Shown here piece by piece: positions 1 through 62,124 of a DNA stretch of 62,124 nt (the stretch's first letter is position 1; each line of letters opens with the position of its first letter). This DNA comes from an uncultured Candidatus Saccharibacteria bacterium (GTDB taxonomy: Bacteria > Patescibacteriota > UBA1384 > 2-12-FULL-50-11), in NCBI GenBank assembly GCA_964599405.1, contig CAZRED010000003.1, positions 1 to 62,124 of the forward strand. Reading direction: 5' to 3'. Below the pieces are notes generated by a model. The model was not told the origin of the DNA. It ran no database searches and worked only from the letters and a program-made list of their open reading frames with translations. The translations under genes and the position numbers were made by a program.

Positions 1-12
1 TCAGGAGGTACT

Positions 13-252
13 ATGGGAGCATCAGTCAAAAAATTTAAACTACGCAAAGAGTTGACTAACTGCGAAATCGCCAGGCTGTTAGGGGTTCAAGATGGTATCA
101 GGGGAGAACTAGGAGTAATTAATGGCGTCTTCTCTGAGAATGGAATGTGGGTTGGCTCACGCTCCGACCCTATGCATTTCACAATCCATATTATGGCTAC
201 GGAACTGCACGAGAGGGCACTTAGTTTCTCGGATTTCGCAGGGGAATCCTAA
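13..252 (+). CDS. hypothetical protein (79 aa)
   Basis: AGGAGG RBS at 3-8 before ATG 13; followed by hairpin plus T-tract; no recognisable motif. Confidence 0.6.
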   Translation: MGASVKKFKLRKELTNCEIARLLGVQDGIRGELGVINGVFSENGMWVGSRSDPMHFTIHIMATELHERALSFSDFAGES

Positions 253-268
253 AGCGTGAGACACATGA

Positions 269-308
269 CTGGCTCTTGGACACATTGTCCTTGAGCCAGT
301 TTTCTTTA
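269..308 (+). terminator. intrinsic terminator
   Basis: actggctc...gagccagt stem followed by tttcttt. Confidence 0.6.
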
Positions 309-339
309 TTTAGTCATTCTAACTGGTAAAATAAGGCAT

Positions 340-1416
340 ATGTTAGACATACGTGGAAAAATTCTGTGGTGGGCGGCGCGGCGACTAATTGAGCGCGACC
401 AGCCGTTTGTTATTGCCATTGGTGGCGGTATCGCTAAGACTTCGACGAAAGTTTCTTTAGGAACAGTTCTAACAAAGGCCTTTCCCGGCCAAGTCCGGGT
501 TGGATTTGGCAATCTCAATACGTATCTGGGAGTACCGCTTGCGGTACTGGACTTTCATTTGGATTTTCATCAGCAAAAACTATCAGTTTTCCATTGGCTA
601 TGGGTATTGAAATTGGCGATCTGGAAAAGCTTATTTGGAAAGTTGCCGAAGTACTTGGTTCTAGAGTACGGCACCGATCGGCCGGGAGATATTGCTTCGC
701 TAGTTAAACGGCTTGCACCGGATATGGCGTTACTAACAATAGTTGCTCCGGCCCACGTGGCCAACTACGGCTCGCTCGAGGCAGTGGCTGAAGATGAAAG
801 TGCCTTAGTTGCTGGCAGTAAAATGGGCGCGCCAATTATTATTAACGCCGCCGATCCCTTTCTTGCCCTACACCGTAAAAATGCCGGTCTTCGCCCAGTA
901 ATTGAGGTTAAAACAAAGCTCGAAACAATTGCTGGTGAATTCGCCCGAGCCGCTGCCGCTCAATTGGGAGTAGCCAAAGATGTGATTAATGAGGCCTTGG
1001 CCACCGTGCAAAATCCCGCTGGTCGTTTCCAGTTTCGGCAAGTCGGTGGCTACAAGTTAGTTGACGATTCATACAACGCAAACCCGGCTTCTATGGAAGC
1101 GGCCCTGCATGTGCTAGAGAAACTGCCGGCTCCGCGGGTGGCAGTATTGGGAACAATGCTCGAACAGGGCGAAGATGAAGTAGCGATGCATAAAGAGGTT
1201 GGAGAGATGGCTCACAGGGCTGCTGATACGGTGATTGGGGTGGGCCAGTTAACCGAAAATTACCAGCCAACTGTTCATTATCAGACAAGTGAGGAAGCGG
1301 CTCGAGCAATCTTCTCACACCTGCCGGAAACTGCTAGCATTTTGGTGAAGGGCTCCCGAGGGGTCCACATGGAAAAAATTGTTAAACAAATAGTGGGAAA
1401 CGATGGGAATAACTGA
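340..1416 (+). CDS. murF: UDP-N-acetylmuramoyl-tripeptide--D-Ala-D-Ala ligase MurF (short form, no N-terminal domain)
   Basis: NLNTYLGVPL, LEYGTDRPGDI, DDSYNANPASM, LVKGSRG motifs; directly upstream of mraY. Confidence 0.85.
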   Translation: MLDIRGKILWWAARRLIERDQPFVIAIGGGIAKTSTKVSLGTVLTKAFPGQVRVGFGNLNTYLGVPLAVLDFHLDFHQQKLSVFHWLWVLKLAIWKSLFGKLPKYLVLEYGTDRPGDIASLVKRLAPDMALLTIVAPAHVANYGSLEAVAEDESALVAGSKMGAPIIINAADPFLALHRKNAGLRPVIEVKTKLETIAGEFARAAAAQLGVAKDVINEALATVQNPAGRFQFRQVGGYKLVDDSYNANPASMEAALHVLEKLPAPRVAVLGTMLEQGEDEVAMHKEVGEMAHRAADTVIGVGQLTENYQPTVHYQTSEEAARAIFSHLPETASILVKGSRGVHMEKIVKQIVGNDGNN

Positions 1417-2425
1417 TATCGCGCATTTTGCCCTGGCGAAAACTTTCTGGCTAGCTAGCCTGTCTTTTTTGGTGGCCGTGCTGTGGACACCGCTTTTTAC
1501 CGATTTTCTTTACAAAAATAAGCTCGGTAAACGGATTCGCCAAACTGGTTTCGACGAGAAAAACGCCCCGATCTTTTACGCCCTCCATAAGCACAAAGAA
1601 AACACCCCAACGATGGGTGGGCTACTTATTTGGATTACCACGGCAGTAATTACTCTACTAATGAACCTCTCCCGATCCCAAACCTATCTGCCGTTATTTG
1701 TTTTGGTGGCCACTGGGGTGGTGGGGGCAATTGACGACTTGATGAACATCAACGGGGTTGGGCCTAATCGGGGTGGCTTACGGTTCCGTTGGAAAGTACT
1801 GCTTTATTTGTTGGTAGCCTTGGTCGGGTCTTGGTGGTTTTTCTATAAATTAGGCTGGAACATTTTAACGCTCCCCGGCATCGGTACTTTTGAAATTGGT
1901 GCCTGGTACATACCGCTGTTTGTTGGGGTAATTGTCTTCACGACGTTTTCGGCTAACGAAGCCGACGGTTTGGATGGGCTATTAGCTGGGATGATGGCCA
2001 GTGCCTTTGGAGCCTTCGGGATCATTGCCCTAGTTCAAGGTAAGCCGGAGTTGGCAGCATTTTGCGGGACAATTTTGGGCTCACTGTTAGCGTTCTTGTG
2101 GTTCAATATTTATCCGGCCCGGTTTTTTATGGGCGATACTGGGGCAATGGCGCTGGGAATGACCTTAGGCGTCCTAGCCTTTTTAACAGATACTGTATTA
2201 ATTTTGCCAATAATCGCCTTAATGATTTATGTCGAAGGGTTCTCTGCCATCATTCAAATTCTTTCCAAGAAATTCCGGGGCGGAAAGAAGATATTTTTAT
2301 CGGCGCCAATCCACCATCATTTGCAAGCACTGGGTTGGCCAGAGCCAAAAATAACCATGCGTTTCTGGGTAATTTCGGCCGTTACCTCGATGCTCGGCCT
2401 GTTTGTTTACTTAATTAGTAGGTAA
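1403..2425 (+). CDS. mraY: phospho-N-acetylmuramoyl-pentapeptide transferase MraY
   Basis: KENTPTMGG, DGLDGL, FMGDTG, APIHHH motifs; multi-TM. Confidence 0.97.
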   Translation: MGITDIAHFALAKTFWLASLSFLVAVLWTPLFTDFLYKNKLGKRIRQTGFDEKNAPIFYALHKHKENTPTMGGLLIWITTAVITLLMNLSRSQTYLPLFVLVATGVVGAIDDLMNINGVGPNRGGLRFRWKVLLYLLVALVGSWWFFYKLGWNILTLPGIGTFEIGAWYIPLFVGVIVFTTFSANEADGLDGLLAGMMASAFGAFGIIALVQGKPELAAFCGTILGSLLAFLWFNIYPARFFMGDTGAMALGMTLGVLAFLTDTVLILPIIALMIYVEGFSAIIQILSKKFRGGKKIFLSAPIHHHLQALGWPEPKITMRFWVISAVTSMLGLFVYLISR

Positions 2426-2506
2426 ACACTTGTGTTTACCTACTATGCACCTAGATTAGTAGGTAATCACAAGTGCCACCTGCTAAGCGCCAAGATTAGC
2501 CGATAA
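2414..2506 (+). repeat. three 40-41 bp-spaced copies of the mraY 3' end (ISR-stop)
   Basis: ATTAGTAGGTAA at 2414 and 2455, ATTAGCCGATAA at 2495; first copy is the left arm of hairpin agtaggtaaacac-tt-gtgtttacctact. Confidence 0.7.
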
Positions 2507-2543
2507 CTGGGTTAACGGGAGGCTTTCTGGCATACTGTAGGTA

Positions 2544-3899
2544 ATGAATTGGTCGGATTTTTCCGGTAAAAAAGTGGCGTTAGCTGGGGCGGGGATAGAA
2601 AACCTTAGCTTAATTCCACACCTGCTAAAGGCCGGAGCGGCTGTAACGGTCTGTGAGCAGTGGAAGAAGGAATTACCGGTGTCTTTACCGAAAGAGGTAA
2701 AGATCATCTTCGGAGCCGAACACCTAACGGCACTGAATGATTTTGAAGTGGTCTTTCGAGCCCCCGGCCTACCTGTCGAAAGAATTAAGGCTGTTATCAA
2801 GAATGACAGTATTGAAATAACCTCTGTCACCGACTTGTTTCTGGCAATGAAGGGATCTCAAACAATTGGTGTAACCGGGACGAAGGGGAAGGGGACAACC
2901 AGTACGATGATCGGCGGAATTCTACGGGCGGCGGGACGGCCAGTAATAATTGCTGGCAATATCGGCCGACCGGTCTTTGATTTTATTGACGAGATTAAAG
3001 ACGACACAATCGTAGTGATGGAACTTTCTAGCTTTCAGCTAGAAGATATTCACCATAGTCCGCGAATGGCAGTGCTACTGCCGATTACATCCGATCATCT
3101 CCAACCACTCTCCGAGCGCAGTCCAAACTATCACAAAGATCTGCCAACCTATATCGCTGCCAAACAGCAGATTACCGCCCACCAGGGGCCGGATGATGTT
3201 GTAGTGTTCTCGCTTGACAGTCAGGCTTCGTCGCAGATTGGCCAGAGCGCCGTCGCCAAAAAAATCAGTGTTTCAGCTATTACCAAAGCCGATGTTTTTG
3301 TGGAGAACGGGGTGATTCACTTCGACCAAGAGAGTATTAATCTAATTAAAGAAACTAAACTGCGGGGCGATCATTTGTTCCACGATGCGGCATTAGCAAT
3401 CGCTGTTGGACGTAACTATCAGTTGGCGACGAGCGATATTATTGAGGGGTTGCGTCGTTACCAACCGTTACCGCATCGGATGGAATCGCTGGGCGTCTTT
3501 AACGGGATTGAATTTGTTGACGATTCGTACGCTACCGCCCCGGATGCAACAGTGGCGGCCCTTAGCGCTTTCACCGACAAGCCGGTAGTAATTATTCTTG
3601 GTGGTTCGTCAAAAGGAGCGGATTTTAGTGAGTTGGCTAAAGCGGCCTCTGGGATTAAGGCAGCGGTGCTGGTGGGCCAAGAAGCCGGTCGGATTGAAGC
3701 TGCGTTCAAAGAGCATGCTCCCGGCGTCAATCGTGTTAGTGGGGTTAGTCGTTTTAAAGATGTAGTTGAAACCGCGATTCACCGAGCGGGCCCGGGGGAC
3801 GTAGTACTGCTTTCGCCGGCTTGTGCCAGTAAGGATATGTTCAGTGACGCGGCCGAACGGGGTGAGTTATTTAAGAAATATGTTCATGAACTCGTTTAA
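2544..3899 (+). CDS. murD: UDP-N-acetylmuramoyl-L-alanine--D-glutamate ligase MurD
   Basis: GVTGTKGKGTT P-loop, AGNIG, ELSSFQL, VLLSPACASKDMF. Confidence 0.96.
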   Translation: MNWSDFSGKKVALAGAGIENLSLIPHLLKAGAAVTVCEQWKKELPVSLPKEVKIIFGAEHLTALNDFEVVFRAPGLPVERIKAVIKNDSIEITSVTDLFLAMKGSQTIGVTGTKGKGTTSTMIGGILRAAGRPVIIAGNIGRPVFDFIDEIKDDTIVVMELSSFQLEDIHHSPRMAVLLPITSDHLQPLSERSPNYHKDLPTYIAAKQQITAHQGPDDVVVFSLDSQASSQIGQSAVAKKISVSAITKADVFVENGVIHFDQESINLIKETKLRGDHLFHDAALAIAVGRNYQLATSDIIEGLRRYQPLPHRMESLGVFNGIEFVDDSYATAPDATVAALSAFTDKPVVIILGGSSKGADFSELAKAASGIKAAVLVGQEAGRIEAAFKEHAPGVNRVSGVSRFKDVVETAIHRAGPGDVVLLSPACASKDMFSDAAERGELFKKYVHELV

Positions 3900-4998
3900 A
3901 CTACGCCGAAAGATTGATCCGTTAATACCGACGATTGGAATTGGATTATCAATAATTGGACTGGTAATGATCCTGTCAGCTTCCCAAATTGCCGCGGCTG
4001 ACAAATTCGGCGACCCCTACCATTTCTTTGTCCGCCAACTAGTTTCTTGGGTCATTGGGATGGCGGCGTTTTTTTACTTCAGTAAGGTTCCGCTGGAGAA
4101 ACTGTTTCAGTGGCGCAACATCCTATTAGTGATAACACTCGTCAGTTTAGTAATGGTTTTCTTGCCATTTATTGGCGGTAAGGTTAACGGTGTTTATCGC
4201 TGGGTAGGGATTGGGCCGCTCACCTTTCAACCGTCGGAGTTTGCGAAACTATTTTTAATTATTTATTTTGCCGGACTATTTGCGGTTAAAGGACAGTTAA
4301 TTCAAAGTTTTGGCAAAGGTTTTTTGCCGTTTGCTATGGTCCTGGCGACGGTAACGTTGTTAATTGGACTAGGGAAAGATCTCGATACGTTGGTGGCGAT
4401 TGCAGCCACTAGTTTGGTAATGTTTTTTATTGCTAAATCGCGTTGGTGGCACGCCTTGCTAATTGTAGTGGTGGGGACGGCAGCGGTTGGGTCGTTAATA
4501 CTGTTTGAGCCTTATCGAGCTGAACGCCTAAATGTTTTTTTAGGCGACGATGTGGCGGCTCGGGATATTCGCGACACCGGCTACCATTCGCAGCAGGCGT
4601 TGATTGCCATTGGCAGCGGTGGGTTGTGGGGCTCCGGTTTTGGACAAGGCATCAGTAAATATAAATATCTTCCAGAGTCGTATACCGACTCGATCTTTGC
4701 GGTGATCGCCGAAGAACTGGGGTTTTTCCGATCCTCAATCATTCTTCTGGCCTTTCTGGTCTTGACTTGGCGAGGCTTTGTGGCGGCCAATTTAGCCAAC
4801 AGTAAATTTGCCCAAATCATCGCCGTTGGGGTTTCTAGCTTGATTATTATTCAGGCACTGATAAATATTGGAGGGATGCTCAATGTTATTCCACTTTCTG
4901 GTCTACCCTTACCGTTCATTAGTTACGGCGGCAGTGCCCTAATCGCCAGCATGGCCATGCTCGGACTGTTAACCAATATTTCTGGTGAGCAGCGATGA
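3880..4998 (+). CDS. ftsW: SEDS peptidoglycan polymerase FtsW
   Basis: FQPSEFAK, IGSGGLWGSG, LPESYTDSIFAVIAEELG, LPFISYGGS; lies between murD and murG; start moved to ATG 3880 (or 3886). Confidence 0.93.
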   Translation: MFMNSFKLRRKIDPLIPTIGIGLSIIGLVMILSASQIAAADKFGDPYHFFVRQLVSWVIGMAAFFYFSKVPLEKLFQWRNILLVITLVSLVMVFLPFIGGKVNGVYRWVGIGPLTFQPSEFAKLFLIIYFAGLFAVKGQLIQSFGKGFLPFAMVLATVTLLIGLGKDLDTLVAIAATSLVMFFIAKSRWWHALLIVVVGTAAVGSLILFEPYRAERLNVFLGDDVAARDIRDTGYHSQQALIAIGSGGLWGSGFGQGISKYKYLPESYTDSIFAVIAEELGFFRSSIILLAFLVLTWRGFVAANLANSKFAQIIAVGVSSLIIIQALINIGGMLNVIPLSGLPLPFISYGGSALIASMAMLGLLTNISGEQR

Positions 4999-6098
4999 GT
5001 AATCGGCTAATTGTTTTAGTTGGTGGGGGAACCGGCGGGCACATCTTCCCGTTAGTAGCGCTGGCAGAGGAGCTGCAGACTAAAAAACAACCATTCGTTT
5101 ATATTGGCTCAAGTTACGGTCCGGAAGCGAAGATAATCAGAGGATATGGCTGGGAATTTATCCAAATTGATGCCGGCAAGTGGCGACGTTACCGCACTCC
5201 AGAGAGTCTCGTTAAAAACATTAGAGACGTTTTTCGGACAGTTAGCGGTTTTTTTCAAGCTTTACGCCTATTGAAAAGACTTAATGCTCGACTAGTTGTT
5301 AGTAAGGGTGGCTTTGTGGCGGTCCCAGTCCTTTATGCCGCCCGGTTGCTACGTTGTCCAGTAATTGTTCATGAATCCGACTCGGTTTTAGGTGTTGCCA
5401 ACAAAATCGGCAGTAAATTTGCCCGGAGAGTCTTAACCGCCTTTGACCCAGCCGTGCTAGGTGGTGACCAACGCTTCGTTAAGGTGGGAATACCGGTACG
5501 CCATGCGTTGATTCAGGCGGCCAAGCTTCGATCGCCGAAAAAAGATCGGCCAATGTTATTAATTTTGCCGGGTAGCCAGGGGTCAATGGCGATTAATCGC
5601 TATATAAAAGAGGGAATGGCCCAGCTACTTAGTAAATACGACGTTATCCACCTAACCGGCGAACAAGACTATCAAGACTTTGCCCAGATTAAACGGGGAC
5701 TACCGAAAGGTCTAGCTACTCGCTATAAACCGTATAGCTTTATCGATCGGGAGTTGCCGTATTACTATAAAGCGGCCGATTTAATTATTGCTCGCTCAAG
5801 TGCGACAACGATGGCCGAGGCAGCGCTATTTGCTAAACCGCTTTACGTTATTCCACTCCCCGAGTCAGCCAATAATCATCAACAACGCAATGCAAAGCTG
5901 CTGGAAGAACAGGGGGCGGTGATGGTTAGGCAGCAGTACCAACTGTCGACCGAACAGTTCTTAACTGATATGGAAACGCTCCTGGCCGACCAGGAGAAGC
6001 TCGCGGCGATGGGTAGTCGGCTCCAAAACTACTTTAATTCTGCTACCGCTACCGAGCAAATGCTAACGGAGATCAATCATGTCAGCGCTCAAAGCTAG
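4995..6098 (+). CDS. murG: MurG glycosyltransferase
   Basis: GGGTGGHIFP, HESDSVLGVAN, GSQGS, HQQRNA. Confidence 0.96.
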   Translation: MSNRLIVLVGGGTGGHIFPLVALAEELQTKKQPFVYIGSSYGPEAKIIRGYGWEFIQIDAGKWRRYRTPESLVKNIRDVFRTVSGFFQALRLLKRLNARLVVSKGGFVAVPVLYAARLLRCPVIVHESDSVLGVANKIGSKFARRVLTAFDPAVLGGDQRFVKVGIPVRHALIQAAKLRSPKKDRPMLLILPGSQGSMAINRYIKEGMAQLLSKYDVIHLTGEQDYQDFAQIKRGLPKGLATRYKPYSFIDRELPYYYKAADLIIARSSATTMAEAALFAKPLYVIPLPESANNHQQRNAKLLEEQGAVMVRQQYQLSTEQFLTDMETLLADQEKLAAMGSRLQNYFNSATATEQMLTEINHVSAQS

Positions 6099-7488
6099 CG
6101 TTAAAAAAGTATATTTTGTCGGCATTAAAGGGGTGGCGATGGCCGGCCTGGCAGTGATGGCTAAGGAACTGGGTTATCTGGTTAGTGGCAGTGACGTTAA
6201 GGAGACGTTTATTACCGACGAGCTGCTGAAGAAGAACCACATAGACTACTACGAAGGGTTTTCGGCCGATAATATCAAGAAAAGCCAGCCGGACATTGTC
6301 GTGATTGGTGCCGCCTATGGTGCTAATAACCCGGAGGTCAAAGCGATAAAAACTTCGCGAGTAAAAACCGTAACCCAATCGGAAATGCTCGGCGAGATTA
6401 TGACTAAGTATGTGACAGTTGGAGTGTCCGGGGTACACGGCAAAACTACCACTACCTCAATACTCGCCTTGATATTGCAGGAAGCTGGCTTCTCACCCAG
6501 CTATATGATAGGAACTAGTACCATTCCCGGACTGCCCGGCAGTGCCCACATCGGTCAAGGACAGTACTTTGTGGTTGAGGCCGACGAGTACAAAAAATCG
6601 GAAGCCGATATCACGCCAAAGTTTCTTGACTACCCAATTCGACACTTAATTGTCACCAGTATCGAGCTAGACCACCCCGATATTTACCCAAGCGCCGAAC
6701 ATGTCTACCAAGTTTTTTACCAACTGTGTTTAAAAATCCCCCGTGGAGGCATTGTGGTTGCCAATACCGACTGGCCATTGGTGCGCCGTTTGGTAGCGCG
6801 TCTAGCCGATCGCCATTGCTTAAGCTACGGTTTCGATAGTTCGGCCAAATATCAAATTGTCGAAGTAAAAACCGGCGAAAAAACCGCTTTTTCCGTCAAG
6901 GGGCCAAAAGCGACAATCGGCCCAATCGAGCTAGCGATGCCGGGACGCCACAATATTTTAAACGCCACAGCAGCTATGTTGATGGCTCTGGAGCTGGGCG
7001 TTAACCAAACCAACATTGAAAAAACTCTGCGAACTTTTACTGGACCGAAACGGCGCTTTGAATACTTAGGGACATTGAACGGTGCCCTCTTTTACGATGA
7101 TTATGCCCATCACCCAACCGCCTTAGAGTTTCTAATCGACGCTGCTAAAAAAAGATTTCCGACTAAAAAAATTATTGTGGTGTTCCAGCCCCATACCTAT
7201 AGCCGAACCGGTCGGCTGTTGGAAGAATTTGGTCGATCGCTCAAAGACGCGGACCGAGTAGTGATTCTTAATATCTGGGCGTCGGCTCGAGAGAAAATCG
7301 GTTACGTGACTATTGGGGATTTATTAACGGAAGTCCGCAAGCATCGTCGCGATGTCGAATACCGTTCAACCTTGGAGGAGGTAACAACTTACTTGGCGAG
7401 CTCGGTAGGTAAGGGCGATGTCGTACTGCTCGTTGGTGCCGGAGACGTCTACAAAATTTATGACAAACTTGCCGCCCAGCAGAATTAA
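6079..7488 (+). CDS. murC: UDP-N-acetylmuramate--L-alanine ligase MurC
   Basis: GIKGVAM, GVHGKTTT, EADEY, DDYAHHPT, FQPHTYSRT. Confidence 0.96.
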   Translation: MSALKASVKKVYFVGIKGVAMAGLAVMAKELGYLVSGSDVKETFITDELLKKNHIDYYEGFSADNIKKSQPDIVVIGAAYGANNPEVKAIKTSRVKTVTQSEMLGEIMTKYVTVGVSGVHGKTTTTSILALILQEAGFSPSYMIGTSTIPGLPGSAHIGQGQYFVVEADEYKKSEADITPKFLDYPIRHLIVTSIELDHPDIYPSAEHVYQVFYQLCLKIPRGGIVVANTDWPLVRRLVARLADRHCLSYGFDSSAKYQIVEVKTGEKTAFSVKGPKATIGPIELAMPGRHNILNATAAMLMALELGVNQTNIEKTLRTFTGPKRRFEYLGTLNGALFYDDYAHHPTALEFLIDAAKKRFPTKKIIVVFQPHTYSRTGRLLEEFGRSLKDADRVVILNIWASAREKIGYVTIGDLLTEVRKHRRDVEYRSTLEEVTTYLASSVGKGDVVLLVGAGDVYKIYDKLAAQQN

Positions 7489-8389
7489 CGAAATTTTTGC
7501 TGAGCGGTTTGGTGAAAACTTTCGCGACCACCAGCCGCTTTCCCAAATCCTTCCCACCCGCATAGGGGGAGTGGCCGATTACTTTGTGGTTGCTAAGCAA
7601 GCTAACGACTTAGTTGATGCGGCCATGCTGGCGATTGAGCATAAAATCCCTTACCGCGTTTTGGGTAGCGGTACCGGAGTGTTAGTTGGGGAGTCGGGGT
7701 TCCCCGGGTTAATTATCCAAAACCACACCAGTGGCTGCACTCGCTTAGGTGGATCAAGCAGGGTAGACGTGGAGTCTGGGACAAAGCTTAGTTTTCTGGT
7801 TCATTCACTGGCGTCACAAGGCTTGGGTGGTTTAGAGTTTTTCTCTCTTATCCCGGGTACGGTCGGTGGCGCCATTGCCAGTACCGCCGCTCAAAACGGG
7901 CAGAAAGTTTCGAGCTTTGTTCGAGAAATTCGTCTCTTTGATCCCGATCGGCGCAAAGTAGCTAGTTTGCCGTTTTCGGATATTGCCACTCCGGCTCGAA
8001 CCCCGTTATTTAGTGATGACGTAGTTTTTCCCCCAATTTTAATTTCAGCCACGTTCCAAATGGCGCAGCTTTCCCAAGATGAGATTCTCCGCCGGCTGAA
8101 AATTCTTGGAAAGAACCGGCGCGGCTGGCCGGCGACGGCCATTGCGATGCCGTTTATTGATCAGATTAACCAGATTCCCACAGAAAAAGATGTCGCTAAA
8201 GAGTTGGGGCAAATCGGGGTTCGATACTTTGCCAATGAAGAGCTGTTAACTTTTAACCCCGAAAAAACCCAGCCAGCCCAAGTTCGTCAGGCGCTAGAAT
8301 CTCTCCAGCAGCAAGCGGCTCGGTTCGGCGTTGAGACAACGCCACGCGTCACGTATCTTGGATACTACCAGGACAAAGATGGCACGTAG
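7460..8389 (+). CDS. murB: MurB-like FAD-binding protein with degenerate C-terminal catalytic region
   Basis: TRIGGVA, GSGTGVLV..SGFPGLII, GLEFFSLIPGTVGGAI; position after murC; start moved to ATG 7460. Confidence 0.75.
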   Translation: MTNLPPSRINEIFAERFGENFRDHQPLSQILPTRIGGVADYFVVAKQANDLVDAAMLAIEHKIPYRVLGSGTGVLVGESGFPGLIIQNHTSGCTRLGGSSRVDVESGTKLSFLVHSLASQGLGGLEFFSLIPGTVGGAIASTAAQNGQKVSSFVREIRLFDPDRRKVASLPFSDIATPARTPLFSDDVVFPPILISATFQMAQLSQDEILRRLKILGKNRRGWPATAIAMPFIDQINQIPTEKDVAKELGQIGVRYFANEELLTFNPEKTQPAQVRQALESLQQQAARFGVETTPRVTYLGYYQDKDGT

Positions 8390-9167
8390 GACACCAAAAG
8401 TATTTTATTCATCGTATAGCCAAACCCAGCGATCGATTTCGGGCGGGTCAACTATGTCGCCGGGGCAATTTCGCCAGTTGCTAATTGTGGCAATTATTAT
8501 TATCGGCGGATATTTTCTAACCCGTTTACCGGTTTTCCAAATAAAGACCGTAACAATTACTGGAACTGATGACCCGGCGTTAATTGGCGAGCTCAATAGT
8601 TTGGTCGGTTACTCAATTCTTTCGGCCAGCGTCACCCAAAAGGTTCAAGAAGTTAGCCAAGCCCATCCGGAGCTAGAAAAGTTAGATTGTATTAAGGGCA
8701 TTCCCGACACCCTGCGCTGCGTGGCGGAGTTGCGCCAAGCGTTGCTAGGCTGGCGGACTAATGGCCAAACCTACTTACTTGACCAACACGGTGTTGCCTA
8801 CCAACAAACTACTAGCCCGGCGGTGCTGGTGGTGGAGGACCGTAAAAACGTTGTCGTTGCCCTGGGCGACCGACCAATTAGTAGCGAAGTGCTGGATGTC
8901 TATCGGGTCCTTCAAAGTGGGCTTACGGCTAACGGCTACGTCGTTGATAAATTTTTTGTGAACACCTCTGTCTTACATGCCGGCGTAGTCGTTAGCAGTC
9001 GCGCAGTGGGATTGCCATTTCCTGCTAACCCTATTGAACTGGAGTTTTCGCTAAGCTACCCAGTATCAATTCAAATCAGCACCCTCAATAAGTTACTAGA
9101 ATCCAAGAGCGGCCAAATTGGCTTACGTGTCGATTTGCGCACGCCTGGCTACCTATACTACAAATAG
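8379..9167 (+). CDS. FtsQ/DivIB-like cell division protein
   Basis: N-terminal TM then FQIKTVTITG POTRA-like start; C-terminal VDLR motif; position at end of dcw cluster. Confidence 0.7.
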   Translation: MARRTPKVFYSSYSQTQRSISGGSTMSPGQFRQLLIVAIIIIGGYFLTRLPVFQIKTVTITGTDDPALIGELNSLVGYSILSASVTQKVQEVSQAHPELEKLDCIKGIPDTLRCVAELRQALLGWRTNGQTYLLDQHGVAYQQTTSPAVLVVEDRKNVVVALGDRPISSEVLDVYRVLQSGLTANGYVVDKFFVNTSVLHAGVVVSSRAVGLPFPANPIELEFSLSYPVSIQISTLNKLLESKSGQIGLRVDLRTPGYLYYK

Positions 9168-9250
9168 CAACTAGGATATTGCTAAGTGTTCGTTTACCGA
9201 ACACTATAGCAACTAGGACGTTGCTTAGTGACCGTTTACCGGACACTATA
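9167..9250. repeat. 42-bp tandem repeat x2, each unit with two hairpins
   Basis: gcaactaggatattgctaagtgttcgtttaccgaacactata / gcaactaggacgttgcttagtgaccgtttaccggacactata. Confidence 0.85.
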
Positions 9251-9256
9251 GGGTCA

Positions 9257-10942
9257 ATGGAAAAAACCCGTTGGCATCTTTATCGACGAAGCGATAGCGG
9301 TTTGCTCAAGCATCTCTGCCGGATTCGTCAGCTACCGCTGGCGGCTCTCCAACCAAGCTTTAGCGAGCATCTCCACCCGCCGGAGTTACTACCAGATATT
9401 GTCGAAGCTCGGCAACTAGTTGTGGCAGCCGTTAAAAACCGCTGGCACTGCCTGATTTTTGGAGATTACGATGCCGACGGTACTCCGGCTGCGGCGATTT
9501 TATCAATGGCCTTTGACCGAATAGGTTTAGCGCATGAAGTGGTGTTGCCAACCCGCGCTACTGGCTATGGATTGCGTCTGGAAGATATCCCCAGGTTTGC
9601 TGCTAAAAGTCAGTTATTGATTACGGTTGATACCGGTATAACCTCGGTTAAAGAAATTGCCTTGGCAAAAAAACTGGGCATGAAAATAATCATCCTCGAT
9701 CACCACTTACCAAAAACACTACTACCGGATGCTGATGCGATCGTTGACCCATTTATTGAGCGCTCGACCTACCCATTTAACGATCTCTGCGGCTCGGCAC
9801 TGGCCTATAAGCTAGTGTTAGCACTCCAAGCTGACTTTCCCAAGCAACTTAGCGAGGGTTATTGTAAGTGGCTGATAGAAATTGTGGCGATTGCCAGCGT
9901 TGCCGATATGATGCCGTTAATTGGTGAAAATCGGGTGATTGTTCACTTCGGTCTCCAGACCCTCGCCAAGACCCGTCGACCCGGCTTGATTGCATTAATG
10001 AACGTGGCCGGGATTAATCCGCAAGCCTTGTCGGCCAGCACGCTGGGTTTTGCCATTGGACCACGGTTTAACGCTAGCGGTCGTTTGGCCGATAATCGGC
10101 CGGTCTTTGATCTACTGAAAACTGACAATATGGATGAAGCGTTAAAAATTGCCCAAGTGCTGGAGCAAGCCAATCGTCAGCGCCAAGATCTGGTAGTGAA
10201 AGTGCTGATTGAAGCAAAAGCACTGCTTTGGCAGCAGAACAGCCCAGACGATCACCTGATTGTACTGCGCGGTGATACTTGGCCAAGTGGTGTCTTGGGC
10301 TTAGTCGCAGGTAAAATTGTGGCCGAGTCGAACCGACCAACGATCGTGCTAACCAAAACTGCCAGCGGCTATGCGGGCAGCGCCCGTTCAATCGAAGGTT
10401 TTTCAATGATTGATGCCCTTGAACAATCCCACGATCACCTTGGCCGGTTCGGTGGCCACCGTCAGGCGGCCGGCCTAGCAATGTCCGAGCAAGAATTGCC
10501 GCAGTTTGTAGACAGTATCAAGGGGTTTGCGAAAAAAGCGTTAACCAAAGAAGATCTCCGACCGATTGTGGAAATTGATTCTGAACTATCAACCACCGAG
10601 CTAAACCTGGAAACAGTTCGAGACATTGAGCAGCTGGCGCCGTTTGGTTATAAAAATTCACAGCCACTGTTTCTACTGAAAAACGTTAACCTGTCTCGGC
10701 CAACAGTGATGGGGTCGGTCGGTAACCACTTGAAATGGCGGACCAAAGTTGGAGAAGTGCCGCTGGAAATAGTTGGGTTTGGTTTGTCAGAGCGTTTTTT
10801 CGCAACACCTGTTGAGCTAGCCGATATCGTTGGCTCGTTAGAGCAAAACCAGTGGAATGGGAGCTCACGCCTACAGCTAAAGTTGAAGGATTATCGCTCG
10901 GTCGGACAACCAATCGATAAACACTTAGACGTTCCGGCTTAG
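9257..10942 (+). CDS. recJ: single-stranded-DNA exonuclease RecJ
   Basis: GDYDADG, VDTG, LDHH, GSARS, GGH motifs; start moved to ATG 9257 past the repeat. Confidence 0.95.
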   Translation: MEKTRWHLYRRSDSGLLKHLCRIRQLPLAALQPSFSEHLHPPELLPDIVEARQLVVAAVKNRWHCLIFGDYDADGTPAAAILSMAFDRIGLAHEVVLPTRATGYGLRLEDIPRFAAKSQLLITVDTGITSVKEIALAKKLGMKIIILDHHLPKTLLPDADAIVDPFIERSTYPFNDLCGSALAYKLVLALQADFPKQLSEGYCKWLIEIVAIASVADMMPLIGENRVIVHFGLQTLAKTRRPGLIALMNVAGINPQALSASTLGFAIGPRFNASGRLADNRPVFDLLKTDNMDEALKIAQVLEQANRQRQDLVVKVLIEAKALLWQQNSPDDHLIVLRGDTWPSGVLGLVAGKIVAESNRPTIVLTKTASGYAGSARSIEGFSMIDALEQSHDHLGRFGGHRQAAGLAMSEQELPQFVDSIKGFAKKALTKEDLRPIVEIDSELSTTELNLETVRDIEQLAPFGYKNSQPLFLLKNVNLSRPTVMGSVGNHLKWRTKVGEVPLEIVGFGLSERFFATPVELADIVGSLEQNQWNGSSRLQLKLKDYRSVGQPIDKHLDVPA

Positions 10943-10984
10943 CAGTTTACGAAGCGGTTCGATAAAGGGTATCTTGCAACAAGT

Positions 10985-12274
10985 ATGGCGAAACCAAAAA
11001 ATATGTTCGTTTGTCTGAACTGCGATCGGTCGTTTGCCCGTTGGGCTGGACGCTGTCCGAACTGCGGTGAGTGGAACACCTTAACCGAAGAAAAGACCGG
11101 AGAACGGAGCAGTGAGTCGCTACCGGCTGAATTGGTGATGGTGGCCGACCTACCAAAGCAGCGGGTGGAACGACTAATCACCGGCAACATTGAGTTCGAC
11201 CGAGTGCTGGGCGGTGATGATCCGGGGGTAGTGCGTGGTTCGGTTGTGCTATTGTCTGGTAATCCAGGGGTAGGTAAAAGCACTTTACTACTGCAAATTG
11301 CGGCTGCCTTAAAAAAGTCGCTGTATTTTTCGGCCGAGGAATCACTACAGCAGCTAACGATTCGTTTTCAACGGCTCGGTATAACTTCACCGACGCTGAA
11401 ATTAAGTACCGAGCGCGATACTAGCCGGATTATTGCCGCTATTCAAAAGGAAAAACCGGATTTTGTGGTAATTGATTCAGTCCAAACTATTTACGACGAC
11501 GGCATTGCCGGTACGCCGGGTTCGCTTATCCAAGTTAGGGAGAATACTTGGCGACTCCAGCAATTTGCTAAAACCACTGACACTGCCATTTTCTTGGTTG
11601 GCCATGTGACCAAAGAAGGGGTAGTGGCCGGTCCAAAAAGCCTTGAGCACTTAGTTGACGTGGTCTTGTTTTTGGAGGGCGAGAAACAGACTGGCTTGCG
11701 GCTACTGCGCGTTGACAAGAATCGCTACGGGCCAACCGATGAGGTGGGAATCTGGCAGTTGCTAAAAAGTGGTTTCCAACCGGTTGACGACCCAGGCAAA
11801 CTATTTGCGAGTCTTTTGGGCAGCGACGTACCAGGGAGGGCATTAACAGTGGCTCTAGAGGGCAGTCGGTCGTTTTTGGTCGAGATCCAAGCTCTTGTTT
11901 CGCGGACCAGCTACGGCTATCCAAAGCGTGCCGCCCAAGGAATTGACCTTAATCGCCTCAACGTCCTGATTGCCGTTTTGGAGAATCGCCTAGAGCTACC
12001 GCTTAGTCAATACGATATTTACATTAATGTGGTCGGTGGATTTACCGTTAAAGACCCAGGGATTGATGTGGCCGTTGCAGCAGCAATTATTTCGGGGCTG
12101 ACCAAGCGTCCACTGGCCGACAAACTAGTAGTTGTTGGCGAAATTGGGCTACTAGGGGAAATCCGCCCACCAGCCGATCAAGAAAAGCGCAAAAAAGAAA
12201 TTAGTCGGTTAAAGTATCAAGCAACCGGAAAGATTAACTCTCTTAGCCAACTGAAACAGCTATTTTCGAAGTAG
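10985..12274 (+). CDS. radA: DNA repair protein RadA/Sms
   Basis: N-terminal C4 zinc finger, GNPGVGKST, IDSVQT, KNRYG, Lon-like C-terminus. Confidence 0.96.
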   Translation: MAKPKNMFVCLNCDRSFARWAGRCPNCGEWNTLTEEKTGERSSESLPAELVMVADLPKQRVERLITGNIEFDRVLGGDDPGVVRGSVVLLSGNPGVGKSTLLLQIAAALKKSLYFSAEESLQQLTIRFQRLGITSPTLKLSTERDTSRIIAAIQKEKPDFVVIDSVQTIYDDGIAGTPGSLIQVRENTWRLQQFAKTTDTAIFLVGHVTKEGVVAGPKSLEHLVDVVLFLEGEKQTGLRLLRVDKNRYGPTDEVGIWQLLKSGFQPVDDPGKLFASLLGSDVPGRALTVALEGSRSFLVEIQALVSRTSYGYPKRAAQGIDLNRLNVLIAVLENRLELPLSQYDIYINVVGGFTVKDPGIDVAVAAAIISGLTKRPLADKLVVVGEIGLLGEIRPPADQEKRKKEISRLKYQATGKINSLSQLKQLFSK

Positions 12275-15115
12275 CTACGGCGCTGTCAGAATCCTGGTTT
12301 CACCGCTGGAAAGATTGCCGCTCGTGTCCATTGACCGGAAGACAAAACGGTAGGCGGTACCGCTAGTTAGCGAACTGATTGTCCGGGCTTGGACACCTTT
12401 AACGACGTCAATAGTTTGTTCCAGGTTGTTGTTGCTGTTCTTGTAAACGAAGATTCGTACCTTATCAAAGTCGCTATCAGTTGGGTCGTTCCAAGTAAAA
12501 CTAATTTGACCGCTGCCGGGAAAGCCTAGAAGTTGGTTTATGTTTGTTATATTGCCTGGGGGTGTCAGGTCTTTCTCAACTTTTATATTGATTTGAGTCG
12601 ATGCGGTAGCGCCATTGACGCTTGTTACTGTAGCCGAGAGTTTGTGTGTGCCATTGGAAAGCGTCCCTGCGTCGTGAGTGCTGCCATACGGCGCATCACC
12701 GTCAGTCACAATCAGGACGTTATCGAGGAAGAAGTCAACCTTACTGACTCCAGAGGGTGACGAAGCGTTGGCGCTGATAGTGAAAACACCGGAGACGGTG
12801 GCGTTATCGGCTGGAGAAGTAATGCTCACTTGTGGCGAGTTACCGCTGGCACTGCATTTTTCGGTGGGGGGTTTGTTGTCAAAGCCGTTTTGGGCTGCCC
12901 AGGCTCGGACCGGGTTCTCCCAGTTCGGATTGTCCGGCTTCTCCGAATGAACGTAAGTGAAGGTTCGCTCCTCGGCTAATTCGTCGGGGATTGATTCGTC
13001 AGCCAACAATCCGTTTTCCCGACAGACGCGAACTCTTTTGTGAACGTCGTCTTTTTCGGTTGGGACTTGCCAGCGAGCAAAAATGTCCGTAATTACTTCC
13101 GATCCGTCCACGGGCAGTTTGTTGGATAGTCGATCCACAGCCAAGTCTTGTATTCCCTCTGGTCTAACAAAAGTCTCTACCGGCATTTCCGCATGAGCCC
13201 GCTCCATATAACCATCCCAAATTGGGGCGGCAGCAGTGGAGCCGCCAATTCGGTTCATTGACGTATGGTCATTGTTGCCGGCCCAAACAGAAGTAACTAG
13301 CTGTGGCGTGTAGCCAATTGTCCAGGCATCTTTGAAGTCGTTAGTCGTACCAGTTTTGGTGGCAGCAACGCGATTAGCCAGAGTCAGGAAGCGCAGGCTA
13401 AAGTTAAAGACTGGCCGTTTAGCGTCAACGTCGGAGAGAATATTAGAAATTTGATAGGCGATTTGTGGGTCGAGCACCAGCCGGCCATCTTTCGGGTCAG
13501 TGTGATCGTAGAGAATTTTATCGCCGCTATCGGTAATTTTTAAGACCGGTGTGGTGGGCATTAAGATGCCGCCGTTGGCAAAGACGCCGTAGGCGGTGGC
13601 CATGTCTATCAGTCGGACTTCGCCGCCGCCGAGTGCCAACGATAGCCCATAGCGATCTTTATCGGTAAGGGTGGTAATACCCAAGTCGTGTGCGGTCTTC
13701 AGGGCTTTATCAAGGCCAACTAAACCTAAGGTTTTAACAGCCGGAATGTTCAAAGAATTACCAATCGCTTGGCGAATGGTCAACGGTCCGCGAAAGGCTC
13801 CATCAAAGTTTTGGGGAATGTAGTTGCCAAAATCGGTCTTAAGGTCAAAGAGAACCGTCGCCGGGTTGTACTTTTCCTTGAAAGCCGTGGCGTAAATTAT
13901 CGGCTTAAACGACGATCCCGGCTGCCGGCTGGCGGTAGCGATGTTGTAGGCACCGAACTGTTCTTGAAAATAATCAACAGATCCGACCATCGCGATTACT
14001 TCGCCGCGTTTCGGGTCGAGCGAAACTAAGCCAGCGTTACTGGCGCCACCGCGTATGAGGTTTGGCACGGCCTTAGCTACTTCTTCTTCGGCGATTGTTT
14101 GTTTGGTAATGTCGAGCGTAGTTACCACGGTCAAACCGCCTTCCTCCACTTTCTTTTCCGCTAACTGGGCGTCGCCAAGCTCATCAGTGAAGTACTGAAC
14201 TAACCAATCTTTGACGTAAAGGACAAAGTGCGGGGCGGCGATTGATTCGTGTTTAGCCACCACCTTCAGTTCAGTTTCTTGGGCGGCCTTAGCTTGCTCA
14301 GCGGTAATGTAGCCCTGCTGGGCCATTCGCTCCAGTGCTAAATTGCGTCGAGCAACCAGTCGGTCGGTGTTAGGGCCGTATGGAGAGAGGGTAGTGGGGG
14401 CTTGCGGCAAGGCTGCTAGGGTGGCGGCTTCCGGCAAAGTTAGTTCGGCAGCGCTTTTGTTGAAGAACGATCGGGCGGCCGCTTCCACGCCGTAGTTGTT
14501 GCCGCCGTAGGGGATTTCGTTGAGATACATTACTAGTATTTCCTCTTTAGAAAAAAGAAATTCTAGCTCAACTGCCATCACCGCCTCTTTGGCTTTACGA
14601 ATTAAGGTTCGCTCACTAGTTAGTAAGGCGTTTTTAATAAATTGTTGAGTAATGGTGGAGCCGCCGCCACGTGATCCGCCAAACAGTACTGCCCGAGCCA
14701 CGCCGCTAAAATCCAATCCAAAATGTTTGTAGAAGTCTTTATCTTCCAGCGCCACGGTGGCATTTTTGACAACGTCAGGAATTTGTTCTTTCTCGATAGT
14801 AATCCGCTTTTTTTCGCCGGAAATGGTGTAGAGCGGATTCATATTGCGATCAAACAGTCGGGTGGAGCTGGCTGAAACCAGATTGCGTATTTTACCGGGT
14901 GTCGGCAAATCTTTCGCAAACCAAGCAAACATAAAAATCACAATTAACAGGAAAACCCCGGTACCCCATAGGGCAACCCGGCCAATTTTTTTCCATACAG
15001 TTTTAGCGGAGGGTTTTTTGCCGCCGAATAACCGGGCTTGCAGTTTTTTTAGGCCGACCGGGTTACGCCAAGGCAGACGGAACTTTGGCAGCCGAAACTG
15101 GAAGAGCTTCATCAT
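12275..15115 (-). CDS. class A penicillin-binding protein with C-terminal Ig-like and FN3-like domains
   Basis: EDKDF, GGSTITQQ transglycosylase motifs; SSFK, SLN, KTG transpeptidase motifs; PQVSITSPADNATVSG Ig-like repeat. Confidence 0.93.
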   Translation of the reverse strand: MMKLFQFRLPKFRLPWRNPVGLKKLQARLFGGKKPSAKTVWKKIGRVALWGTGVFLLIVIFMFAWFAKDLPTPGKIRNLVSASSTRLFDRNMNPLYTISGEKKRITIEKEQIPDVVKNATVALEDKDFYKHFGLDFSGVARAVLFGGSRGGGSTITQQFIKNALLTSERTLIRKAKEAVMAVELEFLFSKEEILVMYLNEIPYGGNNYGVEAAARSFFNKSAAELTLPEAATLAALPQAPTTLSPYGPNTDRLVARRNLALERMAQQGYITAEQAKAAQETELKVVAKHESIAAPHFVLYVKDWLVQYFTDELGDAQLAEKKVEEGGLTVVTTLDITKQTIAEEEVAKAVPNLIRGGASNAGLVSLDPKRGEVIAMVGSVDYFQEQFGAYNIATASRQPGSSFKPIIYATAFKEKYNPATVLFDLKTDFGNYIPQNFDGAFRGPLTIRQAIGNSLNIPAVKTLGLVGLDKALKTAHDLGITTLTDKDRYGLSLALGGGEVRLIDMATAYGVFANGGILMPTTPVLKITDSGDKILYDHTDPKDGRLVLDPQIAYQISNILSDVDAKRPVFNFSLRFLTLANRVAATKTGTTNDFKDAWTIGYTPQLVTSVWAGNNDHTSMNRIGGSTAAAPIWDGYMERAHAEMPVETFVRPEGIQDLAVDRLSNKLPVDGSEVITDIFARWQVPTEKDDVHKRVRVCRENGLLADESIPDELAEERTFTYVHSEKPDNPNWENPVRAWAAQNGFDNKPPTEKCSASGNSPQVSITSPADNATVSGVFTISANASSPSGVSKVDFFLDNVLIVTDGDAPYGSTHDAGTLSNGTHKLSATVTSVNGATASTQINIKVEKDLTPPGNITNINQLLGFPGSGQISFTWNDPTDSDFDKVRIFVYKNSNNNLEQTIDVVKGVQARTISSLTSGTAYRFVFRSMDTSGNLSSGETRILTAP

Positions 15116-15193
15116 CACTAGTATACAACGTCTCAAGGGAAATTGTAGGCAGTTGCTCGACTGACGCCACTATATATATACTGGGCACAGCAG

Positions 15194-16369
15194 ATGGCGA
15201 CACGTTGGCCGATATCAGTAGTGGGGGTAGCAGAGATAATCAGTGAAAAAGAGCTGCAGCGGCTCTTTAAGCAAAAACGTCCGCTCGTTGTAAAGTTAGG
15301 TGTGGATCCAACCTCCAAAGACCTGCACCTGGGTCACGCCGTAGTATTACGGATGCTCAAACAGTTTCAGGATTTAGGCCATAAAGCTTATTTAGTGATT
15401 GGCGACTTTACCGCTTCGATTGGCGATCCGGCGGGCGTTAGCAAAACTCGTCCGATCTTAAGTGACGAGCAGATTCGGGAAAATATGCAGAGCTACCTTG
15501 AGCAAGCCCGACTAGTTCTGGATATGGACAAAACGGAAGTGGTCTACAATTCCAGCTGGCACAAGTCCATGTCGCTTCATCAGTTTATCGGCTACGCCTC
15601 CCAAATTTCGGTCAATCAATTAATTGACCGAGAAGATTTTGCAAATCGCTTATCCAATCAGCAGCCGTTGGCACTACCAGAGCTGCTTTACCCGGTGGTT
15701 CAAGGATTGGACTCGGTGGAGCTGAAGGCCGATATCGAAATTGGCGGCTGGGATCAGCGGCTGAACTTATTAACCGCTCGGGAATTGCAAAAAAAACTGG
15801 GCCAGCGCCCGGAAGTGCTACTAATGATGAAAGCCCTGCTGGGCAGCGACGGCGTGAAGAAAATGAGCAAGAGCGAGAACAACTACATTGCTCTTGGTGC
15901 CAGCGCCGACCAAATGTTTGGAAAAATTATGAGCCTGGCCGACGAGTTAATTCCTAATTTCGCTGAGGCAGCGGCTGGTTGCGACGAGTTGGAAGTGAAG
16001 CGACTACTGGCTCTCCATCCCAAGCAAGCGAAGATCGAGCTAGGCAAGAAAATCGTCGCCATTTATCATGGGAGCGCTGCGGCCAATCTAGCCGCCGAGC
16101 GCTTTGAAGACACCTTCACGAATCGTCGGGTCAGCAGCCACTTAGTCGAGAACGTGACGTTCGACGACTGGGAGATCCCACTGATTCAGGCCGTTACCAA
16201 GGCAGCACTAACAAGCACTTCGGAAGCGAGAAGACTAATCGAACAAGGAGGCGTCAAGCTTAACGGTAAAACTGTTACCGACCAGTTTCAGCCAATTGGC
16301 TTGCGCAAAAGCGGCGCCCAACTGCAGGTGGGCAAGTTTCGGTTTTTTGCGCTACGATGGAAAAAGTAA
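15194..16369 (+). CDS. tyrS: tyrosine--tRNA ligase
   Basis: HLGH, GGWDQ, KMSKS, C-terminal S4 domain (SEARRLIEQGGV). Confidence 0.93.
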   Translation: MATRWPISVVGVAEIISEKELQRLFKQKRPLVVKLGVDPTSKDLHLGHAVVLRMLKQFQDLGHKAYLVIGDFTASIGDPAGVSKTRPILSDEQIRENMQSYLEQARLVLDMDKTEVVYNSSWHKSMSLHQFIGYASQISVNQLIDREDFANRLSNQQPLALPELLYPVVQGLDSVELKADIEIGGWDQRLNLLTARELQKKLGQRPEVLLMMKALLGSDGVKKMSKSENNYIALGASADQMFGKIMSLADELIPNFAEAAAGCDELEVKRLLALHPKQAKIELGKKIVAIYHGSAAANLAAERFEDTFTNRRVSSHLVENVTFDDWEIPLIQAVTKAALTSTSEARRLIEQGGVKLNGKTVTDQFQPIGLRKSGAQLQVGKFRFFALRWKK

Positions 16370-17181
16370 TGGGTTATAAACGGGGGTTCACCCTAATTGA
16401 GGCGTTATCGGTAGTGGCGATTATTGGCATTTTAGTTTCGCTGGCAGTGTACGTGGTTACCCAAGCCCAACGCCAAGCTCGGGATACTAAGCGCAAATCC
16501 GACCTGGCGGCCATTTCCCAGGGGTTTGAGGCTCGATTCTTGGATAGAACTTGCAGCGATCAGGCGGTGGTTGGACAGTACCCTGGCAAAGCACTGTTGG
16601 ATGCTGACAGCGGAACTACCGGGAAAATGCTTTGGCATAAGGTTAGTGAGCTGTCCGGGTTAACCGACAACTGCAATCCGTTTAGTTACTATCTAGCTAA
16701 TGTTCCAACCGACTCACTTGGGGTTCAAAATCAGTACTATTTTAATCTTTCCGGTTCCAGCCTACCCGCCGAGCATTACCGCCTAGCTGCCCGGCTGGAA
16801 AAAGTCCCGTCAGATGCCCAATGGGAAGAAATTTGTCGGTTGAGCGACGTTTGGTCGGAGAATTTTTACGGCCAACCCTACGACGGCTGCGGCGGTGACA
16901 CAATCGCTAAATTCGGACGAGTGTTGTTGGCCGCCACCCTACCTGGACAAGGCACCGGTGGAACAGGCGGGACGGGCGGCACCGGCGGCACCGGTGGAAC
17001 AGGCGGCACCGGTGGCGGCACAGTACCGTGCGAGCCGACAGAAGTTGAAAGCCCACCCGGTTCGGGGAACTGTGTTCCAGGCGGTGGCGGTGAAGGCGGC
17101 GGTGGCGAAGGTGGTGGTGAAGGTGGCGGCGGCGGCCAAGAAGAGATACCACTACCTTACAACTACTACATTGGCCGTTGA
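16369..17181 (+). CDS. type IV pilin-like protein with Gly-rich low-complexity insert
   Basis: G|FTLIE prepilin site, ARDTKRKSDL helix; GTG/GEG repeats; ATG 16369 overlaps tyrS stop (alternative 16357). Confidence 0.9.
   Translation: MGYKRGFTLIEALSVVAIIGILVSLAVYVVTQAQRQARDTKRKSDLAAISQGFEARFLDRTCSDQAVVGQYPGKALLDADSGTTGKMLWHKVSELSGLTDNCNPFSYYLANVPTDSLGVQNQYYFNLSGSSLPAEHYRLAARLEKVPSDAQWEEICRLSDVWSENFYGQPYDGCGGDTIAKFGRVLLAATLPGQGTGGTGGTGGTGGTGGTGGTGGGTVPCEPTEVESPPGSGNCVPGGGGEGGGGEGGGEGGGGGQEEIPLPYNYYIGR
16951..17133 (+). repeat. coding low-complexity repeats (GTG)n and (GGGE)n
   Basis: ggcaccggtggaacaggcgg occurs twice; ggcggtggcgaaggtggtggtgaaggtggcggc. Confidence 0.85.
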
Positions 17182-17217
17182 GTTGTATTTAACTGTCTAG
17201 CCATTATATAATTCAAA

Positions 17218-17330
17218 CGTCCCAGCGCTCAGATAACTCCGGGCAACAAATCTTTAGCTAATGATAATTTCAGCGGAAGCCACGAATGATAACGAACAAA
17301 ATTTATTTTGTGAGTTTTCTGAGCTGGACG
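17218..17330. repeat. long imperfect inverted repeat in argS leader
   Basis: gctcagataactc (17227-17239) pairs with gagttttctgagc (17312-17324). Confidence 0.7.
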
Positions 17331-17340
17331 AAGGACAGCG

Positions 17341-18927
17341 ATGATTATTGGCCAACTACATCAGGCAATTCGCCAAGCGTTTATTCAAGCAATCGGCTCA
17401 CCGCCGCCGCAGTTTGTTATTGAGCCCGCCAAACGAACCTTTTTTGGTGATTTTTCTACCAATATTGCCATGGTGGCTGCCAACGAAACAGATGAAAATC
17501 CGGTGGCTTTAGCCCAAAAAATTGTCCAAAAAATGACAGCCAGTGAGGTTTTTAAATCGGTCAGCGTGGCCACCCCCGGCTTTATTAACTTCACAGTTAC
17601 TGATGAATATCTTCTGGAAGTAGTGCGGGCGATTATTCGCTCACCTGAAAGTTACGGCCGCAGCGATTTGGGTAAAGAAATTCGGGTGCTACTGGAGTTT
17701 GTCTCGGCAAACCCAACCGGTCCGCTGACGCTCGCTAATGGCCGCGGTGCTTTTGTTGGTGAAGCAATTGCTCGGGTATTAGAGCTATACGGCTGCACGG
17801 TGATGCGCGAGTACTACAGTAATGACCGCGGCAACCAAATCGTCTCATTGGGTAAAACAATCCTTGGTGAGCCGGGCGGAGAGTACGCTGGTAAGTATAT
17901 CGATGAATTAAAGAAGCGGGTTAAAGAGCCAACTGCCGAGGCGGCGGGGGAACAGGCAGCGGCAATTATTATGGAAGAAATGATAAAGCCAGTTCTGAAA
18001 CAAGTGGGCATAGACTTTCACCAGTTTTTCTCCGAGAAATCGCTCTTCAGCACTGGTGTTTACAAAAAAAACTTAGAGCTGCTGAAGTCGCGTGGGCTGG
18101 TTTACGTGGCTGACGGGGCGACTTGGCTAGCGACCACTCGATTTGGCGACGATCAAGACCGGGTGTTGGTGCGAACGGATGGCGCTGAAACTTACTTTGC
18201 CTCCGACATTGCCTACCATTCCTACAAAATTCAGCGCGGCTATCACCGGTTGATTAACGTCATGGGAGCCGATCATTTTACGTACAGCAAACAAATGACC
18301 ATGATCGTCGAAGGAGTGCTACGCGATCACTACATGTGGGGCGGCAAGCTCGATTGGGTGGTGACGCAAATTGTCCGGCTGATGAAAGATGGTGAGGAAG
18401 TGAAGATGTCCAAGCGAGCCGGCACCTACGTACCTCTGGACGAATTGTTGGAAGAAATTGGTCCAGACGTTACCAGATTCTTTTTCTTGAGTCGGAGTGT
18501 TGATGCCCACCTAGACTTTGACTTTAACTTAGCCAAATCAGCGACCAGCCAAAATCCGGTTTTTTACATCCAGTATGCATATGCCCGCATTAGCTCAATT
18601 TTTCGTCAATTTTCTAAAACCGATGATTTTGCCGTGCCAGAGAAAATAATGATTACCCACCCGGTCGAACGACGATTATTACTGCGGATTATTCAATTCC
18701 CCGATTTGGTGGAGGAGATTGCCGGAGATTTACAGGTTCACAAGCTAACTCACTACGCTCTCGCCTTAGCCACCGATTTACACGCTTTTTATGAACAATT
18801 GCGGGTTCAGGGTGAGCCGCCGGAGATTGCTCAGTCACGTTTGGCGATTCTGAAAGCGACCAGTCTTACTATTAAGAAAACCCTTGATCTCATAGGGGTT
18901 AGCGCCCCGTCGCGCATGTTACGCTAA
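17341..18927 (+). CDS. argS: arginine--tRNA ligase
   Basis: GDFSTN, EFVSANPTGPL, TYFASDIAYH, MSKRAG, YIQYAYARI. Confidence 0.96.
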   Translation: MIIGQLHQAIRQAFIQAIGSPPPQFVIEPAKRTFFGDFSTNIAMVAANETDENPVALAQKIVQKMTASEVFKSVSVATPGFINFTVTDEYLLEVVRAIIRSPESYGRSDLGKEIRVLLEFVSANPTGPLTLANGRGAFVGEAIARVLELYGCTVMREYYSNDRGNQIVSLGKTILGEPGGEYAGKYIDELKKRVKEPTAEAAGEQAAAIIMEEMIKPVLKQVGIDFHQFFSEKSLFSTGVYKKNLELLKSRGLVYVADGATWLATTRFGDDQDRVLVRTDGAETYFASDIAYHSYKIQRGYHRLINVMGADHFTYSKQMTMIVEGVLRDHYMWGGKLDWVVTQIVRLMKDGEEVKMSKRAGTYVPLDELLEEIGPDVTRFFFLSRSVDAHLDFDFNLAKSATSQNPVFYIQYAYARISSIFRQFSKTDDFAVPEKIMITHPVERRLLLRIIQFPDLVEEIAGDLQVHKLTHYALALATDLHAFYEQLRVQGEPPEIAQSRLAILKATSLTIKKTLDLIGVSAPSRMLR

Positions 18928-19005
18928 CCCCTTTCCAAAAACTCCGTTTTTGTAATAGGTGTTAGCGCTCCGTCGCGGATGTTGCGTGAAGACAGAAGCG
19001 TTTAA
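18892..19005 (+). repeat. in-frame, synonymously recoded duplicate of argS 3' end
   Basis: 18892-18924 and 18955-18987 both encode IGVSAPSRMLR; 5 differences, all synonymous third positions. Confidence 0.9.
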
Positions 19006-20831
19006 AGAGTAACTTGGTAAACACTGTTGTTGGCAACGAACCACAGTTCCCCGCCAACAATAGCGACGCCACTGATAGTTTTATCACTGACAAAGTAGCG
19101 CTGCCAAACTAACTCATTGGCAGGCGTTAGAACCGTAATCAGATTGTCGGTTTGAATCACGGTTAACCCCGCCTCAGTAGTGTCAATTCGACTGTCGGCG
19201 TTAGTGAATAAGTACGGCAAGATGCTACGGGTTTGCTCGCCGCGACGCCAACTGACTACACCGTTACTGGTTAGAGCAATAAAGTCGCCGTTGACGGTAA
19301 AATCAAGCAATTGTGCGCCACTGACTGCTGATAGGTTGTTGTACGGCGTTGTAGCGGTAATTTCGCCGGCAAAGCCACTCGCCCGATAGATACCGTTCGA
19401 CTCGGCAGTGTATATATAAAGATTGGCAGCGTACTTGGCGATTAATTTAACTCCAGTGGAAAGGGGGGCGGGCAGAGCAACAGCTACCGGCCCATTAGCC
19501 TCCCCACGATAGTGCCAAATATTGCCAAGACTATCGGTCACCACTAAGGAAGTTTCACTGAAGGCTACCAACCCAGTTGGCTGGCCAACTTTAAACAAAT
19601 GGTCAATTTGTTTGAGTCCACCGCTAAACAACAATTGCCAGAGCTGTCCCGTCTCGTCGACTAAATATAGCGATTCACCGGCCGGACTGATATCAACCAC
19701 CGAGTTAGGCAGTTCACTGACTACTCCCAGCAAACTGGCCAGTTCAATGCCCCGTCCAATTAGCGCTTGAGCCAATTCGGTGCGTTGGTCCTCTGCTAAC
19801 CCGGAAATCGTCCCCGCATTTTCCCGTAAAAAAGTCAGGGTGTTTTCAGCGGCCACCTCACTTAGTTGGGAGGTAATTGTGATATTTTGACTGGATGTTT
19901 CAGGCTGATTCGGGCGAAGCCATACCCAAATCAGCCCAACTGCCAGAATTATGGCAATTGCGCCAAACTGGAGCTGTCGCCGGCTGGGGCGTTTGATGCG
20001 TCTGACTAATGCCGGGAGCTCTCTAAAAAACCCAAATGATATTTTTGGTAATTTTGGCATAGTCAACCGGGGAAAAGCTGGTTTAGAAAATTGCGGCAGA
20101 TTGGGTAAATGGAATTTTGGCAAACGGATCGGGTAACGTTTCTCGCTTTCCTCCCAGTAAAGCGTTGCTTGGGCGCTCTGATCGGTGGAGTACTGTAGTA
20201 ATACAAGATTTAGAGAGTTTTGGGAGTTTTGGGCGCGGCTCTGAATTTCACTGGCTAATTGTTCAACTGAAGGTTGCTGCCAGAGTTCCGCCGGTTCGGA
20301 GGCTAAAAACTCGTAAAGATTTTGATTGGTGATACAAACAATATCGTTGCTATCGATGTCACCGCTGGTGACGGCCGCGAATTGGCCGCCAGCCTTATCG
20401 GCTCCGGCAGTCACGTCACTAAAAGTGCCGGAGCGAGCCAGTAGTATCCGACAAGTGCCAATTGTCGAAAAGTGAATTTGGTTATCTTCTAAAATAACCG
20501 CTGCTACCGATACCGGTTGTTGGATTTTTTCTTGCGACTTCACAATAGCCTTATTTAATTCCTTGAGCGCTTCTTCAAAGCGGATGAGGGTGGAGCGTGA
20601 TTCTGAGTGGGTGAATTCCCGGACGTATATTTGCCAGAACGATGTCGCTGCTTCCCGGGCGTGGTGCCAACGTTCCGGAATATCAATCATTAAAATTAGT
20701 CCCACCGGATGGGAGTCTTTAGACAAAACCGCAAAATAACTACTGCTAACGGCGTCTAGCGAACGTTTGTGGGCGAAGCGAAAAAGGCGGTAAGGGAAGG
20801 TAGTGTCGGCTGTCAGGTTTGTTTGGTCCAT
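19002..20831 (-). CDS. membrane protein: degenerate PP2C-like N-terminus, single TM, beta-propeller-like C-terminus
   Basis: IHFSTIGTCRILL resembles PP2C GDSR strand; TM FGAIAIILAVGLIWVWL; repetitive beta segments. Confidence 0.55.
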   Translation of the reverse strand: MDQTNLTADTTFPYRLFRFAHKRSLDAVSSSYFAVLSKDSHPVGLILMIDIPERWHHAREAATSFWQIYVREFTHSESRSTLIRFEEALKELNKAIVKSQEKIQQPVSVAAVILEDNQIHFSTIGTCRILLARSGTFSDVTAGADKAGGQFAAVTSGDIDSNDIVCITNQNLYEFLASEPAELWQQPSVEQLASEIQSRAQNSQNSLNLVLLQYSTDQSAQATLYWEESEKRYPIRLPKFHLPNLPQFSKPAFPRLTMPKLPKISFGFFRELPALVRRIKRPSRRQLQFGAIAIILAVGLIWVWLRPNQPETSSQNITITSQLSEVAAENTLTFLRENAGTISGLAEDQRTELAQALIGRGIELASLLGVVSELPNSVVDISPAGESLYLVDETGQLWQLLFSGGLKQIDHLFKVGQPTGLVAFSETSLVVTDSLGNIWHYRGEANGPVAVALPAPLSTGVKLIAKYAANLYIYTAESNGIYRASGFAGEITATTPYNNLSAVSGAQLLDFTVNGDFIALTSNGVVSWRRGEQTRSILPYLFTNADSRIDTTEAGLTVIQTDNLITVLTPANELVWQRYFVSDKTISGVAIVGGELWFVANNSVYQVTL

Positions 20832-20840
20832 AGAAGGTTG

Positions 20841-20914
20841 TCGGGACAGTGAGACTTGAACTCACGACCTCCGGACCCCCAGCCCGGCGCGCTACCAAAC
20901 TGCGCCATGTCCCG
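20841..20914 (-). tRNA. tRNA-Pro(GGG)
   Basis: CGGGACA/TGTCCCG acceptor, CCGGG-CTGGGGG-TCCGG anticodon arm, TTCAAGT T-loop. Confidence 0.96.
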
Positions 20915-20924
20915 AAATTGAGTA

Positions 20925-21200
20925 TCAGTCGTAGTCGAGCCCACGAACGGCTTGCTCCTGTGCCCGATTAGCCTTGCCGCATCCAACGAATTGGCACCCA
21001 ACAATGTGTCTCTTATGTGTCCAGCCCCGACACAGGCGTATCGCCCAGATCCAAGCTAAAATTGTAAGACAGGTGGGTATCCTTCTGGGCCTACCAAGGT
21101 AGACCCTGATCGCTTAGCCGGTTGGCCAGCGCCCAAAGGGTAGATTCCCGTAGAAATCTGTAAGGACCAATTGTTGTAGCGTACAAGGCTACCGTCAATA
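20925..21200 (-). ncRNA. candidate structured RNA (family unidentified)
   Basis: ORF-poor GC-rich intergenic stretch with nested stems GCTTG/CAAGC, CCTGTGTC/GGCACAGG, GGTCTACC/GGTAGGCC. Confidence 0.35.
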
Positions 21201-21227
21201 TAACGACAACCAAACGAGTTTCAAGGG

Positions 21228-21866
21228 TTAGCCACCGATGAGTAGGGCAGTGAGCTGGTTGCTGGCAAAGACTAAGTAATCAAGCAAGAAAAATATCACT
21301 AAAAAGAAGATGCCGAAAAAGAGTAGGGGATTCGAAGCCAAGGAAAAGTAGGTTTGTTCTGGTAAAAATAACCGCAGTAACCGGGAACCATCGAGTGGCG
21401 GAATCGGTAAAAGGTTGAAAAACATTAAGAAGATATTTAGATATATCCCCAGAAAAATTATCGCTTCTGCCAAGTCTGGTAGCGCTACAAAACGGTAAAT
21501 GGCAGCAAAAACAATCGCTAAAATAAGATTGCTCATTGGCCCAGCTAAGGCCGTTTGGATGCCATAGAGCCGGGGATTGTCGAAATTGCGCTCATCCACC
21601 GGGACTGGTTTGCCCCAGCCAAAAACTGGCAAATTCAAGCCGAACATCCGTAGTACTAACAAGCCAACCAGCAGAGTTGTTCCCACCGGATCCCAGTGTC
21701 GCAAGGGGTTTAACGACATCCGTCCGTCCATTTTGGCGGTTGGGTCGCCGAACAGGTTGGCCACAAAGGCGTGGGCAAACTCGTGAACCGTTAAACTCAT
21801 TAATATCAACACAATTACCCCGATCCCCACGAGCGTCGAAATTAGAACCGTCCCTTGAACATCCAT
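21228..21866 (-). CDS. site-2 protease, peptidase M50 family
   Basis: HEFAH, ALAGPMSN, FNLLPIPPLDG. Confidence 0.93.
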   Translation of the reverse strand: MDVQGTVLISTLVGIGVIVLILMSLTVHEFAHAFVANLFGDPTAKMDGRMSLNPLRHWDPVGTTLLVGLLVLRMFGLNLPVFGWGKPVPVDERNFDNPRLYGIQTALAGPMSNLILAIVFAAIYRFVALPDLAEAIIFLGIYLNIFLMFFNLLPIPPLDGSRLLRLFLPEQTYFSLASNPLLFFGIFFLVIFFLLDYLVFASNQLTALLIGG

Positions 21867-21908
21867 GCCTCTAAGTATATAATGGTTCTACTTCTATTCA
21901 AGATATAA

Positions 21909-22097
21909 ATGAAAAAATTTCTATTTTGTGAAATCTGCGGCAAAACTACCCAGTCGGGCAACAACCGTCCTAAATCGCTGCACAAAACCAAGCGGTTAAT
22001 TCAACCAAACGTTCAGAAATGGAACGGCGTCAGGCTATGTACTCGGTGCCGCCGCACTCTCAAAAAGCAAATTACGAAGCCGGTAGCCGTAGCTTAG
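21909..22097 (+). CDS. rpmB: 50S ribosomal protein bL28 (zinc-ribbon form)
   Basis: CEICGK..SGNNRPKSLHKTKR..PNVQ...LCTRC. Confidence 0.9.
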   Translation: MKKFLFCEICGKTTQSGNNRPKSLHKTKRLIQPNVQKWNGVRLCTRCRRTLKKQITKPVAVA

Positions 22098-22378
22098 GGG
22101 CTCTTTTTCGTTAAGACTTTTTCTTCGAAGCAGTTGCGGCAGAAAATTTCCGCATCCGGATTACTGGGCTTGAACATGGCTTCGCCGATTTGTCCACAAG
22201 AGCTACAAGTAATTTTGAAATACTCCGCTTCAACTTTTTGACGATTATTTTTTCGGCAATCTTTACAGCGAGTCGGTCGGTTTTTGAAGCCTTTTTGAGC
22301 AAAGAAATCCTGTTCGCCGGCGGTCCAGGTGAATTCTTTGCCGCATTCTTTGCATTTCAATACTTTGTCTTCAAACAT
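22094..22378 (-). CDS. zinc-ribbon protein (CxxC-x17-CxxC type)
   Basis: LKCKECGKEFTWTAGEQDFFAQKGF..PTRCKDCR followed by second CxxC pair. Confidence 0.88.
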   Translation of the reverse strand: MFEDKVLKCKECGKEFTWTAGEQDFFAQKGFKNRPTRCKDCRKNNRQKVEAEYFKITCSSCGQIGEAMFKPSNPDAEIFCRNCFEEKVLTKKSP

Positions 22379-22437
22379 TTAGCTAATCCTATCAGCAAAC
22401 CCCAGCTTATTCAATTGCTTAACAGGGTATTTTCGGT

Positions 22438-23040
22438 ATGATGTCAGCAATGTACCAACTCACCCCCGGCCGGTCTTACGTTATTGAGAGTCAAGTACCT
22501 GTTACCCAAGAGGTGTTTCCGGGAGTCTTACCGTACGACGTGATTGCTTTGGACGCAAGAATTCTCGATGTCAAAGATCTCCGGAACCAATTAACCAGCT
22601 TTCAGCAGCGCCCGTCGGGGGATCTGCGGCTATTATTAATCATCAACGCTCAACATTTGAGCGAGATTGCCCAAAACACTTTATTAAAAACCGTTGAGGA
22701 GCCGCCTAGCCAGGGGGCAGTAGTTTTTCAAACCAGTTCCATTGATGGATTTTTGTCGACACTGCGCTCGCGCTTACAGAAACTGCCAAGCATCTCTGCC
22801 CGGAGTCGCTCCACCACTACGGTTAAACTAGACATTGCGGCACTAATGAAAAAAGACCGGGCCGATGTGATCACCGAGCTGCAGAGCGCCTTGTTGTCGC
22901 TAGATTTAACAACGACAGAAGGGATTTATCAGCATCAACTATTAAATGCCACGCTGCGGCGTCTGCGCCAGAACGTCAACGTGAAGCTGGCGTTGGACTG
23001 GCTTCACTTGAACTCAAACCTAGAGTTAGGTATTGAGTAA
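22438..23040 (+). CDS. holB: DNA polymerase III delta-prime-like subunit (truncated)
   Basis: IINAQHLSEIAQNTLLKTVEEPP, TLRSR. Confidence 0.75.
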   Translation: MMSAMYQLTPGRSYVIESQVPVTQEVFPGVLPYDVIALDARILDVKDLRNQLTSFQQRPSGDLRLLLIINAQHLSEIAQNTLLKTVEEPPSQGAVVFQTSSIDGFLSTLRSRLQKLPSISARSRSTTTVKLDIAALMKKDRADVITELQSALLSLDLTTTEGIYQHQLLNATLRRLRQNVNVKLALDWLHLNSNLELGIE

Positions 23041-23086
23041 TAACACCGATGATTGCAACGCAAACAGATAGTGGCCCGGCAATAGT

Positions 23087-23728
23087 ATGATTATTCAGCT
23101 AATTTTCTTTATCGCTTTGGCCGCGTTTATTATTATCTTTGCCCACCGTTACTCGCTGAGATCAGAGGGGTTCCGCCGAATCCTTACGAGTGTCGTTACC
23201 GCTCTTGGGGCTGCTGCCGGCTGGTTAATTGGGCTACTGCGAAAGGTGAAGCTACCAACACCACGCCGCTCCAGGCGGCAGCGGGAGAGTTTTGGGGCAA
23301 CTAAAGTACTTTCTAATCAATCCGATGCCCCAACCGACCACGCCTTTTGGGCCAGCGAGGCGTTGGCTGACAAACCGGATATTTCCTCACACTTTGAAGA
23401 AGGCGAGCAGTTGTTCCGCCGGGGCAAGCACAAAGAAGCCGAACAGTTCTTTTTGAAAGCGGCCGCCAACAATCCCGGCGACGCCAAGGTTTACGCCCGG
23501 CTCGGGTTGCTATATTTGGAACAGAAAAATTACTCCGATGCTATCGAGTCACTGAAAGTGGCCGTCAAATTAGAGAAATATAATCCCAGCCGCCACTACA
23601 ATCTAGCACTGGCCTACTGGGGCAATAAAGACACTCGCCGAGCGATCTCTTGTGTTCGGGAAGCGATTGGACTAGATCCGGTGACGGAAAAATATCGAAA
23701 ACTCCTTGAGCAACTACTGAACGGGTAA
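23087..23728 (+). CDS. membrane-anchored TPR protein
   Basis: N-terminal hydrophobic segments; three TPR-like repeats (VYARLGLLY, RHYNLALAY). Confidence 0.85.
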   Translation: MIIQLIFFIALAAFIIIFAHRYSLRSEGFRRILTSVVTALGAAAGWLIGLLRKVKLPTPRRSRRQRESFGATKVLSNQSDAPTDHAFWASEALADKPDISSHFEEGEQLFRRGKHKEAEQFFLKAAANNPGDAKVYARLGLLYLEQKNYSDAIESLKVAVKLEKYNPSRHYNLALAYWGNKDTRRAISCVREAIGLDPVTEKYRKLLEQLLNG

Positions 23729-23784
23729 TTGCCGGTTTAATCTGGATTATCAGGGCTGGATTTGGTAAAATTTGGTAGTTACTT

Positions 23785-23840
<56 letters not shown>

Positions 23841-23856
<16 letters not shown>

Positions 23857-23905
23857 CGGTTTGTCTAGGGGAACGAGCGAACGCGAGTATCCCCGAAGAC
23901 GGCTC
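23841..23905 (+). repeat. 17-bp direct repeat of tRNA-Thr 3' end
   Basis: atccccgaagacggctc at 23841 and 23889. Confidence 0.9.
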
Positions 23906-23908
23906 TAG

Positions 23909-23992
23909 GCTGGGTTAACGAAGTGGTCAAACGTATCTGACTGTAAATCAGACGCCCTCGTGGCTTCGTAGGTTCGAATCCTACACCCAGCA
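23909..23992 (+). tRNA. tRNA-Tyr(GTA)
   Basis: GCTGGGT/ACCCAGC acceptor, TCTGA-CTGTAAA-TCAGA, long variable arm. Confidence 0.96.
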
Positions 23993-24144
23993 CTGGTCAA
24001 AATTTGGTCGTTGACCAAATTTTGGGCAGTATTGGAAAGGTCGAACCGACTGCTACAGCAGCAGGTTCGCTAGCGACTAATCCGCCGCTGGCGGAGAGGG
24101 AGCTTTCTGAAGCCCGCAGGGCTGAAGCCTCCTACACCCAGCAC
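23979..24144 (+). repeat. 15-bp direct repeat of tRNA-Tyr 3' end bracketing a palindrome-rich insert
   Basis: tcctacacccagcac at 23979 and 24130; insert has caaaatttggtc-gtt-gaccaaattttg and ccgccgctggcgg. Confidence 0.88.
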
Positions 24145-24147
24145 ATC

Positions 24148-24219
24148 GCCACCTTAGCTCAGTGGTAGAGCAGCTGTTTTGTAAACAGCAGGTCGTCGGT
24201 TCAAGTCCGACAGGTGGCT
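24148..24219 (+). tRNA. tRNA-Thr(TGT)
   Basis: GCCACCT/AGGTGGC acceptor, GCTGT-TTTGTAA-ACAGC. Confidence 0.96.
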
Positions 24220-24257
24220 CAACAAATTAGAAATTTTAAGGTACAATACATATTCAC

Positions 24258-24422
24258 ATGGCAAAGAAAAAAACCCGCGAACAAATTACGCTCGAATGTA
24301 CAGTCTGCAAAGAGCGTAATTACTACACCGAAAAAAACAAAACCAACAGCCCCAACCGGCTGGAGCTCAAAAAATTCTGCGACCGCTGCAAAAAAGTGAC
24401 TGCTCACAAAGAGAGCAAATAA
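24258..24422 (+). CDS. rpmG: 50S ribosomal protein bL33 (zinc form; not in ORF track, 54 aa)
   Basis: [54 protein letters not shown]. Confidence 0.96.
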
Positions 24423-24478
24423 CCTCGACGCTACCCGGACTTATTGGTAGCATTGTTAGGTGTATTTAGGAAAAATTT

Positions 24479-24549
24479 AGGGGCTTAGTTTAATGGTAAA
24501 ACGACGGTCTCCAAAACCGTTGACGCGGGTTCGATTCCCACAGCCCCTG
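24479..24549 (+). tRNA. tRNA-Trp(CCA)
   Basis: AGGGGCT/AGCCCCT acceptor, ACGGT-CTCCAAA-ACCGT; one C-A mismatch in T stem. Confidence 0.95.
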
Positions 24550-24655
24550 CGAATTATATGAGCAGGGCAAGGGAACGCTCGTTAGAGCGATTCCCACAGC
24601 CCCTGCGAATATGTGGGAAAGGCGTGGTGCGACTATCCCTGTCACCCCTGCAAAT
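24532..24655 (+). repeat. 23-bp direct repeat of tRNA-Trp 3' end plus a degenerate third copy
   Basis: cgattcccacagcccctgcgaat at 24532 and 24588; cgactatccctgtcacccctgcaaat at 24630. Confidence 0.9.
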
Positions 24656-24670
24656 TGTCAGCCGTCGGCG

Positions 24671-24700
24671 TTGACAACCGGTTTTTCCGGCAAGTATACT
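24671..24700 (+). promoter_or_regulatory. sigma70 promoter of pil cluster
   Basis: TTGACA-18 bp-TATACT; GGAGG RBS before TTG 24728. Confidence 0.7.
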
Positions 24701-24727
24701 AGGTAAAGAAGAAATTAGGAGGGGATT

Positions 24728-25321
24728 TTGGAAAGTCACGACAAACAGCCAGTAGTACCGGCTCCGGCCGAAGATACGCAGGATCGTATCTCTTCGCTGG
24801 AAGACGCCTCAAAAACACTAAATAGCTTCGGGGTGATTATTTTCTACGTGGTGTTAGTCGAAATCGCCCTAATGTTTTTTCTTAATCTTTACCAAACCAG
24901 TCGCTACAAAACATTAAATACCGAGCTGGATACCCTTAGGGGGACCCTTAACTCCGTCGAGTACAGTACGCTTAATGCTCAAGTGGAAGAAGTGATTTCT
25001 GGTGCCGAAAAACTCGACATGGTTCTGGGGGCAAAAGTGAAATGGAGTAGTTTCTATACCCAGCTCAACGCCATCACGCCGAAAGATGTCAAACTTGGCA
25101 CCATTAACATTGGCAGCGACGGCTCCTTTAAGGCCGAGGGCGAAACCGCCAGCTTAACCAGCTTAGCTCGGGCGTTAGTCTCTTGGAACCAGGGAACAGT
25201 CTCCGTATCCACCCCATTTTCAACGATTAAGCTTAACTCCAACGGCTTTGTTGCCAAGGCCGGCGGCAAACGCGTTAGTTTTACCATTTCCGGCCAAATT
25301 AACTTGGGGAGGCTTCGCTGA
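24728..25321 (+). CDS. PilN-like type IV pilus assembly protein
   Basis: single TM, coiled coil, WSSFYTQLNAITPKDVKL; position before PilO-like gene. Confidence 0.72.
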   Translation: MESHDKQPVVPAPAEDTQDRISSLEDASKTLNSFGVIIFYVVLVEIALMFFLNLYQTSRYKTLNTELDTLRGTLNSVEYSTLNAQVEEVISGAEKLDMVLGAKVKWSSFYTQLNAITPKDVKLGTINIGSDGSFKAEGETASLTSLARALVSWNQGTVSVSTPFSTIKLNSNGFVAKAGGKRVSFTISGQINLGRLR

Positions 25322-25824
25322 TGGGCAAAATAAAAAAAGCCGGGCTACTTTTATTGTTGGCGGCCATTCTTGGTTGGTTTGCCGTCATCCGGCCGCAATT
25401 TAGTGCTTTCTCCCAAAACGCGACAAACGTCAAAGTCAAAAGCACGGAGGTCGCCTCCTACCAGCAACGTCTTGACGACTTACAAGCCATTAAAGCCCAG
25501 GGTGACAACGTTACCAAAACGCTAGAGTTACTCTACTTAGCCATGCCTAAATCCAGCCAAATTCCGGAAGTATTAGTGATGATTGAGGCGCTCGGTAGCC
25601 GGGCCGGAGTAGTGTTAGACGCCGCTACCGTTGGTACACCGACAGCCGGAGAAGTGCCAGTGTCGCTGTCATTCAGCGGTAATCTTGGCTCGGTCAGTAA
25701 TTTCTTAAACGCCATTAACGAAAACGTTCGAACGGCCATAGTTAAAAATCAGTCCATTACCTCTGAAGACGCCGGCTCAATGACTGTCAGTATCCAGTTG
25801 GGCTTAATTTTCCAGGGGGAATAA
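25321..25824 (+). CDS. PilO-like type IV pilus assembly protein
   Basis: N-terminal TM, coiled coil, MPKSSQIPEVL, SLSFSGNLGSVSNFLNAI. Confidence 0.8.
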   Translation: MGKIKKAGLLLLLAAILGWFAVIRPQFSAFSQNATNVKVKSTEVASYQQRLDDLQAIKAQGDNVTKTLELLYLAMPKSSQIPEVLVMIEALGSRAGVVLDAATVGTPTAGEVPVSLSFSGNLGSVSNFLNAINENVRTAIVKNQSITSEDAGSMTVSIQLGLIFQGE

Positions 25825-25832
25825 AGAATACG

Positions 25833-26099
25833 ATGAACAAATTCAAAGTAGAGTCGTTAATTGGTATGGGGCTGCTAACAGTCGCAATTTTGGGATTTAT
25901 TCTTAGTTTTGTGTTGAGCCTACCGAAGGGCGATGTGGTGACGGGTCGCGCCCAAGCACTACCGCCAATACCGCCCAATCTGTTTGCTAGCGACAACGAA
26001 CTAACCAAAAAAGTCCAAAGTTTAATCGCCCCACCTGGCGTACCGGTCACTCCCGACCCAGCTAACCTAGGGCGAACCAATGTATTTGAGAACTTTTAA
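25833..26099 (+). CDS. small membrane protein (PilP position)
   Basis: TM plus Pro-rich tail ending GRTNVF; between pilO and pilB. Confidence 0.55.
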   Translation: MNKFKVESLIGMGLLTVAILGFILSFVLSLPKGDVVTGRAQALPPIPPNLFASDNELTKKVQSLIAPPGVPVTPDPANLGRTNVFENF

Positions 26100-26102
26100 T
26101 GC

Positions 26103-28460
26103 ATGGCGTTAAAAGTTACCCAAAATCCGCCAGTTAAAGCATCGGGACGTCAATTCGTTGAATTTTTAGTCACCCGCGGGCATTTAAAAGACGGTTTTCG
26201 CTCCGTTTTAGGTGGGCGGGAACTTTGGCAAGTAGACCAGTATTTACTGGAGAAAAACCTCGTCTCCAAAGATCGGCTGCAACAGCTTTACGCCGACTAT
26301 TATGGTTTGCCGTTTATTCACATTGCCAACGTCGAAATACGCCCAGAGACTTTGTTATTAATCCCTAAAGACGTAGCGGAGAAATTTTTGGTTATTCCCT
26401 TCAAGCTAGTTGACCGGGAACTCTCGATTGCCATTGGCCGACCGGCGATGCTCCAGTCTTCAGCACCGCAAGCGCTACTGCAGTTGCGCCAACAAAAAGG
26501 GCTAGATATTCACTTGGCCGTTTCGCCGTTAGAAGAAGTACGGGCAGCGATTGAAAAAGCTTACAGTCCGGCTGCCGCGCCAGCTGCACCGCTGCCAGCC
26601 CCTGTCGAACCAACTACCGCCCACCCAGTTCAATCACTTAACAAACAAGACTTAATCAACGAGGTTGACCCGCGCCAAAAAACCGTCGATCTGACTAAGC
26701 TAAAAATACCCCAAGAAGTTTTAATGAAAATCCCGTTGACGGTGGCCAAAAAGTACAAAATTGTTGTCTTTGGTTCGAATTTGCAGCGCGGTCAGTATGA
26801 GCCGGCAATGATTCAGGTGGGTGTAGTTAATCCCAACGATCAGCACGTCAAAGAAATCTTGGGATATATCGAACAGAAAAACAAGATTCTTATCAATCGC
26901 TACTTAATTAGCGAGGAGTCGTTCCAGGCGGCGGTTGCCCACTATCCAAACATTCCAGAGGCAAAATCAGTTACCCCACCTTCACCGGTAGTCACTCCGA
27001 GCGCTGCCGTTCCGTCGGTGCCATCAACAGCGTCCGTTGCGCCACCATTACCAGCCCCACCCCCAGAAGTCACCGAAGGAATCGTTATTACAGAAGGTGA
27101 TATTACGAATCGCCCGTCAACTGATCTCTCAAACGTTGATGTCGCCAAAGAAGCCCAGCAGCGCGCCGACGACTTCGAGGACCAAGATTTAGATAAGTTG
27201 ATTCACCAACCGATCGTCGACACTAATGGTCTGGCGGGCGTTATCCGAACCGGCGCGGTGCCAGAAATTGTGGCGGCCACGCTGTTTTTGGGCATCCGCA
27301 TGAAAGCTAGTGATGTTCACCTGGAAGCTCAACGGAACGGTGTCCGGTTACGTTACCGCATCGACGGTATTTTGCACGACATCATCACGATGCCAAAATT
27401 TATGCACGCGCCGCTGGTTTCCCGCGTGAAAATTCTCTCCAAAATGAAGATTGACGAACAGCGTGTTCCCCAAGACGGCCGGTTTGACGTGATTATTGAT
27501 AAACGGCAGGTAGACCTGCGTGTCTCCACCCTTCCCACCGTTTTCGGTGAAAAAGTGGTAATGCGGCTGCTTGATAAATCGGCCGGGTTACTAACGCTTG
27601 AACAGATGGGCATTACCGAGGCCAATTTCGATACATTAATTGAAAACATCAACAAACCCTACGGAATTATCCTGGCAACTGGCCCAACTGGCTCGGGTAA
27701 AACCACTACGCTCTACGCCATCTTAAACCGCATCAGCAAGCCGGGCATCAATATTATCACCCTGGAAGATCCGGTTGAGTACGAACTTCCCGGCGTTAAC
27801 CAAGCGCAAGTCAAGCCGCAGATTGGCTTTAATTTTGCCGACGGGCTCCGTTCCGTGCTACGCCAAGATCCGAACGTCATTATGGTCGGTGAAGTGCGCG
27901 ACCTAGAAACGGCGGCCATGGCCACCCACGCGGCGCTCACTGGCCATTTAGTACTTTCAACGCTCCATACTAATGATGCGGCCGGCGCTTTGCCGCGGAT
28001 GATTAATATGGGTGTTGAGCCGTTTTTAATTACTTCTTCGGTTAATGCTGTCATAGGCCAACGGTTAGTCCGGCGGATTTGTCCAGATTGTCGGGAAAAA
28101 ACCACCATTCCGCCGGCTGTTAAAGATTTCGTTAACAAACAGCTCGATCAGGTTCCTTCCGGTCAGCTCAAAGACCTAAACCTGGAGCAGTTAATTTTCT
28201 ATCACGGTAAGGGCTGTCCGAACTGTACTAACGGCTACCGCGGCCGAATCGGGATTTTTGAGGTGTTGGCGATGAACGAGAAAATCGAGGATTTAGCGAT
28301 TAACAAGGCACCGTCGTCGGATATTAAGAAAGCGGCCGTTGAGGGGGGAATGATTACGATGATTCAGGACGGCTTTATTAAAGCTCTCAAAGGCATTACC
28401 ACGGTGGATGAAGTGATGCGCGTTACCACCGCTTCAATTAAAGACGCGCCACAGGAGTAG
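26103..28460 (+). CDS. pilB: type IV pilus extension ATPase PilB/GspE with tandem N-terminal domains
   Basis: ASDVHLE, GPTGSGKTTT, LRQDPNVIMVGEVRD, HLVLSTLHTN, CPDC/CPNC zinc site. Confidence 0.93.
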   Translation: MALKVTQNPPVKASGRQFVEFLVTRGHLKDGFRSVLGGRELWQVDQYLLEKNLVSKDRLQQLYADYYGLPFIHIANVEIRPETLLLIPKDVAEKFLVIPFKLVDRELSIAIGRPAMLQSSAPQALLQLRQQKGLDIHLAVSPLEEVRAAIEKAYSPAAAPAAPLPAPVEPTTAHPVQSLNKQDLINEVDPRQKTVDLTKLKIPQEVLMKIPLTVAKKYKIVVFGSNLQRGQYEPAMIQVGVVNPNDQHVKEILGYIEQKNKILINRYLISEESFQAAVAHYPNIPEAKSVTPPSPVVTPSAAVPSVPSTASVAPPLPAPPPEVTEGIVITEGDITNRPSTDLSNVDVAKEAQQRADDFEDQDLDKLIHQPIVDTNGLAGVIRTGAVPEIVAATLFLGIRMKASDVHLEAQRNGVRLRYRIDGILHDIITMPKFMHAPLVSRVKILSKMKIDEQRVPQDGRFDVIIDKRQVDLRVSTLPTVFGEKVVMRLLDKSAGLLTLEQMGITEANFDTLIENINKPYGIILATGPTGSGKTTTLYAILNRISKPGINIITLEDPVEYELPGVNQAQVKPQIGFNFADGLRSVLRQDPNVIMVGEVRDLETAAMATHAALTGHLVLSTLHTNDAAGALPRMINMGVEPFLITSSVNAVIGQRLVRRICPDCREKTTIPPAVKDFVNKQLDQVPSGQLKDLNLEQLIFYHGKGCPNCTNGYRGRIGIFEVLAMNEKIEDLAINKAPSSDIKKAAVEGGMITMIQDGFIKALKGITTVDEVMRVTTASIKDAPQE

Positions 28461-28512
28461 CTTTGGCAACGACAAAAAATATTAGTACACTGGGAATTGA
28501 GATGGAGGGAAC

Positions 28513-29582
28513 CCATGGTTGAGGCAATGACCACCGAGATGAAGCAGCTACTCGATTACGCCATCGAGAAGGGTTCGAGCGACTTGCATATTACGGTGGG
28601 GCTACCACCAATGATTCGCATTGACGGCAAACTACTGCCGATTCAAGACGCTGGCGTTGTTACGCCGGACGCTGCCCAACGGCTGTTGGTGAGCATAATG
28701 AACCAAGATCAAATGGAGCGCTTGCAGCAACGCCGCGAGCTGGACTTCTCTTTCGGCTACCAAAAAATGCGTTTTCGTACCAATGCTTTCTACCAAAAGG
28801 GCAACATTGGGGCCGCGCTACGCCTTATCCCTATGGCCATCAAAAAGATGGAGGAATTGGGTGTGCCGCCGATACTCGAGCGCTTTACTGAACCGAGCCA
28901 AGGCTTCGTGGTGATTACCGGGCCAACTGGTCACGGTAAATCAACGACTCTGGCGGCGCTAATTCAAGGGATTAACGCCAAACGGGCCGAACATATTATT
29001 ACTATTGAAGATCCGATTGAGTATGTCTTCGAGCACGACAAATCAATGATTGTCCAGCGGGAAGTTGGCTCCGACACCAACTCTTTCTCCCGAGCCCTCC
29101 GTTCGGCGCTGCGTGAAGACCCGAATGTGATTCTGGTTGGGGAGATGCGCGATTTAGAAACAATCGAAGCGGCCCTAACGCTAGCGGAAACCGGCCACCT
29201 GGTTTTCACCACTCTCCACACCAACTCCGCTGCCCAAACCGCTGACCGCATTATCGACGTTTTCCCGCCGCACCAACAGCAACAGGTGCGGATGCAGTTG
29301 GCTAACGTGCTACTTGGCGTTGTTTCGCAGCGTCTCCTACCACGTGTTCAGGGTGGACGAGTGCTCGCCACCGAAATAATGGTGGCCAATTCGGCCGTTC
29401 GCAACACTATTCGCGAAGGCAAAACTCATCAGTTACCTAATATTATTCAAACTTCGGCTTCCGAAGGTATGATCTCGCTCGATAAAGTTTTGGCCGAGTT
29501 GGTTAGCCGGGGCGAAATCACCATTGATACAGCGCTATCTTGGGCAATCGACCCCAAGGCCTTTAAGATGATGGTCTACTAG
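28513..29582 (+). CDS. pilT: retraction ATPase PilT
   Basis: SDLHITVG, GPTGHGKSTT, LREDPNVILVGEMRD, TLHTNSA. Confidence 0.95.
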
Positions 29583-29593
29583 CTAGTCTAACC

Positions 29594-30667
29594 ATGGCTA
29601 AACGTAACGGCTTCAGCGTCAATCGCTTACTCGGACGGGTTTCTTTCCAGGAGAAATCATTCGTTGCTCGCCAGCTGTCGGTGATGCTGGATGCTGGACT
29701 GCCCCTGACCCAAGCGATGCGCTCGCTTTCCGAGCAAACCGACAATCCGGTTTTGGAGAAAGTGCTCTCGCAGATTTTGCGCGATTTAGAAAACGGCTAC
29801 CGTCTTTCGGAAGCCGTCAAAAAACATCCCCAGATCTTTAACAACGTTTTCTACTCTGTGGTAGCGGCCGGGGAATCGTCCGGTAAGCTCGACGTCGCCT
29901 TAAACCTGTTGGCCGACGAAATGGAGCGCGATTTCGGCTTCCGCAGCAAGGTTGTTGGGGCGATGCTCTACCCAGCTTTTATTGTGGTGGCGATGTTTAT
30001 TGTTGGGGTAATTATGGTTACCCGCATTGTCCCAGCACTGGAATCGGTCTTTAGCGAAGCCAATATCGAGCTGCCTTGGACCACTCGAACGGTGGTTTGG
30101 GTAACTAATAGCATTATTGGCTATTGGTATGTTTACATTGTGCTGATCGCGCTGGCGATTTACTGGTTCACCCGCTACTCCGGCACGGCTGAAGGTAAAC
30201 GCTCAATTAACAACTTTATTATGCGCATTCCCGCCATCGGCAGCCTCTTTACCAACCTGGAGATGGCCCGAATGACCAGAATATTGGGAATCATGATTCA
30301 AGCCGGTGTGCCGATTATTCAGGCCTTAGATTCAGTAGCCTTGGTGATGGATAGTATAATTTATCGGGAAATACTCCAAATTGTTGCTAGGAACGTGGAA
30401 CGTGGCGCGCCGATTTCCCAAACGTTGGTAAAATTTGAGCAAATTCCTAGCACCGTTACCGAAATGATGGCCGCCGGCGAAAAAACCGGCAAATTAGAGC
30501 TAGTACTTTCCAAATTAGCGGACTTTTACGAAACCCAAACTAATCAATCGGTCAAAAATCTGGCCGCCCTCATTGAACCAGTGGTATTTGTGATTGTCGG
30601 GCTCGGTGTGGCCTTTATCGTTTTCTCGATTATTGTACCAATCTACAATCTTTCAGCCGCGTTCTAG
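29594..30667 (+). CDS. pilC: platform protein PilC/GspF
   Basis: RQLSVMLDAGLP, AGESSGKLD, YPAF, AGEKTGKL, LIEP. Confidence 0.94.
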   Translation: MAKRNGFSVNRLLGRVSFQEKSFVARQLSVMLDAGLPLTQAMRSLSEQTDNPVLEKVLSQILRDLENGYRLSEAVKKHPQIFNNVFYSVVAAGESSGKLDVALNLLADEMERDFGFRSKVVGAMLYPAFIVVAMFIVGVIMVTRIVPALESVFSEANIELPWTTRTVVWVTNSIIGYWYVYIVLIALAIYWFTRYSGTAEGKRSINNFIMRIPAIGSLFTNLEMARMTRILGIMIQAGVPIIQALDSVALVMDSIIYREILQIVARNVERGAPISQTLVKFEQIPSTVTEMMAAGEKTGKLELVLSKLADFYETQTNQSVKNLAALIEPVVFVIVGLGVAFIVFSIIVPIYNLSAAF

Positions 30668-30795
30668 AAAAAATTAGCACTCTTGACATAGTAGCCCAGC
30701 AGAGGTGTTATATAGGTAATGGCTTTCACCGATCTTACAAATGTGAGGGGCGGTCGACGAAAGTTATCTTCATTAATTTCCCTAAAGGAGGGATT

Positions 30796-31326
30796 ATGAA
30801 ACTGAAAATGAATATGAAAAAGGGCTTCACCCTTATTGAGCTGTTGGTGGTTATTGCCATTATCGGTATCTTGGCGGCTTTAATTATCGTTTCGCTTTCG
30901 GGCGCACGACAAAAAGCCACTGATACGCAGTACAAGAACAATATTCGCAACATCACGACAGCTCTGGAGCAGTACGCCCTTGACCAAACAACCCCAGCAT
31001 ACCCAGGGAACGCTTCGGCTGGAACACATCAAGTTATTGCTGCGACAACGGTTATGGCGGGTGGCGATACGTTCGGGGACTTCTTGAGTCCATACCTTGC
31101 TGGTGGCGACGGTTCGCAAGCTTGGGATTATGACAGCCAAATAGCTCTTTATGAAGCGGGTGCCTCTAACCTGTCTTGGGCAGCTTTTGTTCAGCTGTTA
31201 AGCAGTACGGACAAGGGTTCCGGAACGATTGATGGTGCAGCAAATATAACCGTCAATAGTATTGACTTTGTCGCAACCGGTTTGTCGGCTGGTGAACGCG
31301 CTTTCGCCGTTTCTGGTCCGAACTAG
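30796..31326 (+). CDS. major type IV pilin candidate
   Basis: G|FTLIELLVVIAIIGILAA; strong AAGGAGG RBS; own terminator. Confidence 0.92.
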   Translation: MKLKMNMKKGFTLIELLVVIAIIGILAALIIVSLSGARQKATDTQYKNNIRNITTALEQYALDQTTPAYPGNASAGTHQVIAATTVMAGGDTFGDFLSPYLAGGDGSQAWDYDSQIALYEAGASNLSWAAFVQLLSSTDKGSGTIDGAANITVNSIDFVATGLSAGERAFAVSGPN

Positions 31327-31341
31327 ATTTGACTAGCTAGT

Positions 31342-31376
31342 CAAAAAGAAAACCCCGTTCTGGGGTTTTTCTTTTT
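31342..31376. terminator. bidirectional intrinsic terminator
   Basis: aaaaagaaaacccc-gttct-ggggtttttctttt. Confidence 0.85.
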
Positions 31377-31402
31377 GAGGTGATTATGGGTAAGATATAA
31401 CT

Positions 31403-32188
31403 ATGTTATCTGGGGGGGTAATCGCAGCCTTTGTCTTTGGGCTTATCTACGGCTCGTTTCTGAACGTGGTAATCCTGCGCTGGGACGACTGGATGTCAAT
31501 CATTACCGGTCGCTCCAGCTGTCCGAGCTGCAAGAATAACCTTCGCTGGTTTGATATGGTGCCGGTATTAAGCTTTTTAACGCTAGCCGGCCGCTGTCGT
31601 TACTGTCAGAAACCAATTTCCTGGCAGTACCCAGTTGTAGAACTTGGTACAGCAATATTGGTGGCAGTGGGGTACCAAACCATATTTTCTGCCGGCTTAA
31701 CCGACGCCACTGGCGCTGTAATCGCCTTTTTAGCCTATTTGGTGGTAGTTGGCCTATTGGTCAGCGTGTTCTTTCACGATCTCTACGAAATGCTGGTTCC
31801 GGATGTGATGGGCTATATTCTACTAGTGGCCGCCGCGGTTTTTGGGGTGATTTACTACGGCTGGCTCGATACGCTTTACGGGCTGCTGGTGGGGGTGGTG
31901 CCAATTGCGCTGCTGGTATATCCGTCGGGCGGCCGGTGGATGGGTGAAGGCGACGTCAAAATTGCTGCCGGAATCGGAGCATTTGTTGGTTGGCCGGTGG
32001 CGATAGTTTTCCTGCTGCTATCGTTCTTCTTGGGTGGACTCTACGGCGTTTTCGGACTAACCGTTGGAAAAGTGAAAATGAAAACAGCAGTGCCGTTTGC
32101 GCCGTTTCTAATTGTCGGGGGGCTACTGGCCTTTTTCTACGGACAAACACTAATTGCGTGGTATTTTAATAGTGGCTATGGGTTATAA
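31403..32188 (+). CDS. pilD: prepilin peptidase
   Basis: YGSFLNVVI, RSSCPSC, CRYC, GEGDVK, VPFAPF. Confidence 0.94.
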   Translation: MLSGGVIAAFVFGLIYGSFLNVVILRWDDWMSIITGRSSCPSCKNNLRWFDMVPVLSFLTLAGRCRYCQKPISWQYPVVELGTAILVAVGYQTIFSAGLTDATGAVIAFLAYLVVVGLLVSVFFHDLYEMLVPDVMGYILLVAAAVFGVIYYGWLDTLYGLLVGVVPIALLVYPSGGRWMGEGDVKIAAGIGAFVGWPVAIVFLLLSFFLGGLYGVFGLTVGKVKMKTAVPFAPFLIVGGLLAFFYGQTLIAWYFNSGYGL

Positions 32189-32816
32189 GCGACGAGGCTA
32201 CACCTTACTGGAAGTACTGGTTACCACGGCGATTATCGGCTTGTTAATCGGCCTGTTGCTGCCCAACATTGATCGCTCGCTCGATAAAAACAATATTTCC
32301 AATGATATCGACCTGCTTAAGGCTAAAATCGAAGAAGTTCGGCTGCTTTCCGGCTCTACCCAGCAAGACGACGTGTCCAGTGCCACCGGTGGCGTAACTA
32401 GCGACGAAACGGGCTACTACGGCATTGTCATTCCATCTGGACAGGTGGGCTATCTGGGAATTGTCCGGATTTCTTACCCACTAGACGAACTTTCTAACAG
32501 TCCAACCTGGTGCGATATTGACGGACAAGCAGGCGTGATTGCTCAAACCACCAACGACAAGGGCGACTGCCTGATCGAAAGAGTGGCCTTAAGTAGCGGT
32601 GTTACCCTAGCCGATAACGCCACCGACCAAATAATTGCTTTTCGTGTCCCGGCCCAGCGGCTGGTCCGGATTATCGATGGGGCTGGGGGCTGGACCGAAG
32701 AACCGCCGCGGTTCGATAATCCATTTCTTTTTTCATTGACATATCCCGGCGTCAAAGCGAAAGTAAAGTTAGATGACTACTCGGGGAGGGTAACGGTGCA
32801 ATATGTACAAGATTAA
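32178..32816 (+). CDS. minor pilin (FimT/FimU-like position)
   Basis: G|YTLLEVLV prepilin site. Confidence 0.85.
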   Translation: MGYKRRGYTLLEVLVTTAIIGLLIGLLLPNIDRSLDKNNISNDIDLLKAKIEEVRLLSGSTQQDDVSSATGGVTSDETGYYGIVIPSGQVGYLGIVRISYPLDELSNSPTWCDIDGQAGVIAQTTNDKGDCLIERVALSSGVTLADNATDQIIAFRVPAQRLVRIIDGAGGWTEEPPRFDNPFLFSLTYPGVKAKVKLDDYSGRVTVQYVQD

Positions 32817-33582
32817 AAATAGCTTCACCCTAATTGAGGTGTTGGTGGCCGGTAGCGTGCTGTTTATTGTTTCGGCGGCAGTGGTTGGTTTAAGTAACTC
32901 GATTATCCAGGGTACAGCGCTGACTACCGATGAAGCTGTTGCTAACCGCCTTTCTACCGAAGGGTTGGAAGTTGTCACCAAAATTCGCGACGACCAACTT
33001 AAACAAGCCTCTTACCAATCCGGACGATTTGTTTGGTTTGACCCGGCAGAAACCAGCGCTGGCTACGGTTGGTACATGCTCGAGGAAGAAACTGCCAACC
33101 CTAACTCTTGGCAACTGCAACCACAAAGCGCCCTGCCGAACGTCATCAACACTGCTGATGGAACCTTTGACGTTGCCCAAGCCCAACATCTTCCAGTCGG
33201 AACAATCGATTTTTACCGGTTAATCTGTGTTGAGGCGGTAGCGGGCAGCGACAACCAAGCTGACGGATCCTTGAACTGTAATACCCGCTCAAACCCCGGC
33301 GATCCGCCAATTATCGTTAACGACGGCGACCGTCAGTTGGCGGTACTAACAAATAACTGTTTTTCGGACGGCGCCAACGCCAATGAGTATAAAGAAGATA
33401 TTTACTGCCAGTTCACAGAAACTAGTATTAATCGCAACAGAATCACTACTACTAACGAAAAAATCATTCCCGACGGCAACGCCGTGAAGGTGCGTAGCGT
33501 GGTGGTTTGGAACGACAAAGGTCGTTACCGCTCTAGTGCCACGGCCACGCTGTTTACTAACTGGCAGTCGGTAGTTGACTAA
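32803..33582 (+). CDS. minor pilin (PilV-like position)
   Basis: S|FTLIEVLVA prepilin-like site. Confidence 0.82.
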   Translation: MYKIKNSFTLIEVLVAGSVLFIVSAAVVGLSNSIIQGTALTTDEAVANRLSTEGLEVVTKIRDDQLKQASYQSGRFVWFDPAETSAGYGWYMLEEETANPNSWQLQPQSALPNVINTADGTFDVAQAQHLPVGTIDFYRLICVEAVAGSDNQADGSLNCNTRSNPGDPPIIVNDGDRQLAVLTNNCFSDGANANEYKEDIYCQFTETSINRNRITTTNEKIIPDGNAVKVRSVVVWNDKGRYRSSATATLFTNWQSVVD

Positions 33583-34289
33583 TGTTTGTTGGTAAAAAAC
33601 GGGGCTTCACCCTAATTGAATTATTAGTTGCCGTATCAATTTTTTCCGGGATTATTGTTTTGACTCTTGGTGCATTTGCCCGCAGCGCTAGCTCGTCCCA
33701 AAAAAGCTCGGCGATCCGGGAGCGAACCGAAGCGGCTCGAACAATTGTCGACCGAATCGGTAACGACGTTCAATATCTTTACACCGATCAGCCGTTTATG
33801 GCGACCACTAACGAATGCAATAGCTCAACCACTCCAGTTCAAGCCTTGGGCCTGTATTTCAATGAAAGTAGCTGTCTGTTTTTAGTCCTGGAATATCCTG
33901 ATTCAGCCGAACTAGTAGCGAAACGCTATCTACGTACCAATCGGTTAATTGGTAATGTGGTATACAAAACACTTTCACTAGAAGAATCTAGGGAGTGTCG
34001 GATTGAAGCTGGGGCGCTATCTTGCGATGATCGTGATACTTCCCGCTTGGGGACAATAATTGGCGAAAAATACCTACTGGCCAGCGAAAACGAGCCCTCA
34101 TACCTAGCCGAACCACTCTTTTCGGGAATCACGCCGCTGCAGGCAGCTAGCGCTAACCCCCCAACTACGGCGATCATGCGTCTCAATGTTATTGTTAAGG
34201 GCACTGACGTCGCCAACGAGCCCTGCAAGCTCGATCCTCCGTCCAGCCACTGTTACACCATTAAAACGTCATTTGTTGTTGGGAATTAG
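33582..34289 (+). CDS. minor pilin (PilW-like position)
   Basis: G|FTLIELLVA. Confidence 0.85.
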   Translation: MFVGKKRGFTLIELLVAVSIFSGIIVLTLGAFARSASSSQKSSAIRERTEAARTIVDRIGNDVQYLYTDQPFMATTNECNSSTTPVQALGLYFNESSCLFLVLEYPDSAELVAKRYLRTNRLIGNVVYKTLSLEESRECRIEAGALSCDDRDTSRLGTIIGEKYLLASENEPSYLAEPLFSGITPLQAASANPPTTAIMRLNVIVKGTDVANEPCKLDPPSSHCYTIKTSFVVGN

Positions 34290-35255
34290 ATGCGATACGC
34301 TATTGATATGCACAACGGGGGGGAACGACGGGGTAGCGCTTTGATCATGGTGATGTTAGTTGTCGCCAGCATCACTACTATTGTCTTTGCCACCCAACGG
34401 ATCGCCCTGGTGCAATTCAGCCAATCGGTTCGCGAAGAAGATAACTTGGCCGCCTACTACGCTGCCAAAGCCGGCGTTGAAGATGGCTTGCTGCGCTATC
34501 ATTTTGACCGCAACGTCCAAACCGAGAATGATTCAATCTTCCGTTTCGATCTGACAGCGGCCGCTACACCGGATTCCGCCGGTACAGTTCCGTACGAAAT
34601 CCCCGCCAACACGCCAATTACCGACGGCGTTGACGGTGACTTTGACCCGAGCCATCAATACTACGATTTAGCAATATCTTACAAAACCAAAACGATTAAT
34701 TTTAATGAAAACGGCAATCCGGTTTTCAGCACTGACTTTGCCGTTGCGACTGACGACACACTAACCTTAACCGGTTTTCCCATTTCTAATACGCCGTACT
34801 ACCTGCGTTACGCCTTTAAGTTTGATTCAGCTTGTGCCAACTTGTCGCAGGCTCGGATTACCTTACAGCAGGTTATTACAGACAGTAGTGGTAACCAGTC
34901 TTCCAGCCAGGTGCTAGTAGAGTATTCGCCTAGCCTGCCGGACTTTACCTACGATTCGAGCGCTAATGTTGCCAATTTGCCAATCCGTACACAAGCTGGG
35001 GATTTAGTCTCGTCGGTGCGGATTCGAGCCTACTACTGCGGGTTCCAATACGCCTTCGCTACCAGCCAAGAAATTGATGGCCGAGGTGGCGATACGGACG
35101 ACCCAGAGTTTGACAGCCTGATTAGCGAAATTCTTTCGACCGGTTACTTCGGTGGCGCCAAGCGCACCCTGGTGGCGGCAATAAACCGTCAAACCGGTGA
35201 TTTAATCGGCATCTTTGACTTCTTGCTCTATTCGGGTGGTAACATTCGCCGTTAA
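34290..35255 (+). CDS. PilX-like minor pilin
   Basis: RG|SALIMVM lacking E5, AYYAAKAGVEDGL. Confidence 0.82.
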   Translation: MRYAIDMHNGGERRGSALIMVMLVVASITTIVFATQRIALVQFSQSVREEDNLAAYYAAKAGVEDGLLRYHFDRNVQTENDSIFRFDLTAAATPDSAGTVPYEIPANTPITDGVDGDFDPSHQYYDLAISYKTKTINFNENGNPVFSTDFAVATDDTLTLTGFPISNTPYYLRYAFKFDSACANLSQARITLQQVITDSSGNQSSSQVLVEYSPSLPDFTYDSSANVANLPIRTQAGDLVSSVRIRAYYCGFQYAFATSQEIDGRGGDTDDPEFDSLISEILSTGYFGGAKRTLVAAINRQTGDLIGIFDFLLYSGGNIRR

Positions 35256-35290
35256 GCAAAGCCTCTGGTTCTTGTGGTATATTCAACCCC

Positions 35291-35710
35291 ATGACGAAAT
35301 ACGTTATTCATACTGACGGCGCTTCTCGTGGTAATCCTGGCGATGCCGCCATCGCCTATGTCATCAACCAAGACAATAATTTAACCGAGTACTGCCAGCG
35401 GATCGGCGAAACTACCAATAATATTGCTGAATATCAGGCAATGCAGGCGGCGCTCGAAAAGTTAATTGAGATGAGCGTCGAACACTCCCAACTGGATTTT
35501 TTTTCGGACAGCGAATTGATGGTCAAGCAGCTGCTGGGGGAGTATCGGGTAAAAGACGCAAAGCTGCGCCCCCTTTACGACTCGATCCAATCTATGCTTA
35601 CTAAACTACAGAGCGACGGGAACCACTACACCCTCAACGCTATCCGCCGCCAATACAACAAACGGGCTGATGAGCTGGCCAACCACGCCTTAGACAATCA
35701 CCGGGCGTAA
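35291..35710 (+). CDS. rnhA: ribonuclease HI family protein
   Basis: TDGASRGNPG, TNNIAEY, SDSELMVKQ, NKRADELAN. Confidence 0.93.
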   Translation: MTKYVIHTDGASRGNPGDAAIAYVINQDNNLTEYCQRIGETTNNIAEYQAMQAALEKLIEMSVEHSQLDFFSDSELMVKQLLGEYRVKDAKLRPLYDSIQSMLTKLQSDGNHYTLNAIRRQYNKRADELANHALDNHRA

Positions 35711-36822
35711 TGCGCCGTTTCTTTAACCTACCGATCGACTGGTTTGCGCTACTGGTGCCGATTGTCATTTCGGCTACCGGCATTATCACAATTTTCACCA
35801 TCACCTATCAAGAGCATGGCTATCGTCTCGCCATCGATCAAAGCGTCTTTTTCTTGCTAGGTCTGGGGGCGTTGGCGTATTTTATGTTTAGCGACTACCG
35901 TTCGCTGCAAGCCTACAGCAAGGTTATTTATTTCGTCGGTATTCTGCTGTTGGTTCCGCTGCTGCCGCTGATTGCTCAAAACGTGTCATTTATCCCAAAG
36001 GTTTTTGGTGCTCACCGTTGGTTGGATTTTGGTTTTTTCCAACTCCAACCGGCGGAAATTTTCAAGCTGATTGCAGCGATTGTTGGTGCGAGCATTCTCT
36101 CAAAACAAATTGGCCGGGTTAACCTAAAAACCATTGGGTTTTATATTGCTGTTGCCGCCATACCGCTTTCGATGGTCCTGTTTCAGCCAGATCTTGGCAC
36201 CACTGCCCTGCTTTTTACAATTTTTTTAGTAATTTTCTTTGCTGGCCGTCCCTCTTGGCGGGTAATTATAGTTTTTCTGGTTGGCCTAGCGGTATTGGCG
36301 GGGCTTGTTTACTCCAACCTCCAGCCCTATCAGCGCAACCGCATTGAAACTTTCCTTAACCCTGCTTCCGACCCGTTAGGGGAAGGCTACAATGTCCGCC
36401 AGTCGCTGATTGCCGTCGGTAGTGGCGGATTAGTTGGGCGAGGCTTTGGGCAGGGTTCACAGACGGTGCTAAATTTTCTACCAGTGCCGCACGCCGATTT
36501 TATCTACGCCGGTTACGCCGAGGCCACTGGCTTCATTGGCTCGTTTATTCTATTACTGCTCTACACTGTGCTGATTTTTAGGGCACTGGCAATTGCCCGG
36601 GATTCCACTGACCCATTCGGTCAGTTACTAGCGATTGGAATTGCCACCAAATTCTTTATCCAGTCAGCTGTGCACATTGGTATGAACGTCGGTTTATTGC
36701 CAGTCACCGGTATTCCATTGCCGTTTATGTCATACGGCGGCACGGCGTTGATTGTGGATATGGCGGCGGTGGGGATACTCCAGAGTATTGCCATTCGCCA
36801 CAAGCGCGTGGTTTTTGGCTAA
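35710..36822 (+). CDS. rodA: SEDS rod shape-determining protein RodA
   Basis: LQPAEIFK, QPDLGT, QRNRIETFLNP..DPLGEGYN, HADFI, LPFMSYGG. Confidence 0.92.
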   Translation: MRRFFNLPIDWFALLVPIVISATGIITIFTITYQEHGYRLAIDQSVFFLLGLGALAYFMFSDYRSLQAYSKVIYFVGILLLVPLLPLIAQNVSFIPKVFGAHRWLDFGFFQLQPAEIFKLIAAIVGASILSKQIGRVNLKTIGFYIAVAAIPLSMVLFQPDLGTTALLFTIFLVIFFAGRPSWRVIIVFLVGLAVLAGLVYSNLQPYQRNRIETFLNPASDPLGEGYNVRQSLIAVGSGGLVGRGFGQGSQTVLNFLPVPHADFIYAGYAEATGFIGSFILLLLYTVLIFRALAIARDSTDPFGQLLAIGIATKFFIQSAVHIGMNVGLLPVTGIPLPFMSYGGTALIVDMAAVGILQSIAIRHKRVVFG

Positions 36823-36827
36823 GTACG

Positions 36828-36856
36828 TTGACGTTTCCTGGTATTTTTCGTACAAT
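36828..36856 (+). promoter_or_regulatory. sigma70 promoter of rplU-secE-nusG-rplK
   Basis: TTGACG-17 bp-TACAAT. Confidence 0.75.
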
Positions 36857-36868
36857 ATTCTCTGTTAC

Positions 36869-37231
36869 ATGAGCGAAGCAACCCCTAAAACAATGTTGGT
36901 AATTGAAGTCGGCGGCAAGCAACACTTGGCTGGTGTTGGCAGTAAGCTAGTAATTAGTGGTGTAACTGCCAAAGAAGGCGAGACTATTACCGCCAAAGAT
37001 TTATTAACTAATAAGGAAGTTTCACTCAAAGTACTTAAGGATTTTCTCGGTGAAAAAATTCACGGATTGAAATTCAAAAACAAAGTTCGCTACACCCGTC
37101 GCTACGGCCACCGCCAGCAAATGGCGTTAGTCGAAGTTGCTGGGTCAGCTGCTAAAGCGGTGAAACCAGCCGTAAAAGCCAAGCCAACGGTCAAACCAGC
37201 TGTTAAAAAAGCCAAGGTGGTTAAGAAATGA
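36869..37231 (+). CDS. rplU: 50S ribosomal protein bL21 with Lys/Ala-rich tail
   Basis: VIEVGGKQH, KFKNKVRYTRRYGHRQ; start moved to ATG 36869. Confidence 0.92.
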   Translation: MSEATPKTMLVIEVGGKQHLAGVGSKLVISGVTAKEGETITAKDLLTNKEVSLKVLKDFLGEKIHGLKFKNKVRYTRRYGHRQQMALVEVAGSAAKAVKPAVKAKPTVKPAVKKAKVVKK

Positions 37232-37404
37232 TTAGCTACTTTCGTTCTGTTATTGAGGAAGGAAAAAAAGTTGTTTGGCCAACCCGTCAAACGATCGTTC
37301 GCCACACCGCTATGGTCACTATAAGCGTTATCATTGCTGCTGCCATTTTTGCCAGTGTTGATTACGGCTTCCAGCAATTGGTACTGGCCAGCTTAACAAA
37401 GTAA
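37228..37404 (+). CDS. secE: preprotein translocase SecE (not in ORF track, 58 aa)
   Basis: MISYFRSVIEEGKKVVWPTR, single TM, VDYG; directly before nusG. Confidence 0.93.
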   Translation: MISYFRSVIEEGKKVVWPTRQTIVRHTAMVTISVIIAAAIFASVDYGFQQLVLASLTK

Positions 37405-37406
37405 CG

Positions 37407-37988
37407 ATGGCGGACATTGATTTAAAAACTACCGAAGACAGCCAAGAAGACGCCCGCCAATCCGGTAAGGGCGGTTGGTATGTTATCCACACCTACGCCG
37501 GTTACGAAGACCAAGTATCGGAGAATATTAAACAACGCGCCGAAAATCTGAAGCTGAAAGACTTCATCTTCGACGTTGTGGTTCCTAAAGAAAAACAGGT
37601 AGAAATTCGTAATGGCAAACGGAGGATTGTTGAGAAGCGCAGTTTCCCGGGTTACGTTTTTGTTAATATGATTGTTACCGACGAGTCATGGTACGTTGTT
37701 CGCAACACCCCTAGTGTCACCGGATTTTTGGGCAGCGGCGTTCGCCCAACCCCCATTCCCCAGTCAGAGATTGATGCAATTAAAGTTAAGATGGCTCGTG
37801 ACGAACCGGAGCATACAATCGACTTACAAATTGACGACCTAGTCCGGATTAACGATGGTCCGCTTAAGGGTTACGAAGGCAAGATTACTGTCGTCGATCA
37901 TGCCAAGGGGAAGATTAAAGTCTCCGTTTCAATGTTTGGCCGCGAAACTCCGGTCAATTTAGACTTTTTACAAGTTAAAAAAATGTAA
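37407..37988 (+). CDS. nusG: transcription factor NusG
   Basis: [38 protein letters not shown]. Confidence 0.97.
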
Positions 37989-37990
37989 TC

Positions 37991-38416
37991 ATGGCCAAAA
38001 AAGTAAAAATAGTAATTAAGCTTCAAGCCCCAGCCGGTAAAGCCACGCCCGGTCAGCAGATTGGTACAGCGCTCGGACCGCACGGCGTTAATATGATGGA
38101 GTTCATTACCCAGTTTAACGAGCGCACTAAAGCGATGGGCGACACCGTTATTCCGGTGGAGCTGACAGTCTACGAAGATCGAACATTTAGTTTTGTCACC
38201 AAAACTCCGCCCGCCGCTATTCAGCTGCTGAAGGCCGCCGGTTTGGAGAAGGGCTCACAGACACCGCGTAAAGAAAAAGTTGGCAAAGTCACCAAAGCCC
38301 AGATTACTGCTATTGCCGAGAACAAGATGGTGGACTTAAATGCCCGCACCATTGAGCAAGCCTCCAAAATCATTGAAGGCACCGCCAAGTCAATGGGCAT
38401 TGATATTGTTGGCTGA
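37991..38416 (+). CDS. rplK: 50S ribosomal protein uL11
   Basis: [24 protein letters not shown]. Confidence 0.97.
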
Positions 38417-38680
38417 AGCCAACAAAACACTTCTCACAGTGTCTACGACACTGTTCGCAGTCGACATTGCAAATAAGTAACGAAAAAGCCGGACGTAAAC
38501 GCCCGGCCTTTCCTAATCCCTCACTGCTGATCGACACCTGCATAAAGCAAATTTTTCCCGGCCGAACTTTACGGGGCCAGGGGTGGCGAAGCAGGAAGGT
38601 GCCAAAACTCCATATATATAATGAAGCACTGACAGCTGCCTACTCGACAAGCTTGGGAAAAATACCATACCCTAAAGATA

Positions 38681-39805
38681 ATGTCAATAGCAAGCGGGGT
38701 ACCAGCGTCGCTAAGTGGGGGTAATCCGCCCACTATACCCAAACAGCACTTTTTCGATATTGCTCCCGAGCAAATTGCCGCGTTAGCGGCGGTTGACGTG
38801 ATAGGTCCGGCCGCCTGGACGAAAATTCGCCAACACTTTCCTAGTTTGAGTAATTTTCTGAAAACGCCCCAGTCGGCTCTGGCGGGTATTCTTAACCAGT
38901 CACAATTTGCTGGGCTCCGCCTCCGCCAAAGTGCCATCGCTATCCCGAAAACGATGGCGTTAATTACTCTTGACGATCAGCGCTACCCAGCGCTCCTTCG
39001 GGAAGTTAACGATCCGCCGCTTTGGTTGTTTTTCATGGGAAACCACAAAGTATTAACCGGCAAGACTTTAGCCGTGGTTGGTAGTCGCAAACACAGCTCG
39101 TATGCCAGTGAGGCGATTGAACAACTCCTTCCCGACCCAATCGCCAAGAACCTTATTATTATTTCTGGATTGGCATATGGCATTGATAAATTAGCTCACC
39201 AACGCTGCATCGCTGCCGGCGGCAAGACCGTCGCCGTGTTAGCGTGTGGACTGGACAGAATATACCCATCAAACCACGAACAGTTGGCTAAAAAAATCGT
39301 TGAAACTGGCGGCGCGTTGATTAGCGAATATCCGCCTGGCTCGCCAGCGCTACCGTTTAAGTTTCCCATTCGCAACCGCATTATCGCCGGGCTGTCGCGT
39401 GCGACGTTGGTGGTGGAGGCGGCGGTTAAATCTGGCACGATGATAACTGCGCGGAGCACGATTGATTACAATCGCGAACTGTTTGTCGTGCCAGGCGACA
39501 TCACCCGCACCACCAGCGAAGGCTGCAATTATTTAATTGCTCAAGGGGCTACACCACTAATTACCCCAGTGCAGCTGAAGCATTTTTTCAGTATTTTGCT
39601 CAAACGTCGTGTCCCAATTCTTGACCAACCCAGTAGTGAGCTTGTAGACTTACTGGCCAGGCAACCTCGTCGTATTGACCAACTCGTTGCTGATACGGGA
39701 CAATCAGTCGAGGTTGTCTTACAGAAATTGACGGAGCTGGAATTAGCTGGCACCGTTTATCAAGTCCGCCCAGGGATATACCAAACAAAGAAAAAACATG
39801 TCTAA
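38681..39805 (+). CDS. dprA: DNA-protecting protein DprA
   Basis: AVVGSRK, ISGLAYGID, FPIRNRIIAGLS, VEAAVKSGTMITA, C-terminal wHTH. Confidence 0.95.
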   Translation: MSIASGVPASLSGGNPPTIPKQHFFDIAPEQIAALAAVDVIGPAAWTKIRQHFPSLSNFLKTPQSALAGILNQSQFAGLRLRQSAIAIPKTMALITLDDQRYPALLREVNDPPLWLFFMGNHKVLTGKTLAVVGSRKHSSYASEAIEQLLPDPIAKNLIIISGLAYGIDKLAHQRCIAAGGKTVAVLACGLDRIYPSNHEQLAKKIVETGGALISEYPPGSPALPFKFPIRNRIIAGLSRATLVVEAAVKSGTMITARSTIDYNRELFVVPGDITRTTSEGCNYLIAQGATPLITPVQLKHFFSILLKRRVPILDQPSSELVDLLARQPRRIDQLVADTGQSVEVVLQKLTELELAGTVYQVRPGIYQTKKKHV

Positions 39806-42038
39806 GAAAAAACTCGTCATCGTTGAATCGCCGGCCAAAGCCAAAACAATTGGTCAATATTTGGGTGAAGAGTTCGTGGTAAAGGCCTCGTTTGGCCATG
39901 TTCGCGACCTTCCCAAAAACAAACTCGGTATTGATACCGATAAACATTTTGAGGTTACTTACCAGAATATTCCCAAAGCCAAAAGAATTTTAGACGAATT
40001 AAAAAAAGAACTCTCGGCCAGTAGCGAGCTTTACTTAGCGCCGGATCCAGATCGCGAAGGGGAGGCCATTGCTTGGCATTTAGTCCAAGCTCTCAAACCG
40101 AAAGTCCCAATTCACCGGATTAGTTTCACCGAAATCACCAAGCCGGCCGTTCAGCACGCAGTCGAACATCCCCGGAAAATTTCTCAAGAACTTGTTGATG
40201 CCCAGCAAGCCCGGCGCATCCTGGACCGGTTAGTTGGCTACAAATTATCACCGCTGCTGTGGAAAAAAGTTTATCGTGGTCTGTCAGCCGGTCGGGTCCA
40301 GTCGGTGGCAGTACGGCTAGTGGTTGAGCGCGAACGGGAGATTAAGGCTTTCAAGGCGCGCGAGTTCTGGACAATCTCTGCTGATTTTGCCGCCATGGCT
40401 GGCAGCTTCAGCGCCTATATTACCAAACCGGGTTCTACCGGAAAGCTGGAATTTGCCACCAAAGCGGAAGTCGACAAAGCGGTTAACGCCCTAAAATCCG
40501 CCGACTTTTTGATGGACAATATCGAAACTACTACTTCCCAGCTTAAGCCGTTGGCGCCGCTAATTACCTCGACGCTTCAACAAAACGCCGCCCGTTATTT
40601 TGGCTTTAGTGCCAAACGGACAATGAAAGTGGCTCAAGACCTTTACGAGGGTATTGATGTGGTGGGCAAGGGGACGGTCGGCTTAATCACCTATATGCGT
40701 ACCGATTCTCACAACATCTCCGATATTGCTAAAAAAGAAGCTAACGAGGTAATTGCTAAGAATTTTGGCGCTAAGTACTTGCCGAACACCCCCAATATTT
40801 TCTCTAAAAAAGTCAAAGGCGCTCAAGAAGCTCACGAAGCGATTCGGCCAACCCACTTCGCTCTCAAGCCGAGCGATATTAAAGACCAATTATCACCCGA
40901 TCAACTGAAAATTTACTCTCTGGTTTACAACACCGCTACCGCCTCCCAAATGGCACCAGCCGACGTGGAGACTGTCACGGCCACAGTTGTCGGCGGTAAG
41001 CAGCAGCTAATTGCTCGTGGTCGCACCCTGGTATTCGACGGCTTTTTAGCGCAATTACCAGTGGATGGTGAGCGTTTCGAACCACTGCCAAAACTGACTG
41101 AAAAAGAAAAATTGAAATTAAAGAAAGTTATTGATGAGGCTCATACTACCGAGCCGCCTGCCCGCTACTCCGAAGCCTCGCTAGTGCGGGAGTTGGAGAA
41201 GCGGGGCATTGGCCGGCCCAGCACCTACGCGCCGATTATGTCGACGATTGTCGACCGTGGCTATGTTACCAAACAAACTGGCCGATTTTTCCCGGAGGAA
41301 GTAGCCGGCATAGTTATCGATCTGCTTGTTGAAAATTTCCCGTCAATTGTTGATTACGACTTCACTGCCCAAATGGAAGACCAGCTCGACGAAATTGCTG
41401 AAGGCCACAAAGAGCTGGAGCCGGTGTTGCGGGATTTCTATTTACCGTTTGCGGCGCTGTTGGCCGAAAAAGAAAAAACTATTGAGAAAAAAACCGTCAT
41501 TGAAGAAACCGACAAAATTTGCCCGAAGTGCAGTAAGCCGGTGGTGATTAAGATGGGCCGGTTCGGGAAGTTCTACGCTTGCAGTGGTTTTCCGGATTGT
41601 AATTACTCCGCGCCGATTATTGCCGAAGGCGACAAAAAAATCGCCGAAGAAGTGGCGGAGGAGATTAAAGATCCTTGTCCCGAGTGCGGGCACGCCTTGG
41701 AAGCCAAACAGAGCCGGTTCGGCTCGTTTATCGGCTGCTCTAATTATCCCAAATGCAAATTCACCAAATCCATTAAAATTGGCTCCGGCGTGATGTGTCC
41801 GAACTGCGGAAAAGAGCTAGTGCGCAAGAACACCCGCAAAGGCAAAGTTTTCTGGGGCTGCTCCGGCTACCCCAGCTGTAAAACCGCGTTCTGGGACGAG
41901 CCGACAAATGAAAAATGCCCAGATTGCAGCAGCTTGCTAGTGAAGAAGAAATCCGGCATTGCCTGTAGCCAGTGTAACTTCAAAAAGGCCGAAGAGCCGG
42001 CTGGCGCTGGTAATGCGGAAACGTTACAAGGTAAGTAA
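39798..42038 (+). CDS. topA: DNA topoisomerase I
   Basis: IVESPAKAKTI, DPDREGEAI, SAGRVQS, ITYMRTD, AHEAIRPT, four C-terminal zinc ribbons. Confidence 0.98.
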   Translation: MSKKKLVIVESPAKAKTIGQYLGEEFVVKASFGHVRDLPKNKLGIDTDKHFEVTYQNIPKAKRILDELKKELSASSELYLAPDPDREGEAIAWHLVQALKPKVPIHRISFTEITKPAVQHAVEHPRKISQELVDAQQARRILDRLVGYKLSPLLWKKVYRGLSAGRVQSVAVRLVVEREREIKAFKAREFWTISADFAAMAGSFSAYITKPGSTGKLEFATKAEVDKAVNALKSADFLMDNIETTTSQLKPLAPLITSTLQQNAARYFGFSAKRTMKVAQDLYEGIDVVGKGTVGLITYMRTDSHNISDIAKKEANEVIAKNFGAKYLPNTPNIFSKKVKGAQEAHEAIRPTHFALKPSDIKDQLSPDQLKIYSLVYNTATASQMAPADVETVTATVVGGKQQLIARGRTLVFDGFLAQLPVDGERFEPLPKLTEKEKLKLKKVIDEAHTTEPPARYSEASLVRELEKRGIGRPSTYAPIMSTIVDRGYVTKQTGRFFPEEVAGIVIDLLVENFPSIVDYDFTAQMEDQLDEIAEGHKELEPVLRDFYLPFAALLAEKEKTIEKKTVIEETDKICPKCSKPVVIKMGRFGKFYACSGFPDCNYSAPIIAEGDKKIAEEVAEEIKDPCPECGHALEAKQSRFGSFIGCSNYPKCKFTKSIKIGSGVMCPNCGKELVRKNTRKGKVFWGCSGYPSCKTAFWDEPTNEKCPDCSSLLVKKKSGIACSQCNFKKAEEPAGAGNAETLQGK

Positions 42039-42667
42039 TGCGCAACATCCTACCAAAATCCGTTCAGTTGCTTGCTGAAGTGTTGGGGACACTCCCGGGC
42101 GTAGGGCCAAAGACTGCCAACCGCCTAACTTTTTACTTACTAAGCCGTTCCGACGATGAGCTGAAAAAGTTCGGTGAAGCCTTTTTGAAGCTGCGCGAAA
42201 ATCTTACTAGCTGTTCGTTGTGTCATATGGTCAGTGAGAGCGACCCCTGCCCGCTCTGTGCTGATGCTAAGCGCGAACAAGAAAAGTTGGCGGTAGTGGA
42301 AGAATCGCTGGATGTAGTGGCTATGGAGAAAGCCCACTTCACCGGGCGCTACCACGTGTTGGGTGGGCAAATTTCGCCAATTAACAACGTTGGCCCAACC
42401 GACTTAACTATTCACCAGCTACTCAAACGACTAGAAGCGGGGGAGATTAAAGAAGTAATATTAGCGACTGACCCATCGCTGGAAGGTGAAGCGACTGCCC
42501 TGTATATTGACGAGCAAGTTAGCGAGGCGCTGAAAACCGGTAAGATTGATGCCAAAATCAGTGTCACCCGCTTGGCGCGGGGACTGCCGGTGGGTGGGGA
42601 CTTAGAATACGCTGACGAGCTAACACTATCGCGGGCGCTCGAAGGCCGCCGCAGCTACAGAGATTAA
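42038..42667 (+). CDS. recR: recombination mediator RecR
   Basis: LPGVGPKTANRL, C4 finger, YHVLGG, EGEATA, RLARGLPVGGDLEYAD. Confidence 0.97.
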   Translation: MRNILPKSVQLLAEVLGTLPGVGPKTANRLTFYLLSRSDDELKKFGEAFLKLRENLTSCSLCHMVSESDPCPLCADAKREQEKLAVVEESLDVVAMEKAHFTGRYHVLGGQISPINNVGPTDLTIHQLLKRLEAGEIKEVILATDPSLEGEATALYIDEQVSEALKTGKIDAKISVTRLARGLPVGGDLEYADELTLSRALEGRRSYRD

Positions 42668-42750
42668 AATATATATTGTGGCTGGTACACCACTAAGCAA
42701 TCTCCTAGTTGCTATTGAATTGAAAATATTTTCGCTACAATTATTCAAAC

Positions 42751-43020
42751 ATGGAAGACAGTCAGCTATATATCTGCGAAGCCTGTGGCCAAACCACGCC
42801 AGTCATGGGCGATTCTTGCCCGAACTGCGGTGGGAAGCTGGTGAACTTCGACGGTAAAGAACACGAACCGGGCAAAGAGGAGTTGGAGAACGATAGTTTG
42901 AGCAGTGGCTTGACAGACACCGAAACTGGCACTCAGTCGCTGGAGGATCTAGCCAAAAAAGAGTTGGAAGAAGACGACGAAGACTACCGCGTTCACACCC
43001 TCGGCACTGAGGACGAGTGA
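42751..43020 (+). CDS. small zinc-ribbon protein with acidic tail
   Basis: CEACG..CPNCGG then D/E-rich region. Confidence 0.65.
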   Translation: MEDSQLYICEACGQTTPVMGDSCPNCGGKLVNFDGKEHEPGKEELENDSLSSGLTDTETGTQSLEDLAKKELEEDDEDYRVHTLGTEDE

Positions 43021-43034
43021 GGGCAGTACTAGTG

Positions 43035-43205
43035 GCTCGGGAATGTTTCTCTCGCGACTGTAGTTAATTTTACCGCTCGGGAAGTTTTTCGCAGCGACGT
43101 GCGCAGGCGATTTGCTGGGTTTCTGCGCAGCAGAAAAATCGCCGAGGAAGTAAGCGAGGAGCCCGCTGGAGGCGACGAGCGGTCGCGAGAGAAATCTTCC
43201 CGAGC
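43035..43205. repeat. MITE/REP-like element with 24-bp terminal inverted repeats
   Basis: gctcgggaatgtttctctcgcgac (43035-43058) vs gtcgcgagagaaatcttcccgagc (43182-43205), 22/24 complementary; homolog at 49591. Confidence 0.8.
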
Positions 43206-43252
43206 TGTTTCCCACTTTATGAATAAGAATAATTAAGTTACAAAGAAACAAG

Positions 43253-44587
43253 ATGCTTCAGATTTATAACACTCTTACTAGCCAGAAATCCGAATTCAAG
43301 CCAATTAAGGCCGGAGAGGTCTCAATGTACGTCTGTGGTCCGACAGTTTACGATTACGACCACGTTGGCCATGCCAGAACCTACTTAAGCTTCGACTTAC
43401 TTCACCGACTCTTGCGCCACCACGGTTTCACAGTGAACTACATTCAAAATATCACCGACGTCGGCCACCTGGTAAACGATGCAGAAGTCGGTGCCGATAA
43501 GGTTCAGAAAAGAGCAGCCGAAACAGGGCAAACGCCACGCCAAATTGCTGAGCATTTCACCGCTGCACACCTGGAAGACTTGAAAAAGCTCAATATCCTC
43601 CCACCTACCAATTTTCCCAAAGCGTCAGATCATATCAAGGAAATTCAGGACTTTATTGCGGGGTTAATTAACGCCGGAATAGCATATGTTACCAATCAAG
43701 GAAACGTTTACTTTGCTGTTTCGAAAGACCCGGATTACGGCAAGCTTAGCCACCGTAGTCTCACCGAACTCTTAACCGGTACTCGGGTAGATACGGCACC
43801 TGACAAGCGCTCTACTGCCGATTTTGCCCTGTGGAAGACCTCTCGGGTCAATGACCCAGAAATGACCTGGGATTCCCCCTGGGGCCGCGGTTATCCAGGT
43901 TGGCACATTGAATGCTCGGCTATGAGCCGCAAGTATCTAGGCGATACCTTTGACATACATGGTTCAGCCATTGAACACGTCTTTCCTCACCATGAGAACG
44001 AAATCGCCCAAACCGAGAGTTTAACCGGTAAGCAGATGGCTAATTACTGGGTACACAGTGGTATGTTAACCGTTGATGGCAAGAAAATGAGCAAATCCCT
44101 TCATAACCAGGTTAATGTTCAAGACGCTATGAAAGAATACTCAGCCAACGAAATTCGCCTAGCTTTCTTCCAAACCCACTACCGTAAACCCTTTGACTAC
44201 ACTAAGGAGGTAATGGAACAGGGTAAGGCGCTGCGTCGCAAGGTATTCCAAGCGTTACCATTTATGGCGGAAAGTGCAGGAGGGGAGTATCTAACAGAGA
44301 TAATCACCGCTTTATCTGACGATCTCGATACTCCAACGGCACTACACCTGTGGAACGAACACTTTAAAGAATTCGGTCAAAGGGAAACGCATATGCTATT
44401 TGAGCTATTGGGTATCCGTTACGTTGAGTTTGCTGACAACCCCCAGGCCCAGGAGTTAGCCAAGCAGCGCGATGATGCCCGGATCCGAAACGACTTTCTT
44501 ACTGCCGATAACCGTAAGGCCGAGATTCTGCAATTAGGCTTTGAAGCAGTTGATGCTTCTGACGGCACCAAGTTTGTACCGCGTTAA
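43253..44587 (+). CDS. cysS: cysteine--tRNA ligase
   Basis: [36 protein letters not shown]. Confidence 0.97.
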
Positions 44588-44604
44588 GAAATTGCCCTAC
44601 ACCC

Positions 44605-44633
44605 TTGACAGAATGAATAGTATATGCTATTAT
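44605..44633 (+). promoter_or_regulatory. sigma70 promoter heading the accessory island
   Basis: TTGACA-17 bp-TATTAT with extended -10 TG. Confidence 0.7.
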
Positions 44634-44910
44634 CCTGGCAACGAAGAAGAAGTCTTTTTCGCGCCCCTCAAAGAATATAGAAGTAAGCCACTTGTGGACC
44701 GCAACGGTAGTGCGGATGTTGAGTAATCGACGAAAACGCCGCAAGTGTTTTTTATTTCTTAAATTCAATGAAGGTTCCCGTTGTGGGACACGGCTGTGCG
44801 GATTGCGTCTAAAGAGCAATACCCCAAAAGCGGCCGGACCTTAACATCTTGTTCTCTCCAACGCGCCTACATTTATATATATGCAGGTGGGTTGGAGCGA
44901 ATTAACAACA

Positions 44911-45234
44911 ATGCAATTACGAATCACGCTAAACGGTAGCTCAGCAGCCCAGGCACTTGAGACCATTCGAAATCAAGGTGGTCGTTTTCTCTGGGTCACA
45001 CGTACACAAGAGAACGTCGAAACGATCGTTTACCAACTTCCGAACGGCAGGTTTTGCACGATCGGAACTGATCGGATCCCGTCATACGGTGGTCTCGGCG
45101 TTCACGGTGACCCCGAAAATCGTTCAAACGACCCGCTCGATGAATTGGCCGAAGAACTGATTTTTCAGCTCAAGACTCAGCAGGAAGCAGGCATCCCGAT
45201 TGGTCACGCTGTCGAAGATCTGGTGCTGGCATGA
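44911..45234 (+). CDS. hypothetical protein
   Basis: ORF; start moved to ATG 44911 just after hairpin module. Confidence 0.6.
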   Translation: MQLRITLNGSSAAQALETIRNQGGRFLWVTRTQENVETIVYQLPNGRFCTIGTDRIPSYGGLGVHGDPENRSNDPLDELAEELIFQLKTQQEAGIPIGHAVEDLVLA

Positions 45235-45321
45235 ACCACATTCGGCGACGCGCATTCGTGCGCGTCGCCCCTTCCAACCCCTTCACAGCTTGACGTTGTG
45301 GGCGGATTGGACGGAACAACA

Positions 45322-45699
45322 ATGGCAACAAAGAAAGACATCAATGTCGTTATCGTCAGAAAAGACGCATCGCGAGACTCGGTGATTAAAGCGGCTCATA
45401 AGGTTTTTGGGCCTACCAACAGTAGGATTCAAAGGACAATTGAGACAGCCCTTGACCATGGAACGGTCGTTGCGCTGGTTACCCTGGAGCATTTCCAGCT
45501 TGTTGTCTACACGAATCAGCTCCGGTCTTACGAGATGGAAATTGAATCCCTACAATACGTCTATGTATGCGAACACCCATGGTACGAAGAACGATTAGGA
45601 GAGTTCGGCAAAGCCGAAATGGCCAATCCGGAGACTACGATCAGGGAAGCCGTTGCGCTACAGTTCCAGGCGCACATTACTAAACAACCTAGCGGGTGA
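45322..45699 (+). CDS. hypothetical protein
   Basis: ORF; ATG 45322 follows hairpin module. Confidence 0.65.
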   Translation: MATKKDINVVIVRKDASRDSVIKAAHKVFGPTNSRIQRTIETALDHGTVVALVTLEHFQLVVYTNQLRSYEMEIESLQYVYVCEHPWYEERLGEFGKAEMANPETTIREAVALQFQAHITKQPSG

Positions 45700-45764
45700 C
45701 GGACACTGTCCGTCACCCCTTCCAACCCCTTCACAACTTCGGTTGTGGGTGGATTGGAGAAGAA

Positions 45765-46103
45765 ATGAAGCTCTTACGATACGAAGCAACTGTTTTTGTT
45801 GCACTAAAAGCCAGCCTTCTGGACACCCAAGGCAAGTCTGTCGAAAGATGCTTGCAGCAGAGACTTGGCTTCAAGTCGGTAAAGGGGCTAAGAATTGGTA
45901 AGCGAATTACGTTTACACTGAAGGCTGGCAATCGAAAAAATGCCGAGGCTGCAGTGAAGAAGATGTGCACCAAACTCCTTATCAACCCGGTTATTGAAAC
46001 GTACGAGTTCTCAATCGGTAGAGGTGTTCGTGAAAAAGCAAAGAAAAAAACGAAAAAAGGGTCAAAACCCCGAAATCGAAAACGTTCACGGCGTCATGCG
46101 TAA
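45765..46103 (+). CDS. purS: PurS-like protein with basic C-terminal tail
   Basis: VFVALKASLLDTQGKSV, LRIGKRITF, MCTKLLINPVIETYE match PurS pattern. Confidence 0.82.
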   Translation: MKLLRYEATVFVALKASLLDTQGKSVERCLQQRLGFKSVKGLRIGKRITFTLKAGNRKNAEAAVKKMCTKLLINPVIETYEFSIGRGVREKAKKKTKKGSKPRNRKRSRRHA

Positions 46104-46465
46104 AACAGGACCGATGAAACATCGGCTTGCCAAGCGCTGCAAACAACGCGAAAATAACTTCGATCGGCGTCAAGCCGACGAGTAACGACTTTCCAGCGCA
46201 CTCTACTCCTCCGCGGGACCCCCGCCCTGAACAAGGATAATAGGCTGTCGAGACCTGCAAGGGTCGTAAAACGCTTCGGCGGACGACAGATCTGAAGGGC
46301 GACACGGCTACGGCCGTGCGGGCAAGTCGAGCCCGGCCTTGGTTGCTGCCATGCTGGCAAAACACAAAGAGCGCGCGATCCGAGGGAGGTGGCAGGGCAT
46401 TAACGCCCCCACCTCCCTCATTCCAACCCCTCGACAACTTCGGTTGTCGGTGGATTGGAGCGAAA

Positions 46466-46684
46466 ATGAGATCAGAAGTAATCCAATCAATGACCGTGTT
46501 TTTCTTTGCAATAGGATCGGTGATGCTTCTCTTGGCGCTTTACTATATAGCGTTCAAAGATAAGCGAGCCGCGCTCCTGATTGAAATTGGCCTTTTGGCT
46601 ATTGTGAGCGTCCTACTCATGATACTTGGCGTGTTATTCGCCGTTTTTGACAGGTTATCACCTGTCGTTCCTATCTCGCAGTGA
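46466..46684 (+). CDS. small two-TM membrane protein (72 aa)
   Basis: two hydrophobic helices; ATG 46466 follows hairpin module. Confidence 0.65.
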   Translation: MRSEVIQSMTVFFFAIGSVMLLLALYYIAFKDKRAALLIEIGLLAIVSVLLMILGVLFAVFDRLSPVVPISQ

Positions 46685-46922
46685 GCCTTTCGCTCACTGC
46701 CTCCAACTTGCCCGCAACTTTTTCTACCGAATTGGTTGTGGGCAAATTGGAGAGATAAAACATTCTTATCAGTACTATCTCGGCTGGGACTAGGGAGAGT
46801 TGCCATCATCAGGAAGCTTGCTTCCTGCGGCAATTTCCCTCCTTCCCTCCTCCTGGCTGAGATTGTGCTGGTAAGAAAAATGTCAGCATGCCCCGTAACC
46901 GGGGCGGGTGAGAAACGTGAAG

Positions 46923-47849
46923 ATGAAACTCATAAGAATCCTAATCGTCACTATCGCCCTGCTCATGGCAATTACTGCCAATGCGGGGTCCTACAAGTTG
47001 AAGTATGAGAGCAAAGGACAGGTGTCCCTCGTTCTCATCGACCGGTCTCGTGGGCCGGAACTATCCTTTCAGGTTCTGCCGCTCACCGGCGATCACTCGC
47101 CAGGAGCAGCATTGGTTCGTCTCGATGGTCAACCAGTTTGGTTCACCACCGGCGGCGGATATCGTGGAAGCATCGTCATTCCCGAGAACGGGCACATCCC
47201 GGTCTTGAACAACGACGACCTGAAGCAGTTTGGGCAGTCGCAACCGAACGCCCAGCCAATCAAGGTTGACGAAGACTGGTTCTTACATGAGCACCAGATT
47301 GAAGTCTTCTTCTACGCCAATGACAGCAGGGGACGTCCTTCGAAGAACCACTCGGCGGCACCGGCGACGCAGTTTCGCATCGAGCGAGAAGCGCCGTTTA
47401 CGGCAGCCGTCACCAATGGTGGTGCGCCACTGTCCAGCAACCAACTCGACGCTGCCATCCGGCAGTCGTACGAGCAGGGTGTCGAAGATACCCGCAAGAC
47501 AGAGGCGCAGAATCTTGAAGAGCTGCACCGTCAACTGAAAAAGGCGACGGATGAGAATAACGAGCTACGACGTAAGTTGGCGCTCGGGTCATCTGGCGGT
47601 GGTGGTTCGCAAAACTCTGACTCGGTCATGGTCGAACGGTACATCCCGTTCGGCTTGGACAAAGCCGATCCACCGAAGGTCAACGACATGATGGTAATCG
47701 TCGACAGGAACACCGGTCGCTTCATCGCTGAAGCGAAGGTTGTCCAAGTTCTGGGTGGCTACGTTTGGACTAACTCCAAACTAACACCTCTTAATATGGA
47801 CTTCGGTTCCATCAAGCTGGTTCGCAAGACCCGCACGGAGAAAAACTGA
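46923..47849 (+). CDS. secreted hypothetical protein with coiled coil
   Basis: signal peptide MKLIRILIVTIALLMAITANA; coiled-coil segment. Confidence 0.75.
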   Translation: MKLIRILIVTIALLMAITANAGSYKLKYESKGQVSLVLIDRSRGPELSFQVLPLTGDHSPGAALVRLDGQPVWFTTGGGYRGSIVIPENGHIPVLNNDDLKQFGQSQPNAQPIKVDEDWFLHEHQIEVFFYANDSRGRPSKNHSAAPATQFRIEREAPFTAAVTNGGAPLSSNQLDAAIRQSYEQGVEDTRKTEAQNLEELHRQLKKATDENNELRRKLALGSSGGGGSQNSDSVMVERYIPFGLDKADPPKVNDMMVIVDRNTGRFIAEAKVVQVLGGYVWTNSKLTPLNMDFGSIKLVRKTRTEKN

Positions 47850-48751
47850 TGAAGACTCTAATCATAACGGCGCTTATCGCCGTACTCGTCGTTCTCTTTC
47901 CGCTGCGGGCTAACGCCCAAGGCGGGGGAGAGTACTTGGACTTGTCCAAAGACCAGTTCGTCCCAGGGGGACTGACTGGTGAAGGCATCTCAAAGGAGCT
48001 GTTGCCGGCTTTTGCTGGTTACGCTCCGAAAGAGAGCTCCCAAGAGTGCATAGTTCTTGCCTTCAACTACGACATCCCGAAGTTGCAGGTGGCGTTCAAG
48101 AAGGCAAGCGGGACGATCTACACCAAAGCCGAGCCCCTTCGTAAGGGCGAGAAGCTTGTGGCAACCATAAACTCCCGACGAAATCTCGGAGACTGCTGGG
48201 AGGTTAAGGCGGTTCCTCGTTGGCTTGTAGCTTGCGGGAACCCCTTGCCGTACCCAGTCGAGATTACTTTCTGGATCCCCAAGTGGGGAGAGAAGGAAGT
48301 AATCATCCAACGAGTGGAGATTCCGAAACCTTACGCAGTCACTGTGAAGGAAGGGATCGTTATCCAGCAGCTTGTCCCGAGCCTTCGGGACATTGAGTTG
48401 GTTCTCCCTCCCACTGAGAAAGGCAAGTACTCACTCGTCGTTACCGGCCATGAAGAAGCAGGGCGACGCTGGGTTTACGAGAAGGATTTCTGGGACAAGT
48501 TCCTAGACTTTCTTCGGGTTGTGGCGATGCCGATCGGACAGATCCTTAGGCGCGCCGACAACATCAAAATCACTGCCAACGGTGGCAGCGGTTATGGTGC
48601 AGCAGCGGCTGCAGCGGCCGCTTCTTCCTCTTCGTCGTCGACTGCAGTCACACCGACATCCGGTGCCGGAACATCTGGTTCGGGTGGAGCTGGTGCTGGC
48701 GGAGCAGCTGGCGGCGGAGGTGGCGGCGAAACCTATCGGTTTGCGATCTAG
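47849..48751 (+). CDS. secreted hypothetical protein with Ala/Ser/Gly-rich C-terminus
   Basis: signal peptide MKTLIITALIAVLVVLFPLRANA; AAAAAAASSSSSS tract. Confidence 0.75.
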   Translation: MKTLIITALIAVLVVLFPLRANAQGGGEYLDLSKDQFVPGGLTGEGISKELLPAFAGYAPKESSQECIVLAFNYDIPKLQVAFKKASGTIYTKAEPLRKGEKLVATINSRRNLGDCWEVKAVPRWLVACGNPLPYPVEITFWIPKWGEKEVIIQRVEIPKPYAVTVKEGIVIQQLVPSLRDIELVLPPTEKGKYSLVVTGHEEAGRRWVYEKDFWDKFLDFLRVVAMPIGQILRRADNIKITANGGSGYGAAAAAAAASSSSSSTAVTPTSGAGTSGSGGAGAGGAAGGGGGGETYRFAI

Positions 48752-48780
48752 CCAAACTAGATCCAACCAACTATCCTAAT

Positions 48781-48806
48781 GGCCGAGACACGCAAGTGTC
48801 TCGGCC
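48781..48806 (+). other. perfect GNRA-capped hairpin (no U-tract)
   Basis: ggccgagacac-gcaa-gtgtctcggcc. Confidence 0.7.
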
Positions 48807-48888
48807 CATTCCATACCTAACTAATAGTGCGCAAGCACAGGTCGAATTGGTTGGGAATGTAGATGAAAAATTAAAGGAGAAATATATA

Positions 48889-49509
48889 ATGAATAAAATT
48901 ATTGTTTCATTGTTTGGCGCCCTCTTGGCTGCTGGTTTTGCCGGTTCAGTCTATGCTGCGTCAACAAGCTCAAGCTCTACAAGCTCAACCACCTCTGCCG
49001 TTGTTATCAGCGGCTCTGGCGGTGCGGCTGCTTCGAGCGGTGCTGCAGGTGGAGCTTCGGCTTCAGCTGGTAACGGCGCTGCTTCTGCAGCTGCTTCGAG
49101 CTCGTCTTCGAGCGCAGCTGTTGCCGTCAGCGGTAACGGCGGCTCGGCTGGTGCCGGTTCATCCGGTTCTGGTTCGAGTTCGTCTGGTTCTGGTGCTTCT
49201 GGCTCGTCCGCGAGCTCTAGCTCTAGTTCCGCCGCTGTTGCTACCGTTTCAAACGGTGGTAAAACGGTAACGAAAACTGCTTCTTGCCCGAACGCTTCGG
49301 CCGCTGCTTCTGCAGCTGCTGCAGCTGCTTCGAGCGCAAGTTCCAGCGCTGCTGCTGCCGCTAAGGCCAGCTGCGTTGCGGCTACCAAAACCACGGCTCT
49401 GCCGAAGGCTGGTGCCGAAGTTGCTTTACTGCCGGGCGCGTTAACGGCCTTTTCGGTCGCTTTTCGCCGCTATCTATCGGCTCGTAAAGAAGCTGCTTTG
49501 TTTGCCTAA
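48889..49509 (+). CDS. Ser/Ala/Gly-rich surface protein with LPxTG-like C-terminal signal
   Basis: AAGGAG RBS, signal peptide, poly-S/A tracts, LPKAG + hydrophobic + RRYLSARK. Confidence 0.78.
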   Translation: MNKIIVSLFGALLAAGFAGSVYAASTSSSSTSSTTSAVVISGSGGAAASSGAAGGASASAGNGAASAAASSSSSSAAVAVSGNGGSAGAGSSGSGSSSSGSGASGSSASSSSSSAAVATVSNGGKTVTKTASCPNASAAASAAAAAASSASSSAAAAAKASCVAATKTTALPKAGAEVALLPGALTAFSVAFRRYLSARKEAALFA

Positions 49510-49526
49510 ACAGCAACCAAACAAAT

Positions 49527-49556
49527 TAGACCCCGTGCAAACGGGGTCTTTTTTGT
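49527..49556 (+). terminator. intrinsic terminator
   Basis: agaccccgt-gcaa-acggggtct followed by T-tract. Confidence 0.85.
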
Positions 49557-49590
49557 TACCTAAAAATTCTATACTGCGGAAACAAAATTA

Positions 49591-49700
49591 CTTTCGCAGA
49601 CGCTTCCTCGCCCCAGCGCGCTCGTCGCTTAGCGTCCTCGGCAATTTTTTCGCAGACGAAAACCATGCAAATTGCCTGCGGATACTGCTCAAGCAACTTT
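49591..49700. repeat. second (inverted) copy of the cysS-upstream element
   Basis: aligns to reverse complement of 43081-43190 in three blocks (17/19, 14/15, 13/14). Confidence 0.78.
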
Positions 49701-49734
49701 GTTTCCTTGTCTTGACTGGTTTAAGATAGGAAAG

Positions 49735-50718
49735 ATGACAATTCGTAAAGCCGAGCTGGCGAAAATCCTCGATATTGAAGGCAAGCAGACCCGGTTCGAC
49801 GCTATTCAGGAGCAGATGAAAAACCCCGACTTTTGGCGTGATCACGAAATGGCCGGTAAAGCATCACAAGAGCTAAAGCACTTGGAAGACTTTTTACTGA
49901 AGTTTGAAGTGGCTGAATCGGAGCACGAGCTAGAGGAGCTAGAGAAAGAAGCGATTTTTACCGGCAAGCACGATAACGACAACGCTTTTATGTCCATCCA
50001 CGCTGGCTCTGGCGGCACTGAAGCCCAGGACTGGGCGGAGATGCTGCTGCGAATGTACTCGCGCTACGGTGAACAGAGCGACTTTAAAACCGAACTACTA
50101 GAAAAAACCATGGGCGAAGAGGCCGGCATCAAATCGGCCACGCTATACTTCAAGGGCTTCCGGGCCTTTGGCAAGCTGAAAGGGGAGAACGGTGTCCACC
50201 GGTTAGTGCGCATCAGCCCATTTGACGCTAGCAAATCCCGCCACACCTCGTTCGCATTGGTGGAAGTGGTACCGGAAGCGGTCGACAGCGCCGAAATTCA
50301 AATTAAACCCGATGAAATACGTATCGATGTTTACCGGGCCGGCGGACACGGTGGCCAAGGCGTTAACACCACCGACTCGGCGGTACGGATTACCCACATT
50401 GCCACCAAAATAGTGGTGACTTGCCAAAACGAGCGCTCCCAGCTTCAAAACAAACAGCAAGCGATGAAAATCCTCCAGGGCAAGCTGCAACTATTGGACG
50501 ATGAAAAGCGCCGGGCCGAAGAGCAAAGCTTGAAAGGGGAGCCAGTGTTGGCGTCTTGGGGTAACCAAATTCGCTCCTATGTATTACAGCCCTACCAGCT
50601 GGTAAAAGATCTGCGCAGCGGCTTTGAGACCAGCGCTACTGACGATGTTTTAGACGGCGAAATTGAGTCGTTTTTAGAGTCCTACGCTAAGTGGCAAGCC
50701 GTCCAAAAGCATAAGTAA
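49735..50718 (+). CDS. prfB: peptide chain release factor 2
   Basis: GSGGTEAQDW, RISPF, GGQGVNTTDSAVR; start moved to ATG 49735; no internal frameshift. Confidence 0.96.
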   Translation: MTIRKAELAKILDIEGKQTRFDAIQEQMKNPDFWRDHEMAGKASQELKHLEDFLLKFEVAESEHELEELEKEAIFTGKHDNDNAFMSIHAGSGGTEAQDWAEMLLRMYSRYGEQSDFKTELLEKTMGEEAGIKSATLYFKGFRAFGKLKGENGVHRLVRISPFDASKSRHTSFALVEVVPEAVDSAEIQIKPDEIRIDVYRAGGHGGQGVNTTDSAVRITHIATKIVVTCQNERSQLQNKQQAMKILQGKLQLLDDEKRRAEEQSLKGEPVLASWGNQIRSYVLQPYQLVKDLRSGFETSATDDVLDGEIESFLESYAKWQAVQKHK

Positions 50719-50784
50719 CCCTTTCAGTTAAACCCGTTTAGGAGTAGAATAAAGACAACAAGCTAGCCTTCGAAAGGAATCAAT

Positions 50785-51102
50785 ATGGCAATCCCAAATT
50801 TTGGTCAGATGAAAGAGCTCTACAATCTGCAGAAAAAAGCCAAGCAGATGCAGAAAGAGCTAAAAGCCTTAGAGATTGAAGCCGCCTCCAACGACGGCTC
50901 GGTTAACGTGGTCGTTAGCGGCGAAATGAAGCTAGTATCTCTGTCGATTGCCGAAGAGGCGTTATCACCAGAGAACAAGACCCGCTTGGAAATGGCCATT
51001 AAAGACACAATTGGCCAAGCCATGGGCCGCGCTCAAACCGAATCCGCCAGCCGCATGCAGCCGCTACTCAAAGACATGAACCTGCCAGGACTCGGCGGTT
51101 AA
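50785..51102 (+). CDS. ybaB: YbaB/EbfC nucleoid-associated protein
   Basis: QKKAKQMQKEL, DGSVNVVVSGEMKLVSLSI. Confidence 0.88.
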   Translation: MAIPNFGQMKELYNLQKKAKQMQKELKALEIEAASNDGSVNVVVSGEMKLVSLSIAEEALSPENKTRLEMAIKDTIGQAMGRAQTESASRMQPLLKDMNLPGLGG

Positions 51103-51686
51103 TGGTTATTTTAGCCGGGCTTGGTAACCCGGAAGAAGAGTATCGGGAAACCCGCCACAACCTGGGTTACAAAATCGTGATTGAGCTAGCCAAAAAGCTT
51201 GGTCAGGATTTTTTAACCGAAGCCAATACCTACCGCGCTAACCAATACCTGAAAACCACTGTCGGGGAGACGGAAACGGTGTTAACGCTGCCGCTCGGCT
51301 ACATGAACAACTCCGGACAAGCGCTCCGCCAAATTATGGATTTCTACGGCGATAACATTACCAAAGACCTTTGGGTGGTTCACGACGATACCGACGTTCC
51401 GTTCGGCGAAGTTCGCATCAAGATGGCTGGATCTTCAGCGGGGCATAACGGTATTAAATCGATCGACGAAGCCATCGGCAATAAGTTCTGGCGCATTCGT
51501 GTCGGCGTTGGTCACCCAAAAAGAGACGGGCAAGATTTAGCCGACTATGTACTTGCAGCCTTCAACAAGGCCGAAAAAGAGCACCTAGCTACCATCATTG
51601 ACCAGACGGCCGCATATCTGTTAGAATCATTAAACAAAGGGAAGTTAGAGCCCGTTACATTCAATGCCAAAGAAACTAAAAAATAG
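51102..51686 (+). CDS. pth: peptidyl-tRNA hydrolase
   Basis: AGLGNP..Y.ETRHNLG, YMNNSG, VHDD, SAGHNGIKSI, RIRVGVG. Confidence 0.96.
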   Translation: MVILAGLGNPEEEYRETRHNLGYKIVIELAKKLGQDFLTEANTYRANQYLKTTVGETETVLTLPLGYMNNSGQALRQIMDFYGDNITKDLWVVHDDTDVPFGEVRIKMAGSSAGHNGIKSIDEAIGNKFWRIRVGVGHPKRDGQDLADYVLAAFNKAEKEHLATIIDQTAAYLLESLNKGKLEPVTFNAKETKK

Positions 51687-52578
51687 TCCAGTTGAAACCG
51701 AAAAAGCTGCCGAACTCGATGCAGAAGTATTGGCCGTAGAGCCCGACGAGGCTTCTGCTGCTGTCCAAAATCTCGACGAAGAAGCCGAGAAAGCCTTAGT
51801 CGTTGAACAAGCGGCCGATGCCGATGCGGTTGTTCCGGCCGAGGTAGCAGCGATACATGAAGATAACGAATCCGCCGAAGCCTTAAACGCAGACGCACCA
51901 AAGGGCGTTAAGAAGGTAGAAAAATCCGCTAAGGTTGCTAAGAAAGCTGAACCAAAAAAGCCCAGCCGCTCACCCAAGCACATTGCCGCCAGCGCCCACG
52001 TTGAACCAGGCAAGCTCTACGGTATTGAAGAAGCGATCGAACTAGTGAAGAAAACCTCCTACTCCAAATTCGACGGTTCGGTGGAACTGCATTTGAAGCT
52101 ACTGAAGAAAAAAGCCAAAGCCGCCAACGAATCGTCCAAAGGTATTTTCCACTTACCGCACGGCACCGGCAAAACCAAGAACATCATTGTTTTAGACGAA
52201 GCGAAAATCGACGAAATCGCCAAAACCAAGAAGATTGACTTCGATATTGCCATCGCTACACCGGAATTGATGCCAAAGGTGGGCAAAATTGCCAAGATTT
52301 TAGGGCCACGTGGCCTAATGCCCGATCCAAAATCCGGCACCGTCACTGCCGACCCAAAAAAAGCGATAGAGGAAATTAACTCCGGCAAAATCGAATACCG
52401 CATTGATGCGGCCAACAACATTCACCAAATCGTCGGCAAAGTTTCCTGGGATACCGCCAAGTTGGCCGAAAACCTTCACGCCATCTTCGGCGGTTTTCAG
52501 AAATCCCGTATTGATGTGGCTTACCTGACGGCCACCATTGCTCCGTCCATCACTCTTGACTTGTCGGAATTGAAGTAA
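51664..52578 (+). CDS. rplA: 50S ribosomal protein uL1 with acidic N-terminal extension
   Basis: SKFDGSVELH, LPHGTGK, IATPELM, LGPRGLMPDPKSGTV. Confidence 0.92.
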   Translation: MPKKLKNSPVETEKAAELDAEVLAVEPDEASAAVQNLDEEAEKALVVEQAADADAVVPAEVAAIHEDNESAEALNADAPKGVKKVEKSAKVAKKAEPKKPSRSPKHIAASAHVEPGKLYGIEEAIELVKKTSYSKFDGSVELHLKLLKKKAKAANESSKGIFHLPHGTGKTKNIIVLDEAKIDEIAKTKKIDFDIAIATPELMPKVGKIAKILGPRGLMPDPKSGTVTADPKKAIEEINSGKIEYRIDAANNIHQIVGKVSWDTAKLAENLHAIFGGFQKSRIDVAYLTATIAPSITLDLSELK

Positions 52579-52733
52579 TATTGTTTATTCGTTCACTGGA
52601 GCATCCGGTGGGCGTCGAACAGTGGTTGAGCATAGGCCCGCGCATCGCGCGGGCCCTTTAATTACCCAAAGAAAAAGCCGCGCTGATGCGCGGCGATTGT
52701 TGGTCAAATGTCGGAAAAATTATCCAACACGGC

Positions 52734-53057
52734 CTAAGGTCTGGAGTTAACAGTTACATCTCCACCTTTCAGTTCGGCGGTGTGGCTGTGTTCGTAGTCT
52801 CCTGGGTGAAACTTGCTTCCAATAAGCGTCTCCATACGACCCCTTGCCATTTGAAAAGACGGATTGTCGTAGTACGGGCCAAGGACAATGTACGCCTTCA
52901 CCCGGCCATCTTTAACTTTGGACTCCACTTCGAGAATCTCCTTGTCGAACTTTCTCCCGAGTTTTTCGCGTAGTTGGGCGAGGAACCGGCGTTGTTGTCT
53001 TGCGGTAGTGACAATTGAGTCGAGACTGTTTATTTCATCTAATAGGTGCGATGGCAT
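52734..53057 (-). CDS. hypothetical protein inserted between rplA and rplJ
   Basis: AGGAGG RBS; own hairpin terminator near 52670-52697. Confidence 0.65.
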   Translation of the reverse strand: MPSHLLDEINSLDSIVTTARQQRRFLAQLREKLGRKFDKEILEVESKVKDGRVKAYIVLGPYYDNPSFQMARGRMETLIGSKFHPGDYEHSHTAELKGGDVTVNSRP

Positions 53058-53167
53058 GAAGGCCTCCTACTTGGCAATTCGCTACTTGGAATTATCACAG
53101 CATTTGTTGATTTGTCTATGGTCATTGACCATCTTCACTCTTTTTGGCATAATTACTTCGTTCCAAA

Positions 53168-53210
53168 GAAAGCCAGTGGTGCTTGACGCCTTAATTCCTG
53201 GCCGAGGTCA
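53168..53210 (+). promoter_or_regulatory. L10 leader (rplJ autoregulatory RNA)
   Basis: aaagccagtgg...ccttaattcctggccgaggt resembles the recalled L10-leader core; directly upstream of rplJ. Confidence 0.65.
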
Positions 53211-53262
53211 AAGCTTTTACGCGGCGCCTTCTTTGGGGCGTCAATTTAATTAGAGGATTTAC

Positions 53263-53793
53263 ATGCCACTACTTAGAGCCCAAAAAGAAAGTTTAGTTGA
53301 AACCTTAGTGACCGATTTGAAAGAATCGCGCATCGCGCTGGTCGTTGCCTACACCCACTTGAATGCCAAAGCCAACCTTCAGTTGCGCGACAAAGCCTTT
53401 GAGCAAAGCGGCAAGCTGCGCATGCTCTCCAACAATCTGTTGAAGCTGATTTTAAAGAACCTTGGCCAAGACAAAGAGTTAGAGATCCCCGAGCGTCAGC
53501 TCGCCCTGGCCTACGGCTTCCAAGATGAAGTTACCGCTGCCAAACTGTTGGCTGACTTTGCCAAAGAAACCGAAGCGCTGGAAGTACTGGGCGGTTGGAT
53601 TGACGGTAAATTCTTCACTGCTGCTGATGTCAAAACCCTCGCTTCGCTGCCAAACAAAGAAACCCTGCAAGCCCAAGTTGTCGGCCGTTTGGCTGGCTTA
53701 ATCCAGGGTCTGGTTTACAACTTAAACTTCCCGCTGCAGCAATTTGCTTTTGTGGTGAAGGCAGTTGAGCAGAGTAAGGGAGAAAACAGTTAA
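53263..53793 (+). CDS. rplJ: 50S ribosomal protein uL10
   Basis: K..LVETL, LRDK, NNLLKL, LASLPNKETL. Confidence 0.93.
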   Translation: MPLLRAQKESLVETLVTDLKESRIALVVAYTHLNAKANLQLRDKAFEQSGKLRMLSNNLLKLILKNLGQDKELEIPERQLALAYGFQDEVTAAKLLADFAKETEALEVLGGWIDGKFFTAADVKTLASLPNKETLQAQVVGRLAGLIQGLVYNLNFPLQQFAFVVKAVEQSKGENS

Positions 53794-53798
53794 GTACA

Positions 53799-53822
53799 GG
53801 ATATGTGTTTAAACACATATCC
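53799..53822. repeat. perfect 24-bp palindrome (GTTTAAAC family copy 1)
   Basis: ggatatgtgtttaaacacatatcc. Confidence 0.9.
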
Positions 53823-53886
53823 GTCCAAAAAGAATATAAATTAGAAATAAGATATATAAGCATAATAAAGAAATAAAGGAGAAAAA

Positions 53887-54276
53887 ATGAGTGAAAAAGT
53901 AGACAAAATAATTGAACAGGTAGAGAAGTTGTCCGTGATGGAGTTGTCCGAGCTGGTTAAAGGCTTGGAAGAGAAATTTGGCGTATCGGCTATGCCGATG
54001 ATGGCCGCAGGTGCTGCTCCGGCAGCTGGTGGTGCTGCCGCTGGTGCGGAAGCCGCTGAAGAGAAGGCCGAGTACACCGTGGTCCTAGCCGCTTCCGGCG
54101 ACCAAAAGATTGCTGTGATTAAGGCCATCCGCGAAATTAAACCAGATCTAGGCTTGAAAGAAGCCAAAGACTTGGTTGACGCTGCTCCCAAAGAGCTCGG
54201 CACCATGAAGAAAGAAGACGCTGAAACCGCCAAAACCAAACTCGAAGAAGCCGGCGCTAAGGTTGAATTGAAGTAA
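53887..54276 (+). CDS. rplL: 50S ribosomal protein bL12
   Basis: [42 protein letters not shown]. Confidence 0.98.
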
Positions 54277-54291
54277 ACTTTTCCTTACCGG

Positions 54292-54330
54292 AAAACAAAA
54301 AACCCTGCCTTTGGTGGGGTTTTTTGTTTT
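54292..54330. terminator. bidirectional intrinsic terminator
   Basis: aaaacaaaaaaccc...ggggttttttgtttt. Confidence 0.85.
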
Positions 54331-54372
54331 GTATTTGACCCATTAGTATCTTAAGGGTATTTTCTGCATTGT

Positions 54373-54951
54373 ATGAGTAGCGCATCATTTCGTGAGAATG
54401 TTAATATTATCATTGGTTTTTTAGTTCTAGCATTTTCGGTATACGGTTACTCTGCAACCCAGCACGACAAGTTTGTTAATGATGAAATGCACAGAGAGGA
54501 GACTGCACTAAGGAACCAATTAAGCGGCTACTGGGTGTATAAACTTACTACGAAAACGTCGGATTTGGGAAGGTATATAAATATTGAATTGGGATTCCTT
54601 GTGACAATGGGAGTAGATGAAAATCTTAGCGTGGGTGGGGTGGCATATAAATGGAGAGAAAAGAACTCTGACGGAGAATTTATTTACACAAGGAGTAACA
54701 GGGCTAGAGCAGATATTACTGGTAGCATATTTGAAAATCAACGAATAGAGCTTAGATGGGTTATGGTCGACAAGAGATATGGTGAAAGTATAGTTATTGT
54801 TAACGGACAAGTTGGGGAAGGATATATTATTGGAACATTTGCTAGCGACGTTGCATTCCAGAAAGGGGATTTTTGCGCAAAGATTATTGGTGTGGGTATT
54901 TCTGAGGATTTAACTTATAGATTTTTGGATTGCTCAATACTACTCCCATGA
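54373..54951 (+). CDS. membrane-anchored beta-rich hypothetical protein
   Basis: one N-terminal TM then LSGYW and alternating beta strands; AT-rich DNA. Confidence 0.6.
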   Translation: MSSASFRENVNIIIGFLVLAFSVYGYSATQHDKFVNDEMHREETALRNQLSGYWVYKLTTKTSDLGRYINIELGFLVTMGVDENLSVGGVAYKWREKNSDGEFIYTRSNRARADITGSIFENQRIELRWVMVDKRYGESIVIVNGQVGEGYIIGTFASDVAFQKGDFCAKIIGVGISEDLTYRFLDCSILLP

Positions 54952-55412
54952 CCGATATACTTAAGATCTTTATCACCAGCGGCCTCACGATACTTGGCGG
55001 TTTACTTACTTACACTGCAGGGCAATCGTTCGTAAAATTTTTTATTGAGCCCTACTCTAAATATAGAGAATTAATTGGGGAAATTGATCACGGGTTAATT
55101 GTTTACGCCAACATTATCTTTAATGAATGTTTCATTGAATCCCCAGAACAGCTTAGGAGTGAGGCTATTTCCGTAAGAAGTAAAATCCGCGATTGGTCTG
55201 GTAGATTTTCTTCACTATATAACCAGCTGACACTAAGAGAGCGTCTGGTTATTGCTAAGTTAGTGCCCGATAAAAATGAGGCAAAAATTGTTGGACAGTC
55301 GCTGATTCGTTTATCGAACCTAGCTGGCAACGTGAACGGGGTGGGAAGTAATTTAGAAGTGATTATTTCTGACGAAGAAAAAGTAAGATTACTTCTGGGT
55401 ATACCAAAATAG
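54948..55412 (+). CDS. hypothetical membrane protein
   Basis: ATGA overlap with previous stop; N-terminal TM; AT-rich DNA. Confidence 0.65.
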   Translation: MTDILKIFITSGLTILGGLLTYTAGQSFVKFFIEPYSKYRELIGEIDHGLIVYANIIFNECFIESPEQLRSEAISVRSKIRDWSGRFSSLYNQLTLRERLVIAKLVPDKNEAKIVGQSLIRLSNLAGNVNGVGSNLEVIISDEEKVRLLLGIPK

Positions 55413-55489
55413 TTATTACTCTCTTATGAGACTTATTGTTGAAAACTGGGAAAAGTTTTACAAAACCGGCTCGAATTTTTGACGGGAGT

Positions 55490-55667
55490 AAAGAAAAGGC
55501 CCCGGCCGTGAAGACCGGGGCTTGTGTCTGACCCCATGATGATCCACTTCGCATTGGAGAGCGTCAGTAACGAAGCACCGTGCATTAACCTTAACCACCA
55601 GGTATTGGCACGGCCGGATCTAAAGACCCACTGACGTCAAGCCGGAGTCCTGACGGCTTTACGAAGC
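55490..55667 (-). ncRNA. candidate structured ncRNA with own promoter and terminator
   Basis: TTGACA (55702-55697)-17 bp-GAAAAT; three nested stems; GC hairpin + U-tract at 55523-55490; no convincing ORF. Confidence 0.5.
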
Positions 55668-55720
55668 AAATGTATTTTCTCTCCCCACAAACAACTTGTC
55701 AATAATAACCTCTTTGAACG

Positions 55721-55748
55721 GAAAGTATGTGTTTAAACACATACTTTC
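55721..55748. repeat. perfect 28-bp palindrome (GTTTAAAC family copy 2)
   Basis: gaaagtatgtgtttaaacacatactttc. Confidence 0.9.
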
Positions 55749-55800
55749 AGGTAAAGAAAAACGACTCGTCCATGGAGGACGAATTGTTGTGGTTCGTGGG

Positions 55801-56136
55801 TCATTCGGGCAGATGGTACTTGTTCGGGGCATTCGGATCGAGGAAAAGACGCTTACCAAGCTCTGTTGGTCGGTATTCCCAGCGTGTGTATTGCGCCTCG
55901 TCCGATCCTTTTTCTTCAAAAGACAACAGTCCGTGTTCCTCTGCAAATGTTGCGGCTTTGATCTGAAGCTCTTTCCTACGGTCATCGATGTAGATGTAAT
56001 CTGCCTTGCCGTCACGGAGAGCTTTGACAAAAGAGACTAAATAGTCGTGCTCCTTAGGGAACAGGGTCCGACATTGTTCCCAGAAGTTAGGGGTCTGAAT
56101 GGCCGGGAATCCGGTAGGTGCTAATTCTTTAGACAT
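55801..56136 (-). CDS. hypothetical protein
   Basis: TTGATA-17-TAAAAT promoter, GGAGG RBS, downstream terminator. Confidence 0.75.
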   Translation of the reverse strand: MSKELAPTGFPAIQTPNFWEQCRTLFPKEHDYLVSFVKALRDGKADYIYIDDRRKELQIKAATFAEEHGLLSFEEKGSDEAQYTRWEYRPTELGKRLFLDPNAPNKYHLPE

Positions 56137-56210
56137 ACAAAGTTACGCCTCCAAAGGGTCTGAGCCGATTTTATACAAACTTATGACTTATATCAATCGG
56201 TATTGAACGC

Positions 56211-56236
56211 AGAGTATGTGTTTAAACACATACTCT
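56211..56236. repeat. perfect 26-bp palindrome (GTTTAAAC family copy 3)
   Basis: agagtatgtgtttaaacacatactct. Confidence 0.9.
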
Positions 56237-56286
56237 CAGAAAAGAAACATGCCCGTCGAGGACGGGCATGTAAATGATAGCTGGGT

Positions 56287-56721
56287 TCAGGCAGGGGCTT
56301 TTGTGGCTTCGAGCCGTTGTTGGTAACTGTTGAAGAACTGTTTACCCCAACTGGTTACCTCTTCAACGGTTAGGCCAAGTTCAGTCGTTACTTCAATGGC
56401 CCAAACCACCGGAACGTAGATCACCAGCGTACTGCTAGCGTTGGTGCTGATGCGACCAGGCATTAAGAGCATGGCGTCGTACGTTGTTTTTTGCCAGGCG
56501 ATGGAGTAGGCACCGAGCGTTTCTGGGTCGTACAGTCTGGCCTGCTCTTTGATCCAGTCCGGAAATGCTCCGGCTACGCAGGCATCGTGAAGGGCGCGGT
56601 CGGGTATGGATTGGGCGTCGTATATTTTCACTGGTTCGCTCTTCTCCCACCCCAACACTAAAGCGGCGATTATCAGTCGTGACAGTTGGTACTGCCGATC
56701 GTCGAAACTAAGTTCTCGCAT
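56287..56721 (-). CDS. hypothetical protein
   Basis: TTTACA-16-TATAGT promoter, GAGG RBS, terminator catgcccgtc-gag-gacgggcatg. Confidence 0.75.
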   Translation of the reverse strand: MRELSFDDRQYQLSRLIIAALVLGWEKSEPVKIYDAQSIPDRALHDACVAGAFPDWIKEQARLYDPETLGAYSIAWQKTTYDAMLLMPGRISTNASSTLVIYVPVVWAIEVTTELGLTVEEVTSWGKQFFNSYQQRLEATKAPA

Positions 56722-56794
56722 TGTTTACCTCACTGAAAGGTTCGTGCCCAAACTATACCAGTGAAACGTAAATTGTAAACCAATTAGGGCGTCG

Positions 56795-56812
56795 TATGGG
56801 TTTAAACCCATA
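56795..56812. repeat. perfect 18-bp palindrome (GTTTAAAC family copy 4)
   Basis: tatgggtttaaacccata. Confidence 0.85.
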
Positions 56813-56879
56813 TTTTTAGATAAAGAAAAACGGCCCACGCGGGTGAGCCGTTCAAAGGGAATGGTGTCCACCGTGCCGC

Positions 56880-57752
56880 CTAGAGCTTTTGATTCGCTGC
56901 TTCGAGCTTGCGCTTTTCCGCATCCTTACGGGCAATGCGTTTTTGCTTCTCATTAGCAAGTTCATCCAAGTACCGGGTTAGTCGCCTGGCTTTGTGCGGC
57001 ACCGGAAGTTTCTGGGGGAGGGTCTTACCGGGAAGCGGCAAGGAATCGCTAGGAACAAAGTATGTTCCATACGCCCAGTCCCAAATTGGCAGAAAGAAAA
57101 ATCCGCCGATCGCCTGGTTAATCCTCATGTTTGCGTGATGCATCAAGTGGAAACCGTAAAGCTGGCGAATAAGATGGAACCTCTCCACCCACTTTTTCCA
57201 ATACCGCTCATAGCTTAGATGCATAGCGGCGTGATAGACCTCGTAGAGCACCAGGGAGAAGGTGACGGAGCAGTTACAGCTAATCAGCACTGGCGAACCA
57301 GGGAAAATTATCTGCAACGGCAAGAAGAAAATGACGGTAAAAATCAAGCAAAACAAACCCAATGCGTAGACTGGGAACGTTGCAGACTCGTTTTGATGCG
57401 AGTGCTCAATCTCGTATTCGTTCTTGATTGTTGTAACGTCGGTTAGGTCGTGGTGATGGGTGTGGGTGTCGCACTGCGACCGGAGCCACCGCCAAATCAC
57501 TGTATGGAGTAGGTAGCGGTGGTAGAACCACTCGAACTTGGAAAGAAACAGATGCCCCCCCAAGAACCAGCCAACGTAGTTGTACCAGGCGGAGTGAAAT
57601 TGAACGTCGTATGTGGTTATGCCGACGCCGACACCAGCCGATATGAAACCAGCCTGTGCTGCCAAGAACTGGATAAGGTAGAGAGTGAGGAACTTGCCGT
57701 GCTTAAACCGCGCATTCTCATCTCTGAGTGATAAGAGCTTTTCGATTGACAT
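56880..57752 (-). CDS. fatty acid hydroxylase / sterol desaturase family protein
   Basis: His boxes WFYHRYLLH, HTHHH, YEVYHAAMH, FHLMHH with TM pairs; ATG 57752 preferred. Confidence 0.82.
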   Translation of the reverse strand: MSIEKLLSLRDENARFKHGKFLTLYLIQFLAAQAGFISAGVGVGITTYDVQFHSAWYNYVGWFLGGHLFLSKFEWFYHRYLLHTVIWRWLRSQCDTHTHHHDLTDVTTIKNEYEIEHSHQNESATFPVYALGLFCLIFTVIFFLPLQIIFPGSPVLISCNCSVTFSLVLYEVYHAAMHLSYERYWKKWVERFHLIRQLYGFHLMHHANMRINQAIGGFFFLPIWDWAYGTYFVPSDSLPLPGKTLPQKLPVPHKARRLTRYLDELANEKQKRIARKDAEKRKLEAANQKL

Positions 57753-57860
57753 AGTGAACACCTGTAAATTAAGGTTCAGCCTAACGTAATTATACGTCTT
57801 TTTGATGAAAAAATAATTAAAAGAGAACGGCTCGCCGAGAGGGCGAGCCGCGAAAGGGGG

Positions 57861-58241
57861 TTAGTTGGGGCAGATGGGCGGAAAGTAGTTGACGTTTATC
57901 TCTTCGAAACGAATCAGCGTAATGCCGTCTGAGACGAAGATATCACATTCAAGCACATTAGACCCAGTTTTAGCAGCTATTTTCTGGTTGGCTAAGCAAG
58001 CGAAGTCCCTAAACCACGGATTTACTCCCCTGAACATCACCCGGTGTAGTACCCGAGCGTGTTCTGAATCAGGCAGAAAATCCAGAGTTGTTTGTCTGGC
58101 AAGAGCTTCGTAAGCAAGTTCGTGAAACTCTTCCGGTACAAGCTCTTCCCGGTAGATGTTCCTTGCTTCTTCGAAACTGATCGGAGCGTCGTTGGCGAAT
58201 TTGCCTTGTTGGCGTGACTCTTTGTTATCATCCTGTGACAA
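57861..58241 (-). CDS. hypothetical protein
   Basis: TATAAT and AGGAGG upstream of TTG start; downstream hairpin terminator. Confidence 0.7.
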   Translation of the reverse strand: MSQDDNKESRQQGKFANDAPISFEEARNIYREELVPEEFHELAYEALARQTTLDFLPDSEHARVLHRVMFRGVNPWFRDFACLANQKIAAKTGSNVLECDIFVSDGITLIRFEEINVNYFPPICPN

Positions 58242-58305
58242 TCTATATCCTCCTGTGAAAGTGCGGTTGGTATATTATACTACTCGCATATGACGAAACA
58301 ATGGC

Positions 58306-58548
58306 TTGTGGGACGGTTTTTTTGCTGGCAACGTGGGGGAAATGCATTACTGTGCCTATAGCTTCGCTGATTTGTTTAAAGCGGCCTTCGGCCGTCAGGC
58401 AACGGAAAGGGAAAATACCCAATTTGCCGCGCTAACACAAGATGAGCGCAACGAGCGAGTTAAAGAATTAGCTAAAATCGCTGATTGGCGAACGGAAAAC
58501 GTGACAACCGGCGAGGGAATGTTTGTGGCTTTCTGGCCGGGTTCGTAA
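58306..58548 (+). CDS. hypothetical protein
   Basis: ORF in front of phosphatase-tgt run; start uncertain. Confidence 0.5.
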   Translation: MWDGFFAGNVGEMHYCAYSFADLFKAAFGRQATERENTQFAALTQDERNERVKELAKIADWRTENVTTGEGMFVAFWPGS

Positions 58549-58564
58549 CTGGTAGAATTACTGC

Positions 58565-59095
58565 ATGGACGAAAAACTCCAGACGGTTATTTTCTTTGTC
58601 CGCCATGGCCAAACCGATTTTCCGTACAGTAACGATCCAGCGGTGGACGATATTCGCCGCCTAACCGAAAAAGGGGAGGGCCAGTCGCGAAAAAACGGCG
58701 AGTATCTTTTGGCCTTTCAACCCACCGCAATATATTCCAGCCCATTGCATCGAACGATGGCAACGGCCGAAATTATTAAAGTAGCGGCCGAAATCCCTGG
58801 CGAAATAATAATTGGCAAGGATTTGTATGAAATTTATGATAACGACAGTTTTTATTCGATTGGTAAAAGACTGCCAAAGTTTTTTGAAGGAATAATTGCC
58901 AAACATCCGGGCGAGCAAATTGTCTGTGTATCCCATCAAGACGTAATTGAAACGGTTCTAAAATCATTCGACTCGGCCGATGCCGAAGCGGAGTTTCCTT
59001 GCCAGATGGGGGAGATGTATCGAATGGTGTTTGCCGGAAAAACTTTCGTACAGGCCACCAAACTAGCACCGGCCAATCATGAAATTCACCGTTAA
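58565..59095 (+). CDS. histidine phosphatase family protein
   Basis: FVRHGQT, LTEKG, YSSPLHRTMATA, VSHQ. Confidence 0.9.
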   Translation: MDEKLQTVIFFVRHGQTDFPYSNDPAVDDIRRLTEKGEGQSRKNGEYLLAFQPTAIYSSPLHRTMATAEIIKVAAEIPGEIIIGKDLYEIYDNDSFYSIGKRLPKFFEGIIAKHPGEQIVCVSHQDVIETVLKSFDSADAEAEFPCQMGEMYRMVFAGKTFVQATKLAPANHEIHR

Positions 59096-60206
59096 GAAAT
59101 CGTTGGCAGATAGTTTAGCTCGAATTGGCGAGCTGACAACGCCGCATGGGACAATCCAAACACCGGTATTTATGCCGGTTGGTACTTACGGAGCAGTACG
59201 CGGCATCATGCCCTGGGAGCTGGAGGAATTGGGCTCGGAGATTATTTTGGGCAATACCTATCATCTCCACCTGCGCCCTGGCGAAGATTTAATTGCCAAA
59301 CACGGCGGGTTACAAAAATGGAGCCGGTGGAACAAACCAATTCTGACTGACTCGGGTGGTTACCAAGCCTATTCGCTGGGGTCAACAAAAATGAAAACCG
59401 CCAAAACCACCGACAATGGCGTTTCGTTTCAGTCGCATTTGGACGGAAAAAAATTGCAATTTACACCGGAGAACGTACTAGACATCCAAGCCAAGCTCGG
59501 CGCAGACATAGCTATGGTCCTGGACGACTGCCCACCCATCGAAGCCAGTAAAGAACGAGTTGCCGATGCAGTGAATCGAACAACCGCCTGGGCAAAGAAA
59601 TCTATTTCTCATTGGCAAAAAAATATCTCCATCAGCCGTCCGGCACTGTTTGGCATTATCCAGGGCGGGCTGCATCAAGACTTGCGCGAACTGTCGGCCA
59701 AAGAAATCCAAGCGCTACCATTTGACGGCATTGCCATCGGGGGAGTGGCGATTGAGTCGGAAGGGAAAGATTTGATGAACAAAGCAGTGGATTTCGTAGC
59801 GCCGCTGCTGGATATTGCCCGGCCCCATTATTTAATGGGAGTAGGGGAGCCGGTGGATTTAATCCGGATGATTCACCGGGGAATCGACATGTTCGACTGC
59901 GTCATTCCCACCCGCTACGCCCGCCACGGCTCTTTTTGGCTAACGAAAGATTTTTCTCGCAAAAGTATTGATGCTGCGCAATACACTGACGACGAATCAC
60001 CGCTCGACCCAGACTGTTCCTGCAAAATTTGCCAAACATTTTCCCGCTCGTATCTGCGCCATCTCTATCTAGCTAACGAAATAAATGCTGCCCGAGCGTT
60101 AAGTTATCACAACCTCCACATTCTGCACGAACTGATCCGCCAAATCCGTATTTCGATTGAAGAGGGGACGTTTACCAAAAAGTACGCTCAATATCTGACT
60201 GACTAG
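59079..60206 (+). CDS. tgt: tRNA-guanine transglycosylase
   Basis: TPVFMPVGT, LGNTYHL, LTDSGGYQ, GIIQGG, DMFDCVIPTR, CSCKIC...H zinc site. Confidence 0.97.
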   Translation: MKFTVKKSLADSLARIGELTTPHGTIQTPVFMPVGTYGAVRGIMPWELEELGSEIILGNTYHLHLRPGEDLIAKHGGLQKWSRWNKPILTDSGGYQAYSLGSTKMKTAKTTDNGVSFQSHLDGKKLQFTPENVLDIQAKLGADIAMVLDDCPPIEASKERVADAVNRTTAWAKKSISHWQKNISISRPALFGIIQGGLHQDLRELSAKEIQALPFDGIAIGGVAIESEGKDLMNKAVDFVAPLLDIARPHYLMGVGEPVDLIRMIHRGIDMFDCVIPTRYARHGSFWLTKDFSRKSIDAAQYTDDESPLDPDCSCKICQTFSRSYLRHLYLANEINAARALSYHNLHILHELIRQIRISIEEGTFTKKYAQYLTD

Positions 60207-60241
60207 CTTTCAGTTTTTAAGGTTGGTGGTATACTAAAAAT

Positions 60242-60532
60242 ATGGTTGAGAGGGGACCGCGCTCGGAAGATTTTGGAGGTCCTATTGAATTGCCTGCCGT
60301 TGAAAGCGAGGCGACTCCGGCTGTTGCCGTGCCGGAGCAAACCCAGCCAAATACCACTGCAGAAGTTATTCTGCCCGAGCTACCGGATGAAAAGGCTGCA
60401 CAGTCCATGGTGAGCAAAGTCAACGAACCGACTATCGAAGCTATCGCCAATGGGGCACAAACTACCGACATCGAAGCAACGCAAAAAACGATGAATACTG
60501 TCTTTGAGAGCAATATCGATCATGCTGCTTGA
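60242..60532 (+). CDS. small acidic hypothetical protein
   Basis: E/P/T-rich ORF overlapping next start. Confidence 0.55.
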   Translation: MVERGPRSEDFGGPIELPAVESEATPAVAVPEQTQPNTTAEVILPELPDEKAAQSMVSKVNEPTIEAIANGAQTTDIEATQKTMNTVFESNIDHAA

Positions 60533-62124
60533 AGATATCCCAACCTACGTTCTATATATAATCTTGGGCTTCGTGGTTATTGTCCCGGTGGGATTAATGC
60601 TGTTTGTTCGCTATTTCCAACAAAAAGACGCCGTGACGGATGTTAAAACGTTAGTGTGCTTGGTGGTTTCGATCCCGCGTGAGAGCGCTAAGGCGGCGGC
60701 CGAACAAAATAAAGCCAATGAAGACTTTAAGGATTTAATTTCGCCGATGGAGCAATTTTTTGCTTCCCTGACGACCATTATTCACCAAAAACATTTTATT
60801 GATTGGCTGTTTAGCACCCCGGCGCACGTTAGCTTTGAGATTGCGTCGGTGGGCGGGACAATTCAATTTTCAATAATCTGTCCGAAAAGAATTAAAACCA
60901 TCGTTGAGCGGCAACTGCACAGTTTTTTTCCAACCGCTGATGTTCAGTATGGCACGCCGCCAGCAATTTTTTCCGCCTCCAACCCAGCCGTGGTCGGCGC
61001 CACCATGCAACAAGCCAAGAACTTTATTTTGCCGATTAAAACTTATCGGACAATGGAAACTGACCCTTTGGGCTCGCTAACAACGGCCTTAACTAAGCTA
61101 CCCAACAACGCTGGGGCCAGCATCCAACTACTAATCCGGCCAACCAACGAGTCGTGGCGAACCCATACCCATATCGCCAGCCAACACGTGGCTGAAAACC
61201 GGCTCCATTTAGTTAACCGCTCGACAACTGGGAGGATTGTTGGGAGTATCGCCGAAGCTGTTAAGGCACCACCGGCTCCTGGCACAATCGATCAGAACAA
61301 GCCCCGGCAGTTCACCGCCCAACAAGAAGAGTTAATGCGGGCCTTGCAAGAAAAAGGTGGCAAGACCGGTTTTGAAGCGATTGTCCGAGTGGTCACAACC
61401 GGGCCGACCCGCGCCGAAGCAGAGGCCAACCTGACCGCCTTGATTTCCGCGTTCTCCCAGTTCTACGCCCCGCAGTTCAATTCTTTCAAATATAAAAAAC
61501 TACCGGCCGAGAAAATTAGCCGGGATTATTTATTACGGTTATTTAGTAATGCTTCAAAGATGATTCTAAACGTTGAAGAGCTGAGCAGTATTTTTCACCT
61601 ACCCAACCGTTTGCTCGACACCCCCGGGCTGAAGTGGCAAACGGCTAAAACCCTGCCACCGCCAGCCGATTTACCCAAAACCGGCGTGGTCATTGGTGAG
61701 TCGGTTTTTCGCGGTGCCACCACGTTGGTGCGCCTAAAAGAGGACGACCGCCGTCGCCATATGTTTATGATCGGTAAAACCGGTACCGGTAAAACCACGC
61801 TATTTGAAACGATGATTGAGCAAGATATGCACGAAGGCCGCGGCCTGTGCTTTATTGACCCGCTCGGTGATGCCATTGAAAATTTGCTGGGCAAGGTCCC
61901 GACCCATCGAGCCAAAGACGTAATCCTGTTTGACCCATCAGACACCGCCAGCCCATTGGGGCTAAACTTGTTGGAGTTTAAGCGTCCAGAAGAACGAGAC
62001 TTTTTAATTCAGGAAGTAATTGAAATTTTCTACAAATTGTTTGACCCGAATCGCACCGGCATTGTTGGCCCGCAGTGGGAGCACTGGGCCAGAAACGCGG
62101 CGCTAACCGTGATGGCCCAACCGG
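60522..62124 (+). CDS. TraG/VirD4/VirB4-like membrane-anchored ATPase (partial; runs off window end; not in ORF track)
   Basis: open frame from ATG 60522: N-terminal TM, then DRRRHMFMIGKTGTGKTT Walker A, FIDPLGD, LNLLE. Confidence 0.85.
   Translation, partial: MLLEDIPTYVLYIILGFVVIVPVGLMLFVRYFQQKDAVTDVKTLVCLVVSIPRESAKAAAEQNKANEDFKDLISPMEQFFASLTTIIHQKHFIDWLFSTPAHVSFEIASVGGTIQFSIICPKRIKTIVERQLHSFFPTADVQYGTPPAIFSASNPAVVGATMQQAKNFILPIKTYRTMETDPLGSLTTALTKLPNNAGASIQLLIRPTNESWRTHTHIASQHVAENRLHLVNRSTTGRIVGSIAEAVKAPPAPGTIDQNKPRQFTAQQEELMRALQEKGGKTGFEAIVRVVTTGPTRAEAEANLTALISAFSQFYAPQFNSFKYKKLPAEKISRDYLLRLFSNASKMILNVEELSSIFHLPNRLLDTPGLKWQTAKTLPPPADLPKTGVVIGESVFRGATTLVRLKEDDRRRHMFMIGKTGTGKTTLFETMIEQDMHEGRGLCFIDPLGDAIENLLGKVPTHRAKDVILFDPSDTASPLGLNLLEFKRPEERDFLIQEVIEIFYKLFDPNRTGIVGPQWEHWARNAALTVMAQP

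What the first reader, a model, noticed from the sequence alone, without database searches (positions are those of the whole stretch)
55490..55702. Stand-alone ~175-nt structured RNA as one of the palindrome-bounded modules
A near-consensus promoter and a strong terminator enclose no credible ORF but three nested stems: aagccg/cggctt (55639-55659), cgtcagt/actgacg (55562-55636) and ccgtgc/gcacgg (55578-55613). Looks like an independent small RNA (antitoxin, 6S-like or unknown); it converges on the AT-rich membrane genes.
Basis: partly seen in the sequence, partly recalled or inferred. Interest (0 to 1): 0.6.

Follow-up and report, generated by a model that had tools for sequence, protein, structure and literature searches.

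The report
Orphan candidate small-RNA gene, unproven
A promoter and a strong terminator on the minus strand of this tiny-genome bacterium enclose about 175 bases with no gene for a protein, so a small RNA is probably made there, but nothing like it was found in any other genome searched, no RNA data exist, and its function stays unknown.

Summary
The sequence features are real and lie on the minus strand. They are TTGACA-17-GAAAAT (55702..55674), about 175 nt without a credible ORF, and a 9-10-bp GC-rich terminator (55521..55499) with the genome's usual TTTTCTTTAC tail. The promoter shares a layout with two other promoters of this genome: an 18-bp palindrome lies 18-23 nt upstream. A discrete transcript is therefore likely.

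The claim that the RNA is structured is weak. The three stems exist, but without the terminator the fold scores z = -1.6. No Rfam family matches.

Searches by blastn, a covariance model and exact words covered relatives, about 400 genomes of the phylum, public metagenome, genome and viral contigs, phages and plasmids. Each found only the window itself or chance or junk matches. A same-genus genome has the upstream gene abutting rplL, with no RNA unit. Only the source sample holds this DNA, so expression is untested.

- **6S:** no model match and no rod-like fold.
- **SRP RNA:** no model match, and no Ffh or FtsY was found.
- **Antitoxin:** no toxin partner.
- **Targets:** none stands out.

Verdict: a species-specific orphan sRNA candidate in a variable region behind rplL. 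It may equally be a functionless leftover cassette. Low interest.

The parts
55674..55702 (-). Sigma-70-type promoter-like site, TTGACA (55702-55697), 17-nt spacer, GAAAAT (55679-55674). The inferred start is near G 55667.
   Evidence: 10 of 12 matches; one of 10 strict matches genome-wide, and one of 3 that lie just downstream of the palindrome. The start site is inferred from spacing, not measured.
55493..55667 (-). Predicted non-coding transcript of about 175 nt.
   Evidence: It spans from the inferred start to the U-tract of the terminator. No credible ORF. No RNA data exist.
55562..55636 (-). Core helix cgucagu/acugacg. It encloses hairpin ggguc/gaucc (55616-55629) and helix ccgugc/gcacgg (55578-55613), whose tip is accu/aggu (55588-55603).
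   Evidence: pair probabilities 0.64-0.78, about 0.9 and 0.98-1.0. This core appears in the minimum-energy and centroid folds.
55639..55659 (-). Hairpin aagccg/cggcuu with a 9-nt loop UCAGGACUC. It lies beside the core, not nested in it.
   Evidence: probability about 0.3. It competes with a pairing of GACUCC with GGGGUC.
55522..55542 (-). Linker before the terminator. It is unpaired in the 186-nt centroid fold and the second-best fold, but partly paired in the minimum-energy folds.
55489..55521 (-). Intrinsic terminator: 9-10-bp stem (8 G-C), loop of 5, tail CUUUUCUUUAC.
   Evidence: The tail is the same as behind the neighbouring 111-aa and 293-aa genes.
55714..55755 (.). Palindrome. The 18-bp core TATGTGTTTAAACACATA lies at 55726-55743, 23 nt upstream of the -35 hexamer.
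   Evidence: There are 8 exact copies in the genome, and the family occurs in 10 of 19 genomes of the taxonomic family.
55764..55784 (-). Terminator of the upstream 111-aa gene (55801-56136, minus strand). It separates that gene from the RNA unit.
   Evidence: The gene is conserved at 56% identity in same-genus genome G003.
54373..55412 (+). Two overlapping AT-rich ORFs (192 aa and 160 aa), each with a hydrophobic N-terminal segment. They converge on the RNA unit and have no plus-strand terminator of their own before it.
   Evidence: sequences. G+C 0.37-0.41 against 0.496 for the genome; no plus-strand terminator between 55412 and 55766; the 160-aa protein was found in no relative.

Best explanation
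This is an autonomous, species-specific transcription unit on the minus strand that makes a non-coding RNA of about 175 nt.

RNA polymerase with the housekeeping sigma factor would start near 55667, from a promoter built like two other promoters of this genome, with the family-wide 18-bp palindrome about 20 nt upstream of the -35 hexamer. Transcription would stop at a strong intrinsic terminator at 55499-55521.

The RNA would fold into a branched core (helix 55562-55636 with two inner hairpins) plus a 5' hairpin. About 20 nt lie between the core and the terminator hairpin, unpaired in some of the predicted folds only. That is the usual layout of a trans-acting regulatory small RNA.

I take it to be a young, lineage-restricted riboregulator that works without Hfq or CsrA. 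Its target is unknown.

- Shown: the signals, the absence of an ORF and the absence of relatives.
- Inferred: that it is transcribed, that the fold forms, and any function.
For: - Promoter and terminator are on the same strand, about 175 nt apart.
- The strict promoter pattern is rare: 10 hits in 716 kb against 1-6 in shuffles. Three of the 10, including this one, sit 18-23 nt behind the exact palindrome. The other two drive a real conserved gene (111 aa) and a 151-aa ORF on contig C4.
- The terminator has the genome's signature tail and is among the strongest of its kind.
- No credible ORF. No protein-level relative of the most protein-like frame in 400 other genomes of the phylum. No trace of a paralogue or pseudogene in the genome itself.
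- The core stems are stable in the ensemble.
- There is no downstream gene on the same strand, so it is not a leader or riboswitch.
- The upstream gene has its own terminator.
Against: - There is no homologue anywhere, so no covariation. The searches were blastn in 40 relatives and 400 genomes of the phylum, a covariance model in 100 relatives, in the 18 other genomes of the family with laxer filters and in 18 rplL loci, and exact words in genome, metagenome and viral contigs.
- Same-genus genome G003 has the upstream gene directly against rplL, without this unit.
- The fold without the terminator is not significant (z = -1.6).
- G+C is unremarkable.
- No target stands out. The best duplex is -43.8 kcal/mol, and 3 of 18 shuffled RNAs do as well. 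The neighbouring genes rank 35 to 850 of 888.
- No Hfq or CsrA was found in the genome.
Confidence: 0.45

Rival explanations
1. It is a functionless leftover. A standard junction module (terminator tail, palindrome, promoter) and a terminator were left around about 150 nt of decayed or internally deleted cassette DNA, in a recombination-prone region. An RNA may be made, but it does nothing.
For: - The region behind rplL holds different ORFs in each of the 16 other family genomes for which downstream sequence was held (a 17th locus had only 247 nt).
- The unit is absent from G003 and from all other genomes searched.
- The junction module is repeated in front of three successive units and aligns only over about 58 columns.
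- A foreign AT-rich two-gene insert lies right next to it.
- The fold is not significant without the terminator.
- Earlier notes of this scan report recombination scars elsewhere in this window. These are leads, not checked here.
Against: - No remnant of a coding frame, and no similarity to any gene of this genome or of the fetched loci by blastn-short or tblastx.
- No match of the 40-aa plus-strand frame in 400 other genomes of the phylum.
- No start codon with a good ribosome-binding site behind the promoter.
- Both signals are intact and of top quality, in a 716-kb genome with little spare DNA.
Confidence: 0.3
2. It is not a separate transcription unit. The promoter-like site is a chance or non-firing match, and the stretch is only a long spacer, or a 3' tail of the 111-aa gene's transcript that ends at a second terminator.
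For: - By the loose consensus, promoter-like sites are common: 4 found against 2.4 +/- 1.8 expected in 1.6 kb.
- The -10 hexamer GAAAAT departs from TATAAT at two positions.
- No expression data exist.
Against: - The strict pattern is rare, and its link with the palindrome (3 of 10) is far above chance.
- The 111-aa gene has its own terminator with the canonical tail, 260 nt upstream.
Confidence: 0.12
3. It is a cis-antisense controller of the foreign two-gene membrane module. The mRNA of ORFs 54373-55412 has no good terminator of its own and would read into the RNA gene. The two convergent transcripts would then pair over up to about 175 nt, and the pair would be degraded or transcription would collide. 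This resembles type I toxin-antitoxin pairs that overlap at their 3' ends (bsrG/SR4 and txpA/RatA of Bacillus subtilis, recalled, not looked up).
For: - The layout is convergent.
- No plus-strand terminator-like site lies between 55412 and 55766. In the plus direction the shared hairpin is followed by CTTGTGTCT, a poor T-tract.
- The neighbours are small proteins with hydrophobic N-termini. There is a weak language-model lead to Cap15-type membrane effectors (score 0.76-0.77) and a match of the 160-aa protein to phage family phrog_7512 (E 1.1e-5).
Against: - The RNA region (G+C 0.535) differs in composition from the insert (0.37-0.41), so they probably did not arrive together.
- The neighbours are 160 and 192 aa, not short toxin peptides.
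- No match in the defence-system library.
- Overlap of the transcripts is not shown.
- No complementarity to the start regions of these genes (ranks 563 and 821 of 888).
Confidence: 0.08
4. It is an mRNA for a very small protein, for instance the 10-codon frame that starts at UUG near the 5' end, or the AUG at 55585.
For: Short frames exist.
Against: - The frames from the AUGs at 55585 and 55554 run through the terminator hairpin and have no stop before the transcript would end.
- No GGAGG-type site at the right distance.
- The translations look random and have no relatives.
Confidence: 0.05

Closest known systems
Species-restricted trans-acting small RNAs with their own promoter and intrinsic terminator, such as island-encoded sRNAs of enterobacteria (general class, recalled from knowledge, not looked up here)
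   Same: A stand-alone sigma-70-type promoter, 100-200 nt without an ORF, stem-loops, a linker and a Rho-independent terminator. It lies in a variable region and is absent from close relatives.
   Different: No expression data, no chaperone (no Hfq or CsrA found), no predicted target above background and no second copy or relative anywhere.
6S RNA (Rfam RF00013)
   Same: Similar length, about 175-185 nt. No 6S gene was detected elsewhere in this genome, so the slot is formally open.
   Different: No model match even at E <= 10. The minimum-energy fold is branched, not a rod with a central bubble. It ends in its own terminator. It is not conserved even within the genus, whereas 6S is a conserved housekeeping RNA.
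RNA antitoxins of convergent, 3'-overlapping type I toxin-antitoxin pairs (SR4/bsrG, RatA/txpA; recalled)
   Same: An RNA of about 180 nt transcribed towards the 3' end of a gene for a membrane protein.
   Different: No short hydrophobic toxin ORF. The partner genes are 160-192 aa, of different base composition and of unknown function. The overlap is not shown.
The neighbouring palindrome-headed units of the same locus (111-aa and 144-aa genes)
   Same: The same junction: terminator tail TTTTTCTTTAC, the 18-bp palindrome, then about 20 nt. For the 111-aa unit a TTGAYA-17-KAAAAT promoter follows.
   Different: Those units carry protein genes. This one carries no ORF, and its body matches none of them.

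Membership tests
6S RNA (RF00013) | Match to the family's covariance model | tested here: not met
   No match at E <= 10 in 55300-55900 or in the whole genome. Note that the model rings above its cut-off in only 4 of 14 control genomes.
6S RNA (RF00013) | Rod-like fold: 5' and 3' ends paired, with a large central bubble | tested here: not met
   The minimum-energy and centroid folds are branched. A rod-like fold appears only as a suboptimal structure 1.7 kcal/mol above the minimum, and it uses up the terminator.
Bacterial SRP RNA (RF00169, RF01854) | Model match and presence of the partner protein Ffh | tested here: not met
   - No model match.
- No Ffh or FtsY: SRP_SPB none, SRP54 best 20.3 bits against a cut-off of 22.7, TIGR00959 17 bits against 473, tblastn with E. 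coli Ffh best E 0.11.
- SecY was found as a positive control.
- The loss of SRP in these bacteria is published (PMC4508563 and PMC8080830, passages read).
Type I antitoxin RNA | Short hydrophobic toxin ORF overlapped by, or complementary to, the RNA | tested here: not met
   No such ORF on the opposite strand or nearby. The sok model match is noise (12.1 bits against 59).
Type III antitoxin RNA (ToxI-like) | Tandem repeats of a short unit next to an endoribonuclease toxin gene | tested here: not met
   No tandem or direct repeats inside the unit. No neighbour matches a defence or toxin family.
Riboswitch or transcription-attenuating leader | A regulated gene downstream on the same strand | tested here: not met
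   Behind the terminator the minus strand holds only the antisense of the 160-aa ORF. No riboswitch model matches.
Trans-acting small regulatory RNA (generic class) | Own promoter, own terminator, no ORF | tested here: met
Trans-acting small regulatory RNA (generic class) | A discrete transcript is made | not testable with these tools
   Only the source DNA sample holds the stretch, and no RNA run is listed.
Trans-acting small regulatory RNA (generic class) | Conserved structure (covariation), or a target with complementarity above background | tested here: not met
   There are no relatives, so no covariation. The crude duplex screen of 888 start regions does not exceed shuffled RNAs. No complementarity of 15 nt or more anywhere in the genome.
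DGR template repeat | A near-copy (variable repeat) elsewhere in the genome | tested here: not met
   blastn-short against the genome itself finds nothing longer than 14-17 nt.

The most novel reading that the evidence does not exclude
The RNA is a working riboregulator of a kind not yet described in ultra-small (Patescibacteria) bacteria. It would be switched by the family-wide palindrome, possibly the operator of a conserved XRE-type regulator. It would act as a cis-antisense brake on a horizontally acquired, AT-rich two-gene membrane module, whose unterminated mRNA reads into it. That would be an RNA-based silencer of foreign, possibly toxic or defence genes in an organism without Hfq or CsrA.
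Probability: 0.07. Interest if true: 0.55.

Novelty: new member of a known kind. Interest (0 to 1): 0.22.

Why it matters
Regulatory RNAs of Patescibacteria are almost unstudied. The one literature search I made for small RNAs in this group listed no paper naming it among its 12 top rows. A validated stand-alone sRNA in a 0.7-Mb genome without Hfq or CsrA would therefore be a useful first example. As it stands this is a single orphan candidate without expression or conservation evidence, so by itself it changes little. The more general point from the locus is the reusable junction of terminator tail, palindrome and promoter that heads several units, this one included.

Tried and rejected
**Known RNA families**
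- Rfam at gathering thresholds gave only 5 tRNAs in the window.
- The permissive scan of 55300-55900 gave 10 matches, all with E >= 0.8 and far below their cut-offs.

**Homologues by DNA**
- Own genome: only the window itself.
- 40 relatives: only a 28-nt match to the terminator part, at two places in G012.
- 400 genomes of the phylum: one 28-nt match (89% identity) in G376. It lies inside a 514-aa membrane-protein ORF, and tblastn shows no wider similarity, so I rejected it as chance.

**Homologues by covariance model** (single-sequence model R1)
- 18 rplL loci plus the window: only the window itself.
- 100 relatives: only G000 itself.
- The 18 other genomes of the family with laxer filters: only G000 itself, plus a 13.8-bit, E 1.98 match.

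**Public collections**
- Exact 20- and 23-nt words found nothing in genome, metagenome or viral contigs.
- blastn against phages and plasmids found nothing.
- Records of this genome, or of one very near it, may be left out of these collections.

**Through neighbouring proteins**
- The 111-aa alignment found nothing in metagenome contigs.
- In genome contigs it found only the G003-equivalent record.
- The 160-aa protein found nothing in viral contigs or in 40 relatives.

**Sequencing runs**
- No RNA holder is listed. Only the probable source sample holds the stretch.
- Contigs of its three runs show one contig across 54335-57000 and no variants.

**Other tests**
- Pseudogene or paralogue: blastn-short and tblastx against the genome and the fetched loci found nothing. 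The 40-aa plus-strand frame found nothing in 400 other genomes of the phylum.
- G+C as a marker of a structured RNA is not discriminating: rank 45 of 133.
- The island shows no flanking direct repeats.
- Target screen: the first script timed out. A smaller one gave no target above shuffles. It ignores the RNA's own folding and uses crude gene starts.
- The plus strand as the coding strand of the RNA is rejected. It has no promoter-like site, only a poor terminator, and a weaker fold.

Supplementary files of papers were not consulted.

Full report
**Setting**

The window is contig C3 of a 716-kb, 13-contig genome that is 93.7% complete. The one related public record is titled a Patescibacteria group MAG. 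Only one permafrost metagenome sample holds this DNA, and it is probably the source. The finding lies behind the rplJ-rplL genes (53263-54276).

Read on the plus strand, the order is:
- rplL and its terminator (54292-54330);
- two overlapping AT-rich ORFs of 192 and 160 aa (54373-55412);
- the unit in question, on the minus strand;
- three minus-strand genes of 111, 144 and 293 aa.

**What is in the sequence**

- A promoter-like site TTGACA-17-GAAAAT lies at 55702..55674.
- A terminator lies at 55521..55499, with 9 pairs (8 G-C), a loop of 5 and the tail CTTTTCTTTA.
- With a start near 55667 (inferred from spacing), the transcript would be about 175 nt.
- The three stems are present. Their ensemble probabilities are 0.98-1.0 (ccgugc/gcacgg), 0.64-0.78 (cgucagu/acugacg) and about 0.3 (aagccg/cggcuu). 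The last competes with another pairing.
- Two stems are nested and the third lies beside them. A further hairpin (55616-55629) sits inside the core.
- No frame is credible. Stop-to-stop frames reach at most 67 aa. The two AUG frames run through the terminator without a stop, there is no GGAGG-type ribosome-binding site, and the translations look random.

**Are the signals more than chance?**

By the loose consensus, promoter-like sites are common: 4 found against 2.4 +/- 1.8 expected in 1.6 kb.

A strict pattern, TTGAYA-N16-18-KAWAAT, occurs only 10 times in the whole genome, against 1-6 in ten local shuffles. Three of those 10 lie 18-23 nt downstream of an exact copy of the palindrome TATGTGTTTAAACACATA. 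These three are:
- the promoter of the conserved 111-aa gene;
- a promoter in front of a 151-aa ORF on contig C4;
- this one.

The genome has only 8 exact copies of the palindrome and two more within 2 mismatches, so this link is far above chance. Two of the three are neighbours and may share descent.

The terminator carries the tail TTTTCTTTAC, which recurs behind many hairpins of this genome. A hairpin precedes 27 of 160 TTTTCTTT sites, against 129 of 2000 random positions. The three successive minus-strand units share terminator tail plus palindrome, about 58 aligned columns, and nothing beyond. I therefore think a discrete transcript is likely.

**Is it a structured RNA?**

The evidence here is weak.
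- With the terminator included, the fold has z = -2.6 (1 of 200 shuffles as good).
- Without it, z = -1.6 (15 of 200).
- The plus strand folds less well (z = -2.13).
- G+C of the stretch (0.535 against 0.496 for the genome) does not stand out among ORF-free gaps: rank 45 of 133.

**Is it a known RNA?**

- No Rfam family reaches its threshold in the window other than five tRNAs. The permissive scan gives only noise.
- In the genome, RNase P RNA and tmRNA are found. No 6S and no SRP RNA are found.
- SRP RNA can be excluded. The genome has no Ffh or FtsY by four tests, with SecY as a positive control.
- The same absence holds in relatives. No small SRP RNA in any of 26 genomes. One partial 25.8-bit SRP54 match among 41 genomes. 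No SRP_SPB in any of 151 genomes of the phylum.
- This loss is published for Parcubacteria and noted for many CPR bacteria (PMC4508563 and PMC8080830, passages read).
- 6S is not supported: no model match, a branched fold, its own terminator and no conservation.

**Relatives**

None was found by any route.
- blastn in 40 relatives and in 400 genomes of the phylum gave only short chance matches. One lies in a membrane-protein ORF and was checked and rejected.
- A single-sequence covariance model found only G000 itself in 100 relatives. With laxer filters in the 18 other genomes of the family it added one 13.8-bit match (E 1.98). In 18 rplL loci plus the window it found only the window.
- Exact words, and blastn against phages and plasmids, found nothing.
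- The upstream 111-aa gene has one relative, in same-genus genome G003 at 56% identity. There it converges directly on rplL, with about 100 nt and two terminators between them. That genome has neither the RNA unit nor the AT-rich ORFs.
- The DNA behind rplL holds different ORFs in each of the 16 other family genomes for which downstream sequence was held (a 17th locus had only 247 nt), so this is a variable spot.
- The two AT-rich ORFs (G+C 0.37-0.41) look foreign. The 160-aa protein matches a phage family of unknown function (phrog_7512, E 1.1e-5).
- Language-model look-alikes of both proteins are unnamed clusters, mostly labelled Pseudomonadota. The 192-aa protein has a weak Cap15-like lead. 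These are leads only.

**Function**

- There is no same-strand gene downstream, so it is not a leader.
- No repeats, so it is not ToxI-like.
- No near-copy in the genome, so it is not a DGR template.
- No short hydrophobic ORF opposite.
- A crude duplex screen against 888 start regions gives -43.8 kcal/mol at best. Three of 18 shuffled RNAs do as well, and the neighbours rank 35 to 850.
- No Hfq or CsrA was found.
- The module's mRNA has no good plus-strand terminator before the RNA gene. A convergent antisense relation is therefore possible but unshown.

**Verdict**

The claim of an independent RNA gene is plausible from the signals. The claim of a structured RNA with a function is untested. 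My odds are:
- 0.45, a working orphan sRNA;
- 0.30, a functionless leftover cassette;
- 0.12, no separate transcript;
- 0.08, a cis-antisense controller of the foreign module;
- 0.05, a mini-protein mRNA.

It is at most a new member of a known kind, and of low interest until expression or population data exist.

Noticed in passing
G000 C1:121067-121449 (locus L055); G006 C4 (locus L052, 957-1394): The 18-bp palindrome may be the operator of a conserved XRE-type regulator.
- In G006 two copies flank a 123-aa helix-turn-helix gene, and one abuts its start.
- In G000 the homologue (41.5% identity, E 4.8e-24, HTH_3 49.2 bits) starts 2 nt after a palindrome variant.
- Against this: the flanks outside the core keep complementarity with different letters from copy to copy, which points to a hairpin.
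   Followed up: partly
Family genomes G003-G018: The palindrome family occurs in 10 of 19 genomes of the taxonomic family, at up to 2 mismatches. The reversed-pattern control gives 0. Symmetric double changes (GTG/CAC to GGG/CCC or GCG/CGC) keep it palindromic.
   Followed up: partly
G000 C1:3510-3527 (locus L051, 611-628): One exact palindrome copy lies inside the RNase P RNA gene. It sits in a 41-nt insert where the class A model has a 10-nt hairpin tip near the 3' end, so here the palindrome is transcribed as part of a stable RNA.
   Followed up: no
Whole genome G000 and relatives: No Ffh, FtsY or SRP RNA was found in G000.
- SRP RNA: none in 26 genomes.
- SRP54 GTPase: one partial match among 41 genomes.
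- Ffh M domain: none in 151 genomes of the phylum.
This is already published for Parcubacteria/CPR (PMC4508563, PMC8080830).
   Followed up: yes
window 54373-55412: A two-gene AT-rich insert (G+C about 0.38) encodes 192-aa and 160-aa proteins with hydrophobic N-termini.
- No Pfam, NCBIfam (above the cut-off) or PADLOC family matches.
- The 160-aa protein matches phrog_7512 (E 1.1e-5).
- The 192-aa protein has a weak Cap15-like look-alike (0.76-0.77).
- It may be a mobile membrane-effector pair.
   Followed up: partly
window 56880-57761 (minus strand): The 293-aa protein matches the NCBIfam domain TrhA_N_extend (E 8e-43, 147 bits, below the 200-bit cut-off) and has histidine-box motifs.
   Followed up: no
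Downstream of rplL in 17 family genomes (loci L021-L037): The 1.5 kb behind rplL holds a different set of ORFs in each of the 16 genomes for which it was held; for the 17th (L036) only 247 nt were available. This is a hotspot of gene turnover next to a ribosomal-protein operon.
   Followed up: partly
Genome-wide, G000: Intrinsic terminators of this genome share a tail, TTTTCTTT followed by A/T and often C. Eleven of the 27 hairpin-preceded sites read TTTTCTTTAC. The same tail follows the G003 homologue of the 111-aa gene.
   Followed up: partly
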